From IMG/VR virus record IMGVR_UViG_3300025009_000050, positions 180,053-244,052 of that record: a stretch of 64,000 bases of DNA. One strand, written 5' to 3'. Of the stretch, positions 1 to 64,000 are shown piece after piece; the first letter of the stretch is position 1, and each line of letters begins with the position of its first letter. The notes below the pieces were generated by a model, which saw only the letters and a program-made list of their open reading frames with translations, did not search any database and was not told where the DNA came from. The translations under genes were made by a program, and so were the position numbers.

Positions 1-3000
1 TGAAGGTTTCTCTATCTCCACGAATCATTGCATTGACCATTTCGGATGAAGAACTTATTCTCTTATCAAGTAGCTTATTCCTCTCTGCTTCTTGTCCTGC
101 AGAATCTATTCCAGCCCATTCATCAATTGTTTTTGCTAGATGATCATCAAGTGCAGATTTCGAGAAGTGTTTAGACGAGATAGAAGACTGTGTTACCAAT
201 TCACCGAGGGCTGTTACAGCTTGTGCTTTCTTCAAGTCAAACGACTGAGGATTTATTCTCATAGCAATCTCTGCCATCTTACGCATTGAAGTAGCTACGT
301 TCGAAGAGTAACCAATATATGAGCGGCCAAGTCTTGCTTCTAATTCGGCTCTTGCGACGCTTCCTACGGTTTGTAGCTCTGCCTTTGGTAGATCTATATT
401 TTCACCCGTATAAGCCTTCACCCAATCTCCGTATGATGCACTGCTACTCTTTCTATTGTCTGCTTCATATAGCTTAGATACTAATTCATCATAGAACTGT
501 CTTCTAGGTTCTATCTCTCTTATATGCGCTGCTATTTCACCTATTGCACCTGTGCCAGACCGTAGTTGAGATTCAATCTGCCATCTGGTTTTGCCTTTGA
601 AGTGTGCAAGCAGAGTGGACATAAAATCACCATCGTTGTCTGCTGCATAAGCTACGGCATCACCAACAGTTACTTGAATTGCATGAGGAGCTAGCCTATC
701 TAATGCCTCGTTAACTCTGAGCCAGGTAGGTTCTATAGACCTTAAGCCTTCTGTAGGATAACGACCTACTATACCAGGCAGACCTTTAACTCCATACTTC
801 TCCTGAAGTTCTCTAGTGTCTCCGAGTGCTAATTCTTCTAATAGCTCAGGAACACCTTTCTTCATACCCTTAGTCATTTCTCTTAATCTACCAAGGGATA
901 TTTCAGCAGTAGCTGCTGCTTTCTTTTGTCCAGGAGAGAATGTTTGAACTAAGAATTGTCCGCTATGTTGGAGTCTAGCAGATTCTATACTGTTATAAAC
1001 AAGACCTTTAGAATCGCTGACACCTCTGATGTTTACGTTGGTGAAATGATCCATTGCCTTTTGTAGGCTTGTGCTTGCTTCTTTCCCTGTTAGGTCAAGC
1101 GTAGCTATGTCTTGGAGCGTTCTAATCACTCTACCACTTGCTGCTAATAATTCATTAGCCTGTGGCATTTGAGCAACCCCTAGTTTCCTAGGCTGTCCTA
1201 TAGGTAGAAAGACTTTATTGATTATATTATCACCAGCAGTTACATAGAACGGTAACTCAAATACCGCTCCACCACGGGACAATATTTTCTCTGCCTTCTT
1301 TGGAGTAAGAGCTCCAGGTTCTCCAGAATGTACTTGGTTATTAGCTATCTTCTCTATGTCGTCATACCACGTACCGGTATAGTCGATATCACTCTTGACA
1401 TCTCCAGAACGTAGGAATCTTTTAAATGATGATAATGATACTCTGCCTTCTCCAGTTTCTCCTATAGGAGTCTGAGAATGTATTACTGTGTCTCTACTGT
1501 CTATCATTCCAGTTAGACTATTAATTGACCTTTCATACTTTCTTAACTGTGACTTTACTTCCTTCTTCCCAGCTTCTATGCGTCCATTTTCGCTAAGCTT
1601 GTCTGCAACTGCGCCATCTAATAGATCTACTCCAGCTTGTTCTCTAACCATCTTCTCGTATTCTTTAGCTGTTGCAGTTAACCCATTAAGTCGAAACATG
1701 CCTATTTCCTTGGGTCCTATCTTGTATATACCACCCTCACTACCTACTGCTTTGAACCATGGTTCAATAGGTTGTGCTCCTACATTCTCATAACCAGTCA
1801 TTATATTACCAACACCAGCAACATTAATTAATAACTTGTCCGTTAAGTTGCTTCCTATAATGTCACTTACTTTATCAAGCACTTGCGTCTTGAATAGCTT
1901 GTGATCTATTACTTGGTTCTTAGGATTATTGATCATCACAAGCATTTTATTCTTGCTTCCTGGTACGTCTTCAAACTTGAACCCGCTATTGCCGAAGAAG
2001 TTATTGAGAACTTTGATTACATCATCTTCTACTTTGTTTCTTACTAGATTCTTTGTAGTAATCTGATTCTGTACTTCATTAACCATAGCCCTTACTTGGC
2101 TACTTATGATGTCTCCATGTCCGCCGTGCTTGAGTGCTTGCGAGCCCATTACAAGATGAAGCTTATCGGCCTCTGCTCCGAACAAACTGTTCCATCTATC
2201 GTTCTCAACCAGAGTCAAAGTCATCTTATCACCGCTAGAGGTTATAAGTTTAAGACCATTTGCTGCTGGTAGTGTTCTTTCTACTGAAACTTTATATTTG
2301 TTTTCTCCAAGTTTCGTTATAGCATTTACTACACCAGGCTGTTTCTTATTATACCTTGCATCTCCCTGAAGTACGCCGAAAGTATTACCTTCGCCATCTA
2401 CTATCTTAGACTCTACCAATTGACCAATGGTGAATGGCTTTTCAGAGGGAGCGATAGTATAAGGGTCGCCCTTCTCTATCGAAGCTAGTATCTCCTTATT
2501 AATGTCACTAACTACATACTCGTTAACCATCTTCATCTTGAGAAGATCATTAGCTATATCGCCACGCATAAATGCTCTGGCGTCATACGTCGATTCTACT
2601 AATCCGGTTAAAGGAGCTCCAGTCCTCTCAGCCTCAGCAATCATCTTCTGTACTTGGTTATCATCCATGTAAGCTGTCTTAACAGTAACCCATGGTGCTA
2701 AGTTATTACCTGTGACTCCATATCTAGCTTTCCCTGCTTCAGTCATGAGTAGGGGGTTAGCTAGTTCACTATACTTCGTTCTAAGTGCTTCTGCTGATTT
2801 AGGGTGGAATGGATGGATATTCTCTGCCTGTGTCATCCTCATTGTTGCTGCAGATGAATGGTATCCAAATGGAATGAACTGACGTATGTCATTGACACTA
2901 CGACTGATTCTTCCATTCTTACCAGTAAACTGAGCTTCCTTGAGTGTGTGAGGATTTAATACGTCATTTATAACATCGATAGGAGTACCAAGTTTTACAC

Positions 3001-6000
3001 TTAATCTCTCTGCAATGGTTCTATTCAGGTTTACAGAGTCAGTTAAGTTCAAACCTGAGATGTCCTTCCCAGCTAGGAATTCTTTTATTCCTTCAAAGTA
3101 GATTACTTCACTACGCTGTCTTATACTAGCATGACTTAGGTTGCGTATCTTCCTAGTATCCATTACTTCATCGGAGTCAAGGAAATTGGCACCAGATAAG
3201 TCTTTAAGTACTTTGTTCTGAGCCCAGTTGACAAGTGCCTGTGCTTGTGCATAGTCTCCTTTCAACATTGCTTCTTTAACTCGTTTAGATATACCAACCT
3301 GAGATTGTAGAATCTTATCGAAGCTTGTTTCAACACCAATGTTCTTACCATCAAGTGTGAAGTCCATCTGGTTAATTCTCATAACCCTACCAACAGTAAG
3401 AATCCTTCTTTCATCCACCAATGGGATGTTAACCTTAACTACATCGCTATTATTCATTATCTGTTCTACTGTCTGCTTACCTACTGTTGCTGCTTTCTTC
3501 TCATCATATAGAGCAAAGATAAAACCCTTATTGTCAGGTGATGACAATATAGTCCCATCTATATTTGCATCTGTAAGATACCTTGATAGTAGCTTCTTTA
3601 TTGGTTCTTCTGCTTTCCTATTAAGCCCGAATAAAGGCCCTAGTCTTTTTAGTGGAGAAAGCTGTTCATGAATAATAGCATTATGCGCTTCTAACATCTT
3701 AGCAAACTCTTGGTTTGCCGCTAGGTTAGGAACAAAAGCTTTATCTATCTTCTGCCATGCACTACTACCACGTCTTTGTCCTTCATCTAGCGCATGATTA
3801 GCTACCAACCGCATTTGATCAGGGGTAAGCTTTTCCCATATGCCTCCATTATTGGCATCAACATGGGCAACCTTATATGACAAGAACTCATTAGCTAAGT
3901 TCTTAGCTTGTATGTCGTCTATCTTCATACCAGAAACAATATCATTAGCTATCCTAGTCCTATCAAAAAGCTTTGCTGCTATTTGCTTAAGTACAAAGTT
4001 ACTTTCTCTCGGACCTTGCTTCTGGATCTCTGATAGTCTTAGAAAGTTAGTAACTTCAGTACGATCTAATATATGCTTACCACCTAACTTATTTATTAGC
4101 ACTGGTAGTTCGATTTTGTCGATGGGTCTTTTGGTGATTTGCCTTAGCTGTGACACTATACCTTTATAACTACCAAGATTAAGAACTATATTATCTGATA
4201 GTTGTAACATTCTATTGTTAGTTGTAGTCTTAATAACTTTCTTAGCTGGACTAATCCCACCAGTAGCTTTACGTAAGTCAGGTATTTGGACCCTACCTTC
4301 CATTATGTCTTGTAGGGCAGTAAGGGCAAAGTCCTTCTGTACTCCTTTAAGACTTTGGAATGTTCCGCTACTAATGACAGCATTAATCATTCCTCTCTCA
4401 GCTCTTAGCCTATCTTGCATATAGTAGAAGTTTCTAGCTTGTTGCTCAGAATTGAATAGATCTTTAAATTGTCCCTTAGTTAAATCATCCATAGAAGCTC
4501 TATTGACTCCAGCTTTATCAATTGCATCAAGAGCTCTCATGTATCTCTCCGCTCTTACATGGCCTCCATCGGTATCAAAGATTCTATAATATGCACGTAG
4601 AGCTCTGTCCTTCATTCTCTCTGTCCTAGTTTCTTCACCACTGACACCAGTAATATGTTCAGCATTATATGGTACTAAATGAGAGAATATACTACGTATA
4701 CTATCGAACCCAGTACCACTAATATTCTCAGGTCTAACAAAGGTATGGTATAATCCTTCATCTACATTACGTAGGGTTAATGCCCATCCACCATGTTCAA
4801 AACCTTCAAGAGCGCCCTTCTCTATCTGCTTAAAGCTATGAATTCTGTACTCGGTATTCTTATATAGGTTCCCACTAGATATAGGCTTATCGGGGTTGTC
4901 TGAGTAAGCATCTATGAATTTGCCTGTATCATCAAGTTTATATATCCCATCGTACTTATTCTTTTCATAAGGACTTAATCCGGAAATTGAGAATAGACTA
5001 CTATCAGACTTTATTGTCTTGTTGTCTATAGCAAGTACTCCACCACTTATAGCATTCCAGTCTAATGATATGCTAGCCCCAGCTGCTATTCTTCTAGCAC
5101 TAGCTATCTTACTATTAATATTACCTCCAATGGAGTTGAGTAACATAGGTACTGCTTCAGCATCTCCACCAGCAAAGTGTTCAATTCTATTATTGAAGGC
5201 ATTAGACAATACCTCTAATGTAGTTAGACCTTGTTTCCCTCTTATCCCACCACTTAATGTCTTGTAGTGTTCCCTCATTTTCTTGTCACCAATTAGCGGT
5301 GCTATCTGTCCGATAGGGTCATGATATGCAAGGTCAATAAGTCTATTAACATCCAACGCTCTATGAGTACTATTAATGATATGTAGGTTCTTCATTAGGG
5401 TTTCAATGCTACTACTAATAGGACTCTGTGGTCCAAGAGCAGTCCTAGTCTGATTAAAGTATTCCATCATGGCAGGGATATCGTGTTCTAAGAAGTTATA
5501 CCCCATGAGGTTACCGCCATTCTTAGCTATGTTCTCTACATGATGATTTATAGCTTTAATCATGCCATCAAGATAGCTACCTGAGTTTCCATTGCCATAT
5601 AAATTTTTTAAGCCATTTCTCATCTGTGAAGTGTATGCTTTCAAATTAGTAAATGTAGATCTGTCTGGTAACTCAGATGGTGACTTAAGCTTATCTTTAT
5701 TGACAAGTCTTACATCTCCTATGCCTGGGATTGTCTCTGTCTTAAATACCTCAGAATCTTGATACCTCATTAACCACCACAGTGTACGTCTATGATCATC
5801 TGTTAATCCAGCCATTCCTGTGCTCTCTACTTGTTTGATTAAATTTTTTAGTTCTACCTTCTGCTTTTCATCTACGAAGCCAGCTAATGTCATAGTATTC
5901 ATTTTATCTAGCATTGGAGAGCCACTCTTGAGGCCATTGAACTGCCAACTAGACAAACCTACCTCAGTCATAGCAAATAGATTCATGCTCTGATTCTTTG

Positions 6001-6418
6001 CAAGTGGACTGACACCGAGGTTTTCAATATCTAAGCTTAAGTGAGTCATGCCTACATTTTTAACCATGTTCTCCCATGCGGTTATTGTTCTTTGCGCTCT
6101 AGTAGCTCCCCTGGTATTTATGTAATTAAACACACTAGTGCTTGGGTTACTAAGTACCCCATTTATTTCAGCGTTTAGTGCCCTACTAACTTTAGATCTC
6201 TCTACTACGCCACCAATGTTTCTAGGTGCACCAATGAAGTCTGGGATATTCTTAGAACGTATTATCTGTTCTTTAGTCGGTTCTGAATTAGGGTCGTAGT
6301 AATTCCTACCTGAACCACCAAAGTTCATAAGAACTTTTGGAGTACCTATACTATTAATAATACCTTTCTGTTCCAATACACTAGGTATACTAAAGAGTTC
6401 GCTATCATTAAACTTCAT
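1..6418 (-). CDS. Giant single-chain (beta+beta'-like) RNA polymerase with N-terminal DEDDh exonuclease; probable virion RNAP; 3' end outside window (>2139 aa)
   Basis: Manual translation from ATG 6418 (SD aaggtggg). All motifs are in one frame. Exonuclease: SLDIENLG (D130/E132), GYNFLEHD (D313), HFAGGD (H414/D419). Beta-like: FIPFGYHSSAATMRMTQAENIHP, GLKLITSSGDK (K1390/K1398), GGIYKIGPKEIGMF. Beta'-like: KGLVYNSIESARLQHSGQF, GRYP (R1886), AADNDGDF (626-640). Confidence 0.88.
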   Translation of the reverse strand, partial: MKFNDSELFSIPSVLEQKGIINSIGTPKVLMNFGGSGRNYYDPNSEPTKEQIIRSKNIPDFIGAPRNIGGVVERSKVSRALNAEINGVLSNPSTSVFNYINTRGATRAQRTITAWENMVKNVGMTHLSLDIENLGVSPLAKNQSMNLFAMTEVGLSSWQFNGLKSGSPMLDKMNTMTLAGFVDEKQKVELKNLIKQVESTGMAGLTDDHRRTLWWLMRYQDSEVFKTETIPGIGDVRLVNKDKLKSPSELPDRSTFTNLKAYTSQMRNGLKNLYGNGNSGSYLDGMIKAINHHVENIAKNGGNLMGYNFLEHDIPAMMEYFNQTRTALGPQSPISSSIETLMKNLHIINSTHRALDVNRLIDLAYHDPIGQIAPLIGDKKMREHYKTLSGGIRGKQGLTTLEVLSNAFNNRIEHFAGGDAEAVPMLLNSIGGNINSKIASARRIAAGASISLDWNAISGGVLAIDNKTIKSDSSLFSISGLSPYEKNKYDGIYKLDDTGKFIDAYSDNPDKPISSGNLYKNTEYRIHSFKQIEKGALEGFEHGGWALTLRNVDEGLYHTFVRPENISGTGFDSIRSIFSHLVPYNAEHITGVSGEETRTERMKDRALRAYYRIFDTDGGHVRAERYMRALDAIDKAGVNRASMDDLTKGQFKDLFNSEQQARNFYYMQDRLRAERGMINAVISSGTFQSLKGVQKDFALTALQDIMEGRVQIPDLRKATGGISPAKKVIKTTTNNRMLQLSDNIVLNLGSYKGIVSQLRQITKRPIDKIELPVLINKLGGKHILDRTEVTNFLRLSEIQKQGPRESNFVLKQIAAKLFDRTRIANDIVSGMKIDDIQAKNLANEFLSYKVAHVDANNGGIWEKLTPDQMRLVANHALDEGQRRGSSAWQKIDKAFVPNLAANQEFAKMLEAHNAIIHEQLSPLKRLGPLFGLNRKAEEPIKKLLSRYLTDANIDGTILSSPDNKGFIFALYDEKKAATVGKQTVEQIMNNSDVVKVNIPLVDERRILTVGRVMRINQMDFTLDGKNIGVETSFDKILQSQVGISKRVKEAMLKGDYAQAQALVNWAQNKVLKDLSGANFLDSDEVMDTRKIRNLSHASIRQRSEVIYFEGIKEFLAGKDISGLNLTDSVNLNRTIAERLSVKLGTPIDVINDVLNPHTLKEAQFTGKNGRISRSVNDIRQFIPFGYHSSAATMRMTQAENIHPFHPKSAEALRTKYSELANPLLMTEAGKARYGVTGNNLAPWVTVKTAYMDDNQVQKMIAEAERTGAPLTGLVESTYDARAFMRGDIANDLLKMKMVNEYVVSDINKEILASIEKGDPYTIAPSEKPFTIGQLVESKIVDGEGNTFGVLQGDARYNKKQPGVVNAITKLGENKYKVSVERTLPAANGLKLITSSGDKMTLTLVENDRWNSLFGAEADKLHLVMGSQALKHGGHGDIISSQVRAMVNEVQNQITTKNLVRNKVEDDVIKVLNNFFGNSGFKFEDVPGSKNKMLVMINNPKNQVIDHKLFKTQVLDKVSDIIGSNLTDKLLINVAGVGNIMTGYENVGAQPIEPWFKAVGSEGGIYKIGPKEIGMFRLNGLTATAKEYEKMVREQAGVDLLDGAVADKLSENGRIEAGKKEVKSQLRKYERSINSLTGMIDSRDTVIHSQTPIGETGEGRVSLSSFKRFLRSGDVKSDIDYTGTWYDDIEKIANNQVHSGEPGALTPKKAEKILSRGGAVFELPFYVTAGDNIINKVFLPIGQPRKLGVAQMPQANELLAASGRVIRTLQDIATLDLTGKEASTSLQKAMDHFTNVNIRGVSDSKGLVYNSIESARLQHSGQFLVQTFSPGQKKAAATAEISLGRLREMTKGMKKGVPELLEELALGDTRELQEKYGVKGLPGIVGRYPTEGLRSIEPTWLRVNEALDRLAPHAIQVTVGDAVAYAADNDGDFMSTLLAHFKGKTRWQIESQLRSGTGAIGEIAAHIREIEPRRQFYDELVSKLYEADNRKSSSASYGDWVKAYTGENIDLPKAELQTVGSVARAELEARLGRSYIGYSSNVATSMRKMAEIAMRINPQSFDLKKAQAVTALGELVTQSSISSKHFSKSALDDHLAKTIDEWAGIDSAGQEAERNKLLDKRISSSSEMVNAMIRGDRETF

Positions 6419-6430
6419 TGGTGTCCCACC

Positions 6431-9400
6431 TTAAACATTGATTATATTTCCAGGATCTCTATTCATAACATTGATTATCTCATTGGTTCTATCCTTGTCT
6501 ATTGATACATTAACATTCATTGAATGGGCTTCCGCAGCTGGACCATGAGATATTTGCACATCTATATCAGACAGTCCCGCTCCACGTAGTACTTGACTTA
6601 GCCTAGTTTGTATACTTCCTATGTAACTACTAGGCTTGAAGGGATCTACATCAGGAGCAGCTTCAGCATATGCCTCATCATCGGGCCAGTATCCGAATTC
6701 AGACATATCTAGTGCTTCGTTCTTTATTACCTTGAGTTTAATGTCCTCCAAACTTACGTTAGCTTTCCAGCCTTCCCAGTTAGCAGTTGGGAGATAATGA
6801 CCACGGAAGTAATCAGTGATACCGACCTTCTCATTTTGTTCCATTCCCCATCTTGCCTGGTATAGTCTACGTTGGTTCTTAGGAACTAGACTGAGAATTT
6901 CCTTCCTCTCACTTTGGTCTGCGCTCATGAAGTACTGATAAAATTCTCTATCCTTCTTAGGTAAGGCACGATATATGTTTACCATATCTCCAAGTGGATC
7001 AACGCCATATAATGTTGACTTCGCTTGTAGATTGTAGTATAGAGCTTGGATTGCATCAGGACCTAGTTGAGTGAGTCTTCTATCCTCGTCTATAGCAGTT
7101 AGCTCTCTATTGATATCTTTAAGCTTAGACTTGTTCAGGTCTGTATCAAGTTGTCCATCAACATCTTGTAACTTAAGCCATCTCTTAAGTGACTTAAGGG
7201 TGTTTCTCCTAGCCTTATTAATTCTTCCGCGCTTAGTCTCATCAGCAATTATATCCTCTACATCTACGCCTTCTGTAGCTATAGCTTGCTTTCTAGCTTT
7301 CTCGTAGAGTCCCTTATATTTAACGTACTTGAGCATATCGAAGTATTCGTTGATCTCACGTTCTTTACGACGACGCTTGGGTATCCATACTTCACCTGAT
7401 GAGTCTGTAGTCTCCCCAAGTACACGAGCTGTTGATAAGCCACCAGCAGTTACAGCACCGGTAAATGTGCCAAGCTTTCTACCGAGTACATTAGAGCCGA
7501 ATAGCCTACCTAGTACTGCACCATATAAAGCAGCAATTGGTGGTGACTTGGCAGCGAATGCCTCTAGTGTTGGCTTCATAATTCCGCTCCAGGGATCGTA
7601 CCATGGTTGCCATGCTTTACCGTGTACTTCCGTACGCTTATACATTTCAAGCGGAGATCTCACTTGTAAGAACTTTGTATGGAAAGCTGTATCAAGGTGA
7701 GCAAACCATTCCCACCACTTACCTACTGTTATCTCCTCAGGATAGAATCTAGCGTTAACTCCAACAGCGCTGAAATCAGTCTCCTTCTCAGTAACCTGAT
7801 CTCCAACTGTTCTGAGTAATTTAGCTTGTAGTGGACCACCTTCTGGAGTATATACTACGGCATGCATGGTGCTCAGTACGTCCTTCCGGACTCTATTAAG
7901 CGGGTCCTTGTCTATACCTATCTGTACTTTAGCTCCAGGGTATATTATTGCTTCTATCTCAGCTCTTGCTTCTGCTGAAGCTTCATCAGCTACTGGTACA
8001 TGTATGCCAGCAAGTCTAATTGGATGGTCTGGATGTTCAGCAGTCATGAATGTATTGGCATCTATAACCTTAGTTACGTTAACTTCTTCATTAATTATGT
8101 CAGCAGTTCTGAATTTATATGGATATAAGTTATATTTCTTCTTCTGCTGAGATACTTGTTTCTTAATGGTAGTCACTTGTTTTCTTTCTAATGGATTAAG
8201 TGACATCCTAGATACTATATCTTTATACAGCTTATGTTGTTCTGAGTATGGAGCCACGTCTGCAAGTATCTTGAATCTATCGAATGCGCCGTACTCACCG
8301 AACTCATCTGGGTGTAGATTATTTAATCTTTCATATCCAGAGCCTGGTAGTCTAGCCTCACCATTTTGAATCTTACCATATGGGTCTCCATGTCTAAAGT
8401 CCATAATATATTCTGGACCTGGCAACCAATCAGGCATCTGGTTCCCATATGGGTTGTATTGATTGCGTCTATGTTTACTATTAGGAGCAAACCTACGGAA
8501 TATCTCAGATACCGCTCCACCCATGCCACCAAGGTTTTGATCCCAGAATCCACGTCCAAAGCTGTTCATATATGATGCAGAAGCTAAGGTATTCCTGCTT
8601 CGTGGGTTATTCTCTCCACCAAACATCTGTGTTAATGTGAATCCGTAGATACCAGCCATTTCAGTTAGGCTGTAATACGTTTCTCCAGCCCTATATGCTA
8701 AGCTATTCGGGCTCATTACTTCATCTAGATCTGATATATTATCTATACCACGCATGAGATCGTTCTTACTGAATCTCATACTTCTTATTGCTCCACGACT
8801 AATAATACCTTGGTTTATGGACGTAAGTTGTTGACCACTAGCTGTTGACCCACTACCAGGAGTTCCTATAATGGGTACTCCACCGATGTTAACATTGCCG
8901 CCTGGGCTTATTGAGTAACCACCCATTGTGGTTGCTATGCCTGGATATATATTAGATAGTGCTATTCCACCGGATGCTGTTGAGTAAGCATAACCTTGTT
9001 CCTCAGCTGCCTGAGACTTAATTGATTCATTAATATCCGTAAGATACTGTCTATGAGCCTTAGATAAGTCTCCACGTTGCATATCAGGAGCAATTCCAGC
9101 CATGCTTAATGTCTTTGATGCAAGTGGACCAAAGAGTGGTAGTTCTTCTAATATGGATGCTCCACCAGTACTTGGATAAGGTCTGTCTTCCTTATGTTTG
9201 TAAGCATAGTGGTGTGGGCTAGCAATTATAGCATTTATAGGACCAATTGGGTTCTCAAGTGTTGGGTACCACTGATTCCCATAATACTCAGCTCTACTAC
9301 CATACATGACATCACTCATCATGTAGTCCGTCATTTTTCTTCTATACCAGTTGGGCATAAAGTAATCTACTTTACCGCCAGACCATGGTGTATTAGAACC

Positions 9401-12400
9401 AGTCCCCCAGTACCTTCCCTTTCTAGCCGGGTCATTTCCATATGAGTAGTACTCAGTTAGTTCCTGAGAGCTACGAGTATCGCCGATCAATCCAAATGTA
9501 GCAAAGTTAATTGCCTTGGTAGGCAACCATTCTGCAAGTTGGTCTGAGCCAGAAAACATGTCTTTCCAGCGCTTCATCATACTAGTTACGCCAGTTGCAT
9601 CTTTAAACTTGGCCATGTCTATTCTAGCGCCTACGTAGGCGCTAGATAGCTCTTCACTGGGCTTAAAGCCTGTTATACTAGCTAAGTAATCTGAATACCC
9701 AAGGTATCCAACAGTAGCCATTGGTAACAAGAATCTTCTACCAATAAGATTTAGATACGCATCCTGAGCAGAACCCAGTGACTTATTACTTAATCCAAGT
9801 CCAGCCTTACCTATGGCTTCATTCAGACGGTTAAACATGTAGTAACTTATTACAGATGCAGTAGATACTTTATCAAGGTTATCTCTACCAGCTCTAAAGC
9901 CAAATCCAAAGTCAAAACCAAGTTGACCTATAGTACTCTCAGAGAATGCCTTGATGACTCCGCCTATTCCTTCCCCACTCTTGATGGCTTCGTTAACCAT
10001 TTTGATCGGGTTGACGGACTTATTAATAACTAGGCTTCTAGCATTACCAAAGTGTTCAGGAGGAGGGAACCCAGGGCCTGCCCCCCACCATGGAGTATGC
10101 CTCTTTACTGTAGCATTGAGGCTTTCAGAGAACCACGTATCTTCCCCAGCAAGTGACCCTAAGAATCTATTTGCTGCGTCTGCTTCGTCCTCTGCATTAA
10201 TAGGTCTAAATATACCTCTGAATAGTTCTGCATTTTCACCACGCATACGATTAAGCAGCAGTAACTCTTCTGCTCTTTCTGCGTCTTTACCAGTTAGTGT
10301 AGATCTTACTAAACTGGATACTGTAGACTGACCCTCTGTATCAAACGTCTTTTGTATTTGGTACAGTAAGTCCATATGCATAGCTCTTCTAGCGTCTTCT
10401 AGTTGGGTTACGAGTTTAGTACTACCCTCGTTCTCTATCATTGAGAATATGCCAGGTAGTGCCGGTAACTCATCAGTAAGAACACGTGGTGAGTTAGCAA
10501 ACTTCTTCGGATCTCTATATAACTTTACATATTTGTTTAATAGATCTTGTACCGGGCTTCCACTAGCTGCTGTAGTCCTATGCTCTACCATCTTTCCAAT
10601 AGTAAGCATAGTCTCTTCTTCGGTTCTTGTTACAAAGTCAGCAGGTTCTAAACCGAATCTACTAGCCATAGTGGTACCATCAGGACCTCTAAGAGCAGCT
10701 AACCTCTCTATTGCATTGTTACTTAAGGCAGATGACTTTTGACTTAATATATTGTAAGCAGATCTATATGAATCTACTAGCTTGTCAGTGTCATTAACAT
10801 GGAGCATAGAACGTTCAAGAGTTTCTTCTAGACTCGCTCCTGATTCTCTTGCTTCATTCCATAACGCTACTCTCTTGCCAGTATAGTCATATTGATTTCT
10901 AGCCCAGGATGGGTTCCAGAACTTTGTGAATACACTAGTTATTTTACTAACATCACTCTGAGAATCTTGCATCCCGTAGTCAAATAGTTTTCTTATCGGT
11001 CCACTACGTTCTCTAAGTATCCTGGTCTCTTCTCGTTCAAGTCCAGCCATAGCTGATAATGTACGTGGGAATAAGCCAAACCTAGCAGAAGCTCTATATA
11101 CATTATCCTTAACAAGATTTACTTCAGGACTAAGGTCGAACACTTTATCATTAACAGCTAAGTAGTCACGCCTTATAGGTGATGTATGTCCAGTAAGAAC
11201 TGGCTGCGCTTGTCCTGTACCACGTCTAAGTATTTCGCTAAAAGGTGCACTTCTTATTCCCTGCCAACTAATCCAGTGAGCCAATCTTAATGGGTTAATA
11301 TTAACGAATGGTATATGGAAATTATTAGCTAGGAACCCTAGCGTGCTGTGGAATGAATCAGATACATGGCGCAGATCTATTATGTCACCAGTATCTTGAT
11401 GTACAAATATATTTTTATCAACTCTGAGTTTAGCTAGTTCTGCATCTTTACTAATTAGAGACTCTATCTTCTGGTTCCATTTCATAGTCCTTTGGACTAC
11501 TCTAGTCCTGTCTGTTCCCTTGATCCTCTTTGAAAATGGTATTACGGTATTATTAAAGAAATCTCTCTTAACTGCTTCGCCAACAGTTAACTGTTGGTAT
11601 CCAGCACCTTCCATTACCCTGGTAAACCAGGTATCCTGCACACGCATAGATTCCTTGAACGTGCTACGTAAGCGCTTTGCAACATTTGATAATGTTCTAG
11701 TAAGGATATCTTGTGCTTCATTATCGAATGAAGGTATAGAACCATATTGTTTAGCTAGTAAGCTCTGATTTCTTATTGCTTGAGCTATTACATCTGTGGT
11801 ATGGTCAGCTTCTGTATCACGCAAGCCTGACTTTCTAACTAATTCCCTAATGGCATCTGGACTGGCACCACGAAAGAATGCATCGTTCTTTTGCTCTAAG
11901 TGTGGTTTAATGGCATCAAACATGTCATCCGTTAGATGACCATGCCTAGGATTTAGCTGCTTCATCACCCTACTATAAATAAGATTACCAGTAGACTTCT
12001 CTAGAGCTTCTTGTGGGGTATACATCAGCTCCATCCTAGTTCTTACAAATTCAGATGGAGCTCTTCCTACGCTGTTCTTAGGAGTAAGGTGGACATCTCT
12101 CATTCTACTTCTGAAATTCTTAGATATATCAGCGATTGTATCTTCACTAAATATAGAGAACAGACTCTTATCAGCTACTGCCTCGTCAATAGACTTACCA
12201 AATGCGCTTGTGGTTTCAAAGAGTCTTCTACTCTTAGAAAGAGCTGGTGCTATGTACTTTGCTAATAGACTAGTGCCGCCAGCTCTATGAAAACCATATG
12301 CGGCACCACTAATAGCAGTAAAACCCAGGGCTGACCTTACAAAGCTGCCCTGGGTTTCGTTAGGGGAGCTGTTGAGGTACTTTTGGTATTGGTTAGTATA

Positions 12401-12406
12401 ATCCAT
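6431..12406 (-). CDS. Tape-measure-like/ejection virion protein (1991 aa) with a degenerate SNase (thermonuclease) domain
   Basis: Very long ORF directly after tube and chaperone genes; Gly-rich hydrophobic segments; VTKVIDANTF...IRLAGIHVP resembles the SNase VIDGDT...RLxGIDAPE motif. Confidence 0.65.
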   Translation of the reverse strand: MDYTNQYQKYLNSSPNETQGSFVRSALGFTAISGAAYGFHRAGGTSLLAKYIAPALSKSRRLFETTSAFGKSIDEAVADKSLFSIFSEDTIADISKNFRSRMRDVHLTPKNSVGRAPSEFVRTRMELMYTPQEALEKSTGNLIYSRVMKQLNPRHGHLTDDMFDAIKPHLEQKNDAFFRGASPDAIRELVRKSGLRDTEADHTTDVIAQAIRNQSLLAKQYGSIPSFDNEAQDILTRTLSNVAKRLRSTFKESMRVQDTWFTRVMEGAGYQQLTVGEAVKRDFFNNTVIPFSKRIKGTDRTRVVQRTMKWNQKIESLISKDAELAKLRVDKNIFVHQDTGDIIDLRHVSDSFHSTLGFLANNFHIPFVNINPLRLAHWISWQGIRSAPFSEILRRGTGQAQPVLTGHTSPIRRDYLAVNDKVFDLSPEVNLVKDNVYRASARFGLFPRTLSAMAGLEREETRILRERSGPIRKLFDYGMQDSQSDVSKITSVFTKFWNPSWARNQYDYTGKRVALWNEARESGASLEETLERSMLHVNDTDKLVDSYRSAYNILSQKSSALSNNAIERLAALRGPDGTTMASRFGLEPADFVTRTEEETMLTIGKMVEHRTTAASGSPVQDLLNKYVKLYRDPKKFANSPRVLTDELPALPGIFSMIENEGSTKLVTQLEDARRAMHMDLLYQIQKTFDTEGQSTVSSLVRSTLTGKDAERAEELLLLNRMRGENAELFRGIFRPINAEDEADAANRFLGSLAGEDTWFSESLNATVKRHTPWWGAGPGFPPPEHFGNARSLVINKSVNPIKMVNEAIKSGEGIGGVIKAFSESTIGQLGFDFGFGFRAGRDNLDKVSTASVISYYMFNRLNEAIGKAGLGLSNKSLGSAQDAYLNLIGRRFLLPMATVGYLGYSDYLASITGFKPSEELSSAYVGARIDMAKFKDATGVTSMMKRWKDMFSGSDQLAEWLPTKAINFATFGLIGDTRSSQELTEYYSYGNDPARKGRYWGTGSNTPWSGGKVDYFMPNWYRRKMTDYMMSDVMYGSRAEYYGNQWYPTLENPIGPINAIIASPHHYAYKHKEDRPYPSTGGASILEELPLFGPLASKTLSMAGIAPDMQRGDLSKAHRQYLTDINESIKSQAAEEQGYAYSTASGGIALSNIYPGIATTMGGYSISPGGNVNIGGVPIIGTPGSGSTASGQQLTSINQGIISRGAIRSMRFSKNDLMRGIDNISDLDEVMSPNSLAYRAGETYYSLTEMAGIYGFTLTQMFGGENNPRSRNTLASASYMNSFGRGFWDQNLGGMGGAVSEIFRRFAPNSKHRRNQYNPYGNQMPDWLPGPEYIMDFRHGDPYGKIQNGEARLPGSGYERLNNLHPDEFGEYGAFDRFKILADVAPYSEQHKLYKDIVSRMSLNPLERKQVTTIKKQVSQQKKKYNLYPYKFRTADIINEEVNVTKVIDANTFMTAEHPDHPIRLAGIHVPVADEASAEARAEIEAIIYPGAKVQIGIDKDPLNRVRKDVLSTMHAVVYTPEGGPLQAKLLRTVGDQVTEKETDFSAVGVNARFYPEEITVGKWWEWFAHLDTAFHTKFLQVRSPLEMYKRTEVHGKAWQPWYDPWSGIMKPTLEAFAAKSPPIAALYGAVLGRLFGSNVLGRKLGTFTGAVTAGGLSTARVLGETTDSSGEVWIPKRRRKEREINEYFDMLKYVKYKGLYEKARKQAIATEGVDVEDIIADETKRGRINKARRNTLKSLKRWLKLQDVDGQLDTDLNKSKLKDINRELTAIDEDRRLTQLGPDAIQALYYNLQAKSTLYGVDPLGDMVNIYRALPKKDREFYQYFMSADQSERKEILSLVPKNQRRLYQARWGMEQNEKVGITDYFRGHYLPTANWEGWKANVSLEDIKLKVIKNEALDMSEFGYWPDDEAYAEAAPDVDPFKPSSYIGSIQTRLSQVLRGAGLSDIDVQISHGPAAEAHSMNVNVSIDKDRTNEIINVMNRDPGNIINV

Positions 12407-12409
12407 TCG

Positions 12410-12961
12410 TTACACCCCTCTACTGCTCCCATCGTTTTTCATTTTACGTAATTCTGGGAAAGCATCGTAATCTATTGGTTGTTCCTGCGACTCATTTGTC
12501 AACGTAACTCCATGCATTGTTGACAACATCCATTCTGCCCTCGACATATAGTAGAGCGTTTTCCTTACGGTCCAACCATTAATCTCATCAAGGTCAAACT
12601 TAGGAAAAGCTGCACAAATCATAGGGGCGATTTGATGTTCAAAATTCATGGCTTCTGACCTGTAATAGTTAAGCATACTCCTACTACTATCTCCCATAAA
12701 ACCAGATTCCTTAAGTATTAATATGGTCATAGTAGTTGGAATTCCAGCATAACAATTAGTGTAGTCATAGTCTACAGGTGAAATTACGCACAACCGACAT
12801 ACGTGCTCTTCTCTTTCCTCCTCATTAGGATAGAATCTTTTAGCCTTTTCAAACTCGTCCTTGGTTAGTTCTCGCCATATAAATGTTTCATCACATATCT
12901 CAGTTTTATATACTGATTCATATTTACTATTGATGGATAATAGTACTTTTGGGTCGAACAC
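12410..12961 (-). CDS. Tail assembly chaperone (paralogue 2)
   Basis: Between tube genes and tape measure; shares FIWxxL..xE, EExVCxxC and AGIPT with the upstream gene. Confidence 0.6.
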   Translation of the reverse strand: MFDPKVLLSINSKYESVYKTEICDETFIWRELTKDEFEKAKRFYPNEEEREEHVCRLCVISPVDYDYTNCYAGIPTTMTILILKESGFMGDSSRSMLNYYRSEAMNFEHQIAPMICAAFPKFDLDEINGWTVRKTLYYMSRAEWMLSTMHGVTLTNESQEQPIDYDAFPELRKMKNDGSSRGV

Positions 12962-12980
12962 TATAATCCCACCCTGAGTT

Positions 12981-13418
12981 TTACAATTTTATAGCCGATG
13001 CTCTAGCTGAGAAACCGGATTTGTCCATAATCTGTTCACTAAGAAATGTAGGAATGCCTGCTTTACCGCTAGCCATATTTGAGAAATTGTAACTTACAGG
13101 CCATATGATGCATTTCTCACAGACACGTTCTTCCTTGTAGTAGCTATCAGCGCCCTGTACCTTCATAATGTCTTTGTATTCCTTACGAGACAAACAGTGC
13201 CAGATGAATACGTCTTCATCAAACTCTGTAAAGTAGATATCCTTATATCTAGACTTCCATTCTTCAATCTTGTTTAGTGTTGGACCTTCGGGGAATAGCA
13301 ATTCCTCACCATCGCTATTAAACACGGAACCATACTCTTCCTCAACAATATTGACTTCATCCACAACTTCTTCATCCATAATTTCTTCAACGACTTCTTC
13401 TTTCTTAATTTTAGCCAT
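12981..13418 (-). CDS. Tail assembly chaperone (paralogue 1)
   Basis: Position, acidic N-terminus, FIWHCLSRKEY / EERVCEKC / AGIPT. Confidence 0.6.
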   Translation of the reverse strand: MAKIKKEEVVEEIMDEEVVDEVNIVEEEYGSVFNSDGEELLFPEGPTLNKIEEWKSRYKDIYFTEFDEDVFIWHCLSRKEYKDIMKVQGADSYYKEERVCEKCIIWPVSYNFSNMASGKAGIPTFLSEQIMDKSGFSARASAIKL

Positions 13419-13432
13419 GATTATCCTCCTAA

Positions 13433-14230
13433 TTATTTGCCTAACCTAGTAAAATCACCATCTAGGTCTCTGGCTATAAATGAATACTCTTCAAACAATG
13501 GTTGTCCACTTGGGTCAATGCTTTGGCTACAACCAGTTAATTGCACACCAACAATAGTCTTAACTGTATGATTTATCGCTGTCTCTTGTTTGCCAGATAT
13601 CTCTGTTTCCCTTTCCATAGCTCCATATGTGATCATGATATTCAGACCATCCTTGTGTAGCGAAGGCTGTCTTCCTTTTGGATAAAAGTATGTCGAGTTC
13701 TCTTGTTCGTTTACTCTCTGTTTGAATGCCTCAGTACCAGAACCCCATAAGGACTCCTCATACACGTCTGCTAAGTTCTCGAACTTGTCTACTGTCATAT
13801 TACTTGCCGCAGCAAGAATACCTTCTATTGTATTTTCACGATATGTATTAGTAAATTCAAATGGAGGGTTTGTGGTTCCAGTTTTACGTTCATTTTCTAG
13901 TTCGTTAGTTACTGCATGAATATAATAAGCCTCTTTAAACGAGATACGAAACGATCCCTGGATAAGTCTAGTCCCTCTGGCTACAGCATCATAAGTATAG
14001 CTTGCATATCCATATATAGGGGCCACGTTCTCATTAATTGAGAACTGCATTGTTACTATGTCATCGACTAATACGTCTCCGAAATAGATACTGACATCAC
14101 AGCCACTAAAATATTCCTCACTGAATCTTTGATACTCAACCATACTACGTTGTCCAGAGACAAATCTTGGGCTCCTATGACTTCCATATTGAATGGCACT
14201 ACGCTCTGCACCTGGCCAATTTCTAATCAT
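13433..14230 (-). CDS. Tail tube-like protein 3 (tube initiator/baseplate hub-like)
   Basis: YFSGCDVSIYFG...APIYGYAS...ARGTRLIQGSF...YSFIARD parallels the two tube proteins. Confidence 0.6.
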   Translation of the reverse strand: MIRNWPGAERSAIQYGSHRSPRFVSGQRSMVEYQRFSEEYFSGCDVSIYFGDVLVDDIVTMQFSINENVAPIYGYASYTYDAVARGTRLIQGSFRISFKEAYYIHAVTNELENERKTGTTNPPFEFTNTYRENTIEGILAAASNMTVDKFENLADVYEESLWGSGTEAFKQRVNEQENSTYFYPKGRQPSLHKDGLNIMITYGAMERETEISGKQETAINHTVKTIVGVQLTGCSQSIDPSGQPLFEEYSFIARDLDGDFTRLGK

Positions 14231-14233
14231 ACT

Positions 14234-14779
14234 TTAACCTCCAATTAACCAGCTATAATCTTCTTCTTCAATTTCAGTCAGCACCTCTATATCTATAGCC
14301 ATGTAAGACATGGTTTGTTCTGTGATCATATCTTCGATACTCATTGTCTGTCCTTCGTCTATGAAGGTGATACCATATAAACGGATAACTGCCCTCTGGC
14401 CATATTCGTTATTGAATGTGATTGTTATATCTATTGGAGGCATTTCATCCATCTTCATATTAACCATCATATCCTTCTTATCGAGTTCAGGTATGCTGCT
14501 GTAAGATGTTCCTACCAATCCTTTCTCGATGAGTTTTCTTATAATGTGTCGATCAAATACTGTGAATATTAGCGACCCAGCTATAGTACGTGGTCCCTTT
14601 GTAAAGCCTTTAGGATTAATTCTACCAAGCGTTCTCACTGGAAACTTCTCTCTATGAATACTGTAGGATATAGTTTGCAATTCTCCAATCACCATAGTTG
14701 AACCACCAACTGGAGTGATTGTAGCTACAATATCTGAACCAGAAAAGCTAGTATATGTCTTAGTATATTTGCTTGTCAT
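14234..14779 (-). CDS. Tail tube protein paralogue 2
   Basis: YTKTYTSFSGSDIVAT...GELQTISYS...IAGSLIFTVFDR; clear paralogue of 14828-15367. Confidence 0.7.
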   Translation of the reverse strand: MTSKYTKTYTSFSGSDIVATITPVGGSTMVIGELQTISYSIHREKFPVRTLGRINPKGFTKGPRTIAGSLIFTVFDRHIIRKLIEKGLVGTSYSSIPELDKKDMMVNMKMDEMPPIDITITFNNEYGQRAVIRLYGITFIDEGQTMSIEDMITEQTMSYMAIDIEVLTEIEEEDYSWLIGG

Positions 14780-14796
14780 AGTATTTCTCCTTATGT

Positions 14797-14828
14797 ATAA
14801 GTGATGGGGCTATAGCCCCATCACTTAT
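14797..14828. terminator. 32-bp perfect palindrome between tube genes (terminator or mRNA-stabilising hairpin)
   Basis: ataagtgatggggctatagccccatcacttat; no U-tract. Confidence 0.55.
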
Positions 14829-15367
14829 TAGCTTTTAGGTATCATATGGCTGAGTCCACGAGCAACGAATGTGCAAGCTTTCTCAGTAGTTATATCGTCA
14901 ATTGATAAACCCATACCTTCATTGAGTATTTCTACACCATAAATAGACATAGTAGAAGATTGACCATACTCGTTCATGAATGTTATTACGATATCAAACG
15001 GAGGAATTTGGTCAGCATAGATTGCGTCAGCCTCAACGAATTCGTTATTATTATCCTGAGCAGTATCCCATTCATCCATACTCATGGGATCTTTTGTGTT
15101 GGCACTAGCAGTCATGTACTTACTGTCATCCTTCATATTGTGGAATACATCACGGTCAAACACTTGGAACACTAAGGAACCAGCAATACCGCGTTTACCA
15201 CGGCTAAAGGACCTAGGGTCAGGAGAACCCATTGTGTAGATCGGAGCTTTTTCACGGGTGACTGAATAAGTAATAGCTTGTAATTCACCAATTACCTTTC
15301 CAGCAAATGTTGCAACAATGTCAGCACCGCTGAAACTAGTATATGTCTTTGTGTAACTTGATTTCAT
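14828..15367 (-). CDS. Major tail tube protein
   Basis: Immediately downstream of sheath; TYTSFSGADIVATF..GELQAITYS..RGKRGIAGSLVF. Confidence 0.75.
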   Translation of the reverse strand: MKSSYTKTYTSFSGADIVATFAGKVIGELQAITYSVTREKAPIYTMGSPDPRSFSRGKRGIAGSLVFQVFDRDVFHNMKDDSKYMTASANTKDPMSMDEWDTAQDNNNEFVEADAIYADQIPPFDIVITFMNEYGQSSTMSIYGVEILNEGMGLSIDDITTEKACTFVARGLSHMIPKS

Positions 15368-15383
15368 TGGAAAACCTCCTCAT

Positions 15384-17024
15384 TTAGAATGTGGCCCTTA
15401 AAGATACATTAACTCTGATCTTGCGATTCTCTAATGCAGGAACCAATTCAAGGTCAATATATGATTCGCCAAGAATTTTCTGCTCTAATGTAGCAGTGAT
15501 GCTGAATCTATGGGCAGTTATAGCACCAGCAGTTTTCATCTTATTGAGTCCAGATTTGATTGCTGTGTTAAGTGCATTACGTTGCGGAAGTTCATTAGGC
15601 TCACCAATGAATGGCTCAGCTTCTTCACGCACTAATTTAACTGCAGCAAAAACAATTCTCATCGTACTTAAACGAGAATAATCGGATTTCTGTCCATTAG
15701 CTAATGGAGCTGATGCTGTACAACCATCTGTAACAGCTACGCCTTCAGTACGATTTTTAAATGTCACGTAGTTATATTCAGTCAGATCATTGAGTTGGGC
15801 TGGACTTAGCTTGTAGCGGAGGGAACGAACATTAGATAGAATTTTATTTGTGGGAGCAGATTCTGCTGGCAAACTAGATATTAAACCAGCATAAGCAGCG
15901 GCACCAGGAGCATAATATCTACCGATAACTGGGTGAACAAATTGCAATTCCGGCATTGCTACTACATTTACATAATGACCAACTGAAATTTGTATACCAG
16001 TCAATACGTTCTTCTCATAAGCAGGGAATGTGAAGGTCCCAGCCTCCTCATCATGAGTAACCTTTATCTTGTAATATTTATTTGCATTGGTTCTAGTCCT
16101 AAGCGCTGTTACCTTAGTCTTTACGTTAGTCTGACTTACCGTAGCAATTGGCTTACAAGCGATAACACCGAATGTTTCGATGCCTCTCTCAGATACATTA
16201 GCACAATGGTTAGCTAGTTGTTCTGCATAACCGATTTCTTCACCAGCTTTGGCATGACCTACCGGATACACATCATCTGCATACAAACCAAGTACAGAAA
16301 TAGAATCTGTTTCATAATCCTCTATTGCCTGGTATGCATGATACATTTCATGATAAGTATCGTCGGCAGTCATATTAAGACCATCGCTACCGCCTGTTAA
16401 CTTAGTAGCTGGTTTAACAGCTAATACATCTGCAGCTACATCAGCTAAGATACCATCTTCTCCTAACTCAGCAATAACAACGTTGTTATTAGGATTGTCA
16501 TTGATAAGTTTAATGAGTTCTTCTATAGTCATGGTAGGTGTGATATTGAAGGTTAGAGTTGAACTACCCTTCTCTGCTGGTTTAGTAATAGTTAATGTGG
16601 TTGCTTTAGATTCTACTACAATAACTGTATACGCAGTGTTATTGTATAGGGAGCCTGCATAAACGGCTGTTAGTTTAATTGCTTTTCCGGGTGTTACCGC
16701 AGTAATGTCTTCAATGTTGGCAGACGCAAACTCGCCACCTACTCTGACTAAACGGATATCGCGGCAACCTGCATTGTAACTCTCCAACATTCCAAGCAAG
16801 AGACTTGTTCCATTGGCTATGCCATTAGCAACATTGTATGGTTTTCCAAAAACTAATTCAGCATCTTCTGGACGATATACAGATACAGGTTCATGCTTTG
16901 GACCATCGGTAGCAGTACCAATCAGTGTTACACTATTAGTTGTTACTGTCTCACGAGGTATAGTCAAACCTCCATCTTTATATTCGATAGTAAAACCAGG
17001 AAGATATTGATATAAGTCTGTCAT
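15384..17024 (-). CDS. Contractile tail sheath protein
   Basis: YLPGFTIEY, IGTATDGP, LVRV, LSTMRIV, EPFIGEPN and C-terminal LELVP..IRVNV sheath motifs. Confidence 0.85.
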   Translation of the reverse strand: MTDLYQYLPGFTIEYKDGGLTIPRETVTTNSVTLIGTATDGPKHEPVSVYRPEDAELVFGKPYNVANGIANGTSLLLGMLESYNAGCRDIRLVRVGGEFASANIEDITAVTPGKAIKLTAVYAGSLYNNTAYTVIVVESKATTLTITKPAEKGSSTLTFNITPTMTIEELIKLINDNPNNNVVIAELGEDGILADVAADVLAVKPATKLTGGSDGLNMTADDTYHEMYHAYQAIEDYETDSISVLGLYADDVYPVGHAKAGEEIGYAEQLANHCANVSERGIETFGVIACKPIATVSQTNVKTKVTALRTRTNANKYYKIKVTHDEEAGTFTFPAYEKNVLTGIQISVGHYVNVVAMPELQFVHPVIGRYYAPGAAAYAGLISSLPAESAPTNKILSNVRSLRYKLSPAQLNDLTEYNYVTFKNRTEGVAVTDGCTASAPLANGQKSDYSRLSTMRIVFAAVKLVREEAEPFIGEPNELPQRNALNTAIKSGLNKMKTAGAITAHRFSITATLEQKILGESYIDLELVPALENRKIRVNVSLRATF

Positions 17025-17050
17025 TGAGATATTCCTCCTTGATTAGTTTG

Positions 17051-17629
17051 TCAATCTTCTACTTTAAATACAAGATCGCCATTAACTCTTACTGTAATCA
17101 TATTAAGTTTAGATGAGCTTACCGATGTAAGTTTTTCTAAACGAACTTGATATAGTAATGTTCTATGAGCTAATTTGACTCTAGAACTACTTTCGCTGTT
17201 ATCTTCTAACTGCTGGTTGAACAAGATGTTTTGCACTCCACTACGCATCAAATCGCCTTTATAGATTATTAATGTGTCTTCAAACTCATTCATGAGTTTG
17301 TTAGCTGATTCATTAGTAGCGCACCATATACTAAATTCAATTATATAGTCAAACTTTTGACCATATATTAATATGGTTTTATTAGGTTGATTGGGATCTT
17401 CGAATGGGAGTTCTCTAATCTTAGGCGTAATCTCTTTATTTGATGGAACCCTGCTCATTACCTTATATGTTATTAAAGGAGGTTTTATTTGTTCAGGGTC
17501 TGTTCCACTTGGGAATGCTTCTACAAATGTTACACCCTCCATAGTGTTATCGACTAAAGACTTGAGAAGAGTTGTGAATCCTTCGAAGTCACAGCTACTA
17601 TCTGCCTGTAATCTAAATTCCTTAGGCAT
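17051..17629 (-). CDS. Putative tail terminator/completion protein
   Basis: Position upstream of sheath; PLITY...IEFSIW pattern typical of tail-completion proteins. Confidence 0.5.
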   Translation of the reverse strand: MPKEFRLQADSSCDFEGFTTLLKSLVDNTMEGVTFVEAFPSGTDPEQIKPPLITYKVMSRVPSNKEITPKIRELPFEDPNQPNKTILIYGQKFDYIIEFSIWCATNESANKLMNEFEDTLIIYKGDLMRSGVQNILFNQQLEDNSESSSRVKLAHRTLLYQVRLEKLTSVSSSKLNMITVRVNGDLVFKVED

Positions 17630-17641
17630 AATAATCCCTCA

Positions 17642-19069
17642 TTATACTCTTACTGTTACAGTTATTGACTTTATCTCGCCAATAGGTACAGCAGTTATAG
17701 TTATAATCTTCTCGTCAGTTGATTCAGTAATGTTTATTGAGAATTCTCTTACATAATTATTAGTAACTAGATTCGACATAACAGTCGTAACCTTTTGCAC
17801 AATATATGAGGAGTTAAATCCAGTGTCTATACTACCTATAAAATTTGATAGGACTTCTTGCACATCATTCGATATCTTCTGGGATATCCGAACATATGTT
17901 AGTGATTTATATATACTTTTGTCTTTATCTAAAGTTAAGGCCGAATTTACAACTGGACCATTACGAATAGAATTTCTTACTGGGTTTAATCCTACATTAG
18001 TAAGTGCATTAATTTCCTTCTGGCTAAATGAGTACAATAATTCACCAGAGCAAAGACGTTTGTTCATAACGCTATTACTACTAGGAAGCAATGTGCACAA
18101 TCCACCAATTGCTGGAGCTAATGTAGTCTTGAACGTACTTGTGCCATCATATATGTTTGCTTCTCCAACAATTACAGATACGAAACGGCCAGAATCACCA
18201 TCATTTTCAGTTAAATCATTCTTGTGTTCTGACGTAATTAAACTATTGACATACTCTTCGACAGTTTCAATGTCTGTCTTTGGTCTTGCAGAAACAATTC
18301 CAATAGTACTCATGCCTGTCTCATTCCGTTTATAGCAGAATGAAGCTAAGTCCTTAATGTAATTTTCATTACCAGCGTAATAAGCACCGCTAAGTACAAT
18401 AACTTCAGCTGGAAAATTGAAAATCATGTCCTCGTATCCTTCTAAAAGTGACTGTGCAAGTGTTTCAGAATCATAGTCACGTCCATTACTAAGCATTGTG
18501 AAAGGTTGACTAGCTAATGAACTAGTATGGATAGAAGCTGATGACAAGTCATCATTTAATATCGCACAAACATCTACAAGCCCAATCTTAGAGTCGTCAT
18601 TTATGGCCTCACATAGATGGCCTAATGTAGGGTAAATAGTCAAATCATAAGTTCTATTAGTGTTATTAATATTCTTTATAATTAGCTTATCTGCTAGTCC
18701 TGATGCTACCGTTACACTAAAGCTTATTGCATCATTATACTTAACTCCAGCATTCTTACTATATAAAGTAAAGGCCACATCTGTTGGACTATCTATTATA
18801 TCTGGCTGTGTTCTATATGGTACTTGGTACCAAGAGGCACATCCATTTACTCTCATTAGATATATATCGACAGCACCAACTTCGCTAGCAACATACCAGG
18901 CTTCAGATAAATCACAACTGCCGAAAGTACTACTAGCAACTTCATAAGAATTGATATATGTTGGTTCCCATACGGGACCATCACTTGCGTATCCAATTAT
19001 GAGGACAGTATTGCTGGGGACAATATCATAGCTAATTTTAGGAGATGAAAATACGATATGGATACTCAA
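17642..19069 (-). CDS. Second tail sheath-like protein
   Basis: IIGYASDGP, YLMRVNG, LNPVR, YVRI, FIG, PIGEIKSITVTV; divergent sheath paralogue. Confidence 0.75.
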   Translation of the reverse strand: MSIHIVFSSPKISYDIVPSNTVLIIGYASDGPVWEPTYINSYEVASSTFGSCDLSEAWYVASEVGAVDIYLMRVNGCASWYQVPYRTQPDIIDSPTDVAFTLYSKNAGVKYNDAISFSVTVASGLADKLIIKNINNTNRTYDLTIYPTLGHLCEAINDDSKIGLVDVCAILNDDLSSASIHTSSLASQPFTMLSNGRDYDSETLAQSLLEGYEDMIFNFPAEVIVLSGAYYAGNENYIKDLASFCYKRNETGMSTIGIVSARPKTDIETVEEYVNSLITSEHKNDLTENDGDSGRFVSVIVGEANIYDGTSTFKTTLAPAIGGLCTLLPSSNSVMNKRLCSGELLYSFSQKEINALTNVGLNPVRNSIRNGPVVNSALTLDKDKSIYKSLTYVRISQKISNDVQEVLSNFIGSIDTGFNSSYIVQKVTTVMSNLVTNNYVREFSINITESTDEKIITITAVPIGEIKSITVTVRV

Positions 19070-19073
19070 TTAT

Positions 19074-19607
19074 TTACCTCCTAAAACCAATATCATATAT
19101 TAGATCTACTCCAGATTTACGTACATTGAAAGCAACGATTTCCTTTTGAACTGCTTGGATTCCACAAAATATTTTAGAGTATTCTACTCTTCCATTATCG
19201 CTTCTAAGATTATCAATTGTATTTATCTCATAAATGGAGTAGTCAGATAGTATCGGTAATCCATTTTTGTCAAAGTCACAATCTATCAGCAAATCCTTGA
19301 TATTGGGTTTGACATTATATCTAAAGTAAAATACTCTTGATGGAACGGCTACCTGCCCATAATCAGTTTGTTTGTTAGACCTTGCTAGTGTTTCAGGTAT
19401 ATTTGCTATACCGCTTCTACATCTATGTCTCTCAACTACAGATATAAAGCCAAGTCCATAGCAATATGGACAAGTTACTGGAGACTCTTGAGTTTTATCA
19501 TTCCAGCAGATACATCTTCGGTTTTTACCACTACGGATAAGTAATACAGAATAACCATATTTAGAAAGCAGGTCTTCAAATTCTTTTCTAAGATCCAACG
19601 ACCTCAC
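19074..19607 (-). CDS. Putative head-closure/neck protein with Zn-binding Cys motif
   Basis: Position after adaptor; CxC...CPYCYGLG. Confidence 0.5.
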   Translation of the reverse strand: MRSLDLRKEFEDLLSKYGYSVLLIRSGKNRRCICWNDKTQESPVTCPYCYGLGFISVVERHRCRSGIANIPETLARSNKQTDYGQVAVPSRVFYFRYNVKPNIKDLLIDCDFDKNGLPILSDYSIYEINTIDNLRSDNGRVEYSKIFCGIQAVQKEIVAFNVRKSGVDLIYDIGFRR

Positions 19608-21082
19608 TCCTTGTATGCTATTCTATCGTGGAATGATTGATAAGCAGAGACATTTTCTCCTCTTACGGCTGATTTAGGAGTTGCATATCCTCGGTTAAAG
19701 CCTAGATTCATTAATTGGTCTAACCAAGGTTTAATTCTTTCCTTAAGCATACGTAGGATGTTTGTTGCGTCACCCAATATAGGTAGAAGAGATTGGACAT
19801 GGAAGTCTCCTAATTCCTTACTCATACCTACAGTAGATGACTTCTCCATATATGCATATAAGAAAGTGTCATATCCAGCTTGATATCTAACATACTGTTT
19901 TATATAGAAAGGAAGGTTAGCTGTATCGGTCCAATCCGTTGGAACTGAACCTATAACGCTAGCTTCGACTAATGTTCTAAGTTCTCTAGCATTTATGCTT
20001 GCATCTCTTATCGCTTTATAGATAATATGAGGAGGTAGGTGACCAGTGATTGGATAAATATCTGTAGCAACATCACTGAACTCACAATATAGTGGCGAAT
20101 AAGTTGTAGTGAATATATACTCATAGTCATATATCAGTTCATCACCATCTATAGATGATATCGAATTATTAACTATGATTCGATACTCTTTATTGATTAG
20201 TAGTGATGATGTAGGGACTATTGTGATTGTATCTTCATTGAGGGTTATAGTTACTTCGATATTGCCTGAAGGGAATTCCTGAAGGGTTATTCTATTGGAT
20301 ATTGAATCAGGGTCAATATTGTAATTAAAGGTTATACTCAGAGGAGTATTTATTCCGATGTTACATGCTTTATCGAGTGGTGAGGTATGTATGACCTCTA
20401 ATGATCTAGATTCTATGTATGAACTACTAACTATATTAGAATAATAGAACCTTACAGTATCGCTAAATTCACTTTGACCATTAGATGTTGTATACAACAT
20501 TCTACAAAAGTATGGACCATCAATAAAAACTATATTAGGGGTTACTGATGTTGAACCATCTATGATAGAAGTAAACCATAAATCTACACTAAAATCTGAG
20601 GATGGACTAATCTGTATATCGTATGTTAGGGCTTCGTTAATACTACTCCAACTAATTGTTGGGGCATTACTGATTGTTGTGTTAGATGCTGGACTAATTA
20701 TAACTGGCTTAATCAATATCGGAGCATCTACAGTAGAAAATAGATATTGGAATTTTCCTAACATTCCATTGCCGAATATGTCTTTAATACCAGTTACGAT
20801 ACTGTCATTCCCATTAAGATCACCTATTACAGTGACGCGATATACAGTATTAGCGTCTAATGGTTCTGATGGTATGAATGTAGCTACTTTCTTACTATAA
20901 GAGATTGTACCGCTGATATTAGTGAATATATTATCGACTTTCTTGTCTAATAGGATATTACCAGCCAACGTAGTTGGGCTTAAATCCCTATTAAATGTGA
21001 TATTAATTGATGTACTTCGAAGTACATCAATGGAATCCTGATTTGGAGATACATCATCAATTGTCAATAAATAAGTTGGCAT
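19604..21082 (-). CDS. Ig-like (SbsA/Big_5, FN3) domain protein fused to a putative head-tail adaptor
   Basis: Two SP......I.ITFN..I/L.P repeats with PL..N..YR; C-terminal ~160 aa helical adaptor-like region; directly after MCP. Confidence 0.6.
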   Translation of the reverse strand: MPTYLLTIDDVSPNQDSIDVLRSTSINITFNRDLSPTTLAGNILLDKKVDNIFTNISGTISYSKKVATFIPSEPLDANTVYRVTVIGDLNGNDSIVTGIKDIFGNGMLGKFQYLFSTVDAPILIKPVIISPASNTTISNAPTISWSSINEALTYDIQISPSSDFSVDLWFTSIIDGSTSVTPNIVFIDGPYFCRMLYTTSNGQSEFSDTVRFYYSNIVSSSYIESRSLEVIHTSPLDKACNIGINTPLSITFNYNIDPDSISNRITLQEFPSGNIEVTITLNEDTITIVPTSSLLINKEYRIIVNNSISSIDGDELIYDYEYIFTTTYSPLYCEFSDVATDIYPITGHLPPHIIYKAIRDASINARELRTLVEASVIGSVPTDWTDTANLPFYIKQYVRYQAGYDTFLYAYMEKSSTVGMSKELGDFHVQSLLPILGDATNILRMLKERIKPWLDQLMNLGFNRGYATPKSAVRGENVSAYQSFHDRIAYKE

Positions 21083-21120
21083 CTGTTATCACTCCTTACA
21101 ATCAGGTTTTATGTAGATGA

Positions 21121-21148
21121 AGGGCAGACAGACTAAGCCGCCCGCCCT
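21121..21148 (-). terminator. Hairpin after major capsid gene
   Basis: agggcgggcggc-ttag-tctgtctgccct on the minus strand. Confidence 0.5.
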
Positions 21149-21156
21149 CGTTATTC

Positions 21157-22254
21157 TTACAGGATAGCATCGGTAATTTCATTGGCAGTACCAGAAGCAG
21201 GTAAATCAACTTGGAAGTTAGCTTGCGGCAGCGGATAAGTCTTCTTGAATGGAATGTTCTTAGCTACGGCAATACCGTACCCGCCATTTAATATACCAAT
21301 TCCATAGCGCTCTCTTACTTTCATAGCCTGGATATCTCTAGTAGGATCGTCGAATTGTTCGGTAGACATGTCGTCTTTAACTAACATTACACCTACGTTA
21401 TTGCGGTCCAAGATATAGAAACTGAACTTCTTATTAGCTTGATCAAACGGAACCCATGGAGAGAAGGACAGATTAAGTCCACCAACAGGAATACCAGTAT
21501 TGATGCCTACTTGAGGCGGTGCTTGAGCAATTGAAGTTGCAGGAGCACTTTGACCAAATGCAGAAACCTTCAAGCTATCGAGGATCTCATTCTTATAGAA
21601 GAGTGTCCAGCATAATGGGTGCATGATAATATCGGTAGGATTAAAACCAGCAGCGATGATGGAAGTACACATATCTACGAGATCTTCTGCAGTCAGAGTA
21701 CCATTCTTATTACCGTAGAAGTCACGACCATTACCTTTAGCTTTGGGATCTGCAGAGTCGCCATCGAATACAATATGACCGTGCTTATTAAACTCACGGA
21801 AAATATTTTCTTCCTTGAGGCGAGCCATAGCAGCACCAGCAGCACGTAAATGCATACCAATTACATCCCACTGTGAGTCAGAAATCATTTCATCAGTGAC
21901 CTTAATTTTAAGACCATATTTCTTTACTTTGACTTCAGTGGTCATCTTATCAATGTGGTAATTCAAGGTTTGCTCAGGATATTCCTGTCCCTCAGCGACT
22001 TCGAATGCACGAATAGCGCCAAAGATAGGGAATTCCATGGAACGGCCTTCGGTAAGTTGAATACGCTGTAAAAACTTAGAAGCTAAGTATGCTGGTTCGG
22101 CAGCTTCTAACATCATAGTACTTACTACCTTGGGGAAGAGAATGGATGCATCAGGAGTTGATAAAGCTTCAGCTACCGCAATGCGGTCTTTATTGGGAAC
22201 TTTACCTCCGGGAGCAACCTCCATAATCTTCATATATTTTTCCATTAAATCCAT
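21157..22254 (-). CDS. Major capsid protein (HK97 fold)
   Basis: AFEVAEGQEYPE, KYGLKIKVTDEMISDSQWD, IIMHP, KVRERYGIGI; strong SD. Confidence 0.9.
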   Translation of the reverse strand: MDLMEKYMKIMEVAPGGKVPNKDRIAVAEALSTPDASILFPKVVSTMMLEAAEPAYLASKFLQRIQLTEGRSMEFPIFGAIRAFEVAEGQEYPEQTLNYHIDKMTTEVKVKKYGLKIKVTDEMISDSQWDVIGMHLRAAGAAMARLKEENIFREFNKHGHIVFDGDSADPKAKGNGRDFYGNKNGTLTAEDLVDMCTSIIAAGFNPTDIIMHPLCWTLFYKNEILDSLKVSAFGQSAPATSIAQAPPQVGINTGIPVGGLNLSFSPWVPFDQANKKFSFYILDRNNVGVMLVKDDMSTEQFDDPTRDIQAMKVRERYGIGILNGGYGIAVAKNIPFKKTYPLPQANFQVDLPASGTANEITDAIL

Positions 22255-22281
22255 TGGATATTTCCTCCTTAGTCTATATGG

Positions 22282-22304
22282 AGAGTGGAGACAAGCTCCA
22301 CTCT
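22282..22304 (-). promoter_or_regulatory. Hairpin just upstream of the MCP ribosome-binding site
   Basis: agagtggag-acaag-ctccactct, 9-bp stem. Confidence 0.4.
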
Positions 22305-22314
22305 AATCAATTAA

Positions 22315-23799
22315 TTATTTGCAAAGCAGAACTCTAATCGCACCAATAGTTCCACTGTAATCCCATTCAGTCGGCAGACCAGGGAGTTGATCTTCAATCA
22401 ACGCACATGTAATGGTTACTACTTTACCATTGTCATTTGCATCCAACAGAAGAATTACAGTATCATTCTTGTAGTCAACGTGATATTTCTTACGCTCTGC
22501 TACTTGTACACCATCAAAGTATACTTTGATACCAGTAAAGCCACGGCTGTTGCTATAGTCACGAATGTCACCATCAACGGCAATCGGAGCTTTCATCTTG
22601 ATATACAAGTTAGTGTCTCTTGCAGTAACTGGAACAGCTAATGTACCGTTAGCATCAGCGAAGCCAACATTAGCAGTTTCGGAGAACGGAGTGACACCAG
22701 CAGCTGCCAAACTATTAATAGCGACTGGAGTGCTAGCCCCATAAGTTTTCTTAGCTCTGAAATAACCATCAGTCAAGAATGGAATACCTTTAGGACTTTG
22801 AGCATCAAAGAGTTTCTTCATTTGAGATACGTAGTTCTGAGCATAACCATATGCAGGATAGCCACCTTCAGCAGCCGGAGGATAGCTGGTTTGTTTCATG
22901 GCGTTATTCAATTCATTGTCAGCATCCTGACGAATATCCATGAAATATGCTAACCATCCCAGCGGAGGAAGATCAGTTTCTACTGCAAGTGTTTGACCTA
23001 CCATCTGTTCAACAGGATCAGATAATGCCGAAGTGTAATTGACAGTCAGGTCCTTATCAGCTGCTACAAGACCTTCCTTTGCAACAGTGATAATAGCACT
23101 GCCGTACCATACAGTAATATTTGCGCCTGCAATGGCGGTCTCTTGACCTTCTTCTGTAATAGTTACGGTTGTACTAGGCTTAATGGGCTCATTAATGTGT
23201 AAAACAACATCAGAAAGAGTATCTCCAGTTGCATCTGTGAAAACTTGAGTCATAGGTTTGTTGCTGAACCACTTAACAAAGCGACCCTTACCGTCTGGTT
23301 TCACAAAGTCACCAGCTGAGAGCATTGCTAATGTATTAGTTGTATAGGTAGAATTGAAGATACGTGAACTTGCACAGCCCCAACGCATTTCGCTAAGACT
23401 TGCGCCTTGAGCAGTTGCATCAGCATTGTGAAAATAAGGAACTTCGATATAGGTACGATTCTCGATAGAGAGTTGGTTGTCGCCCATACGATCTTTATTC
23501 TTTTCATAGAAGTTGTATGGAGCTACACCGATAGGAGTGTTAGCACCGTTAGCAATTGTTAAACAGTTGACAATCTTCTCAGTTTCCCAATCGTATTTCG
23601 GAGCAGTTACAGAAACGATAGCACCTTTCGGAACAACTACCATACCAAAACCACCGAAACGATATTCGAAGAGACCGGGAAGATCCGGGTCTAAAATCCA
23701 TTTTTCTGCAGGAGACATGCCTTCAGAGCGAACTAGATTGGTATGAGTCCGATCATTAAGACCTCCAAGTGTGAAATATTGCTGAGGGAATAAAGCCAT
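22315..23799 (-). CDS. Capsid decoration/auxiliary capsid protein
   Basis: Between protease and MCP; VVVPKGAIV, PIGVAPYN, AGDFVKPDGKGRFVKW; strong SD. Confidence 0.55.
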   Translation of the reverse strand: MALFPQQYFTLGGLNDRTHTNLVRSEGMSPAEKWILDPDLPGLFEYRFGGFGMVVVPKGAIVSVTAPKYDWETEKIVNCLTIANGANTPIGVAPYNFYEKNKDRMGDNQLSIENRTYIEVPYFHNADATAQGASLSEMRWGCASSRIFNSTYTTNTLAMLSAGDFVKPDGKGRFVKWFSNKPMTQVFTDATGDTLSDVVLHINEPIKPSTTVTITEEGQETAIAGANITVWYGSAIITVAKEGLVAADKDLTVNYTSALSDPVEQMVGQTLAVETDLPPLGWLAYFMDIRQDADNELNNAMKQTSYPPAAEGGYPAYGYAQNYVSQMKKLFDAQSPKGIPFLTDGYFRAKKTYGASTPVAINSLAAAGVTPFSETANVGFADANGTLAVPVTARDTNLYIKMKAPIAVDGDIRDYSNSRGFTGIKVYFDGVQVAERKKYHVDYKNDTVILLLDANDNGKVVTITCALIEDQLPGLPTEWDYSGTIGAIRVLLCK

Positions 23800-23820
23800 C
23801 TCGTGTTTCCTCCTTTAGGA

Positions 23821-25149
23821 TTACTTACGTTTTGAACGATTTAATAGGCCATAGAAGACATCTTCAGTTGTTATTTTGTTATCTTCTTTGCATTCTTTAA
23901 CAGTGACGTCACCAGGTTGCTTATTGCCACTGTTATCAACACCAGGATGTTGTATTTTTTCTACAACGAATTTACCAGGTGTCTTTTCCATTTCTACAAG
24001 TAAATCAATTAATGAGTCTTGTAATGACTGAGCAGATCTTTCAATATGTGCTGAAACTGCTTCTTCTCTGGTTTCTACTCCAGGCTTACTAAGTACTCGT
24101 TTGATATCAACAACTCTCTCAGCCAATGTTTTATGGATTTGAGTTGCCATATTAGAATTCTCTTCTAGCAACCTATCGTTCTCAGCTTTGAATGTGTTGT
24201 TTTTATCTTCAAGTTCTTGTTTGCTTTGAGTAAGTTCAGTAATTTGAGTTGCAAAGTTTGAATTATCTACTGTAAGCTTCTGGATTTGTTCATCTAACTG
24301 ACTAATCTTATCGTTAGATTCCTGCAATTTAGAATCCTTAGCAGATAGCTCAGTTTCTAATTCTTCAATAGTTTTCAAGATTGTAGTTCCTCCTTTATGG
24401 GATTCTTCAAGCTTATCTATATCTGGAGCTGTAATTCCTTCCAGATTCGCTTGTTCATTAGTCATCAGACTTTTATCTGATGGGACCTGTAAGTTATATA
24501 AGTTATTATCCTTATATGCGTAACATTCCATCATCATAATCTCTCCAGTAGCTACAACTTGAGCATGCTGGTCTGCTGGAACATTAACGAAACTGACCTC
24601 ATTAAACCATATATTACCGGCTTCCCAATAACATTCTTGTAATTGGCCTTTAACTTCATATTTCTGACCACGAATATGCTCACACCAACCTTCTTCAACT
24701 ACGTTGGTGCCACATATGCTACAAGTAGCAGAATCGGTTTCAGCTCCAATGGATACAGTTAAATATCTGCCATCAAGAATCTTTGCTATTGCGTCTTTAT
24801 CCGTAATAGTAGGCATAACTACTACAGCATTCTTTCCAGTTGTAGAATCGGTGATAAATTGAGCGTTAGTAACTCGACCTAGTGGTTCTGTTTCAGTGTC
24901 ATGATTCTTTAATACTGGCTTAGGGTATGGATGGGTCCAACTGTATATCCCACTACGTAAATCAACAGTACCCTGTAATCCTTGACTACTGTACATAACC
25001 TTGTTCTTTGTGATTCCAGCATGTATAGCCTCGATTTTAGGTATAAGTACAGAGTCACCGAATGACTCAGTTAATATAGCTGCACTATCTTGTCTAGAAA
25101 TCTTACTCTCAACAATGAATTGCTCTGTTAAACGCAGTCTCTCAGCCAC
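23821..25149 (-). CDS. Prohead protease fused to coiled-coil scaffold
   Basis: PVLKNHD, GRV, VSIG, CSICG..CEH, EVSFVNVPAD; C-terminal heptad repeats. Confidence 0.85.
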   Translation of the reverse strand: MAERLRLTEQFIVESKISRQDSAAILTESFGDSVLIPKIEAIHAGITKNKVMYSSQGLQGTVDLRSGIYSWTHPYPKPVLKNHDTETEPLGRVTNAQFITDSTTGKNAVVVMPTITDKDAIAKILDGRYLTVSIGAETDSATCSICGTNVVEEGWCEHIRGQKYEVKGQLQECYWEAGNIWFNEVSFVNVPADQHAQVVATGEIMMMECYAYKDNNLYNLQVPSDKSLMTNEQANLEGITAPDIDKLEESHKGGTTILKTIEELETELSAKDSKLQESNDKISQLDEQIQKLTVDNSNFATQITELTQSKQELEDKNNTFKAENDRLLEENSNMATQIHKTLAERVVDIKRVLSKPGVETREEAVSAHIERSAQSLQDSLIDLLVEMEKTPGKFVVEKIQHPGVDNSGNKQPGDVTVKECKEDNKITTEDVFYGLLNRSKRK

Positions 25150-25153
25150 CTAT

Positions 25154-27241
25154 CTACACCTCCTTATTAGATATTTTTAATATGCATGTACAGTTAGGAT
25201 GTAGCGGTGGTATAGACTGTGATATTGTAGTAGCATTCTTAGTTGAAATTCTATTACCGTGGGCAGTCGAACAAATATCACAACCATTAGTACTAACTAC
25301 TTCTACTTCGTCAATACCCATAGCTGCAGCACATTTAATAAAACCATAATTATACGCAGTATAAAGTTCTGAATTAGCAATAAACTCTAATCTATAATTA
25401 AGTGCTTGGAAAGCACCCATTATCTTTGCAATTGCGTTCTCTACAGTTGCTGATCTTATAGAAACTGTTATCAGATGATTTAGATCTTCATCAAGTAATC
25501 TAATGATAGAGTCCTTCTGATGGCTAAGTACTTCTTTAATCCCTGCATCGTAATTAACACTAGGTATTAGTTGCTTCCCTGCTTGTACTCTAGCAGCATC
25601 CACACCATGAATAAAGGATGGTCTGATGTACTTCTCAGATACTCTCTGCATTGACTCACGGGTAAGATGTAATATCCCATTAATCTCATTAGAATCATAA
25701 GATCCAAATGTACGTTCTTTGTTAACGTAGTATTGTTTAACTAGATCTATCACATCAGAACGAGTGAGTTCCCAATGATATTGCAACATCTCGTGATATT
25801 CTATAGTTGACACAGAATATGATTCAGACATGCTTGCTGCTGTCTTTTTCTTAGCAGGAGCTGCTTTCGGAGTTGCTTTAGCCTTAGCAACTGCAACCTC
25901 AACATCAGCTTCAGCCTGGGTAGTTGTTTCTGTAGCTCCGACGACATTCAAGTACAATCTTGATTCATCTGCAACAGGATCACGGCCAATAGCTTGTCTA
26001 GCTTCTTCAAATGTAATGAGGTTATTTAACCATAATTGAGTGATATTATTTTCAAGCTTGGTTCTCATATCAAGATCTATTTCTTTGAAGTTAAAATCTA
26101 CATCATCATCAGGAGTTGTTAGTGGATCAAATCCACCCTCCTGTAGTAATTCTCTAATGATGAAGTAATCAATTGCTTCAGCCATAACACGCTGAAATGC
26201 TTTAATCCTATCATGCATCTCAGTAGTCATTGATTCTGCTGTCGATCTGTTAGACGAATCGCCTATGCCCATAACGGTTTCAGACACACCCATACCAGTG
26301 AATACTCGCTTACGGAAATATTCTAGGTATCCTTCTACATCAAGTGCTTCACCTTGAGATCCAACAACTGTTATATTATGTCTCTCAGGAACTACTATGC
26401 CGCCATCAAGTGGCATGTTCCTGATTTGCTCCCTAACTAACTCAATCTCTTCATCAGAAGCTTCAAAGCCTGGTTTATCAATACCAACTTGGTACTGATG
26501 GAGTGGGAAGAGGTGTCTGTATACTAATCTTATGACGTCTTCTTCCATCTGTCTTAAGATCTTAACATCATCTAACACTGGAATTAGGAATGGCACACCA
26601 AATGCTTGCCCGCGCTCCTTCTTCCATGCTATATGGATAATATCTTCTGGTTTGTACTCCACCGGAGTTTTACCAGCAACGTTTTGTTGATAGTTAACTA
26701 TAGTACCAACTTCATCTCTAGCTATCTTGATTGTGGTTGGTGGGAGTACAAAATACCCTGCTATCGGAGCTGCACCAGTTATAGGTTGAGCTTGTACACC
26801 AGCAGGTAATAGATATGTTCCCTTAGCTCTAGCTTTAATTAGAAATGAATTACCGTATTTAACAAGGTCTTCAGCAATGTTAAGTAGAAATTGCTTAATT
26901 GGAGTTTGGGTTGCTTCAGACATTACAGTAAGTCTAATTTTTATGTAATCAACAGAGTTTTGGTTCTTACCTGTTATATCCCAGTCTGCCTTGAACATAA
27001 GATCCACATATTTGTCTATAGCTTGTCTTATATATGAGTCAGTGTTGTAAGCCTTAGTAATTTCCTCTAAATCGAAGACAGGCTCTTCAAAGTTCTTTTT
27101 ACCACCTGTACCTTTTGTAAATGCGAGACCCAGTCTCTTAATTATTGTTTTCTTGGGGTCTATCTTAGCAGAGCTAGATGGCGCATTAGTTATTCCAATT
27201 CTATTACGTATATATTCGAGAAATGTCACAACATCATCCAC
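25154..27241 (-). CDS. Portal protein with C-terminal MuF-like (SPP1 gp7-type) minor head domain
   Basis: DLVKYGNSF, EDIIHI, FGVPFL, ITFEEARQAIG portal motifs; C-terminal CDIC...PPLHPNCTC. Confidence 0.85.
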   Translation of the reverse strand: MDDVVTFLEYIRNRIGITNAPSSSAKIDPKKTIIKRLGLAFTKGTGGKKNFEEPVFDLEEITKAYNTDSYIRQAIDKYVDLMFKADWDITGKNQNSVDYIKIRLTVMSEATQTPIKQFLLNIAEDLVKYGNSFLIKARAKGTYLLPAGVQAQPITGAAPIAGYFVLPPTTIKIARDEVGTIVNYQQNVAGKTPVEYKPEDIIHIAWKKERGQAFGVPFLIPVLDDVKILRQMEEDVIRLVYRHLFPLHQYQVGIDKPGFEASDEEIELVREQIRNMPLDGGIVVPERHNITVVGSQGEALDVEGYLEYFRKRVFTGMGVSETVMGIGDSSNRSTAESMTTEMHDRIKAFQRVMAEAIDYFIIRELLQEGGFDPLTTPDDDVDFNFKEIDLDMRTKLENNITQLWLNNLITFEEARQAIGRDPVADESRLYLNVVGATETTTQAEADVEVAVAKAKATPKAAPAKKKTAASMSESYSVSTIEYHEMLQYHWELTRSDVIDLVKQYYVNKERTFGSYDSNEINGILHLTRESMQRVSEKYIRPSFIHGVDAARVQAGKQLIPSVNYDAGIKEVLSHQKDSIIRLLDEDLNHLITVSIRSATVENAIAKIMGAFQALNYRLEFIANSELYTAYNYGFIKCAAAMGIDEVEVVSTNGCDICSTAHGNRISTKNATTISQSIPPLHPNCTCILKISNKEV

Positions 27242-27248
27242 CTCCTAG

Positions 27249-28643
27249 TCATTTGATGTTCTTTATAATGCTATCTATGTCTGTATCAGAAGGAACATTG
27301 CCAGTATCTTGTATGAACTTTGATATGGAACTCATAACCTTATAATAACTACGAGTATAATGTTTGTCTTCTATTTCATTGAAACGGGAAGTTCTCATAT
27401 CATTATCTACTTTATCGATACTATGATATGCATCTAATTGGTTAGTATATTTCTTCTCTGATTCTACAATCCCATTAGCTATCCTATCTATCATGTATAT
27501 GGCATTAGGAATATCGTCGTCATTTATGTTCATAAGTTTACGAGTCAGTGGTTTAGTAAGATTCGATCTCATATGTGATTCATAAGTTAAATCATTATTT
27601 ATTTGTGATTTAGTCTTATTACTAACAAACGATCTACGCTTCTTGTCAATATCCCTTAACCTAGTTTCATGAGTCTTCATCATACTACTCAGACTTACTA
27701 TTACAGATTGAATATCGCTCTTATCTATGACATTAAGTAGTTCCTTTACAGAAACATTAATCTCACTAGAGTAGGCATCCTCTAACTGTAGGGAAACTAG
27801 ACTCTGTACCTTATCAAGTGCATTTCTAACGTATGAAAGTTTGAGATTCGTAGCATTGGTAGTTTCTGCTTTATTGTTGAGTTTATCTTGTTGAGTGTTA
27901 ATAAGTGAGTGTAACCTTGTATATTCATTCTCCTTAGCAGTAAGTGGTTCTCCAGAGTTGTTAAGTATAATTCTAGATATTTCACTCTCTAATCTAGCTT
28001 TATCAATAGTCATAGAAATCAGATCTGATATTTCGCTATGCTCTTTATCTGATAGCCTGCTCAAACCATCTCCACCAGAGGTTAAGGAACTTGGTGCACT
28101 CTTATCTACCTTCGTTAATACAACATTTAAGAAGAAGCTCTTATTCATTGACCAATCTTCATAAATTTCTCTCAAATCCCTATACACTTCAACCTCGTTA
28201 ATACCATTGACACCCATATGATATGACTCATAGATTTCCATAATGAAGCTACGCAATGGCTCTGGAGCCTCATCTATAGCTAATCTATAAGTTCTAAATG
28301 ATATTCCATTGGATATGTCAGGAACGAAATAGATTGTATCGAATGCCTTAATGTAGTCCCTATCTTCATCAGATAATGGAGCTACTGCATCAATTGCTGT
28401 AGGTAATGAATCATCTAAATATCTGCTCTCAATGCCACTAATCATGACAGAAAGATACGTAAGGAGATCCTGGATATTAACCCATGTATCGGTTGCTATA
28501 TTAGAAAGAAGGAAGGAGTTTTGTTCGTTGAATACATTCGTTTTGTTATATCCAGGACTTGATATCTTCTCACGTATATACTTTAGAGACGGATGATATG
28601 TTAGTAGTTGTTTTTCTTTATCAGTTAATTTCCACTTATTCAA
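27249..28643 (-). CDS. Hypothetical coiled-coil protein of the head module
   Basis: 464-aa ORF, SD gaggtg, co-oriented with the operon. Confidence 0.6.
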   Translation of the reverse strand: MNKWKLTDKEKQLLTYHPSLKYIREKISSPGYNKTNVFNEQNSFLLSNIATDTWVNIQDLLTYLSVMISGIESRYLDDSLPTAIDAVAPLSDEDRDYIKAFDTIYFVPDISNGISFRTYRLAIDEAPEPLRSFIMEIYESYHMGVNGINEVEVYRDLREIYEDWSMNKSFFLNVVLTKVDKSAPSSLTSGGDGLSRLSDKEHSEISDLISMTIDKARLESEISRIILNNSGEPLTAKENEYTRLHSLINTQQDKLNNKAETTNATNLKLSYVRNALDKVQSLVSLQLEDAYSSEINVSVKELLNVIDKSDIQSVIVSLSSMMKTHETRLRDIDKKRRSFVSNKTKSQINNDLTYESHMRSNLTKPLTRKLMNINDDDIPNAIYMIDRIANGIVESEKKYTNQLDAYHSIDKVDNDMRTSRFNEIEDKHYTRSYYKVMSSISKFIQDTGNVPSDTDIDSIIKNIK

Positions 28644-28766
28644 ATTGTCACCTCATAGAAAGAGAGCAATGATGTCTGTTGGGGCAGACATCACCACATA
28701 AGAAGGGAGGATAAATGCTATTGAATAATAGCAAGGGAGGGCCTGTGTTTGAGGTCTTGTAACCTC

Positions 28767-28913
28767 TTATATATAGTCTGTGACATCTAAGTTAGTTAAC
28801 ATAGTTCCACAGCTAGAACACTTCCAATTCTCTCCCTCTTGTATTGCAGATCCTCTACACTTACTACATGTTCCATCTGGATACATAATGTATATTTCAT
28901 ATGTTACATTCAT
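28767..28913 (-). CDS. Small zinc-ribbon protein (48 aa)
   Basis: Not in ORF track; ATGA overlap with upstream gene; CSKC...WKCSSCG. Confidence 0.55.
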   Translation of the reverse strand: MNVTYEIYIMYPDGTCSKCRGSAIQEGENWKCSSCGTMLTNLDVTDYI

Positions 28914-29146
28914 AATGAGTCAACCTTTACTAGTTCTAAGTTCTCTACAAGCGCATTAGAATAGATAGTCAGCGTATTAATTAACAATAGTTTAGCTGCT
29001 TTATCCTGCTTGTCAGATAGACCAAGAACTTCCACTACATTATCTAATTCATACCCAAGATCTACAAACATATTCTTAGTAAGACCTCTCAGGTAGTTTA
29101 TTTGATCTGCATCAAATAGCTTTGGTAAGTTAGTCGAATCTCTCAT
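28910..29146 (-). CDS. Hypothetical protein
   Basis: SD aggaggg, co-oriented. Confidence 0.55.
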   Translation of the reverse strand: MRDSTNLPKLFDADQINYLRGLTKNMFVDLGYELDNVVEVLGLSDKQDKAAKLLLINTLTIYSNALVENLELVKVDSL

Positions 29147-29211
29147 TATTGCCCTCCTATAAAATTAATCATTAGAGACGAGCTATGGTCTCCGATATTG
29201 GCATTCCGCCA

Positions 29212-29283
29212 TTATTTCTTAGGTTTTTTAGGCTTCTTCTTAGTAGGCTTAATCTTGCCCATGTCACCAGAACTTAGAGCCAT
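29212..29283 (-). CDS. Lys/Pro-rich micropeptide MALSSGDMGKIKPTKKKPKKPKK
   Basis: SD ggagg 7 nt upstream of ATG; fills the intergenic gap. Confidence 0.4.
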   Translation of the reverse strand: MALSSGDMGKIKPTKKKPKKPKK

Positions 29284-29294
29284 CGTCTAGCCTC

Positions 29295-29975
29295 CTAGCA
29301 TTTACCGCAACCACCAAGCATGTTAATCATACTAGCCTTGAGTAACAGTAGCGTTGCTGTTATAATCCCAATCCCTCTAGAGTCACCCTTCATGGTTTTG
29401 ATTAGCATCTTTCCAACTTGAGCACCATCTATGACTCTATCATGATCTAGATACCCAGTCTCGCGAGCCATAGACATATAGGCTATTGCTTCATCTGCAT
29501 TAAACCAACTAATAGCTATATCTAATAGCTCAAGATAATTGACGCCATTTAACATGCAGATATTAGATAACCTCTCTACTGCTTCAAGATCTACAGCTGG
29601 TATGAAGTACTTAGAACCTTTCTCTTCACCACTACTCTTATGGAGATGAGCATCTAATGCGTGATCATCTTCAAGATACATCATTGTTAGTACCATTGGC
29701 TTCAATGCGTATATGATGGCACGAACCCTCTGCCTATTATCTAAGCATTCATTGATCAAGAACTTTCCGCCAACCTCAGCTAACTCTATGGCTTCCTTAT
29801 ACAGCTCAACGTCAAATTGTTCGTCGTAACATAGTCTTATCAATGCCAGAGTAGCCCCTATATCCAGCAGGTGTTCCCATTCAAGCTTGTTATCCCCACA
29901 TGTCTTAGCTACTACCCTTATCTTTCCTTCCTCAACATTTGGCTTGAATACATTGATTTCAGGCCCGACCTCCAT
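29295..29975 (-). CDS. Hypothetical helical protein (likely start 29975)
   Basis: SD aagggag before MEVGPE. Confidence 0.55.
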   Translation of the reverse strand: MEVGPEINVFKPNVEEGKIRVVAKTCGDNKLEWEHLLDIGATLALIRLCYDEQFDVELYKEAIELAEVGGKFLINECLDNRQRVRAIIYALKPMVLTMMYLEDDHALDAHLHKSSGEEKGSKYFIPAVDLEAVERLSNICMLNGVNYLELLDIAISWFNADEAIAYMSMARETGYLDHDRVIDGAQVGKMLIKTMKGDSRGIGIITATLLLLKASMINMLGGCGKC

Positions 29976-30134
29976 AATAATTTCTCCCTTATTCCATGTC
30001 ATCCACACCAATCCTATGAATTTCGGTATCCATATGATATATAGGTACAAATGCATGTATTATATGTTCTAATGCATGTTTAACAGAATATAAAGCGCAA
30101 TGCAGGTTTAATCCCATATGCATGAAATAACTCA

Positions 30135-31757
30135 CTACCACATCTTCCTCCTAGGCTCACCAGTTTGCTTACTGCTTCCTCTCTTGCCCCATCCATATTG
30201 TTGACCGTCCTTCTTTGGATTATATCCAACTGGAACCTTACGTAACGGAGGTGAGGGCTCGTCCCAATCGTCCTCCTTCTTATTCTTGTCGAAAGAAACA
30301 AGTGATTTAAGTGGGTCTGGGAATTGAAACTTTGTTTCTCTCATTATGCGAGCTATTTTCTTATCTTTGAGTATAGATGCTAGATTAGGAAATTCTAGTT
30401 GAAAAGCTAGTATTGCTAGCATTAAAGCATCTACAGTGTGTTCATTCTCACTTGTGAATACTGGTTGTCCAGTTTGTGTGAATCTTACAACCTGATAGTT
30501 CTCAAGTTGCTTCCATATCATCTCGTCATAGTCACAAAGTGCTAGTAAATCTCTCTCCAGAACATATACTAATTGATTAACCATGAACGGCTTTAATGGA
30601 GTATTACGAAGTTCCTTAGTTATAGGATCTTGAACTTCATAGGATGATCCAAAGGACCAACCCTTAACTTTACGTCTAAGACCTGATTCTGGATGTTCAT
30701 CTCCATATATGTGTAATGTTTCTACCTGATATTCGCCGTAGCCTCTATCGACATATATGAAATCCGGATTGAAGTTATTATTCAGCTGTATTATCTTCTT
30801 AACGGCGTTGTGTAATGTGAACTCGCCCTTTTCAATTTCCTCCCGATTAATTACCTTAAACTTACCTAATTCCATGTCGTACTCTACTACTACTATCTGA
30901 CTTGCATTGGAATATTTATCCCAGTCTACTCCTATGCAAGTATACGATGTATTCTTAGATTCCTTGACGTATTCGTAGTCCATCCTAGCTCTATCGATGT
31001 ATTCCTTCTTGAATACACCTACGGTCTCTTCACCAAACTCTGCTAGTACTTCATGTTCCCATGCTACTTGAGTGGAGAACATACCGCGAAGTTCTTTCTC
31101 CATTGATGCGTCCCATTCTGGGTTTACCATGGTTGTATAGTGGAATTCTTTCCATCCTATGCTCTTATCGGTACATAATTTCCAGAACATACCCCTACGT
31201 CCAGTAGGTGTGGATGCAATGGTGATTCCAATTCTACTGGGTGCTTCTAGTGATATAGCATATATAGTATCGAAATCATTATCTGTCATATAATCTACTT
31301 CATCTAGGTATAGCCAATCTGCTCTCTGACCTCTTAAACTACCACCTGCAGCTCCTGATTTAGTACCCGCTGTGAATCCCTTGATGTATGAACCGTTCTT
31401 CAGTTCTATGTGTTGAGGATGTCGTCTATCTTGCCTTACACTATCTTGTAATTCTGGTGCCTTATCTATGAATCTACGTAGTTGGTCGAATATCAGTGAT
31501 ATTTGATTTTCGTAAGGGGCTGCAACGATTAGTGCAGCATTCTTTCTAGTAAAGGCCATCCATAACATGTGCGCGCACATTGACCAAGTTTTACCCGTTC
31601 TTCGGCCAAGTCTATAAACTTTGCGTATGGATGGATGACGTATCATATCAGATTGGTAGTAACGTGCCTTCTCCCCAGTAGTTGATTCTATCCAGAGTAC
31701 TGGGTCCTCAAGCACAGCTAATAATTCTAATTCTGATTCGGTAAATATGTGAGACAT
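30135..31757 (-). CDS. terL: Terminase large subunit
   Basis: Walker A GRRTGKT, Walker B LYLDE, ASTP coupling motif, RNase H-like GVDW...VDRG...HTVDA. Confidence 0.93.
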   Translation of the reverse strand: MSHIFTESELELLAVLEDPVLWIESTTGEKARYYQSDMIRHPSIRKVYRLGRRTGKTWSMCAHMLWMAFTRKNAALIVAAPYENQISLIFDQLRRFIDKAPELQDSVRQDRRHPQHIELKNGSYIKGFTAGTKSGAAGGSLRGQRADWLYLDEVDYMTDNDFDTIYAISLEAPSRIGITIASTPTGRRGMFWKLCTDKSIGWKEFHYTTMVNPEWDASMEKELRGMFSTQVAWEHEVLAEFGEETVGVFKKEYIDRARMDYEYVKESKNTSYTCIGVDWDKYSNASQIVVVEYDMELGKFKVINREEIEKGEFTLHNAVKKIIQLNNNFNPDFIYVDRGYGEYQVETLHIYGDEHPESGLRRKVKGWSFGSSYEVQDPITKELRNTPLKPFMVNQLVYVLERDLLALCDYDEMIWKQLENYQVVRFTQTGQPVFTSENEHTVDALMLAILAFQLEFPNLASILKDKKIARIMRETKFQFPDPLKSLVSFDKNKKEDDWDEPSPPLRKVPVGYNPKKDGQQYGWGKRGSSKQTGEPRRKMW

Positions 31758-31900
31758 GCCATCAACTCTTTAATATCCCTAAGTTCCCTAAGCCATTCAG
31801 CTAGTTGTTTATGTTCCATTGCGCAAGCACAGTCAGGTTCTGTGTCCTGATAGGATTGATACACTCCCTCGGAGTGTTTAATTGCTTCATCTAGTGTCAT
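31727..31900 (-). CDS. Small phage protein
   Basis: MTLDEAIKH...CAMEHKQLAEWLREL; ATGA overlap with upstream ORF. Confidence 0.55.
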   Translation of the reverse strand: MTLDEAIKHSEGVYQSYQDTEPDCACAMEHKQLAEWLRELRDIKELMACLTYLPNQN

Positions 31901-32430
31901 ACTGTATCCTCCCAATTAATTCTATATCTTGACCATCTTGGGTCGTAATAGTAATCATATAATGTGTCTGGCATACCTAATGGAGTTCCAATTAGTAATT
32001 TAGTGGCGTTCATACCTGATGCAAAGATATCGGAGATCGTGTCCTCATCCATGTATGATGGTTCATCGATCATTATGTGGTCATATGTTCTACCAAGTAG
32101 AGATCCAGTATTTGAGACGATGTGGACTGTAGCGCCATATGTAGTTTCTATCTCCTTAGATGAGCTTCTAGAGACACTCAGCAACCTCTCAGGTATTGCC
32201 GCCTTAATCTTATCGAACATTATACTAGCTAACATACTATTATGCGTTGCAATTAATATTCTACCAGTTAACTTTAATGCCCTCTGGACGACTACTTGAG
32301 ACTTTCCAGACCTTCTGCCCATTATTACTACAATCCTATCAGACCTATCATTAAAGATTTGGCCTTGGTAGTGATATTGATTTGATTCCATCTCATCAAT
32401 TAATTGACTGTACTTAGTTAATAGATCCAT
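31897..32430 (-). CDS. Stand-alone terminase-like ATPase domain
   Basis: YQ adenine motif, GRRSGKS, LLGRTYDHIMIDEP, IGTP; no nuclease domain. Confidence 0.75.
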   Translation of the reverse strand: MDLLTKYSQLIDEMESNQYHYQGQIFNDRSDRIVVIMGRRSGKSQVVVQRALKLTGRILIATHNSMLASIMFDKIKAAIPERLLSVSRSSSKEIETTYGATVHIVSNTGSLLGRTYDHIMIDEPSYMDEDTISDIFASGMNATKLLIGTPLGMPDTLYDYYYDPRWSRYRINWEDTV

Positions 32431-32439
32431 TATGTCTCC

Positions 32440-33102
32440 TTAGTAAGTATACGGACGGTGGAACATCCTGGCCTCTCCGCCCAATGCACTCCTAGCATTC
32501 AGCTTAGAACCGGATATTGCTTGTACGGCAGCTTGACGCATAGTAATGGCTTGCTGAGTGTCACGATATCCACCGCCAAAGCTTGGTCGGTGAGCCTGAT
32601 TCCACCATCTGCCCTGAGCCCTAACCCTATCAGCAACTGCCATACCAGCGCTTGGTAGTGTAGTAGCTAGTTGATAACCAATCATAGCTCCAGGTGCAAA
32701 TTCCCAGAGTAAGCTCTCGCCAATACCCTTGGCTACAGCGTTACCCATGCTCTCTCCACCGTACATCTCCATACCAGCGAATAATGCTGAGAAGGCCCAG
32801 AATGAGGGTTTAACACCCATGTGCTTATTAACGGCACCTAGTTGCTTCTGAGTTACGCTAGGATCATGAGGAGTTATCCTCATACCTTGTTCTCCTGTGT
32901 CTGTACGGTATCTATTACTGTGCATTTTACGTCCATGAGTAGGAGCATCCCATTCCTTCGATGGGGTGAGATAGAAGAATGGATCTTGAGTTACATTAAC
33001 TATCTTGCCATTTCTCATATGAACGTTCGGTATTGTTCCTCTATTGAGTGTCGGATTGATCATATCTAGATTCTGTATTCTACTACGGGATTTCCAGTCC
33101 AT
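32440..33102 (-). CDS. Hypothetical Gly/Ala-rich virion protein
   Basis: Late operon; DTQQAITMRQAAVQAISGSKLNARSALGGEA C-terminus. Confidence 0.5.
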   Translation of the reverse strand: MDWKSRSRIQNLDMINPTLNRGTIPNVHMRNGKIVNVTQDPFFYLTPSKEWDAPTHGRKMHSNRYRTDTGEQGMRITPHDPSVTQKQLGAVNKHMGVKPSFWAFSALFAGMEMYGGESMGNAVAKGIGESLLWEFAPGAMIGYQLATTLPSAGMAVADRVRAQGRWWNQAHRPSFGGGYRDTQQAITMRQAAVQAISGSKLNARSALGGEARMFHRPYTY

Positions 33103-33104
33103 AG

Positions 33105-33563
33105 CTATCCTCTCCTATTAGCACTCATAGCAAGTACTAGATCTCCGGTAGCACCAAAGTCACGTTTACCAGTAGCAGAGTTCACATTACCAGATCCATC
33201 ATAAGCTTGTGATGGTAATCCACCACTATATGCTACCTGACCCATGGCCTTATTCTGGTAGGCAGTACCAACTCCCCAGTTATTGTATGCCTGGTATGAT
33301 CCATATGCTCCCGCAATGCCAATACCAGCACCACTTAGGGCAGCTGTCCAGTTACCAGGTCCGCTCATCTTGTGTCCAGTATAGAAGTTGGATGCTGTCC
33401 TTCCTGCTTCTTTCTGAAAGAAACTGCTACCAGCCCATGTAGCTGCATTGAATACGGGCCTTGATGTCACATCTGCAGCCTTATATGCGATCTTACCAGC
33501 TTTGTTTACAGTATTAACGGAACCAGATAACATGCGCTTAGTTACATATCCAAGTACACCCAT
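33105..33563 (-). CDS. Hypothetical Gly/Ala-rich virion protein
   Basis: Late operon; C-terminal GATGDLVLAM. Confidence 0.5.
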   Translation of the reverse strand: MGVLGYVTKRMLSGSVNTVNKAGKIAYKAADVTSRPVFNAATWAGSSFFQKEAGRTASNFYTGHKMSGPGNWTAALSGAGIGIAGAYGSYQAYNNWGVGTAYQNKAMGQVAYSGGLPSQAYDGSGNVNSATGKRDFGATGDLVLAMSANRRG

Positions 33564-33564
33564 G

Positions 33565-34110
33565 TTACGCCCTCTTTGTTATAGCTTCAGCTTGTCTATT
33601 AGCTTTAGCGGCTCTAGATATAGCCATAACTTGTTTGCTTATGCTTTGATCTCCACGATATGCATCTATGGCCTCACGGAATCCACGATTCTTGTATGCT
33701 CCAGCGAATGGGGCTTGCTTCACTGCACGGAATCCAGCACCGGCGAAGGCACCTCTCCATGCTCCTGATTTAGCACCTTCCCAAAAGCTTCCACCCTGGG
33801 ACCATTCAGATATACCACCGAATGCACCAAAACCCATAGCACCCTTAATTGCGCTACCAGCCCATGCATCTAGTGGAACATCAGCTAAGCGATCAGCTAA
33901 TCCAGTGAATCCTGAAACTGCGTTAGTACCTGTAGCTCCAAGTTCAGACTGAGCCTGCAGGAGTCTCTCAGCCAGTCCTTCATGTTCAGGACCTAGTGCC
34001 CTAATCTTTGGAATATTTCCTTCAACGGCAGCTAGCACGCTTCTGCCCTCAGATGCCTTTAGTCCACCGATAAGACTGCCGAATGCACCGACTTTACTCA
34101 CAATTATCAC
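33565..34110 (-). CDS. Hypothetical glycine-zipper-like protein
   Basis: GAxxGAxxG repeats. Confidence 0.5.
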   Translation of the reverse strand: MIIVSKVGAFGSLIGGLKASEGRSVLAAVEGNIPKIRALGPEHEGLAERLLQAQSELGATGTNAVSGFTGLADRLADVPLDAWAGSAIKGAMGFGAFGGISEWSQGGSFWEGAKSGAWRGAFAGAGFRAVKQAPFAGAYKNRGFREAIDAYRGDQSISKQVMAISRAAKANRQAEAITKRA

Positions 34111-34493
34111 ATCCTAGTATGATTAGTCCTTTGATCAAACATATTCTGGACCATACCTAGGAATGGATCACCGGGTAGTCCAGCTATCTCTGCATTACGC
34201 TTACGTCTAGCTATATTGTCGCGCCTCACTAATTCTAATTCTTGCTTATGTAATTCCCTGGCCTCGTCAGCATTCTCCCGTAGACCACGGTCTATATCCA
34301 TGAAGGTCGCTAGTCCGAATAGTGTTACTCCAGTACCAGCTAATAACTTTCCATACTTACCCATATACCTAGTTAGCTTACTCGCTGAGCTACGTGCTCT
34401 AACCTTAGCATACACTCTACGATATGTGTCTTCACTAGTCGACTTCTTACTCCTAGCTGCATTTCTTCTAACTATATACTCTGCTGCGGTCAT
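34107..34493 (-). CDS. Hypothetical protein with one TM-like segment
   Basis: Overlapping stop/start with neighbours; LLAGTGVTLFGLATF. Confidence 0.5.
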   Translation of the reverse strand: MTAAEYIVRRNAARSKKSTSEDTYRRVYAKVRARSSASKLTRYMGKYGKLLAGTGVTLFGLATFMDIDRGLRENADEARELHKQELELVRRDNIARRKRNAEIAGLPGDPFLGMVQNMFDQRTNHTRM

Positions 34494-35155
34494 GGCGTCA
34501 CGTCTATAGTATTATCTTCTAATCTCTGCATTTCTGCACGACGAGCGAGTAATTTAGCAGCATAGTTACTTGCATCAATATTGATACTTAGTTTATCTGC
34601 CGCTTTATCCTTACGAGTAGCATGAAGTATCCCTAATAGTCTACAATGTTCTGATATGAGCCTAAGTTTAAAGTCTGCTGCCTTACCAAGTTCAGGCTTG
34701 TAGTATGCGTCACCATGCGCTGATATAGCAGCAATGACGTTGTCTATGAAGTCACCATTAATGGCTATCTTCTTATCTGCCCTAACTATCTGTATCTCGA
34801 TGTCCACCAGGTTCTTGAGTATACCTAGATCTACAGCGTTATCTTCCTCTATACCAAGTTGTCTCATATACTTATCGAATCTATCCATAATTGCCGCTAT
34901 CTCTAGTGGGCACCTTTCTCCTGGTGCATGTAGATCACGGAGTACTAGGATGCATGTATCTGCATATGGACATTGTTCACCCTTACACATGATGGGTACG
35001 TGCGCAAATAATCCATGCTTGGTATTACTCATAGCAACTGATACTCGAATGGCCTCTACGCCACGTTCGGATATACTCCATTCTGCTGGTAATTCAGTTG
35101 GTAAATTCTTAGTAACTTTAGCTATAGCTTCTGGTGTCTTTGGTCCTGGTTTCAT
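34490..35155 (-). CDS. Candidate terminase small subunit
   Basis: GPKTPEA...TKHGLFA, Cys cluster, helical core; first large gene of the packaging operon. Confidence 0.5.
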   Translation of the reverse strand: MKPGPKTPEAIAKVTKNLPTELPAEWSISERGVEAIRVSVAMSNTKHGLFAHVPIMCKGEQCPYADTCILVLRDLHAPGERCPLEIAAIMDRFDKYMRQLGIEEDNAVDLGILKNLVDIEIQIVRADKKIAINGDFIDNVIAAISAHGDAYYKPELGKAADFKLRLISEHCRLLGILHATRKDKAADKLSINIDASNYAAKLLARRAEMQRLEDNTIDVTP

Positions 35156-35216
35156 AATTTTAATACCTCTCTAGTGGAGCTTGATGTTTAGTTCTCTGCC
35201 TCCTATGGAGGTACTT

Positions 35217-35256
35217 ATACTATATAATACCTAAATTTGGGGTGTTTTATTACATG
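35217..35256 (-). promoter_or_regulatory. Candidate late promoter, copy 1
   Basis: atactatataatacctaaatttggggtgttttattacatg, similar to 35618-35655. Confidence 0.4.
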
Positions 35257-35261
35257 CCCTA

Positions 35262-35606
35262 CTAAATTTTTCTTCTACACCCACATGACTTAGGAATCTT
35301 ATTAGCTCTGACCTTCAATTCCTTCCCACATTCGCAGCGACACAGATATAGTAGCTCTCCACGATCATTATGACCATAGTCACCAAGTATGGTTAACATC
35401 CCAACCTTATCACCAATCACATACTTCCTACGACCACTAATCCTATCTAGTTCACTACTGGTCTTATGACATTCAGACCTGCTCCGTAGTGGTATACCAA
35501 GTCTCTTCAACTTCCTTTGCACCGTAGTACTGTACTCGCCAAGGGTAGCACCTATCTCGTAAGTACTCAGTTCTTGAGTGATGTACATATTATATAAATT
35601 CTCCAC
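35262..35606 (-). CDS. HTH plus Zn-binding domain protein of the type attached to HNH/AP2 homing endonucleases; no nuclease domain
   Basis: LSTYEIGATLG..TTVQRKLKRLGIPLR; GMLTI...LCRCECG...SCGC. Confidence 0.6.
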   Translation of the reverse strand: MENLYNMYITQELSTYEIGATLGEYSTTVQRKLKRLGIPLRSRSECHKTSSELDRISGRRKYVIGDKVGMLTILGDYGHNDRGELLYLCRCECGKELKVRANKIPKSCGCRRKI

Positions 35607-35617
35607 ATTATCACCTC

Positions 35618-35655
35618 ATACTACTAATACCTACATTTTGGAGTAATTTACACAT
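35618..35655 (-). promoter_or_regulatory. Candidate late promoter, copy 2
   Basis: atactactaatacctacattttggagtaatttacacat. Confidence 0.4.
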
Positions 35656-35675
35656 GGGAATTTCATGTAGAGTGA

Positions 35676-35723
35676 AATTATTTTATACTAGGGTCTAAAA
35701 CTTGAATTATTTTATACTAGGGT
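35676..35723. repeat. 19-bp direct repeat x2 at the strand switch
   Basis: aattattttatactagggt at 35676 and 35705. Confidence 0.8.
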
Positions 35724-35778
35724 ATTATGTATATGATGGAATATCAACTTTCGTGTTTTACCCACCCCCATCAATATA

Positions 35779-35831
35779 TACCTGTAAGACCTGACCAGAT
35801 GGCAGGCATGGATGAAGGAGAATGTATAATG
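35779..35831 (+). promoter_or_regulatory. Conserved early leader element, copy 1
   Basis: tacctgtaagacct-hairpin-ggcatggat.aaggagaatg..ATG; second copy at 36522. Confidence 0.6.
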
Positions 35832-36023
35832 AGATTAGCAACTATTAATGGTAGTACTGTAACTGTAGCCTTAAATCAACCTACTCTTGTGTATTACAAA
35901 GGTAGAGACATATGGGTAACAGTAGAACAGATACAACTACTACATGATAATGGTGAGCATGTACTAGCCGATGTACTTGATGTGTATAGACAGAACATTA
36001 AGTACTTCTGGAATGTACAATAG
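35829..36023 (+). CDS. Hypothetical early protein (64 aa)
   Basis: SD aaggag then ATG 35829. Confidence 0.6.
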   Translation: MRLATINGSTVTVALNQPTLVYYKGRDIWVTVEQIQLLHDNGEHVLADVLDVYRQNIKYFWNVQ

Positions 36024-36301
36024 TCGAAACATGGGTGTATGCCCATGTATACATAGGTAGCCTCTATGTACTGATGAGACAGACTAGAGAGGATGTGGTA
36101 TATATGATAGAACATGAGTATGAGATTACGTGTAATGAGTATGAGTACAGTGTAGTGCACTACTACATGTATGTACTCATGAGTATTATGTATAAGTATA
36201 TATCTATAGTAGATATAGTACTGTAGGTGTACCCATAGTAGCCCTGTATGTATGCGCACAGTGTATGTACAGGGCTATACTTATGTAGAGGAGGTGGCTA
36301 C

Positions 36302-36424
36302 ATGTATATAGTCACATATGTAGTAGATAACATAGAGCACACAAGACTCACTGCTAGCATGATGTACGTCAGCATCATGTGTGACATCTATACTGTAGTA
36401 GGTATACAGTATATAAGTAGATAG
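36302..36424 (+). CDS. Small hypothetical protein (40 aa)
   Basis: SD gaggaggtg; not in ORF track. Confidence 0.4.
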   Translation: MYIVTYVVDNIEHTRLTASMMYVSIMCDIYTVVGIQYISR

Positions 36425-36521
36425 TATATATGTATGCATACATATGTGTATAAGTACTTCTATGTATGCATATGGGCTCTATAGTGCATATATGTGTATG
36501 TAGTATAGGGTCTATATGCCC

Positions 36522-36577
36522 TACCTGTAAGACCTTACCCTGTATGGGAAGGCATGGATAAAGGAGAATGCGCAATG
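36522..36577 (+). promoter_or_regulatory. Conserved early leader element, copy 2
   Basis: tacctgtaagacct-hairpin-ggcatggataaaggagaatgcgcaATG. Confidence 0.6.
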
Positions 36578-36724
36578 ACAATGTACTGGGTATGGGTTAA
36601 GGCTAGGAACGAGAACAATGAAGAATTCGAGTTCCTGGAGAGGGTAAGAGCAAGAAATAGATATATGGCTGAGGCGTTATGCCTTGACATGTATAGATGG
36701 GCCTTATCCGCTAAGGCAGTATAG
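36575..36724 (+). CDS. Small hypothetical protein (49 aa)
   Basis: MTMYWVWVKARNE...; SD aaggag. Confidence 0.55.
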   Translation: MTMYWVWVKARNENNEEFEFLERVRARNRYMAEALCLDMYRWALSAKAV

Positions 36725-36804
36725 TAGATTGCTTGTGTGCACTGGCTTATATAGCGGTGCACGCTATGGAGTCTATTAGACTACTAATTAAGGAGGTATG
36801 TACA

Positions 36805-36948
36805 ATGAAATGGAACGTAGAAGAAACAAAGTTAGCTGCCAGGATGATGGAAAGAGAAAAGAGAAGAAAGGTAGATCAAGCCTACCTAGCGATGAAGGTA
36901 GGTGACTACCGTAAGTTCATGGAGGCAATGAAAAAGTTAACCAAGTAG
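36805..36948 (+). CDS. Small basic hypothetical protein
   Basis: SD aaggaggt. Confidence 0.55.
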   Translation: MKWNVEETKLAARMMEREKRRKVDQAYLAMKVGDYRKFMEAMKKLTK

Positions 36949-37053
36949 GGCGCTATATGCGCTCTACTATATCTATTCATAGTAGTAGGTATAGTAGGGC
37001 TCATATGAGTTACTATTAGCTGGCGAGCATGATACGCGGAAGGAGAATGTGTT

Positions 37054-37248
37054 ATGAAATTTGGATTAGTAGGAACTAGGAAGGCTATCACAATTGGAAA
37101 CGCTCTTATTGTAGATGCACCTATTGGTATCATCACTTTAAGAACAGACATCATCGTAATGCCTGAGGTTGAAAGCTCTTCTCCGTTCATCGAGGTACCG
37201 GATGTAGACAAGAATGAGTACCTGCACCTAGTACCTAAATGTAATTGA
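37054..37248 (+). CDS. Hypothetical protein
   Basis: SD aaggag. Confidence 0.55.
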   Translation: MKFGLVGTRKAITIGNALIVDAPIGIITLRTDIIVMPEVESSSPFIEVPDVDKNEYLHLVPKCN

Positions 37249-37358
37249 GGATGAACTATACGGTGACTAGAACTAGGGACACTCCGAAGAGTGTCCTTCT
37301 TCATGTCTACTGTTGTGGATATGAAAAGGGGCATTCCCTTAGTAAGGAGGTGAGAAAT

Positions 37359-37535
37359 ATGGCAGTATTCAATCTAGTTGAAATTATGGCAATTGCACCT
37401 ACTCTATCTGAAGCAAAGAACCAAGTAAGGTTAGCTAAGATGTTCGCTGAGAAGACAGGGATTGCATTAGACAAGATCCTTGGTGTCTTCAATGAAGTGA
37501 ACCAGGAAATCAAAATAGTAGAGGAGGCTGAATAG
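37359..37535 (+). CDS. Hypothetical protein
   Basis: SD aaggaggtga. Confidence 0.55.
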   Translation: MAVFNLVEIMAIAPTLSEAKNQVRLAKMFAEKTGIALDKILGVFNEVNQEIKIVEEAE

Positions 37536-37536
37536 T

Positions 37537-37794
37537 ATGCGTGATAGTTTATATGTTTATGTTGAGCATCAGCGTGAAGTAAAGTCTGCTGCTCGTAGTG
37601 CTTGTAAGCAGACTCATGGACGCAGAAATAAGCGTCCTAACCTGAGTATTGTGGACAACGCCCCCAGTGGTATGGTTGTCACACGTCCTGATGGCTTACA
37701 GATGTATATTCCTCCTGAAAGACTAACAAAGCAAGGCAAGGTTCGTAAAGGCTATCGCAAGATAGTTCGTGCCTTCCTTGAATTGGAGGGATAA
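37537..37794 (+). CDS. Basic hypothetical protein
   Basis: SD gaggagg; coupled to upstream gene. Confidence 0.55.
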   Translation: MRDSLYVYVEHQREVKSAARSACKQTHGRRNKRPNLSIVDNAPSGMVVTRPDGLQMYIPPERLTKQGKVRKGYRKIVRAFLELEG

Positions 37795-37796
37795 CG

Positions 37797-38336
37797 ATGA
37801 AATATATTATCCCTCGCGCACTGCACAAGCTTGGGTTCTGGATTACCGAGAATGAACTGCTTGACATGGGCAGGCAGATCATTGACGAGTATTCAGAACC
37901 AATTATTGCTGACTTATGTGCCGAATTCGGCATCGAGTCAGATGGAATAGAAGACAGAATGTTTGTGAGTGCGTCTGCTCACTGCATTACAACTGGCCAA
38001 CTATATTATCAATATCATATGGATGGCTATTATCATAAGTATACGTTAGGTTCAGCTAGTATTACATTATTCCCATTGGTATCCCAGTTCAAATACATTA
38101 ATGGTAAAAGATATAGAATACCATTATGCGAAATGATACCAAGAAGTGTATATAAAATGTTTCTTATAAAAAATCTTATTCATGAGCTACGTCATTGGGC
38201 ACAATTAGTGACTGGTAAGATATTCTATCATGATATGTGGTTCAACGGAGAATCACTTATCGAGTATGGTAATCGGTGGAGTGAACACGATGCTCAGTCC
38301 TATTCTATTCACTATATAACTAATAAGTTAAAGTGA
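37797..38336 (+). CDS. Putative zincin-like metallopeptidase
   Basis: IHELRHWAQ (HExxH) and downstream WSEHDA. Confidence 0.55.
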   Translation: MKYIIPRALHKLGFWITENELLDMGRQIIDEYSEPIIADLCAEFGIESDGIEDRMFVSASAHCITTGQLYYQYHMDGYYHKYTLGSASITLFPLVSQFKYINGKRYRIPLCEMIPRSVYKMFLIKNLIHELRHWAQLVTGKIFYHDMWFNGESLIEYGNRWSEHDAQSYSIHYITNKLK

Positions 38337-38343
38337 GTAGATT

Positions 38344-38367
38344 GAGCCCAGTATACCCGCTGGGCTC
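38344..38367 (+). terminator. Hairpin/terminator
   Basis: gagcccag-N8-ctgggctc after the stop codon. Confidence 0.45.
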
Positions 38368-38436
38368 TATTGTGCTCATGCACAGGAAAGGTGGGTAGCA
38401 TCAAACAGATTATGAAGAAGGAGGTGGATAAAGTAC

Positions 38437-38562
38437 ATGGAAATTGTTCTGGGAATCATCTACGTAGTAGTTGCAACAACCGTCCTGACTATTAATCACA
38501 TGACATCTAGCAACTGTCCTACTAATATTGTTGACGAAACAATAATAGAGGAGGATGTCTAG
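38437..38562 (+). CDS. Small membrane peptide (41 aa)
   Basis: SD aaggaggtgg; hydrophobic N-terminus. Confidence 0.45.
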   Translation: MEIVLGIIYVVVATTVLTINHMTSSNCPTNIVDETIIEEDV

Positions 38563-38789
38563 TGTTTAATGATTCAGTAAGAAGGGAGCTTCTTGACGTA
38601 GTCAGGAGGCTCAATTGCGGTATATGTGATGTTGAGGAGTTCAGATCTGATATTAAGTTTGTGTATCGGTTTGGCTTACATCAGACAGATATTGATGAGG
38701 CCAAGCTTAATCGCATTACTATCAGAGTCCTGAATTGTCCTGCAAACAAATTAGCAGGTGTGGTGAACCACATACTGCAAATATTATAG
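38562..38789 (+). CDS. Hypothetical protein
   Basis: SD gaggagg. Confidence 0.5.
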   Translation: MFNDSVRRELLDVVRRLNCGICDVEEFRSDIKFVYRFGLHQTDIDEAKLNRITIRVLNCPANKLAGVVNHILQIL

Positions 38790-38799
38790 GAGGGATAAC

Positions 38800-39318
38800 A
38801 TGAAACGTCCAGGAATGTGCACCATGATAGCTTCATTGGTTGTTCTGTGCTTTATCTCGTTCGCTAGTTTCTATCAGGCTGTGCAAGCACGTCCACAGCA
38901 AGTGGTAGAGTACGCGTCTATTCCTGCGCCTAGTTACCAGGTCAACGGCCTAACCACTGACCAGGTTAAGTGGATCAAGAGTCAGCTCAAATCAACTGTC
39001 ACCATAGATGCGCGTAAGCTGTGGGACAAGCAGTTATACGCTGACTTGAAACACGGCTGGCACAATGGTCTCCTAGGAGACATCAGTGTTGTCAATGGCG
39101 GCTGGCTTGAGGACAGGTATGGCAACGTCTTCAAGTTGCAGGAAGATCCCGGTCTCTTTAACGACAAGATAGTGGATGTTCGCGCTTTTGCCAAGCGCTC
39201 ATTTCTTGTCCAATATGAGTCTGGCATCTATGGTTTATACGATAGCCAGGGTTATAACTATTATACATCATGGAAGGAGGTAGATGTGAATGAAGAGTCT
39301 AATTATGAAGGCAATTAA
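38800..39318 (+). CDS. Secreted or membrane-anchored hypothetical protein
   Basis: Signal-peptide-like N-terminus. Confidence 0.55.
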   Translation: MKRPGMCTMIASLVVLCFISFASFYQAVQARPQQVVEYASIPAPSYQVNGLTTDQVKWIKSQLKSTVTIDARKLWDKQLYADLKHGWHNGLLGDISVVNGGWLEDRYGNVFKLQEDPGLFNDKIVDVRAFAKRSFLVQYESGIYGLYDSQGYNYYTSWKEVDVNEESNYEGN

Positions 39319-39811
39319 TGCAGTAAAGTCATTGTTTAAGAGACCAGATCCAGCATTAGAGCAGTTTAATGCTGCCATAAATAACTGGATAACAAATGGT
39401 CCTCGTGTACACAGACACAGGACCATTGCAACTCCAGTAGAAGCTGAGATAGTGCAGCCCAGCTCCTATGACCCTTGCGGAGCTAGCATTATCATTAGCG
39501 CTGACTCAAAGTATGTCGAGATATCGAATGACGATATCCTCGTTTGCTTGTACCGCAATGGGAATAACGATACTCTGATTATTCATTCGGTGTCTGGATT
39601 CAGAGCTTATGTATGGTTGAATACCAGAGATGAGCTCTCCGCATTAGATCGTGCCATTGCTGTATATTCCATGCAATGTAATGGCACTGTGCAGGAACCA
39701 GTAACTGTCGGCCCCACAGGCAAGGAATTATTCGCAAAGCGTCTGTGGTTGATTGACCGCTACATGCTAGCGGATAAGTTAAAGAAGGATATGGAGGGAT
39801 GTACATGTTAG
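39290..39811 (+). CDS. Hypothetical protein
   Basis: SD aaggaggt. Confidence 0.55.
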   Translation: MKSLIMKAINAVKSLFKRPDPALEQFNAAINNWITNGPRVHRHRTIATPVEAEIVQPSSYDPCGASIIISADSKYVEISNDDILVCLYRNGNNDTLIIHSVSGFRAYVWLNTRDELSALDRAIAVYSMQCNGTVQEPVTVGPTGKELFAKRLWLIDRYMLADKLKKDMEGCTC

Positions 39812-40185
39812 TATCTAACCTGTTTTTCGCGCTCGGTTGCATCAGCACATTAGGTGCTATCGTAGTAGCAGTTATGATTGGTGCTGAGTTGGCATCATCG
39901 CGGGCTAATAAGTCATCTGCTGATGAGGCTGGGAGGTTCGCTGAATTGTTGTGCGAAGCAGAAAAGATTATTGCTTCGTATAAGCAAGAGGTCGCTGCCC
40001 TCAGGAACCAAGTCAGTCAGATAGACAGGCTTAAAGAGTCTGTCGAGTTTTGGAAAGGTTTTGGCCAGAGAATGGCCAGGGAATATAGGATAGAAGGGCT
40101 TACTGCCTTGTCTACCTTTAACGGGATACCTGTGGTAGATATCCCTCCCTACGACATAGAGTTTGAGCGTTCTATGGGAATGTAA
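39799..40185 (+). CDS. Membrane-anchored coiled-coil protein
   Basis: N-terminal TM segment followed by heptads. Confidence 0.55.
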   Translation: MYMLVSNLFFALGCISTLGAIVVAVMIGAELASSRANKSSADEAGRFAELLCEAEKIIASYKQEVAALRNQVSQIDRLKESVEFWKGFGQRMAREYRIEGLTALSTFNGIPVVDIPPYDIEFERSMGM

Positions 40186-40233
40186 CAACCCCAATTGCTT
40201 AATATTAAATTCATAATATGGGGGGGAACACAC

Positions 40234-40749
40234 ATGACAATCATAATTTCAATCATAGCAGCTATATACATTGCTTATATGTTACAAACAAAATTGATAT
40301 CATTCACCAATCAGTTAGAATATAGGATTAAAGCAATAACGGCTTGTGTTGATGATTACTCCGGGAGATTAATCTCCGGTAATTATCACGTAGAGAACTT
40401 CCACGTTAAGTGCTACGTAAGAGCCGTGTCATACTGCTTGAGTAGCAAGATACGTAGAGTGGAAACAATTAACATCCTGATGGGTAGAGAACTTGAACTC
40501 CCTTTACTCTATCCATTGCAGCTTGAGACTACTGTCGAGAGAGAGATTGAACAACTATCCCGATTAGCAGCTGTTATTTACCGGGATAGACAGAAAAAGA
40601 CACTCAGAAGACTACGAGCTATAATAGTGGTGCCAAAGATTATGCCACTTATGGTGAGGGCAGTCAGGAGAGCAGTAACATTCATATTATTTAAACACGG
40701 AAGGAGAGACTCCAATGCGGAAGACAGCGGAGCAGATTCTCAGAGTTAA
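40234..40749 (+). CDS. Hypothetical membrane-anchored protein
   Basis: G-rich SD; hydrophobic N-terminus. Confidence 0.5.
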   Translation: MTIIISIIAAIYIAYMLQTKLISFTNQLEYRIKAITACVDDYSGRLISGNYHVENFHVKCYVRAVSYCLSSKIRRVETINILMGRELELPLLYPLQLETTVEREIEQLSRLAAVIYRDRQKKTLRRLRAIIVVPKIMPLMVRAVRRAVTFILFKHGRRDSNAEDSGADSQS

Positions 40750-41107
40750 GAAAATAGATTATCCCCATTTAAGTCAACATGAGCGTGCCGTGTTCTCATT
40801 AGTCAGGGGTTTAGACGAATACGGTACCTGCGTATACCACAGAGTTGAAGGTTACGTAGTTGATATTCGCTATGGACTTCGTGTAGGACCGACACATACC
40901 ACTGTTAATTTACCACCACAGAAAGCAAAAGCTTCCGTGTTTTTCGGTAAGTTATCAAGGTGCAGGGAATGTGTTCATCCGTATGAGTTGAAACAACTAC
41001 GTGATGACTATACCTACGATAATGGCACTATGAAGCGCAAAATGGCTAATAGAGCATCTTCTGCCCTTGAAGATGCTGCAAGGGCAAAAAGAACACGTCG
41101 TAGGTAA
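40715..41107 (+). CDS. Basic hypothetical protein
   Basis: SD aaggag. Confidence 0.5.
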   Translation: MRKTAEQILRVKKIDYPHLSQHERAVFSLVRGLDEYGTCVYHRVEGYVVDIRYGLRVGPTHTTVNLPPQKAKASVFFGKLSRCRECVHPYELKQLRDDYTYDNGTMKRKMANRASSALEDAARAKRTRRR

Positions 41108-41506
41108 TAGTATATAGTTCCTCTGTGGTAAATGGGGTAGAGTTAGCTATGCTCTACAAGGTGGGTGGGCAAGAAAAGTATTTAGCAGGAGGAGGGTTGC
41201 CTAGTCTTTCCGCAATACAGCATCATTCAATATACACAGTCTAAACATACTAATCGTCAGAAAAGGGGTTTTAACAATCATGCTCCAATATTCACAGCAA
41301 CATTATAACACTGCAAGACCTAGTAGTACCGTAATACCGAATGCCTGCGGTGTAGGCGTTCTACTGCGCCCCGATAACTTGTACCCGCGCATCGTCTTGA
41401 TCTTCGTATAACCAACATTTAGCCCATAGGAGGTGAATTGGGTCAGCTCATGGCGCTATAGTCCATGTATAATGGTCGATAAATAATTAATTAGGAGGAC
41501 GTGGGT

Positions 41507-41671
41507 ATGCATAAAATTGATGATGAGCTGTTAAGGATATCACGTTATATCAGCGAGTACGTTGCTGATCCCAGTGGAAGAGATCCTCTGCGTGTGCTCG
41601 CCACTATAGCAAAGAATGCAAGTAAAATTACTAGGAAGGAAGTGGAGAAGAGAAAACTAGCAATGCATTAA
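41507..41671 (+). CDS. Small hypothetical protein (54 aa)
   Basis: SD aggagg; followed by gccctcatatgagggc hairpin. Confidence 0.5.
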   Translation: MHKIDDELLRISRYISEYVADPSGRDPLRVLATIAKNASKITRKEVEKRKLAMH

Positions 41672-41787
41672 TCTTGGCCCTCATATGAGGGCTTTAACCT
41701 GGAGGAGGTGAAACAGGTTAATCAACTAGCTAGTGGTCGACATGCAGTTGAAAGACTGACATAAAATTATATTGGAGGAATTTAATA

Positions 41788-42381
41788 ATGAAAAACATTA
41801 AAGGCGTAGTAATCGTGAATAAGAATGGCAAGGAAATGAATGTGACTGATGTGCAGAAGGTCGCGTTCCTCACTATCACAAAGATATTCGAGGATAATGA
41901 ACAGCATAAGGCTGTCCGCATGATCAATAGCCAGACCCGTGGTCTTCAGGACGATATCAACGATGAAGACGATGAGGATACTATCGATCAATTACAGGAA
42001 GAGCTCAACGCCATCGATTGGGCCATGGCTAAACGTGCCCGTGGTTATGAGGTTAAGAAGGGCATTGTTGGTTCAGCATTAAAGAACCTGAAATGCACGG
42101 TTGATTACCGTACAAAGTGCAAGGAACTTGAGAAAGAACTGGAAGAAGTCAAGGATGAGAATGAACAACTCCTTGATGCTGCCGAAGAGTTACTAGAACA
42201 GCGTGATGCTCTTAATGAGCACTGTGCTGATCTTAAGAAACAAATTGCCGAATTAACCAAACAGTTAGAGGATCTTACTGCTCCTACTGTTAAACCTAAT
42301 GCTACAGTTAAAGATAATAAGAAACGCACTGAGAAATTACTCCAGCAGATCGAAGCTGGTACACCTGAATTTGATAGCTAG
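41788..42381 (+). CDS. Acidic/coiled-coil protein, paralogue A
   Basis: Aligns with 42461-42982 over ~90 N-terminal residues. Confidence 0.7.
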   Translation: MKNIKGVVIVNKNGKEMNVTDVQKVAFLTITKIFEDNEQHKAVRMINSQTRGLQDDINDEDDEDTIDQLQEELNAIDWAMAKRARGYEVKKGIVGSALKNLKCTVDYRTKCKELEKELEEVKDENEQLLDAAEELLEQRDALNEHCADLKKQIAELTKQLEDLTAPTVKPNATVKDNKKRTEKLLQQIEAGTPEFDS

Positions 42382-42399
42382 ATAATCAGTCGGCATTAA

Positions 42400-42432
42400 C
42401 CCCTAGCATGCCAAATGCATTTGTGCTAGGGG
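42400..42432 (+). terminator. Intergenic hairpin
   Basis: cccctagca...tgctagggg. Confidence 0.45.
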
Positions 42433-42460
42433 AAATTAAAATATATTAGGAGGAATATCA

Positions 42461-42982
42461 GTGAAAAAGTTAACAGTTGTTAGTTCAAACGGTATAGTAT
42501 TGCGCAAAGTCACTGAACTACAGGCAGAGACCCTACTTGAGGTCATTAGGTTATTCGACAAGAATAACAAGCGCAAGGCAAAGAAACTCATCTCAGAGAT
42601 CGTTGAGGACCTTAACGAGGAACTCGAAGATGTTGATGACGAGGATGAAGAAGAGTCCATTCTCGAAGAGATAGAAGCCTATGAATGGGCTTTAGAGAAG
42701 TATGAGGATGGCTATGAAGTTAAGTCCACTAGTGCTTCTCATGGAAGGATTGTCAATGATGTTATATTAACCACTAAGAATGTATTCAGCGCAATAGCTG
42801 ATGTATTGAGTGAATCTAGGACAACCACATCTAGAAGGTCAGATGCTGCAGAGGTTAAACGCCTCAAGAAGAACTATGAGAACCTGAAGAAGGATTTCAT
42901 AGCACTTGTAGAGGAGCAGGAAACTAAGTCTAAGCGCAAGAAAAAGAAGTCAAGGTTGGATAGCTTACTTGACCGTATATAA
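42461..42982 (+). CDS. Acidic/coiled-coil protein, paralogue B
   Basis: LEDVDDEDEEESILEEIEAYEWA..GYEVK. Confidence 0.7.
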   Translation: MKKLTVVSSNGIVLRKVTELQAETLLEVIRLFDKNNKRKAKKLISEIVEDLNEELEDVDDEDEEESILEEIEAYEWALEKYEDGYEVKSTSASHGRIVNDVILTTKNVFSAIADVLSESRTTTSRRSDAAEVKRLKKNYENLKKDFIALVEEQETKSKRKKKKSRLDSLLDRI

Positions 42983-43074
42983 GTAGCTTGAGCCCAGGAG
43001 TAACATCCTGGGTTTTCTGGTGCTTATGCACTAATATTGGGTGGCGACCTAACCGCCGAAAGGAGTGTGTCCAC

Positions 43075-44973
43075 ATGACACAAACCATATTAGCAAATCT
43101 CAGCAGAGAGAATGCTGAGGAGAAGATCAAAGCTTTATCCCTGGAAGCCAGAGAGTTAAAGTCCAGGGACGATCTTACACAGGCACAAAAGAATGACCGC
43201 CTGTCGCAGATCCATTCGGTGATTCTTCTACTGAAGGACGCTCATAGTAAACACGTTGGTACCGATGTATCAACTAAGAAGGAGGTGTCAGTCAAATATT
43301 CATCAGTTGATATTGGTGAAACCCCACTGGAGAAGATCCAGGAAATTACTACTGAAATAGTAGTAGTTGATGCTGAGGGATTTGGCTCGAAGCCAATGCG
43401 TTCCTTCACGTTTGACAAGCGTGATGCAGAGGGAAAGAAAACTGGAGAGAGAGGAACTGGACACCTACATGGTAGACTCTTGGTTCAACTACCTCCTGGA
43501 GTTGTTACCACTGGAATGTTCTACCGCTTTGGTAGTAAGAAGGAAGATTGGGTGTTGATAAAGGATATTGATGCCGCAACACTCAATTGTGTACCTGTAC
43601 GCAGGAAGGAAGGTTTTATTAAATCCGAGGGTACTGGCCTTTGGGTATTAGAAGCCATGAGTTGGGATGATGGCCCAGTAATGTGTGGCTTCCCGACTAG
43701 GAAGTCTAAAACCGATGGGAAATATTATAGTGACGTATGGATCACTAATAGATTCCAAGCGCTTGATCCAGCTTATTGCGGGAAAGGTGCACCAGTAGTC
43801 CAGGAGGTGAATGCCTGCCTCACTGCCATCGCCAATATGTTTAAGGGTACACATACCATTCATGATGGTAGTCCTGGAGTATGGCCTGATGGTGGTGTAA
43901 AAGTTCAGAGTTGCGTAACATGCGTGAACTTCAAGCGCATGTATCCTGATCATGAAGGGCACATGTTCTTATCCTTATCTGATTATACAATATCAGATAA
44001 GAAGAGGACAGGCAAGGATGCTAATAGCAGTAGTGTGTGTTGCATGACACTCACTAATCCTATGCTGGATGCTGAGAATGTCCGCAATGAGTGGGCATTC
44101 AGAGATAAAGAGGATGTCAATGCAATTATAGGTCATAAGAGGTTGGAGGTAGTTGATGCTACCACTGGTGAAAAGAGATATGAATACGAGTTGGATGAAT
44201 ACGGCAATCGCATACCAATATATGGTTATGGTGCTGTTGGAGGTGCAACATACCGTTATCCATATGGTGGAAAGATTGTGAACTGGACTGGTTTACTCTA
44301 CGATGTTGGGACCAAGATGGGTGGAAGCTGCCCATACTATAGGTTTAGCGGTCCTAGTGGTAGAATTCCTGGCTTATGGCATAGAGATTCATGGAACATT
44401 GAACATAAGATCGCTGCATTCACTGAGCGCATTCCTAAGGGTGCTAGTATCCCGTCATGGAGCATTGGTCTTCCTGGTGATGGTCATGGAATCAATGCTG
44501 AATACACTGGACGTGTGATGTTTAATACCGGGCATGGTATATACATCACGATTATACCTGAGCTATTCGAGGTAGTCAGGGATTTGAAGACTGTCAAGAG
44601 TAAAGTTGAGAATAATTTCGTTAAACCTACTCCTTATGACATACAAGGTAGAGAGAGGGAGCAATTCATTAGTGATGTACTCGGCATATTCTCTGAGTAT
44701 ATCTTTTCTAATATTGTTAAGTCAACTGATGAGTTACTCGTTGACTTAGTACCTATGGTTGAGGATATGCCTGCTGCACACCACAAGGAACTCGCCATAG
44801 CATTGGATGATGCAACTAAGGCTAGAGATTTCCTAGTCCAAGTTGCGGACAATATTGTGAAAGGCTCAATATTACCAGACAAAGGAGTTGAGGCCGTCTA
44901 TGAGTGTGTAGAAAAGCTGCATCCTGTCTTTCGAGATAAGATGTATGCTCTATTCACCAGTCTTTGTGGCTAA
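43075..44973 (+). CDS. Large hypothetical protein (632 aa) with Cys motif CVTC...C...CPYY
   Basis: SD aaggag before ATG 43075. Confidence 0.7.
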   Translation: MTQTILANLSRENAEEKIKALSLEARELKSRDDLTQAQKNDRLSQIHSVILLLKDAHSKHVGTDVSTKKEVSVKYSSVDIGETPLEKIQEITTEIVVVDAEGFGSKPMRSFTFDKRDAEGKKTGERGTGHLHGRLLVQLPPGVVTTGMFYRFGSKKEDWVLIKDIDAATLNCVPVRRKEGFIKSEGTGLWVLEAMSWDDGPVMCGFPTRKSKTDGKYYSDVWITNRFQALDPAYCGKGAPVVQEVNACLTAIANMFKGTHTIHDGSPGVWPDGGVKVQSCVTCVNFKRMYPDHEGHMFLSLSDYTISDKKRTGKDANSSSVCCMTLTNPMLDAENVRNEWAFRDKEDVNAIIGHKRLEVVDATTGEKRYEYELDEYGNRIPIYGYGAVGGATYRYPYGGKIVNWTGLLYDVGTKMGGSCPYYRFSGPSGRIPGLWHRDSWNIEHKIAAFTERIPKGASIPSWSIGLPGDGHGINAEYTGRVMFNTGHGIYITIIPELFEVVRDLKTVKSKVENNFVKPTPYDIQGREREQFISDVLGIFSEYIFSNIVKSTDELLVDLVPMVEDMPAAHHKELAIALDDATKARDFLVQVADNIVKGSILPDKGVEAVYECVEKLHPVFRDKMYALFTSLCG

Positions 44974-45137
44974 TCACAGGGGCGCGGGGGCGCAAGCCCC
45001 CGCTAATAAGGAGAGGGGCAGGGAGGACGTGAGTCCTCCCTTTGTTCATTTCTCCTACCATTTTGCCGTTACCGAGCGAGCGTAGCGAGCGAGGTAAGGA
45101 AGGGCCAGGGAAACCATAGGTGTACCCTGCGCTGTGA
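44974..45137 (+). other. GC-rich multibranched structured element
   Basis: Closing stem tcacag/ctgtga, two GNRA hairpins and a GA-GC-GA-GC-GTA-GC-GA-GC-GA hairpin. Confidence 0.65.
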
Positions 45138-45174
45138 CAACTGAATACAAAATAATATGAGGAGGTCATTTAAA

Positions 45175-46527
45175 ATGACTAAGAAAAACACTGTACAATT
45201 TCCTGAAATGATTAACGAAAGCACTGTAACTGATGTTGAGCTGGTTGTTCCCGTGCCTAGTATGGATGAGATTATTGCTAAGTGCATGGGTGCTGGTACT
45301 AAGATGAATCAGCATGATTTATTCAAGGGTTATGATACCCTTAAGATATTGGCTCCTGGTCTGTTCTTGCTCCTCTATGGTGGTAATGCCTATTATAGCA
45401 GTGATGCTGGGAATGTCGCGTTAGATGCTAGATTCAGAGTGGCTATGGTTAAGGGTCCTGTCCACTCATTGCTGGTTGAAATCCCTTATCGCTTAGCCCA
45501 TAGTGAATGGGAAATGGGCGAGTTAATTAATATGTTGGTTGACCGTGCAGAAGAGTTAGCAGCTCATCACGGTTTAACTGAAGTTAATAATACTAAGGAG
45601 GCTACTACTATGAATTCAGTAACTGAGGCTCAAACTAAATTGGCTGCATTAATCAACAATAATAAGGGGGAATCCACAATGACTAACGCTATGACAAATA
45701 ACATCCAGAACAAACTCAACCAACTTACAGGTGCTACCAAAGATGCTACTGCACCTGCTACCAATGGCGCTACCACCACTGCTACCGTTGATGTTAAGAT
45801 CAGCGACAAGACCATAAGTGCTAAAGGTGGTAACATGGCCAGTGCACTTGCTGCCTTACGTAACAGCACTGCTACCACTCGTCCGACCATTGGTGCTGCT
45901 GGTAGGCCGTCCATTACTGGTATGTTGAGTAGTGCTGGTGCTACTGGCCGTCCTGACACTGCTGAGATTGCAGCTGATTATGAGGCTGGAGCATTTGATG
46001 GTGACTATACACCTACTATGGGTGCTGGTGCTACATTAAAGAACAAATTGTGGTACTTAGAGCGTGGGTCATTATTCGTTGGTCCTAAGCAGATCGATAT
46101 GAGTATGGTGACTGATGAACAAATCAATGAGGAGTTGGGATTTATTACCATTGGTGATCAGCCCATCATGAAATTCAAGAGTGTAACTGAAGCACTCGTC
46201 AAGAATGTTGGCTGGATGACACGTGATGGTCATCAGGTAATATTATCCATTCGTGGAGTAGCAGGTGATGCTGAAGACTATGCCATAATTCAGGAGACTG
46301 ATGAGCTTGGTCGTATGTACGTCCGTCTCTCTGGTATATATGCTAGAGTAGAGAAGAAAGACAAGGACGGCAACCCTATGTTGGATGACAAGGGTGAGCA
46401 AGTTGTTGACTACTACTTCAAGAGAGCTGGTATGACTCATCAGATCTATGCGCAAATGTTAGGCTATGCTCATAAGCGCTTAGTCAACTACTTGACTATC
46501 AAGGCTGCTAGAGCAGCAAGAGTATAA
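45175..46527 (+). CDS. Hypothetical protein with Ala/Thr linker and two internal in-frame starts
   Basis: SD ggaggt at 45161; internal SD+ATG at 45610 and 45679. Confidence 0.7.
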   Translation: MTKKNTVQFPEMINESTVTDVELVVPVPSMDEIIAKCMGAGTKMNQHDLFKGYDTLKILAPGLFLLLYGGNAYYSSDAGNVALDARFRVAMVKGPVHSLLVEIPYRLAHSEWEMGELINMLVDRAEELAAHHGLTEVNNTKEATTMNSVTEAQTKLAALINNNKGESTMTNAMTNNIQNKLNQLTGATKDATAPATNGATTTATVDVKISDKTISAKGGNMASALAALRNSTATTRPTIGAAGRPSITGMLSSAGATGRPDTAEIAADYEAGAFDGDYTPTMGAGATLKNKLWYLERGSLFVGPKQIDMSMVTDEQINEELGFITIGDQPIMKFKSVTEALVKNVGWMTRDGHQVILSIRGVAGDAEDYAIIQETDELGRMYVRLSGIYARVEKKDKDGNPMLDDKGEQVVDYYFKRAGMTHQIYAQMLGYAHKRLVNYLTIKAARAARV

Positions 46528-46625
46528 CATATTAAGTTAATTGTGACATACTAATACGATTATCTCTATATAGGGAAATACCGTATTAGTATAACACATT
46601 AGTAATTAGTATAACACATTAAGAT

Positions 46626-46790
46626 ATCCTAGTTGCTTTGATTTAAGGCCCGTACAGTAGCTAATTTTCACTTCAGGACTCGTAATACCTGAAGTGGAGT
46701 TAGCTCATGCTGTAGGGCATCCTGGTGAGAATTAAGGGCATTGTGAGCTAAGCCTTCGGCTATATCATAGGCTTTCAGCTACAATAGGAT
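46626..46790 (+). ncRNA. Candidate structured ncRNA
   Basis: Long G-U-containing hairpins 46648-46718 and 46740-46785; closing stem atccta/taggat. Confidence 0.45.
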
Positions 46791-47028
46791 TTGAATGCGG
46801 CACTAGTGTATATGTGTGTATATATTTATGATGTGCACTTATAGTCTTATATATAGCATAAGGAGGTGATATAATGTTACAAACTGTTGTACTAATAATA
46901 ATAGCAGTCATTCTATGGAAGATACTCTGTAAGATGTAATGTTAGTCCCTATATAGGGAGAAATCTGAGAATTATCTGACAATTCCTATATAGGGAAGAT
47001 ATTAATATAAATATATAGGGGTGATAGC

Positions 47029-47253
47029 ATATATAGTATAACTAGTAAGTGTCCATACTATAATGATGGTATGTGCAATAGAAAGTGTAGGGCATTACTA
47101 AACTATAAGGGAGAAATAGTATATACACTTAAAGATATGATTATAGAGGACTATCATATATATAAGTGCTGTATAAACTGTGCTGACCTTAGTAATGGGT
47201 GCCATTGCCTCAGGATTGGTGATAAATTGATTGAGATTAGAAATACTCTCTAA
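47029..47253 (+). CDS. 8-Cys miniprotein family member 1 (probable ATA start)
   Basis: IYSITSKCPYYNDGMCNRKC...CCINCADLSNGCHC. Confidence 0.65.
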   Translation: MYSITSKCPYYNDGMCNRKCRALLNYKGEIVYTLKDMIIEDYHIYKCCINCADLSNGCHCLRIGDKLIEIRNTL

Positions 47254-47435
47254 ATGAGAGGGAGATACCCTGTAAGGCAATATGAAGCTCTGTCCGGTGA
47301 TAAGTGGCCATAAGTAGTCCTGTGCCCTATATAGAGGAGAAAATATATAGTTATCTAGGCTATATAGTAGATATATAGTATGAGAGATATGGCCTTAGTT
47401 CTAATGGGTGCATGAATAGTTACAGGAGGTATATA

Positions 47436-47630
47436 ATGCACAGTATCTACAATGTAACTAATAAGTGTATATGGTATGATAACGGTATGTGTAAGTTTAT
47501 GTGTAGTATACCATATGGTAAATACGAAGGTATGGCATTTGAGGATAGTCCTGCTCCATGTTGTATAAATTGCGTTCATCTCAGTTACAGGTGTTGTTGC
47601 CAAAAAATAAGATTTGTGATACAGCATTAG
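47436..47630 (+). CDS. 8-Cys miniprotein family member 2
   Basis: CIWYDNGMCKFMC...CCINCVHLSYRCCC; SD aggaggt. Confidence 0.7.
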   Translation: MHSIYNVTNKCIWYDNGMCKFMCSIPYGKYEGMAFEDSPAPCCINCVHLSYRCCCQKIRFVIQH

Positions 47631-47845
47631 GAGGAATGTAACATAGCAGATACACTGGCGTACGTCATAATGATTATAGCATTACTAATAATGATAGGCC
47701 CACTTATTGTATCACTAGTATGTAAGGGAAAGATTAGTAATGAGCAGCTTATACGTATGTATGATTGTATTATGTGCTCCATTATCATTCTGATAGTAAC
47801 TATGATTATATTCTGTATAATATACGATACGGGAGGAGTGATATA

Positions 47846-47989
47846 ATGGAATATGATAAGAATTGTGAGACTAGTATACCTATGAAAGACGAATGTAAAG
47901 ACACTAAACCAAAGTGTTGTAGGAAATGTACCATAGATTGTAGCGAACCATGTGATGCATGGTATGAAGAATGTTTTGGGCCAGATTAG
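47846..47989 (+). CDS. Small Cys-rich protein
   Basis: MEYDKNC...KCCRKCTIDCSEPC; SD ggaggagtga. Confidence 0.5.
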   Translation: MEYDKNCETSIPMKDECKDTKPKCCRKCTIDCSEPCDAWYEECFGPD

Positions 47990-48022
47990 TTGTCTACATT
48001 CTAATCACTAGGAAGTGATATC

Positions 48023-48151
48023 ATAGATGTATTTAACATAGTGACTAAATGTACTAGCTTCAAGAACGGTATATGTAATAGAAATTGTTGTGGCTGCAGC
48101 ACCAAAGATATGGGAGGATACAATCTATCCATTGTGTACAGGCAATGGTAA
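48023..48151 (+). CDS. Truncated 8-Cys family member 3 (ATA start)
   Basis: IDVFNIVTKCTSFKNGICNRNCCGC. Confidence 0.45.
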   Translation: MDVFNIVTKCTSFKNGICNRNCCGCSTKDMGGYNLSIVYRQW

Positions 48152-48219
48152 TGAAAAATGTAAGACATGCTCACTATGGATAGATTTAGATTATAATAGG
48201 TATGAATAGGAGGTCCATC

Positions 48220-48774
48220 ATGCTTAAAATAGGCAAATTCAATGGTTGCGGAAATTGTCCTGCATGCAAACATGATAGTTGTGTAGGTAAGGAAATCCCA
48301 GTTACTATTACATTCATTAAGGATGAGTATGCCGATAACTGTGGTAGATTCGTGGTAGTATTCAGAAAGGGCGAGAAAGTAAAGGCTATGGCCCGTGTTC
48401 TGGATGACACTATCCACTGTGTAACTGCTGAGAGCAATATATACAATGGATATTCAGATTATGTGTCCTTAGACAATGTTGTTGTCGTTGGATGTAATAT
48501 AGAGTACATTGCAAGCATCTACCAACAGCCTATGATGTTTAGTGATTATCAATTAGTGTATACGGATAAGGGTGAATTCACGCCTAATCCTGATAATTAC
48601 CCGACTGAGGAACTGGCAGAACACTTATTCACTAAATTTAATGTATATCGTCCTGATGACTATAGGGGAAGATCCATGTCTGTAGGAGATATCATTAAGG
48701 TTACGATGACTGATGGCTCGTGTACACTCAGTGATGTGTTCATTGTTCAGTTATCTGGATTCATAAAGCTATAA
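48220..48774 (+). CDS. Protein with C-terminal YodL-like domain
   Basis: LAEHLFTKFNVYRPDDYRGRSMSVGDII. Confidence 0.7.
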   Translation: MLKIGKFNGCGNCPACKHDSCVGKEIPVTITFIKDEYADNCGRFVVVFRKGEKVKAMARVLDDTIHCVTAESNIYNGYSDYVSLDNVVVVGCNIEYIASIYQQPMMFSDYQLVYTDKGEFTPNPDNYPTEELAEHLFTKFNVYRPDDYRGRSMSVGDIIKVTMTDGSCTLSDVFIVQLSGFIKL

Positions 48775-48983
48775 TGTATGACATAACTAGTAGGTGTGTC
48801 TACTTTAAAAATGGTATGTGTCGTCTACCATGTATGAAAACGTTACTTGGTACGACTACAATAAAGTATAGTGGCCATGCATCTGATATGTATGAGTATA
48901 AATGCTGCGCTAATTGTGTGAACGTTAGCGCAGATTGTGGATGTTATAAAATGAGATTACACATGAGGAATAGTAATGTATGA
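48774..48983 (+). CDS. 8-Cys miniprotein family member 4
   Basis: CVYFKNGMCRLPC...CCANCVNVSADCGC. Confidence 0.7.
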   Translation: MYDITSRCVYFKNGMCRLPCMKTLLGTTTIKYSGHASDMYEYKCCANCVNVSADCGCYKMRLHMRNSNV

Positions 48984-49182
48984 CATAACTAGTAAATGCC
49001 CATACTTCTATGATGGAAGCTGTAGAATGCCTTGTAAAACTATTTGCGGCATAACATTAAAATCTTATTCTCGTAGAAGTGATAAGCATAGATATAAATG
49101 TTGTATTAATTGCGCAAGTCTCAGTTATAGATGTGGTTGCGCTTATCTAAGGGAGGCGTGTGGATGGATAAAGCAAGAGTGA
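48976..49182 (+). CDS. 8-Cys miniprotein family member 5
   Basis: CPYFYDGSCRMPC...CCINCASLSYRCGC. Confidence 0.7.
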   Translation: MYDITSKCPYFYDGSCRMPCKTICGITLKSYSRRSDKHRYKCCINCASLSYRCGCAYLREACGWIKQE

Positions 49183-49700
49183 TTACTACACTGAGGTGTG
49201 ATAGGAAGTGTCCTAACTGCTCAACTACCGATATGATTGGTAGGGCAAAACTCATTTCAAATCCAAATGATCTCCTAGATTATAAGGAGATCATTATCAC
49301 AGGTGGTGAGCCTTGTAAGATACCTAAAAATATATTAGAATTTGTACAACGGCTCAATGATGTAAAATACAATGGTAAGGTTTATCTCTATAGTGCATTG
49401 TATAATAATGAGCTTAGAGATTTCTATAAAGTAATATTCAGATACATTCACGGACTACACTATACAGTCCATTATGAATCCACTGACGCTGATATTGTTG
49501 CTTTAAAACAACTGTCAGAAGTTCTTATTCAGTACTGCCCAGATTATATTTCATTACGTTTATCAATTGACAGTAGATTGTATGATAAGTATGACTTTAG
49601 TAATATTAACTTTAATGGGTGGTCAGTGGTCAGGAAACTACAGTGGAAGGAACACTGTCCATTGCCGCCTGGTGAAGAGTTACTACTTTATTTTTTATAA
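49164..49700 (+). CDS. Minimal radical SAM protein
   Basis: CDRKCPNC (CxxxCxxC) and ITGGEP. Confidence 0.75.
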   Translation: MDKARVITTLRCDRKCPNCSTTDMIGRAKLISNPNDLLDYKEIIITGGEPCKIPKNILEFVQRLNDVKYNGKVYLYSALYNNELRDFYKVIFRYIHGLHYTVHYESTDADIVALKQLSEVLIQYCPDYISLRLSIDSRLYDKYDFSNINFNGWSVVRKLQWKEHCPLPPGEELLLYFL

Positions 49701-49981
49701 GGAAGAAGTGTTAGATATGTTTATATTGATTTTAGAGATATTGCTTACAGTAACAATTACTGCATCCATAGTAACTTTCCTATTACATCAATTTGGGATG
49801 TTAAAGGAAAAATTATTCAATATTGCAGTCATAACATGTGCAGGTTCATTTGTATTCATAACTGGGTTATTAATGATTTTTGGAGATTAGTTATGCCACA
49901 AGTATGGTTAGAGTCCCGAAGTAGTTGATGGTCTATGCACTAATTGTAGCTTTGAGAATTTAGTCCAAGGAGGAATATGCA

Positions 49982-50557
49982 ATGAGCGCAACAACATTGA
50001 TTGAAGACGTTCATAGTGGCTGGTTTAGTAAAGCAGTAGCTGCTAAGATTAAGGTCATGACAGATAATCCTGTAATGCCATATACTAATATTGCGTGGCA
50101 AGTACAAGGAACTCAGGAATACATGATGAAAGCTTATGCTGAACTTATTGAGGATTACATACCTGAATTATTGGCTCAGGTTCCATTGCCTGAAGGATTC
50201 AGGTATAGGTCTTATACTGGTCAAGGAGAACATGGCTATATTGCTGCTGTCATCCTTGAATGGACTCCTAACTTCTATAAAATTAACTGCAAGTACCACA
50301 TGATACATGAGACTTTAATTCATGAGTTAAGTGGTATCTACGCAGGAACTAGTCCTGAAAATGCATTGCAAGGCTTGCACAATTGGTGCAGTCATGCATA
50401 CACCATTGTTGAAGCTAAGATTATTGAAAAACTGAAGAAGAAACAGCTCAGATGGTATGGGCTAGTTCGATATACCAAAAATGGAGTCTATGGATATCAT
50501 GATAGCTATAAGTGTTATGATATGCACAATATCTTCAATCGTAAGAAAGGAGCATAA
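49982..50557 (+). CDS. Hypothetical protein
   Basis: SD aaggagg. Confidence 0.6.
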   Translation: MSATTLIEDVHSGWFSKAVAAKIKVMTDNPVMPYTNIAWQVQGTQEYMMKAYAELIEDYIPELLAQVPLPEGFRYRSYTGQGEHGYIAAVILEWTPNFYKINCKYHMIHETLIHELSGIYAGTSPENALQGLHNWCSHAYTIVEAKIIEKLKKKQLRWYGLVRYTKNGVYGYHDSYKCYDMHNIFNRKKGA

Positions 50558-50742
50558 TGTTAGATACGCTAACTATGTTATTGGTAATAAGCTTTGTAAT
50601 AACATTAATGATGTGGACATTATCAATGTGTAATATAATTGAAGATAAGTATTACGAATGCAGTAGTAATATCACATTAGTATTATTGTTAATACAGGCT
50701 TTAGTATTTATGGTGATAGCATTCAAAGGTATTGTAACATGA
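50557..50742 (+). CDS. Small two-TM membrane protein
   Basis: Two hydrophobic segments. Confidence 0.5.
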   Translation: MLDTLTMLLVISFVITLMMWTLSMCNIIEDKYYECSSNITLVLLLIQALVFMVIAFKGIVT

Positions 50743-50815
50743 CATTTGGCACTATATTACAGATCTAAGTTGCTATATACCATATATTGGTAATTGTTAA
50801 CCTCCTCTATAATAT

Positions 50816-50894
50816 GCTATCCCTGCTCATCTGGGCAATGAGCAGTGGTGGTAATATTATAATGCCCGCAGGAGCAATATCCTGCACCATTAGC
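50816..50894 (+). ncRNA. Candidate pseudoknotted small RNA/leader
   Basis: Stems ctgctcat/atgagcag, tggt/acca, gcagga/tcctgc; loop gggca is complementary to tgccc. Confidence 0.4.
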
Positions 50895-50929
50895 TATTAA
50901 AAAATGTAGCTAGTGTATAAGGAGGTAGT

Positions 50930-51490
50930 ATGAAAGGATATATGTTTAAAACCTTGACCGAGCTTGAGAAGAAAGCTATGTTGACTGGTGTGCTAATTAA
51001 GCGCACTGGTGGTAGACTTGATAAGCTTAGGATTGAGTCTGTCATTAATAATCTTGATATTAATATCCAATATGGCATTAAGGTATTTGAAGATGCCAAG
51101 GAATTTGGGAAGGCAATAACTTTACCTAACCACATAATGGAACATTCATGGGCAGGTAGTAAAGAACATATAGGCCAAGGTATTAACTTGCTTGGTACAG
51201 ATCTTGTATTCGGTGAGAGTAAGACATATGAATATAGTGGTAATGGTAATATCACTAAGGATGAGAAAGAAATGACATTACCAGATTTTGGCATGCTTGA
51301 TATTCATGCTGTCTATGTGTTCGAGCATAATAAGAGCACATACGAAGGTAATGAGTATGACAATAAGTATAACCATATCTATGTATATCTACCAAGTGGT
51401 AATCCGTTCATCATGAATCCAGATGTTGAATATATCCTTGCTAACTTTGACCTCAGTAAACCTAAACTTGGGTTCGTGGGGGTGGAATAA
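50930..51490 (+). CDS. Hypothetical protein
   Basis: SD aaggaggt. Confidence 0.6.
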   Translation: MKGYMFKTLTELEKKAMLTGVLIKRTGGRLDKLRIESVINNLDINIQYGIKVFEDAKEFGKAITLPNHIMEHSWAGSKEHIGQGINLLGTDLVFGESKTYEYSGNGNITKDEKEMTLPDFGMLDIHAVYVFEHNKSTYEGNEYDNKYNHIYVYLPSGNPFIMNPDVEYILANFDLSKPKLGFVGVE

Positions 51491-51798
51491 TTGCCTTTTA
51501 TATCTAATGGTTTCGAAGCTGTGGTGTTTGGTGGTAGAGACACTCAGCTTCGAATTAAAGTAGACCCGTATCTTGATGTAAATCTAAGTCCAGAAGACAC
51601 ACAGGCATTTATGGCCTACTTATCTAGGTAAATGCCTCACCCAATAATTGAAGGTGAGATAACAAAATTACTGACTGAGATAGTCAATATAATGCCAGAG
51701 ACTAAAGGTTCTAGTATTAGTGCTACAATTGCTAGGACTAAAGTTGATATTCTGTTAGATGTCATAAAAGACCTTAACAGAATATACGGAGGAGAATT

Positions 51799-52092
51799 AT
51801 GAGACAGTTATTCGGAGACTTATTGAATAACTACATAGCATCAGAGAATGCAGACATCTATGATGATGCAGATCTTGTGCAACTGAGTATTGAAGTTAAG
51901 AAGTACCGCGATAAATATGACGACATCATCGGAGGTTGTCGTTATGCTGTAAGAGTACTGAAGGCTGAGAGGAAAGCCCTTATTTCTATCATACGTGGCT
52001 TTGTTGTTGCTGATAAGCATGATAATATGGAGGCTCGGCTTAATGCCCTCAGACAAGTGAACAAAGCTCTCAGATTACTGCAGGGAAGATAA
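51799..52092 (+). CDS. Hypothetical helical protein
   Basis: SD ggagg. Confidence 0.55.
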   Translation: MRQLFGDLLNNYIASENADIYDDADLVQLSIEVKKYRDKYDDIIGGCRYAVRVLKAERKALISIIRGFVVADKHDNMEARLNALRQVNKALRLLQGR

Positions 52093-52095
52093 GGG

Positions 52096-52368
52096 GTGAT
52101 AGTTATGGTTTGTGGTAAAACTAATAGATTAGTTAATCCTGAAGAATGCCATAGTTGTGATCAATTCGTTATAAATGACAAAGCTAGAAGTAAGTTTGAT
52201 GTGTTTAATACGATATGTAAGATGGAAGATCAAATTAAATATGATCCTGAAGTTTGTGCTAATTGTGCTGATAATCTGGAGCCATGCAATTGTTCCTACT
52301 CTTATCATGCTGCTTATACAAGACATTGTAAATCCTGCAATGGTTGTAAGACGAAGAGCTGCAAATGA
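52096..52368 (+). CDS. Cys-rich hypothetical protein
   Basis: Multiple CxxC motifs. Confidence 0.5.
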   Translation: MIVMVCGKTNRLVNPEECHSCDQFVINDKARSKFDVFNTICKMEDQIKYDPEVCANCADNLEPCNCSYSYHAAYTRHCKSCNGCKTKSCK

Positions 52369-52569
52369 ATAATCTGCGTAGAAGGAGTGACTAATATAAT
52401 GCGTCGTTCTACATATTGCTATAAACCTATGCTACGGGATTTTTGTAGGGATTGTGCCTTCTATCTGACTAGCGTAAATAAATGCACAAAGTGTAAAGGC
52501 TTAACTAAGCCTTTTAACCTTGCCTGCAGGAAGTTTAAAGCAGGATATAAGAAAAGGAAATAGTTAGAG

Positions 52570-53025
52570 GTGACATCTATGCGCTATAAGAATGATCGGC
52601 ATCGTATGTTCACAATATTATGCTACCTGTATCACTATCCTGGTGATGAAGGCATAGGTGGTATAAGAGCTGATTTACATAATGGTCATTGGAGAGCTGG
52701 TACTAGATTACGTGCTCCATGGGGACCGTTATGGGGAATGAATAAGAGTAAGAGGCTATCGTATCTTAATAAGTTAGTTGAAACTGATTGTCTACTAACT
52801 GATGGATCAGATTATGTAGTTACCGAGTATGGTCTGTCTCTACTCAAGAGATATCCTTACAGGCTCGTAGACTATGTAACATGGTACAAGCATATGGGTA
52901 CTGGAAAAATGAGTAGATCCAGTAGATATGCATACTGCGATCCAAATAAGATAATTTCCTTAGTGCAAGCTATATTGCCTGGATCTAACTATGGCATTAG
53001 TATATCAAAGATATACGACTTATAG
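52570..53025 (+). CDS. Putative winged-helix DNA-binding protein
   Basis: YLNKLVETDCL...YVVTEYGLSLL wing motif. Confidence 0.45.
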   Translation: MTSMRYKNDRHRMFTILCYLYHYPGDEGIGGIRADLHNGHWRAGTRLRAPWGPLWGMNKSKRLSYLNKLVETDCLLTDGSDYVVTEYGLSLLKRYPYRLVDYVTWYKHMGTGKMSRSSRYAYCDPNKIISLVQAILPGSNYGISISKIYDL

Positions 53026-53036
53026 GAGGCAAAATT

Positions 53037-53228
53037 ATGAATAACATATCACTTATAGTAAGCTCATTCGTTATTTTTATAACGACACAAATCTTATTCT
53101 ATAAGACTTTTGAAGAAAGGAATATTAATATCCCAGCGCTTGGATTATATGTATCTTCATTTGTGGTATTCGTTATGTCTCTAGCATACTTCATATGCGA
53201 TAATATCATTATATATATTACGAGGTGA
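53037..53228 (+). CDS. Small membrane protein
   Basis: Two TM segments; SD aggagg. Confidence 0.5.
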   Translation: MNNISLIVSSFVIFITTQILFYKTFEERNINIPALGLYVSSFVVFVMSLAYFICDNIIIYITR

Positions 53229-53232
53229 TATA

Positions 53233-53598
53233 ATGCTACAAGTATTACTGATTATAGAAGCCCTAGTGATCATCACACTATTTGCATTAATTAGTATATG
53301 CATACAATTAGACAGATATAAGCCTTGCCCTAAGTGGTTAAAGTTATCTCTTGGTATAATGGCTGCGCTACCATTCTCTATAACTATAGCCATTGGCATT
53401 ATAGAGAATGCATACACAGTAACAATAGTATTTATTCTCTTAATCATAAATATGGCAGCATCTATGTGTGCTGCCGGATATCTTATAGATAGAAAACGTG
53501 AGCCGCATACTTCATTGGCAGCTAATATAGTAATATCTCTCATCATCTTAGCTATACAAGCAATATATATAACACTGAATGCGCTTGAGAAGATATGA
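53233..53598 (+). CDS. Four-TM membrane protein
   Basis: Hydrophobicity; SD gaggtga. Confidence 0.55.
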   Translation: MLQVLLIIEALVIITLFALISICIQLDRYKPCPKWLKLSLGIMAALPFSITIAIGIIENAYTVTIVFILLIINMAASMCAAGYLIDRKREPHTSLAANIVISLIILAIQAIYITLNALEKI

Positions 53599-53906
53599 GA
53601 GTATTATTACTTTCAGCATTGATACTATTGGTATATTGGATTTATAGAATACATCATCCTAAATTGCCTTCACATGAAGTTGGAAAATGTGAAAGCTTTT
53701 CTAATGGAATGTGTATATACAAGTGCATGAGTATTGGAGGTGTTGGGCTCAAGAATCGTATACATGTATATGATGCAGATTGGATTCATAGTATATTAAA
53801 TGGGCATATCAAGAATGAATTTGCATGCTGCATTAATTGTGCTGAATTCGGACCTGAATGTGCTTGTCTTTTCTTACGATATAAATTTGAGGAGGGTAAT
53901 GCATGA
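53595..53906 (+). CDS. 8-Cys family member 6 with N-terminal membrane anchor
   Basis: CESFSNGMCIYKC...CCINCAEFGPECAC. Confidence 0.7.
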   Translation: MRVLLLSALILLVYWIYRIHHPKLPSHEVGKCESFSNGMCIYKCMSIGGVGLKNRIHVYDADWIHSILNGHIKNEFACCINCAEFGPECACLFLRYKFEEGNA

Positions 53907-54169
53907 GAGTGCTATATATAATACTGCTTATATTATTATGCACAGGATGCGCTCCTATACATACTGATGTAGTTAAAATATATGATGCTAAGGAGTTTGA
54001 TTACGACTGTTCTCGTTCCTACTCTATCTATGTATTAATAGAAGGTAGGAAAGTAGAATATATAGTGGGTAAAGCAATGTACCTTAAAGCTCTTAATGCT
54101 AATGAGGCTAGGGTTACATATAACTTTGAAAATGGCATTGTAACCCCACGTGATATTGGAGTGAGATAA
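53903..54169 (+). CDS. Putative lipoprotein
   Basis: MRVLYIILLILLCTGC lipobox-like. Confidence 0.55.
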   Translation: MRVLYIILLILLCTGCAPIHTDVVKIYDAKEFDYDCSRSYSIYVLIEGRKVEYIVGKAMYLKALNANEARVTYNFENGIVTPRDIGVR

Positions 54170-54369
54170 TGGAAGTTGCAGTATGCCCTAAGTGTGATAA
54201 GATTAATATACTAGATAAATGGGATGAATCTACTAAGTATACATTCGGTGGAGTAGTATCTATAACTAATAAAATTAGTGTGCTTTTATATGTATGTCCT
54301 AATTGTGGAAAGTTTGTTCATCTCTACAGTATTATATTTATTGATATTACTAAGGAGGTAAAATGTTAA
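54169..54369 (+). CDS. Zinc-ribbon protein, tandem family 1/3
   Basis: CPKC..WD..T..YVCPNC. Confidence 0.65.
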   Translation: MEVAVCPKCDKINILDKWDESTKYTFGGVVSITNKISVLLYVCPNCGKFVHLYSIIFIDITKEVKC

Positions 54370-54578
54370 CTATTGATGCAGCTATTTGCCCAAGGTGTGA
54401 TAAGATGAGCACCTTTGGTGAATGGGATAATGGAACTCTTAAATATTATAATAGAATAGTGTCCATGACAGATTTAAAGAATAGGAATGGTTGCTATTAT
54501 CATTGTCCTCATTGTGGGAAAAAGTCTGAATTTGTTCAACTTATATTAACAAAGTTGAACATAAAGCTGAAGAGATGA
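54363..54578 (+). CDS. Zinc-ribbon protein, tandem family 2/3
   Basis: CPRC..WD..T..YHCPHC. Confidence 0.65.
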   Translation: MLTIDAAICPRCDKMSTFGEWDNGTLKYYNRIVSMTDLKNRNGCYYHCPHCGKKSEFVQLILTKLNIKLKR

Positions 54579-54769
54579 TTAAACATATATGTCCCAAATG
54601 TGATGCTATAAATTCTGAGGAAGAATGGGATAAGGCTACTACCAAATTCTTTGGTCAGATTACTAGTATTACTGATAAACTACGCAGAAATCTATATGTA
54701 TATATGTGCCCTTATTGTAAGGGTATAGTTCGGTATATGAAATTAATAGAATTGGAGGATAATGAATGA
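54575..54769 (+). CDS. Zinc-ribbon protein, tandem family 3/3
   Basis: CPKC..WD..T..YMCPYC. Confidence 0.65.
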   Translation: MIKHICPKCDAINSEEEWDKATTKFFGQITSITDKLRRNLYVYMCPYCKGIVRYMKLIELEDNE

Positions 54770-54909
54770 AATGTCCGGTTTGCGGGTACGAAGGTACGGT
54801 GTATGATTTCATTCATATTATTGGAGATTTTGAAGCATACATAAACCAGAGTATGGTGCCCGTAACATTGTATGCTTGTCCCAAGTGTAAAATTATAATA
54901 ATGGATTAA
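54766..54909 (+). CDS. Small zinc-ribbon protein (47 aa)
   Basis: MKCPVCG...LYACPKC; not in ORF track. Confidence 0.55.
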   Translation: MKCPVCGYEGTVYDFIHIIGDFEAYINQSMVPVTLYACPKCKIIIMD

Positions 54910-54918
54910 GGAGGTAAT

Positions 54919-55461
54919 ATGATGCCAGCTAAGATTGAAAAGTTAATACATGGTGAAACTGTATTCCGAGGAAAAAGGATGGCCGTAAGAGTTGATAAAG
55001 TGCAAGTGGATGATTGTAAGCCTACAATAAGAGAGGTCGTTGAATCTTGTAATGCTGTAGCTATATTAGGTATCGACAAGAGTAACAATATGATCTTTAT
55101 CAGGCAGTATAGGCATGCTGTAGGAAGAATACTTCTAGAACTTCCAGCTGGTAAGATAGATCCAGGCGAATCTAAATATATGGCTGGTCTAAGGGAATTC
55201 AAGGAGGAAACTGGATATACTGCTGGTAGCATTGAGACTCTACTTTCTGGTTTAAGTTCACCAGGATTCTTAACTGAGAATATACATATACTACTTGCAA
55301 CCGATCTCACTGAAGGCAATCCAGAGCCCACAGAGAATGAGAACATAGAAGTAGTCGGGATTCCAATTCCCGATGTATTGGGTAAGATAGATAGTGGTGA
55401 GATCAGCTGCCTCAAATCTATTGCAGCTGTATATGCTTATATGGTAAAAGTTCTTTCATAA
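54919..55461 (+). CDS. nudF: ADP-ribose pyrophosphatase (Nudix)
   Basis: IRQYRHAVG, LELPAGKIDPGE...REFKEETGY Nudix box, SSPGF. Confidence 0.85.
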   Translation: MMPAKIEKLIHGETVFRGKRMAVRVDKVQVDDCKPTIREVVESCNAVAILGIDKSNNMIFIRQYRHAVGRILLELPAGKIDPGESKYMAGLREFKEETGYTAGSIETLLSGLSSPGFLTENIHILLATDLTEGNPEPTENENIEVVGIPIPDVLGKIDSGEISCLKSIAAVYAYMVKVLS

Positions 55462-55641
55462 CTGGAGGTTAATATGTGTTTCTTATGCCTATGCCAGCAC
55501 CTATAATTAAACCGCCGGATATCTCTATTGTTACTCCACCTTCAATAGTAGAGTTAGTGATATTTTATGGGATGATAGGATCGCTATTTATTGCAGTACT
55601 AGTATCTCTATATATATTCATCATTACTTATAGGAGGTAAG

Positions 55642-55812
55642 GTGTATAATTTAGTTAAAAACTGTGGATTCTTCAGTAATGGAATATGTAAATCAGCACC
55701 ATGTTCTAAAACAGGCGATAAGTTTTGCTGTATAAATTGCTCTAAGTTAAGTGCTGACTGCTCTTGTGCAACATTAAGTAGAAGAATAAAGGAGTTAGAT
55801 AACAATGGGTAG
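55642..55812 (+). CDS. 8-Cys family member 7 (56 aa)
   Basis: SD aggaggt, GTG start; CGFFSNGICKSAPC..CCINCSKLSADCSC; not in ORF track. Confidence 0.7.
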   Translation: MYNLVKNCGFFSNGICKSAPCSKTGDKFCCINCSKLSADCSCATLSRRIKELDNNG

Positions 55813-55975
55813 GTGTGTTAGTTGTGGAACTAAGGTCAACAGAGAAGAGAACATGGAAATGCTTGAGGACATATTTGAATCTGTTGACCTGTGTGGTGTT
55901 GAGTCACTACCTGAAGATGCACAGGTTGTCTATGAGGATAAGATGTGCTGGCAATGTTATGAGAAGAGGTGTTAA
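55805..55975 (+). CDS. Small treble-clef-like Zn-finger protein
   Basis: MGRCVSCG...MCWQCYE; SD aaggag. Confidence 0.55.
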   Translation: MGRCVSCGTKVNREENMEMLEDIFESVDLCGVESLPEDAQVVYEDKMCWQCYEKRC

Positions 55976-56029
55976 TTTACTGCTCTCACCTCTTTTCATG
56001 AGAGGTGTATGGAGTAAATTATAGGAGGA

Positions 56030-56383
56030 ATGCTAATGTTTGATGTAAAGGTATTTCAGTTTATACTAACTAATGATAAAATTCTACTTGTTGAAGCAGA
56101 CAGCATATCTGAAGCTTTCCAGGATCAACAGTTGTGGAATTTACGTGCAACTGAAATAAAAGATTTCAAACAGTTGAATTACCTCGAATTAAAAGATAAA
56201 ATAATTTATGCAGCAGACGATGTTGGTATTTTTAAAGTTCAGAATACTAATTTTATTGAAGTTATTAGAAATATTCCTAATTTGAAACAGCGTGATATCA
56301 TTACATGGGAATATGCAAGACATAAACGCATGTATAGAGTTATGATATTCAATACTCATATTATACTTACCACAGCTAATTAG
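56030..56383 (+). CDS. Hypothetical protein
   Basis: SD aggagg. Confidence 0.55.
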   Translation: MLMFDVKVFQFILTNDKILLVEADSISEAFQDQQLWNLRATEIKDFKQLNYLELKDKIIYAADDVGIFKVQNTNFIEVIRNIPNLKQRDIITWEYARHKRMYRVMIFNTHIILTTAN

Positions 56384-56394
56384 GAGGGTGCAAT

Positions 56395-56970
56395 ATGCAA
56401 TATGTTAGTTTGGAAGATAATACTTTAGATCTACAAACTGGCTCAAGAGTCTTCTCAAACTTTATATTTGACTACTTATTTAAGTATAAAGTATATCTAT
56501 TTCAATCCATAGTTGTCATTTGCATAGGAACTGACCGTTCCACAGGTGACAGCTTAGGACCGTTAACTGGACATATACTGAGCTCAATGGATAATGAGTT
56601 CCACTTGTATGGAACATTAGATAAGCCAGTTGGTGCAAGTGATTTAGAAGAAACAATTGAGATAATTAATGCTAATCACCCAGGTGCATTCATAATTGCT
56701 ATTGATGCTTGTCTTGGCAAATCAGAGAATATAGGACATGTACGCATAGAAGATGGCCCTATACACCCTGGATCTGGTGTAAATAAGAAATTACCTCCCG
56801 TAGGATGCATTCATATTATTGGAATAGTAAATGTAGCTGGCTATATGGAATACCTTGTTTTACAAAATACCAGATTGAATATTGTAATGAAGATGGCTAA
56901 CATCATAGCTCCTGCATTGAATTCAGCTATCAGTAGATATAATTTACTAATCAGTAAAACTGCTGTATAA
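56395..56970 (+). CDS. yyaC: Spore protease YyaC (GPR-like)
   Basis: CIGTDRSTGDSLGPLTG, YGTLDKPV, IAIDACLG, PGSGVNKKLPPVG, LQNTRL. Confidence 0.9.
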   Translation: MQYVSLEDNTLDLQTGSRVFSNFIFDYLFKYKVYLFQSIVVICIGTDRSTGDSLGPLTGHILSSMDNEFHLYGTLDKPVGASDLEETIEIINANHPGAFIIAIDACLGKSENIGHVRIEDGPIHPGSGVNKKLPPVGCIHIIGIVNVAGYMEYLVLQNTRLNIVMKMANIIAPALNSAISRYNLLISKTAV

Positions 56971-56971
56971 T
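56943..56971 (+). promoter_or_regulatory. SigA-like promoter for the tRNA-like RNA
   Basis: TTTACT-N17-TATAAT; predicted +1 about 56978. Confidence 0.5.
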
Positions 56972-56977
56972 GAGCTT

Positions 56978-57069
56978 GGGGCCAGCTTAGCCCCGCCAGA
57001 GGAGGAGAGCCTGGGTTCGAATCCCAGTAGCACTGATCATGCTATAGCCAAGTGGTCCAAGGCGCCTCC
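56978..57069 (+). ncRNA. Circularly permuted tRNA-like RNA (YrlA/Y-RNA-like)
   Basis: GGAGG - T-arm CTGGG TTCGAAT CCCAG - TAGCA ctgatca TGCTA - TA - D-arm GCC AAGTGGTCCAA GGC - G - CCTCC. Confidence 0.75.
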
Positions 57070-57093
57070 ATGACTTTATCAAGGAGTGGTTAT

Positions 57094-57492
57094 ATGCAAT
57101 TCATAGTTTGTGCTTGTAGTAAGAATGTTGATACTAGAGCAGTTGATCTTCCTAATATAGAAGTTGGATTAAAACTGCTGGGTGAACTGAGAAAGGCAGC
57201 AGGTAAGGATCTTGATATCTCAGTTATTAAGTCGTATGTAAATTCTTATTCTGAATATAGAGTTGAAATTGCAATTCCTGAAAAACTTGCTATTCAGTGC
57301 AATGATCTATTCAATGATAAGAATATTGTATATATTAAGGTTCCAGATAAGCATCTTAATCAATATGCAAGTATTGTCCCAATTATAGATCTAGAAGGTG
57401 ATATCCCTTCTGCTCACATGGAGTACCATCTTGATGGAGATAAATTCATTAAGGATTGGATGGAGGCAGGATGTCCGACAACATTACTATAA
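57094..57492 (+). CDS. Hypothetical protein
   Basis: SD aaggag before ATG 57094. Confidence 0.55.
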   Translation: MQFIVCACSKNVDTRAVDLPNIEVGLKLLGELRKAAGKDLDISVIKSYVNSYSEYRVEIAIPEKLAIQCNDLFNDKNIVYIKVPDKHLNQYASIVPIIDLEGDIPSAHMEYHLDGDKFIKDWMEAGCPTTLL

Positions 57493-57701
57493 TTGAATGC
57501 ACTGAATTCAAAGATGGGATGTGCAGTATAATGTGCCCCAGATTAAAGAGAAAGATATTGCACGAAGAAGTAGAACCTAACGCGGATTTAATGGTATGCT
57601 GCATAAACTGCTCTCAACTTGAAGCAGATTGTAATTGTGGTACAATTAGAAGTTGCATCAGGAATGGAGTGAAGTTCTTTGTTACACATTCGAACAGCTG
57701 A
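57471..57701 (+). CDS. 8-Cys family member 8
   Basis: CTEFKDGMCSIMC...CCINCSQLEADCNC. Confidence 0.7.
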   Translation: MSDNITIIECTEFKDGMCSIMCPRLKRKILHEEVEPNADLMVCCINCSQLEADCNCGTIRSCIRNGVKFFVTHSNS

Positions 57702-58020
57702 TATGAGTTATAACGGACTTAGTGGTCTTGATATAACAAGAAAGACAGCTGATATAACTGGTGATGAGACATTCGCTCCTAGTTGGAAAATTGTACGTGA
57801 TCATCAACAAGGTAAGATAACTGATGACCAGTACATAGAAGTCTATTATAAGATGATGCTCGATTCACAGATTAAGTATGCTGATAGGTGGAAGTGGCTA
57901 CTAGATCAGAATTATATAGTTCTTAAGTGCTTCTGTAAGAAGAATAAATTCTGTCATAGAATAGTATTAGCCCTGATACTTAAGAGCTTAGGGGCTAAAT
58001 ACTTAGGAGAAGTTGCATGA
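57679..58020 (+). CDS. DUF488/YeaO-like protein
   Basis: DITRK, FAPSW, LKCFC....CHR. Confidence 0.65.
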   Translation: MLHIRTADMSYNGLSGLDITRKTADITGDETFAPSWKIVRDHQQGKITDDQYIEVYYKMMLDSQIKYADRWKWLLDQNYIVLKCFCKKNKFCHRIVLALILKSLGAKYLGEVA

Positions 58021-58202
58021 GTGTATTAAAATGTGAGAATTATGTAGAAGGATATTGTACAAAACATTGTAATACAATTAATCTAGATTGCACAGTAAAC
58101 AACAGAAAGGTTCATTCAATTTGTTGCTTAAATTGTGCTTTAAGAAATAAAAGTTGCTACTGCTCTACAGTAGCAAACCTAGTTGAAATATGGCTTTGCT
58201 AG
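58017..58202 (+). CDS. 8-Cys family member 9
   Basis: CENYVEGYCTKHC...CCLNCALRNKSCYC. Confidence 0.7.
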   Translation: MSVLKCENYVEGYCTKHCNTINLDCTVNNRKVHSICCLNCALRNKSCYCSTVANLVEIWLC

Positions 58203-58331
58203 TTACACTATATGTGTTTCTATACAGTTACGCCATAGGTACCTGCCTAGGTGTAATCTATCCCGTATAAGTTAGTTGATTGACCTTAATAAGCTGGAAG
58301 GAGGTAGCACTTAATTTCACACATCATACTA

Positions 58332-58366
58332 AGGTGGTAGTCTCCTCTACCACCTATTCTTTTTTT
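58332..58366 (+). terminator. Rho-independent terminator
   Basis: aggtggtag-tctcct-ctaccacct followed by a T-tract. Confidence 0.7.
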
Positions 58367-58635
58367 AAGGAGGTGTTCTGATGGGAGATATACTGTTTGG
58401 ATACTTTTTTGTACTACTACTTATTGTACTAACATGCGGTGCTGCGTACGCTATATATATGATGTATTTATCGTTCATAGAAGAAAGGAGGAAGCATAAA
58501 GAGAAAGAAGCTAAATATAAGTTATGACGAGGAGGGAGTAAACTATGGGTTTTTGGTCATATATCGGGTTATTAATATGCATCATGGCTACTGGTGTTAC
58601 CGTCATAGTGCTATATTTTTTAGTCATGACTATCA

Positions 58636-58953
58636 TTGATAATATTAATGATAGGAGGGAAATACGTAATCAAAACAATCAAAGAGATGTTGACCAATAA
58701 TAAACTTGAACTTGCAATAATACTCTTAGCTGGCATTATAATCGCCGTATCTCTGTATCCTATAGGACTTAATGCAGCCATCAAACATACCCTTCAAATA
58801 CCAAGGAATTTATATCCACACCAAGTTATAACTATACTAACATACCTAAGTACAAGTTATTTTTTATATTACGTCCAAGTAATCTTCTTTATATCGATGT
58901 TTAGTGTTGCTGTATTTGGGCTTAAAAAGCATTATACTAGTAGGGCTGAATAG
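58636..58953 (+). CDS. Membrane protein
   Basis: Hydrophobic segments; start uncertain. Confidence 0.45.
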   Translation: MIILMIGGKYVIKTIKEMLTNNKLELAIILLAGIIIAVSLYPIGLNAAIKHTLQIPRNLYPHQVITILTYLSTSYFLYYVQVIFFISMFSVAVFGLKKHYTSRAE

Positions 58954-58969
58954 TATCAGCCCTATTTTT
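58941..58969 (+). terminator. Rho-independent terminator
   Basis: tagggctga-atagta-tcagcccta-ttttt. Confidence 0.7.
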
Positions 58970-59213
58970 GTTGAGAAGGAGTGATGCTATGGATATTGAA
59001 ACATTAAAAGAACATTATGCTAAGAGTGGATTTGTATTCTTCGGTTTTACTGCAGAGGGCAAACTTATATTCGCTCGCAAATGTGTTTCAGGAATTCAGT
59101 ATGTAAAGGTGAAACAAAATGGTATACAAGATACTGGTATACCTGCTATAATATCTACTGAAGATGCAGAAATTATGTATCTTACATATCAAGAATTTTA
59201 CGGAGGTGATTGA
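58968..59213 (+). CDS. Hypothetical protein
   Basis: SD aaggagtga before the internal ATG (MDIETL). Confidence 0.5.
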   Translation: MLRRSDAMDIETLKEHYAKSGFVFFGFTAEGKLIFARKCVSGIQYVKVKQNGIQDTGIPAIISTEDAEIMYLTYQEFYGGD

Positions 59214-59572
59214 GCTGACTAGTTTACTAGATAGCATACCTTTATTAACTATGGATCTAGCCTATGTCGAAAAACCAGATCCTGTGCTTAATGAGAAAAA
59301 GGAGCTTGTACCTGATATAGGTTGGATGCTAAGCCCACGTTTTATCTTAGATATAGGTGTTATAGCTAATAATTGGAAGATTGCTATACTTAATTAGGAG
59401 GATATATGATCTGCATCAATTGTAAGAAGGCTGCTGCACTCAAGAAGAGTTTATTCTGTAGTAAGAAGTGCAGTGCTAGATGGAGATCTGCCTTTGGCAA
59501 TCGAGATGAGTTTAAACTCATTGGTGCTCCTAGACTTAAAGAATTAAAAGAAAAATATTTGGGGGTGTAAAC

Positions 59573-60106
59573 TTGCCACCAAGTCTTAGTGAATTGTTAA
59601 AATTCCTAGGTAATGCCAAGACAGTGAATATTGGATTACTCAGACGTAAGTATAATGCTGAGCAAAACTATGAACTATATAAAGGTAGGCTTGAGGAAGC
59701 CTTTGAAGTATACAGCAAGGAAGAAGCTATAATGGAAGGTCTTAAAGCTCGCTATGAACGTAAAGTTGAGGAACTTAAAGCATACGGTAAAACTCTTCAA
59801 GAGAAATATGCTGAATATGAGCGAGCTGCTGATACGTTAGATGAGATCGATAATGAAATTCTGATGGCTAATGGTAGACCTAAAGTAGAAGCACCTAAAC
59901 CTAAGCCTAAGCCTCGTAAGAAAATGACTGTAGCTGAAGCCTTTGCTGTAATGGAACTGCAACAAACCAGGGACATGAACGTTATCCGTAGTAAATATCG
60001 TGACCTGGCTAAAGTTCTTCACCCTGATAGGAAAGATACAGGGAGTGAGGTAAAGTTTAAAGTTCTCAACGAAGCCCATACTATAATAAAGGAGTGGGCG
60101 GAATGA
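59573..60106 (+). CDS. Coiled-coil protein with C-terminal J-domain
   Basis: IRSKYRDLAKVLHPDR...FKVLNEAH. Confidence 0.8.
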   Translation: MPPSLSELLKFLGNAKTVNIGLLRRKYNAEQNYELYKGRLEEAFEVYSKEEAIMEGLKARYERKVEELKAYGKTLQEKYAEYERAADTLDEIDNEILMANGRPKVEAPKPKPKPRKKMTVAEAFAVMELQQTRDMNVIRSKYRDLAKVLHPDRKDTGSEVKFKVLNEAHTIIKEWAE

Positions 60107-60663
60107 GTATATTAAAGTTCTGGTATACACTGTTCTTTAAATCCAAGTCAACCAAGATAAATGTTATTGGTAATGAGCTTGGTAGTGACGCAAATAATGC
60201 CTCTCTTATGATCTTCCTTTCGTCTATAGTAGTATCTTATGTACTTTATGATATCTTATTCTCACTGCTATCTCTCACAGCATTAATTCATGAAATCATT
60301 GTATTATACATCATACGTAAATATCGTCTTTATTATTCCAACATACAAATGATTGAAAGACAAGAAGTAACAAAAGAGGCCATAAAGGAATGGGCCAAGA
60401 AGATACACGAGGAACGTGCTAAGCTTGCTCAAGAAAAATTAAGTACTACTCAGAGGAATAACCTGATTAGTAAGACAGTTGAGGATTGGCTAGTAGTTCT
60501 AAATCTTGAACCTAAAGTCAGTAGTCTTAATCTAAAGATGATTAAGGATAGGTACTGGAAACTAGCTCAACGTTATCATCCGGACAATAAGGACACTGGT
60601 GATCATGATAGATTTGCAGAGATCAACCAGGCTTATCATAATTTAAATTCATTATTGAGGTGA
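60094..60663 (+). CDS. Membrane-anchored J-domain protein
   Basis: TM segments; IKDRYWKLAQRYHPDN...FAEINQAY. Confidence 0.8.
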   Translation: MGGMSILKFWYTLFFKSKSTKINVIGNELGSDANNASLMIFLSSIVVSYVLYDILFSLLSLTALIHEIIVLYIIRKYRLYYSNIQMIERQEVTKEAIKEWAKKIHEERAKLAQEKLSTTQRNNLISKTVEDWLVVLNLEPKVSSLNLKMIKDRYWKLAQRYHPDNKDTGDHDRFAEINQAYHNLNSLLR

Positions 60664-60923
60664 TAAAAATGGAATTCTATGCACTTGATCTATCACTTTT
60701 AATTATCATGAGCATGTCTATCATTGTCTGTATATACGAGAAACATTATATTCAGGCTGGTACTTGTGTTGGATATATTATAATTATATTGCATACGTTA
60801 TTCGATGCTGCCTTTTCTTCTTTCCCGACTTATGCATTACATCCATTTGTATATATATTAATCTTTGTACAATCATACTTAGTATTCTCATACTTTATAG
60901 ATAATAAAGGAGTAATTCAGTGA
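60660..60923 (+). CDS. Small membrane protein
   Basis: Three hydrophobic segments. Confidence 0.5.
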   Translation: MIKMEFYALDLSLLIIMSMSIIVCIYEKHYIQAGTCVGYIIIILHTLFDAAFSSFPTYALHPFVYILIFVQSYLVFSYFIDNKGVIQ

Positions 60924-61156
60924 TACATGTTCCTTCATTTGGTATATCGGCTCTTATCATTGCAATAATCCTTTTAGTCTATCTTCTATGGAAGAAACAT
61001 CACAATGAAGCATTAGCCTATTTATTTTTTATAGCAGGTGTATCCATAAAGCTGTTTCTTGGCCCTGAGGTGCTAGTGATATCTATGGGCTTTATGTCTC
61101 TTACATTAGGAACTGCAATAGTTTCTATCATCTATAACAATGAGAGGACACTATAA
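60920..61156 (+). CDS. Small membrane protein
   Basis: Three hydrophobic segments. Confidence 0.5.
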   Translation: MIHVPSFGISALIIAIILLVYLLWKKHHNEALAYLFFIAGVSIKLFLGPEVLVISMGFMSLTLGTAIVSIIYNNERTL

Positions 61157-61562
61157 TGTGTCCTCAAAATGACCAAATAGGATTATAAAAGTGACTCAAC
61201 AAGCGGAAGTAGCAATCAGAGGTATATAGTGGGATTTGATCATAGTTATCCTTAAGCCAGTTCTTTATTAGTAATGATTCATTACATTCAGTAGTGTTAT
61301 AGTCTTGTATGATGTAGTTGAGACTTATGCACTTTAATTGTAAATCAGAACTAATCATTCATGAGGTTTAATATCCATTAGTGATTAGTTAGTTCTGATA
61401 AGTGAGTAAACTTACTTCTTTATGATGCATGTTATATATTTATTAATCATGTATCATTAATATATACTCAATGAGTATTGAAGCATTACTAATGAAGAAG
61501 TTTTAAGCTCCCAAAACCATTATACAGTAATGGGCTTATCTGTGTCAAGTTTTATTCCGCTC

Positions 61563-61591
61563 CTTAACATAAACTTAACACTATCTTAACA
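61563..61591 (+). promoter_or_regulatory. Pho-box-like / OmpR-family regulator direct repeats
   Basis: cTTAACA x3 at 61563, 61574 and 61585 (11-bp period). Confidence 0.6.
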
Positions 61592-61607
61592 TTTAGGAAG
61601 TAACAGG

Positions 61608-61796
61608 ATGGAAGAAAAAGAAACGTGTTACCGTTGTAGGTATATGAGACAATATACTCATTTCTATGCTGATTATTCATCTCTGTATGAATGTCTGAAA
61701 CCTAATAATGATCATAACACTTCACTGTACTATGATAAGCGTATGGAAATAAAAGACCCTACAATTAGTAAAGGGTGTTTTGAGATGAAAAAATAG
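61608..61796 (+). CDS. Small Cys-containing protein
   Basis: TCYRCRY...C...GCFE. Confidence 0.5.
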   Translation: MEEKETCYRCRYMRQYTHFYADYSSLYECLKPNNDHNTSLYYDKRMEIKDPTISKGCFEMKK

Positions 61797-61810
61797 ACTA
61801 GGAGGTTACA

Positions 61811-62116
61811 ATGTTTGGTGAATTTATAAGAGAACTTAGAACATCAAAGAATATAACCAAAGAAGATTTCGCAAAGGCAATAGGACTTAAAGACGTGAAA
61901 GGAGTAGATGTGATAGAAGAGAATAAACTTGAAATTGATTCATTTTCACATCTACTAGAACCAATGGCCAATTACTTTGAAGTAGATCTGCATGTGATAT
62001 ATGATCAGTATTACAAGTGTCTTATATCAGAAAGGTTTGCAACTCTTGGAATGTATTATAACAGAATTGTAGATAAACGGGTTAAGGACGAAGTGCTAGA
62101 CAACCTTAAGTTATAG
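61811..62116 (+). CDS. XRE-family HTH regulator
   Basis: FGEFIRELRTSKNITKEDFAKAIGL. Confidence 0.8.
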   Translation: MFGEFIRELRTSKNITKEDFAKAIGLKDVKGVDVIEENKLEIDSFSHLLEPMANYFEVDLHVIYDQYYKCLISERFATLGMYYNRIVDKRVKDEVLDNLKL

Positions 62117-62129
62117 GAGGTGATAGACA

Positions 62130-62549
62130 ATAAAAATCATTCCATATGACGTTAAATACGTTAAAGTTCTTGTTCCACTTCATGTATGTCTTGATCATGT
62201 TGATTTTAAAACATTGATGGATTATTATGACATAACAAGATGGAATACATTCTGTGGAATACCAAATTATCATCAGCATGAATTAATTAATGCAATGGTA
62301 GAGAGACTTGGTTTTTACCCCAATTTATATTATAATGATTATGGTAGTGCAGGTTGGGGCTTTGTGCTTACTGACGATGAAGGTTCAGTGGATACTAATA
62401 ATGTATTTATGCTGAGACTCAATAAAGTAGGCGCATGTATTAATGTGCATGAGGACTTTCCTGAAGCACAAATAATTCCTTTGATTATATACATGAAACA
62501 ACTTATGTTCAACGAAGTTAAGCAGCCATTATTGATTGCTGCTGGTTAG
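62130..62549 (+). CDS. Hypothetical protein (probable ATA start at 62130)
   Basis: SD aggaggtga followed by in-frame ATA; open to the annotated TTG at 62214. Confidence 0.5.
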   Translation: MKIIPYDVKYVKVLVPLHVCLDHVDFKTLMDYYDITRWNTFCGIPNYHQHELINAMVERLGFYPNLYYNDYGSAGWGFVLTDDEGSVDTNNVFMLRLNKVGACINVHEDFPEAQIIPLIIYMKQLMFNEVKQPLLIAAG

Positions 62550-62557
62550 GAGGTTAT

Positions 62558-62998
62558 ATGTTAATTGACATATCAGGTAATCTATTAACTTCTGACTGTA
62601 ATATTATGCTTCATCAAGTTAATTCCTGTGGTAAATTTGCATCAGGTATAGCTGGTCAGATAAGAGAGATGTTTCCCCAAGTTTACCTAGACTATATGAC
62701 CGCTTACAGAAATGGTAGACTTACCTTAGGAAACATAGTAATTACTTACCTACCTAAATTAACATTTGTAAGTATGTGTGCTCAAGCTACTTATGGTAGG
62801 ACAGGTAAGCACACAAATGAAGAAGCATTCAGATTATGCTGCAATAGAGTAAAGCTGTTGATTGATTCTACACCAGGTAAGAAAGTTGGTGTTCCTTGTG
62901 GCATAGGGTGTGGGCTAGGCGGGGCATCATGGTCAGTTATAAGGAACATCATAGATGAAGTGTTTAGGGAGAACACAATCCACATCTATAAGAAATAA
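62558..62998 (+). CDS. Macrodomain ADP-ribosylhydrolase (TARG1/DarG-like)
   Basis: GNLL....IMLHQVNSCGKFASGIA, AQ..YG, PCGIGCGLGGASW. Confidence 0.85.
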   Translation: MLIDISGNLLTSDCNIMLHQVNSCGKFASGIAGQIREMFPQVYLDYMTAYRNGRLTLGNIVITYLPKLTFVSMCAQATYGRTGKHTNEEAFRLCCNRVKLLIDSTPGKKVGVPCGIGCGLGGASWSVIRNIIDEVFRENTIHIYKK

Positions 62999-63021
62999 TT
63001 AAATAAAGGGGAGAGATTAGG

Positions 63022-64000
63022 ATGAGTTTAGAGACACTAGGTCAAAATCCATTATTTCATACCGATACCTATAATCTTGGACATGGGAGTTTCAAGATTG
63101 ATGTTGGCTTTGAGGGGAGCCACATGTACAATAGGGCGGCAGGCCAGATCTTATTTGGTCTTAGTGAGATAGCTAAACGATGTTTGAATGTGATATTAAC
63201 ACACGAACATATTGACAGAGCTATTAATCGGGCCAAGTTTATGAATCTTGAGTTTCCTGAAGCATTATTCAGACGAGTGGTCAATGAGCTTGATGGCCGT
63301 ATACCACTTAAGGTTGAAATGTTGCCGGAAGGTATCTGGTGTCCAAAAGGTACTCCATTTGCTCAGATACAGAACACCGTTAAAGGTTTTGGTGAGCTCG
63401 TTACCTGGTGGGAAGGTAGACTAATGAAGGGCTGGTGGCCCACGGCACTAGCTACAGAAGCCTTTTATATGAGGCAATACTTACTCCAGACTTGTAAAGA
63501 ACATGGATTTGACTGGGAGAAGTATAAGTGGAGATTCCACAGCTTCGGCTACAGAGGTCATAATTCAGAAGAAGCTGCATATTGGGCTGCAATTGCTTGG
63601 CCATTATTCCTGCATGGGACCGATGATTTCTTGGCTGCAGAGCATGCTGGTTCTAGTGCAGTTATAGGTAGTATTCCAGCACTAGCCCATAAGGTAACAC
63701 AGCAGTTTGATGTTGAAATGGACTGTTGTATACGTGCAATTGATGTTGCAGCAGCTAAAGGTTGGGGCATCGTAGCAATGCCAATTGACACATGGGATGC
63801 TAACAAATTTATCAGCAGAAATATGTACTATCTGCTTCACCGTGCAAAGAATGCTGGTGTGCACGTAGTACTTCGCCCTGATTCAGGACTTGTTGTTGAA
63901 CAAGCCATAGAAATATATAAGTCAGTACAAGAAATTGGAACTGGCAATTGTTCAACAATCATTGGAGAATCAATGTCATTGAGGATAGCCAGAATCAGAG
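63022..64000 (+). CDS. nadV: Nicotinamide phosphoribosyltransferase-family enzyme (NadV/Nampt or Namat), truncated by window
   Basis: Manual translation: FHTDTYNLGH, LPEG, FHSFGYRG, GTDD, SIPALAH, IDTWD, LRPDSG. Confidence 0.85.
   Translation, partial: MSLETLGQNPLFHTDTYNLGHGSFKIDVGFEGSHMYNRAAGQILFGLSEIAKRCLNVILTHEHIDRAINRAKFMNLEFPEALFRRVVNELDGRIPLKVEMLPEGIWCPKGTPFAQIQNTVKGFGELVTWWEGRLMKGWWPTALATEAFYMRQYLLQTCKEHGFDWEKYKWRFHSFGYRGHNSEEAAYWAAIAWPLFLHGTDDFLAAEHAGSSAVIGSIPALAHKVTQQFDVEMDCCIRAIDVAAAKGWGIVAMPIDTWDANKFISRNMYYLLHRAKNAGVHVVLRPDSGLVVEQAIEIYKSVQEIGTGNCSTIIGESMSLRIARIR

What the first reader, a model, noticed from the sequence alone, without database searches (positions are those of the whole stretch)
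54919..64000. ADP-ribose/NAD+ counter-defence toolkit: Nudix, macrodomain and Nampt/Namat
Seen: NudF-like ADP-ribose pyrophosphatase, and a TARG1/DarG-like macrodomain directly upstream of a NAMPT-fold enzyme (missed by the ORF track). Known: phage NARP1 (Adps+Namat) and NARP2 (Nampt+Nmnat) rebuild NAD+ depleted by Thoeris/DSR/SIR2 defences, and macrodomains reverse DarT-type ADP-ribosylation. Inference: a combined anti-NADase and anti-ADP-ribosylation module; the partner enzyme may lie just beyond the window.
Basis: partly seen in the sequence, partly recalled or inferred. Interest (0 to 1): 0.6.

Follow-up and report, generated by a model that had tools for sequence, protein, structure and literature searches.

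The report
Phage NAD+ rebuilding operon with macrodomain
A 244-kb phage carries a macrodomain gene, a divergent nicotinamide phosphoribosyltransferase and (just past the record's end) an NMN adenylyltransferase in one tight operon, a variant of the known phage NAD+ rebuilding pathway NARP2 that counters NAD+-destroying bacterial defences.

Summary
The window ends at the end of a 244,052-bp virus record whose ends overlap by 102 nt. The NAMPT-fold gene therefore continues at the record's start (474 aa in all). One base after its stop comes a 184-aa NadM-type NMN adenylyltransferase: the predicted missing partner. Independent assemblies show the same contiguous order.

The complete genome has no PRPP-synthetase-like Adps, and the enzyme lacks both Namat clamp signatures. 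The pathway is therefore NARP2-type (Nampt + Nmnat), not NARP1.

The Nampt belongs to a third, divergent clade. That clade occurs in Bacillales chromosomes (an NrtR-Nampt-Nmnat operon) and in metagenomic phages, and is absent from isolated phages.

The macrodomain is not DarG/TARG1-type: an invariant Gln replaces the catalytic Lys. It is homologous to Adpp, the ADPR-1''-phosphate phosphatase of NARP1-AP operons.

The Nudix gene lies 7 kb away behind two terminators. The genome also holds PnuC and a NadR-like kinase.

Verdict: a new variant of a known kind, of moderate interest.

The parts
54919..55461 (+). NudF-type ADP-ribose pyrophosphatase (Nudix), 180 aa. It is a separate transcription unit from the macro-Nampt operon.
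   Evidence: PF00293 45 bits. NudE/YffH/ADPRase NCBIfam hits are all below cut-off. The best PDB relatives are ADPR pyrophosphatases 8wv3, 9jax, 8zr8 and 1mk1, E 5e-26 to 2e-23. The Nudix box G-x5-E-x7-REFKEETG is intact. An AGGAGG ribosome-binding site lies 6 nt before the ATG.
58332..58966 (+). Two intrinsic-terminator-like hairpins (58332-58355 and 58939-58966) between the Nudix gene and the macro operon
   Evidence: stems of 9 and 11 pairs followed by T runs. The region holds 8 such sites against 3.7 expected.
62214..62549 (+). 111-aa ORF of unknown function. Its stop overlaps the ribosome-binding site of the macro gene.
   Evidence: No Pfam, NCBIfam or PHROG hit. The Atlas search gave nothing usable. 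Sequence.
62558..62998 (+). Stand-alone macrodomain, 146 aa. It is Gln-type and Adpp-like (predicted ADPR-1''-phosphate phosphatase or soluble-ADPR-derivative hydrolase).
   Evidence: Q76 occupies the position of DarG K80. hhalign of the family profile against Vibrio phage Gary Adpp gives 99.8% probability, E 2e-28.
63022..64000 (+). First 326 codons of a 474-aa Nampt-family enzyme of a third clade. The gene continues at G000:C1:103-548 (record start).
   Evidence: (P0001).
63899..64000 (.). 102-nt overlap with the first 102 nt of the record (101/102 identical). It marks a circular or terminally redundant assembly.
   Evidence: Differently permuted contigs.

Best explanation
The core is a three-gene operon: macrodomain, Nampt-family enzyme, NadM-type Nmnat. 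The gaps between the genes are 23 nt and 1 nt, and each gene has a strong Gram-positive-type ribosome-binding site. The phage is a 244-kb jumbo phage that probably infects a spore-forming member of the Bacillales.

Inferred from family and context:
- The Nampt-family enzyme joins nicotinamide to PRPP to give NMN.
- The Nmnat adenylylates NMN to NAD+.
- The pair therefore works like NARP2. It refills the NAD+ pool that SIR2, TIR, SEFIR or RES-type defence effectors empty.

Inferred from homology to Adpp and from position:
- The macrodomain removes the 1''-phosphate (or another small 1''/2'' group) from ADP-ribose derivatives left by NAD+ cleavage.

Inferred from family only:
- The separate NudF-type Nudix splits ADP-ribose into AMP and ribose-5-phosphate.

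Inference:
- Together these two enzymes would return the debris of NAD+ cleavage to the host PRPP and ATP pools that NARP2 draws on.
- A PnuC-like transporter and a NadR-type ribosylnicotinamide-kinase-like protein elsewhere in the genome would give a second entry (nicotinamide riboside) into the same Nmnat.

Shown here: gene identities, gene order, the join across the record ends, absence of Adps, clade placement, and the Gln-for-Lys state of the macrodomain. No enzymatic activity or phenotype is shown.
For: Gene order and join
- The 102-nt end overlap.
- The full 474-aa product P0001.
- Mid-contig copies in other assemblies with the order macro, Nampt, 184-aa gene, 174-aa gene, 50-aa gene, Band_7.

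Nmnat
- NadM and archaeal Nmnat NCBIfam hits, E 6.5e-12 to 1e-10.
- PF01467 at 21.6 bits against a cut-off of 21.
- All PDB hits are NMN adenylyltransferases.
- The H-x-x-H and S-x-T-x-x-R motifs are present.

Nampt
- Catalytic-core residues are kept: D15, Y17, F175, R178, D201, H223, R285, D287, G315, R354, D355.
- It is closer to solved Nampts (80.7 and 72 bits) than to SPbetaL1 Namat 9W5X (42 bits).
- The complete genome has no Pribosyltran_N or Pribosyl_synth gene.

Context of relatives
- An Nmnat homologue lies downstream on the same strand in 20 of 26 related loci (12 of 18 once identical-context copies are merged).
- A Nudix follows in 8 of them.
- A Paenibacillus chromosome has the order NrtR, Nampt, Nmnat.

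Macrodomain
- phrog_335 'phosphatase' at 102 bits.
- The best-scoring phage relative lies inside the Adps-macro-Namat operon of Vibrio phage RYC. That gene is listed as NARP1-associated in Table S1 of bioRxiv 2026.01.28.702374.
- The family profile aligns end to end with the assayed Gary Adpp.

Nudix
- The closest solved relatives are ADPR pyrophosphatases.

Literature
- NARP2 defined as Nampt plus Nmnat.
- Adpp and aRES.
Against: - The Nampt is not in the KVP40-type clade on which NARP2 was defined. It sits on a long branch of its own and scores only 32 bits on PF04095, against 163 bits for KVP40 NadV. Its donor substrate is therefore not proven.
- NARP2 alone already cancels aRES, so an Adpp is not obviously needed next to it.
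- None of the 26 related loci has this Gln-type macrodomain beside the Nampt.
- 56% of jumbo phages carry a macrodomain and 33% carry NadV, so co-occurrence in one genome is expected by chance. Only the adjacency is informative.
- Identity to the assayed Adpp is only 26%.
- Gln-type relatives such as SCO6735 are said, from memory, to remove protein ADP-ribose.
- The Nudix gene is not co-transcribed with the operon.
Confidence: 0.6

Rival explanations
1. The macrodomain is an ADP-ribosyl hydrolase acting on macromolecules. It would reverse DarT-type DNA modification or ART-type protein or RNA modification. The locus would then join anti-ADP-ribosylation with NAD+ refilling.
For: - The best NCBIfam hit is the DarG macro region at 52 bits.
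- The top structural matches include DarG macrodomains at TM 0.82-0.86.
- Relatives place other ADP-ribose removers near the same Nampt: a NADAR-DarT1-type gene in L009 and a Lys-type, TARG1-like macrodomain in L027.
- NADAR next to NadV/NadM in phages is already reported (PMC9503650).
Against: - The catalytic Lys of DarG/TARG1 is an invariant Gln in this family.
- The 52-bit score is far below the cut-off of 250. The bona fide NARP1-AP macro of phage RYC also hits the DarG model, so that hit does not discriminate.
- The protein is 146 aa and has no DarG C-terminal domain.
- The fold search cannot separate DarG, Poa1p, TARG1 and BT1257.
Confidence: 0.2
2. The genes are auxiliary metabolic genes. 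They raise NAD+ for the phage's own replication, as first proposed for KVP40, and have no specific role against defence systems.
For: - The closest cellular relatives form an ordinary NrtR-regulated salvage operon.
- NARP2 makes NAD+ whether or not a defence is active.
- The genome also has PnuC and an RNK-like kinase, which suggests general salvage.
Against: - KVP40 NARP2 has been shown to cancel Thoeris, DSR, SIR2-HerA and aRES.
- An ADPR-derivative-processing macrodomain directly upstream points to the products of NAD+ cleavage.
- The two readings are not exclusive.
Confidence: 0.15
3. The NAMPT-fold enzyme is a Namat-like ADPR transferase that makes NAD+ directly from an activated ADP-ribose (NARP1-like). 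A non-homologous activating enzyme would stand in for Adps.
For: - The SCH-equivalent motif carries two aromatic residues (G-S-G-Y-Y), unlike the G-G-G-L-L of KVP40-type Nampts.
- An Adpp-like macrodomain is otherwise known only next to Namat.
Against: - The complete genome has no Adps/Prs family gene.
- Position 3 of the SCH motif is Gly, as in Nampt. The aromatic positions 3 and 7 of the Namat consensus are missing, and the SCL loop is the shortest of the three clades.
- An Nmnat lies directly downstream here and in 20 of 26 relatives. It would be redundant if NAD+ were made directly.
- The score against the solved Namat is lower than against the solved Nampts.
Confidence: 0.05
4. The macrodomain clears ADPR-1''-phosphate or the 1'',2''-cyclic phosphate made during RNA repair. 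Its link would then be to the nearby RtcB rather than to NAD+ salvage.
For: - RtcB lies 4.5 kb downstream.
- RNA ligases sit near NAD salvage genes in L016, L027, phage Gary and phage PG07.
- Poa1p, the yeast homologue, has this role.
Against: - The genome has no Tpt1/KptA 2'-phosphotransferase, the enzyme that generates this by-product.
- From general knowledge, RtcB ligation leaves no 2'-phosphate.
- The macro gene is coupled to the Nampt gene, not to rtcB.
Confidence: 0.05

Closest known systems
NARP2 of Vibrio phage KVP40 (NadV Nampt + NatV Nmnat-Nudix; bioRxiv 2024.02.11.579819)
   Same: A Nampt-family enzyme and a NadM-type Nmnat in one phage, with no Adps. An ADP-ribose-type Nudix is also encoded. 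The expected chemistry is nicotinamide + PRPP to NMN to NAD+.
   Different: - The Nampt belongs to a separate, long-branched clade: at most about 30% identity to any Nampt or Namat in 50,697 phage records, and 32 against 163 bits on PF04095.
- The Nmnat is a stand-alone 184-aa protein. The Nudix is a separate NudF-type gene 7 kb away, not a NatV-type fusion.
- A macrodomain gene leads the operon.
NARP1-AP (Adps-Adpp-Namat) of Vibrio phages Gary and RYC (bioRxiv 2026.01.28.702374)
   Same: A Gln-type stand-alone macrodomain of about 150 aa lies directly upstream of a NAMPT-fold gene. It is homologous to Adpp: 33.6% identity to the RYC protein, and profile-to-Gary probability 99.8%.
   Different: There is no Adps, the downstream enzyme lacks the Namat clamp, and an Nmnat follows. 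ADP-ribose is therefore not a direct substrate of the pathway here. The macrodomain is only 26% identical to the assayed Gary enzyme.
Bacterial NrtR-regulated nadV-nadM salvage operon (Paenibacillus; NrtR family in PMC2330246)
   Same: The same Nampt clade (54% identity) with the same stand-alone Nmnat directly downstream.
   Different: The cellular operon has an NrtR regulator and no macrodomain. The phage copy sits among phage genes.
DarG / TARG1 macrodomains
   Same: The same macrodomain clade by fold (TM 0.82-0.86) and by weak sequence matches.
   Different: The catalytic Lys is replaced by Gln. There is no DarT-binding C-terminal domain and no DarT neighbour.
NARP3 (PnuC + NadR; PMC13464706)
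   Same: The genome has a PnuC-like transporter and a NadR-RNK-like P-loop kinase.
   Different: The two genes are about 70 kb apart, not an operon. The kinase has no fused adenylyltransferase domain, so the Nmnat of the macro operon would have to serve.

Membership tests
NARP2 | Nampt homologue and Nmnat homologue encoded by the same phage | tested here: met
   The Nampt-family gene runs from window 63022 across the record junction. The Nmnat is at G000:C1:550-1104, one base after the Nampt stop.
NARP2 | The Nampt falls in the KVP40-type clade, distinct from Namat | tested here: not met
   The tree of 20 sequences gives three clades. This family is separated from KVP40-type Nampts plus Namats by a fully supported long branch (SH-aLRT 100). 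It is a quick tree with midpoint rooting only and no outgroup.
NARP2 | No Adps in the genome | tested here: met
   PF13793 and PF14572 gave no match at E<=1 in the complete 244-kb record. The controls were positive in 14 of 14 genomes.
NARP2 | [quoted passage not shown] | not testable with these tools
   Needs enzyme assays and plaque assays.
NARP1 (Adps + Namat) | Adps (PRPP-synthetase-like) next to the NAMPT-fold gene | tested here: not met
   The neighbours are a macrodomain and an Nmnat.
NARP1 (Adps + Namat) | Namat selectivity clamp: the SCH motif G-S-aromatic-x-aromatic-x-aromatic-x-T-R-D and an extended SCL loop (PMC12774641) | tested here: not met
   This protein has G-S-G-Y-Y-K-H-L-E-R-D, with Gly at position 3. 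Its SCL region is 6-12 residues shorter than in six Namats. Motif definition.
Adpp (macrodomain of NARP1-AP) | Homology to the assayed Adpp / Poa1p-like macro family | tested here: met
   BLASTP against Gary Adpp gives E 5e-7 and 26% identity. hhalign of the family profile against Gary Adpp gives 99.8% probability, E 2e-28, over the full length. tblastn against the RYC Adpp gives E 2e-10 and 33.6% identity. The profile matches Poa1p at E 1e-16.
Adpp (macrodomain of NARP1-AP) | Placed in a NARP1 operon (within two genes of Adps and Namat) | tested here: not met
   It is adjacent to a NAMPT-fold gene, but that gene is not a Namat and there is no Adps.
Adpp (macrodomain of NARP1-AP) | ADPR-1''-phosphate phosphatase activity | not testable with these tools
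   Needs an assay with purified ADPR-1''-phosphate.
DarG / TARG1 glycohydrolases | Catalytic lysine (TaqDarG K80, TARG1 K84) | tested here: not met
   In the profile alignment to 5m31 and 5m3i, the family's invariant Q76 falls on the first K of P-T-K-K-H-W. In contrast, the L027 macro has T-K.
DarG / TARG1 glycohydrolases | DarG architecture (macro plus C-terminal DarT-binding domain, about 340 aa) and a DarT neighbour | tested here: not met
   The protein is 146 aa. The NF048014 match covers only model positions 5-146 of 338, at 52 bits against a cut-off of 250. The neighbours are an unknown 111-aa ORF and the Nampt. The genome was not searched for DarT.
NudF / ADP-ribose pyrophosphatase Nudix subfamily | Intact Nudix box and closest similarity to characterised ADPRases | tested here: met
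   Box present. The top 10 PDB hits are ADPR pyrophosphatases or NudF.
NudF / ADP-ribose pyrophosphatase Nudix subfamily | Score above the curated NCBIfam cut-offs | tested here: not met
   NudE 81.8 bits against 169; TIGR00052 46.6 against 79.55.
NadM/archaeal-type Nmnat | Nucleotidyltransferase H-x-G-H-type and S-x-T-x-x-R motifs; profile matches | tested here: met
   G-R-F-Q-H-F-H-L-L-H near the N-terminus and S-A-T-D-L-R near residue 142. PF01467 scores 21.6 bits against a cut-off of 21. The NCBIfam Nmnat models hit at E 1e-10 to 6.5e-12 but below their cut-offs.
NARP3 (PnuC + NadR) | Adjacent PnuC transporter and bifunctional NadR | tested here: not met
   PnuC-like gene at G000:C1:11689-12267, 85.8 bits. 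The RNK-like kinase at 81546-82175 is separate and lacks the adenylyltransferase domain.

The most novel reading that the evidence does not exclude
The Adpp-like macrodomain, the NudF-type Nudix, the third-clade Nampt and the stand-alone Nmnat form a closed recycling loop, a 'NARP2-AP'. The steps would be ADPR-1''-phosphate to ADP-ribose (macrodomain), ADP-ribose to AMP plus ribose-5-phosphate (Nudix), ribose-5-phosphate to PRPP (host Prs), then NMN and NAD+. The phage would reach the economy of NARP1-AP without an Adps. It would also show that a so far uncharacterised Bacillales clade of NAMPT-fold enzymes works in phage counter-defence.
Probability: 0.3. Interest if true: 0.6.

Novelty: new variant of a known kind. 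Interest (0 to 1): 0.42.

Why it matters
NAD+ depletion is among the most common outcomes of bacterial anti-phage defence, and phage NAD+ rebuilding pathways (NARP1, 2, 3 and NARP1-AP) have only recently been defined.

This locus shows three things:
- The NARP2 logic also exists with a Nampt clade absent from isolated phages. That clade was apparently taken from Bacillales salvage operons.
- The ADPR-1''-phosphate-phosphatase-type macrodomain, so far tied to NARP1, can also lead a Nampt-Nmnat operon.
- One jumbo phage can hold several entries into NAD+ synthesis: nicotinamide, nicotinamide riboside, and perhaps recycled ADP-ribose.

If the macrodomain matters in this setting, then clearing or recycling ADP-ribose derivatives is useful in itself, not only as a feeder for Adps. 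The practical value is a small set of enzymes to assay, plus a search rule (this Nampt clade next to an Nmnat) for annotating metagenomic phages.

Tried and rejected
- Megablast of the 9-kb region against 50,697 phage records: no match.
- The search for related loci with the single Nampt piece: no relatives. The alignment-based scan then found 24 loci.
- The sigma-70 promoter scan gave fewer sites than shuffled sequence (38 against 47). No promoter is claimed.
- Pfam, NCBIfam and PHROG scans of about 25 small ORFs between 52.5 and 62.5 kb gave nothing related to NAD or ADP-ribose.
- Atlas searches of the two unknown operon neighbours (the 111-aa ORF before the macro gene and the 178-aa ORF after the Nmnat) gave no usable lead.
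- Tpt1/KptA is absent.
- The DUF488-N3a protein was considered as a possible ADP-ribose enzyme. The literature places DUF488 in the ParB/Srx fold with no NAD link, so it was dropped.
- The fold search of the macro model cannot separate DarG, Poa1p, TARG1 and BT1257. Subfamily assignment rests on sequence motifs and operon context.
- Macro homologues in giant Escherichia and Xanthomonas phages are stand-alone genes near tRNA nucleotidyltransferase, not near Nampt.
- The careful tree did not finish in time. The quick IQ-TREE result is reported.
- Not used: the reads tools, complex prediction, and a second structure job (a Nampt model would not decide the donor substrate).

Full report
**Where the window lies.** The window is bases 180053-244052 of a single 244,052-bp virus record that CheckV rates complete. 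The last 102 nt of the record repeat its first 102 nt with one mismatch. The record is therefore a circular or terminally redundant assembly cut inside a gene. G+C is 33-45%, and the genes from about 36 kb onward are on the + strand.

**Checking the observation.** ORF listing and family scans confirm the three genes.
- 54919-55461 encodes a 180-aa Nudix protein (PF00293, 45 bits). Its closest solved relatives are ADP-ribose pyrophosphatases from Bacillus-type organisms, M. tuberculosis, Bdellovibrio and Thermus (E 5e-26 to 5e-21). The Nudix box is intact.
- 62558-62998 encodes a 146-aa macrodomain (PF01661, 38 bits).
- 63022-64000 is the open 5' part of a NAMPT-fold gene (PRK09198, 131 bits).

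**Joining across the record ends.** The reading frame continues at positions 103-548 of the record and gives a 474-aa protein. The protein database holds exactly this product (P0001). Twenty-one other contigs carry it. Two were inspected, a differently permuted 244,136-bp contig and a 53-kb contig; both have the gene in mid-contig with the order macro, Nampt, 184-aa gene, 174-aa gene, 50-aa gene, Band_7. The join is therefore real, and this is why the gene looked 'missed'.

**The partner.** One base after the Nampt stop, behind a GGAGG site, starts a 184-aa gene (record 550-1104).
- It hits the cytidylyltransferase-like family (PF01467, 21.6 bits against a cut-off of 21).
- In NCBIfam it hits only NMN adenylyltransferase models of the NadM/archaeal type (E 6.5e-12 to 1e-10, below cut-offs).
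- All its PDB matches are NMN adenylyltransferases.
- It carries the two-histidine nucleotidyltransferase motif and an S-x-T-x-x-R motif.

The partner is an Nmnat.

**NARP1 or NARP2.** The literature defines NARP1 as Adps plus Namat and NARP2 as Nampt plus Nmnat. Four results point to NARP2-type chemistry.
- The complete genome has no PRPP-synthetase-family gene. PF13793 and PF14572 gave no match at E<=1, while both controls found the families in 14 of 14 reference genomes.
- The published Namat signature is an SCH motif G-S-aromatic-x-aromatic-x-aromatic-x-T-R-D plus an extended SCL loop. I aligned six Namats that sit beside an Adps, four phage Nampts that sit beside an Nmnat, and ten members of this protein's family. 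The Namats show G-S-[YF]-[TS]-[YF]-[QA]-[YF]-x-T-R-D. The KVP40-type Nampts show G-G-G-L-L. This family shows G-[SAG]-G-[FY]-Y, here G-S-G-Y-Y-K-H-L-E-R-D. Position 3 is Gly as in Nampt, and the SCL region is the shortest of the three groups.
- The core residues that bind nicotinamide and the ribose phosphate, and the phosphorylated histidine, are all kept.
- The N-terminal piece scores 80.7 bits against Xanthomonas Nampt and 72 bits against human Nampt, but 42 bits against the solved SPbetaL1 Namat, 9W5X.

**A third clade.** A maximum-likelihood tree gives three well-supported groups. This family is separated from Namats plus KVP40-type Nampts by the longest branch. It is a quick search with midpoint rooting only.
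- The full protein reaches 32 bits on PF04095. KVP40 NadV reaches 163 bits and the Gary Namat 110 bits.
- No record among 50,697 phage genomes holds a relative above about 30% identity.
- Relatives at 46-54% identity are numerous elsewhere. In a Paenibacillus chromosome the gene follows an NrtR-type regulator and precedes a 185-aa cytidylyltransferase-like gene, a normal salvage operon. In Bacillus methanolicus it stands alone. In a B. cereus-group contig it sits among phage-like genes with the Nmnat.
- An alignment-based scan found 24 loci in IMG/VR.
- Of 26 related loci (about 18 distinct contexts after merging identical copies), 20 have an Nmnat homologue downstream on the same strand (12 of the 18 distinct contexts). 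In 18 of the 20 its open frame begins within about 50 nt of the end of the Nampt match. Eight have an ADPRase-like Nudix 0.65-2.2 kb further on.

The steady pairing with an Nmnat argues that the product is NMN, because an Nmnat would be redundant for an enzyme that makes NAD+ directly. This is inference; the clade has not been assayed as far as I could find.

**The macrodomain.**
- By fold it belongs to the DarG/TARG1/Poa1p/BT1257 group. The model has pLDDT 97 and TM 0.79-0.89 to all of them, so structure cannot separate them.
- The exhaustive protein search found 5,052 relatives, mostly stand-alone proteins of about 150 aa.
- In an alignment of 66 of them, G30, Q76 and W125 are invariant.
- A profile of that alignment aligns with the DarG macrodomains so that Q76 falls on the first Lys of P-T-K-K-H-W. 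From my knowledge of the DarG literature, that is the catalytic K80. BT1257 and SCO6735 share the Gln.
- The weak DarG NCBIfam hit (52 bits against a cut-off of 250) is also given by the NARP1-AP macro of phage RYC, so it does not discriminate.
- The protein scores 102 bits on phrog_335 'phosphatase'.
- Its best-scoring phage relative (E 2e-10, 33.6% identity) is the middle gene of the Adps-macro-Namat operon of Vibrio phage RYC. That gene is listed among the NARP1-associated macro proteins in Table S1 of the aRES preprint.
- The assayed Adpp of Vibrio phage Gary aligns over its full length with the family profile (99.8% probability, E 2e-28; pairwise 26% identity, E 5e-7) and has the same Gln.
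- That preprint shows Adpp converts ADPR-1''-phosphate, the product of RES-domain NADases, into ADP-ribose.
- By contrast, the only macrodomain found near a Nampt among the relatives (L027) is of the Lys type.

**Operon structure.**
- The stop of the unknown 111-aa ORF overlaps the macro gene's ribosome-binding site.
- The gap from macro to Nampt is 23 nt, and from Nampt to Nmnat 1 nt.
- All four starts have strong GGAGG-type sites.
- No convincing terminator lies inside this stretch. Two good ones lie at 58.3 and 58.9 kb, between the Nudix gene and the operon.

The Nudix gene is therefore a separate unit. Its link to the operon rests on function and on the Nampt-Nmnat-Nudix clusters of relatives, and on KVP40, where Nmnat and Nudix are fused.

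**Wider genome.**
- There is only one Nudix and one macro gene.
- A PnuC-like transporter lies about 11 kb past the Nmnat (85.8 bits).
- A stand-alone P-loop kinase matching the ribosylnicotinamide-kinase part of NadR lies at 81.5 kb.
- There is no Tpt1.

Relatives show the same toolkit in other combinations: Nampt-PnuC-NadR-Nudix in L029, and NADAR plus PnuC around the Nampt in L009.

**Host.** The Bacillales-only cellular relatives of the Nampt, a YyaC-like DUF1256 gene, a SpoIIID gene in the related jumbo phage and the strong Shine-Dalgarno sites suggest a spore-forming Bacillales host. This is inference.

**How it most likely works.** Nicotinamide released by a defence NADase is joined to PRPP by the Nampt-family enzyme. 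The NMN is adenylylated by the Nmnat, and the NAD+ pool is refilled, as shown for KVP40 NARP2. The macrodomain most likely removes the 1''-phosphate (or another small group) from ADP-ribose derivatives, and the Nudix splits ADP-ribose to AMP and ribose-5-phosphate. Together they could return the ribose phosphate and the adenylate to the pools that NARP2 consumes. The preprints name this PRPP drain as the weakness of NARP2.

The weak points are these:
- NARP2 alone already cancels aRES.
- The macro adjacency is not seen in the relatives.
- Macrodomains and NadV are each common in jumbo phages, at 56% and 33%.
- No activity has been measured.

**Comparison and novelty.** The pair works like NARP2 but fails one membership feature, the clade of the Nampt. 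The macrodomain is a homologue of Adpp but is not in a NARP1 operon. A full-text search found no paper that links a macrodomain with NARP2. The general association of ADP-ribose-processing domains such as NADAR with phage NadV/NadM genes is already described. I therefore rate this a new variant of a known kind, of moderate interest.

Noticed in passing
window 63899-64000 = G000:C1:1-102: The record is labelled linear, but its ends overlap by 102 nt (101/102 identical). Another assembly of the same phage (244,136 bp) is permuted. The genome is therefore circularly permuted or terminally redundant, and the cut falls inside the Nampt gene.
   Followed up: yes
G000:C1:11689-12267 and G000:C1:81546-82175 (outside the window): A PnuC-like nicotinamide-riboside transporter (PF04973, 85.8 bits) and a stand-alone P-loop kinase matching the ribosylnicotinamide-kinase part of NadR (AAA_28, 61 bits). 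Together with the Nmnat they could form a split NARP3-like route. The kinase lies next to a Pth2 peptidyl-tRNA hydrolase gene.
   Followed up: partly
G000:C1:1775-2740 (L003): A Band_7/SPFH (prohibitin-like) gene lies three genes after the Nmnat. Rhizobium phage B1VFA likewise has a prohibitin-family gene three genes after its Nampt. This is a recurring neighbour with no explanation yet.
   Followed up: no
G000:C1:5559-6782 (L003); L016, L027, L042, L043: An RtcB RNA ligase lies 4.5 kb downstream of the Nmnat. RNA ligases also lie close to NAD salvage genes in relatives (RtcB 1.4 kb after the Nampt in L016; an RNA ligase between Nmnat and macro in L027) and in Vibrio phages Gary and PG07.
   Followed up: partly
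L009/L010 (IMGVR_UViG_3300047321_000238, 247,883 bp); L027; L029: Relatives put other ADP-ribose or NAD genes around the same Nampt clade. L009 has a NADAR-DarT1-type gene 3.5 kb upstream and PnuC 5.6 kb downstream, with an unrecognised 242-aa gene in the Nmnat position. L027 has a Lys-type, TARG1-like macrodomain. L029 has the order Nampt, PnuC, NadR, Nudix.
   Followed up: partly
window 59573-60106 and 60094-60663: Two adjacent, overlapping ORFs of 177 and 189 aa. Each has a C-terminal DnaJ (J) domain (about 40 bits each) and an N-terminal part with no recognised family.
   Followed up: no
window 56395-56970: A DUF1256 (YyaC-like, germination-protease-related) protein scoring 197 bits. The same family lies 1.4 kb after the Nampt in the related jumbo phage L009/L010, next to a SpoIIID-like gene. 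This hints at a spore-forming host.
   Followed up: no
window 57679-58020: A 113-aa protein of the 'active DUF488-N3' subclade (42 bits; phrog_2450, 81 bits), function unknown. The literature places DUF488 in the ParB/Srx fold.
   Followed up: partly
window 61144-61548, minus strand: The only minus-strand unit in a long plus-strand block. It has a perfect TTGACA-18-TATAAT promoter match (61548 to 61519), a 64-aa ORF (61358-61164) and a terminator-like hairpin (61165-61144). It sits in the 450-nt gap upstream of the macro operon block.
   Followed up: no
window about 36000: GC skew and AT skew change sign at about 36 kb (negative before, positive after). This matches a switch of coding strand and marks a divergent transcription or replication boundary.
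   Followed up: no
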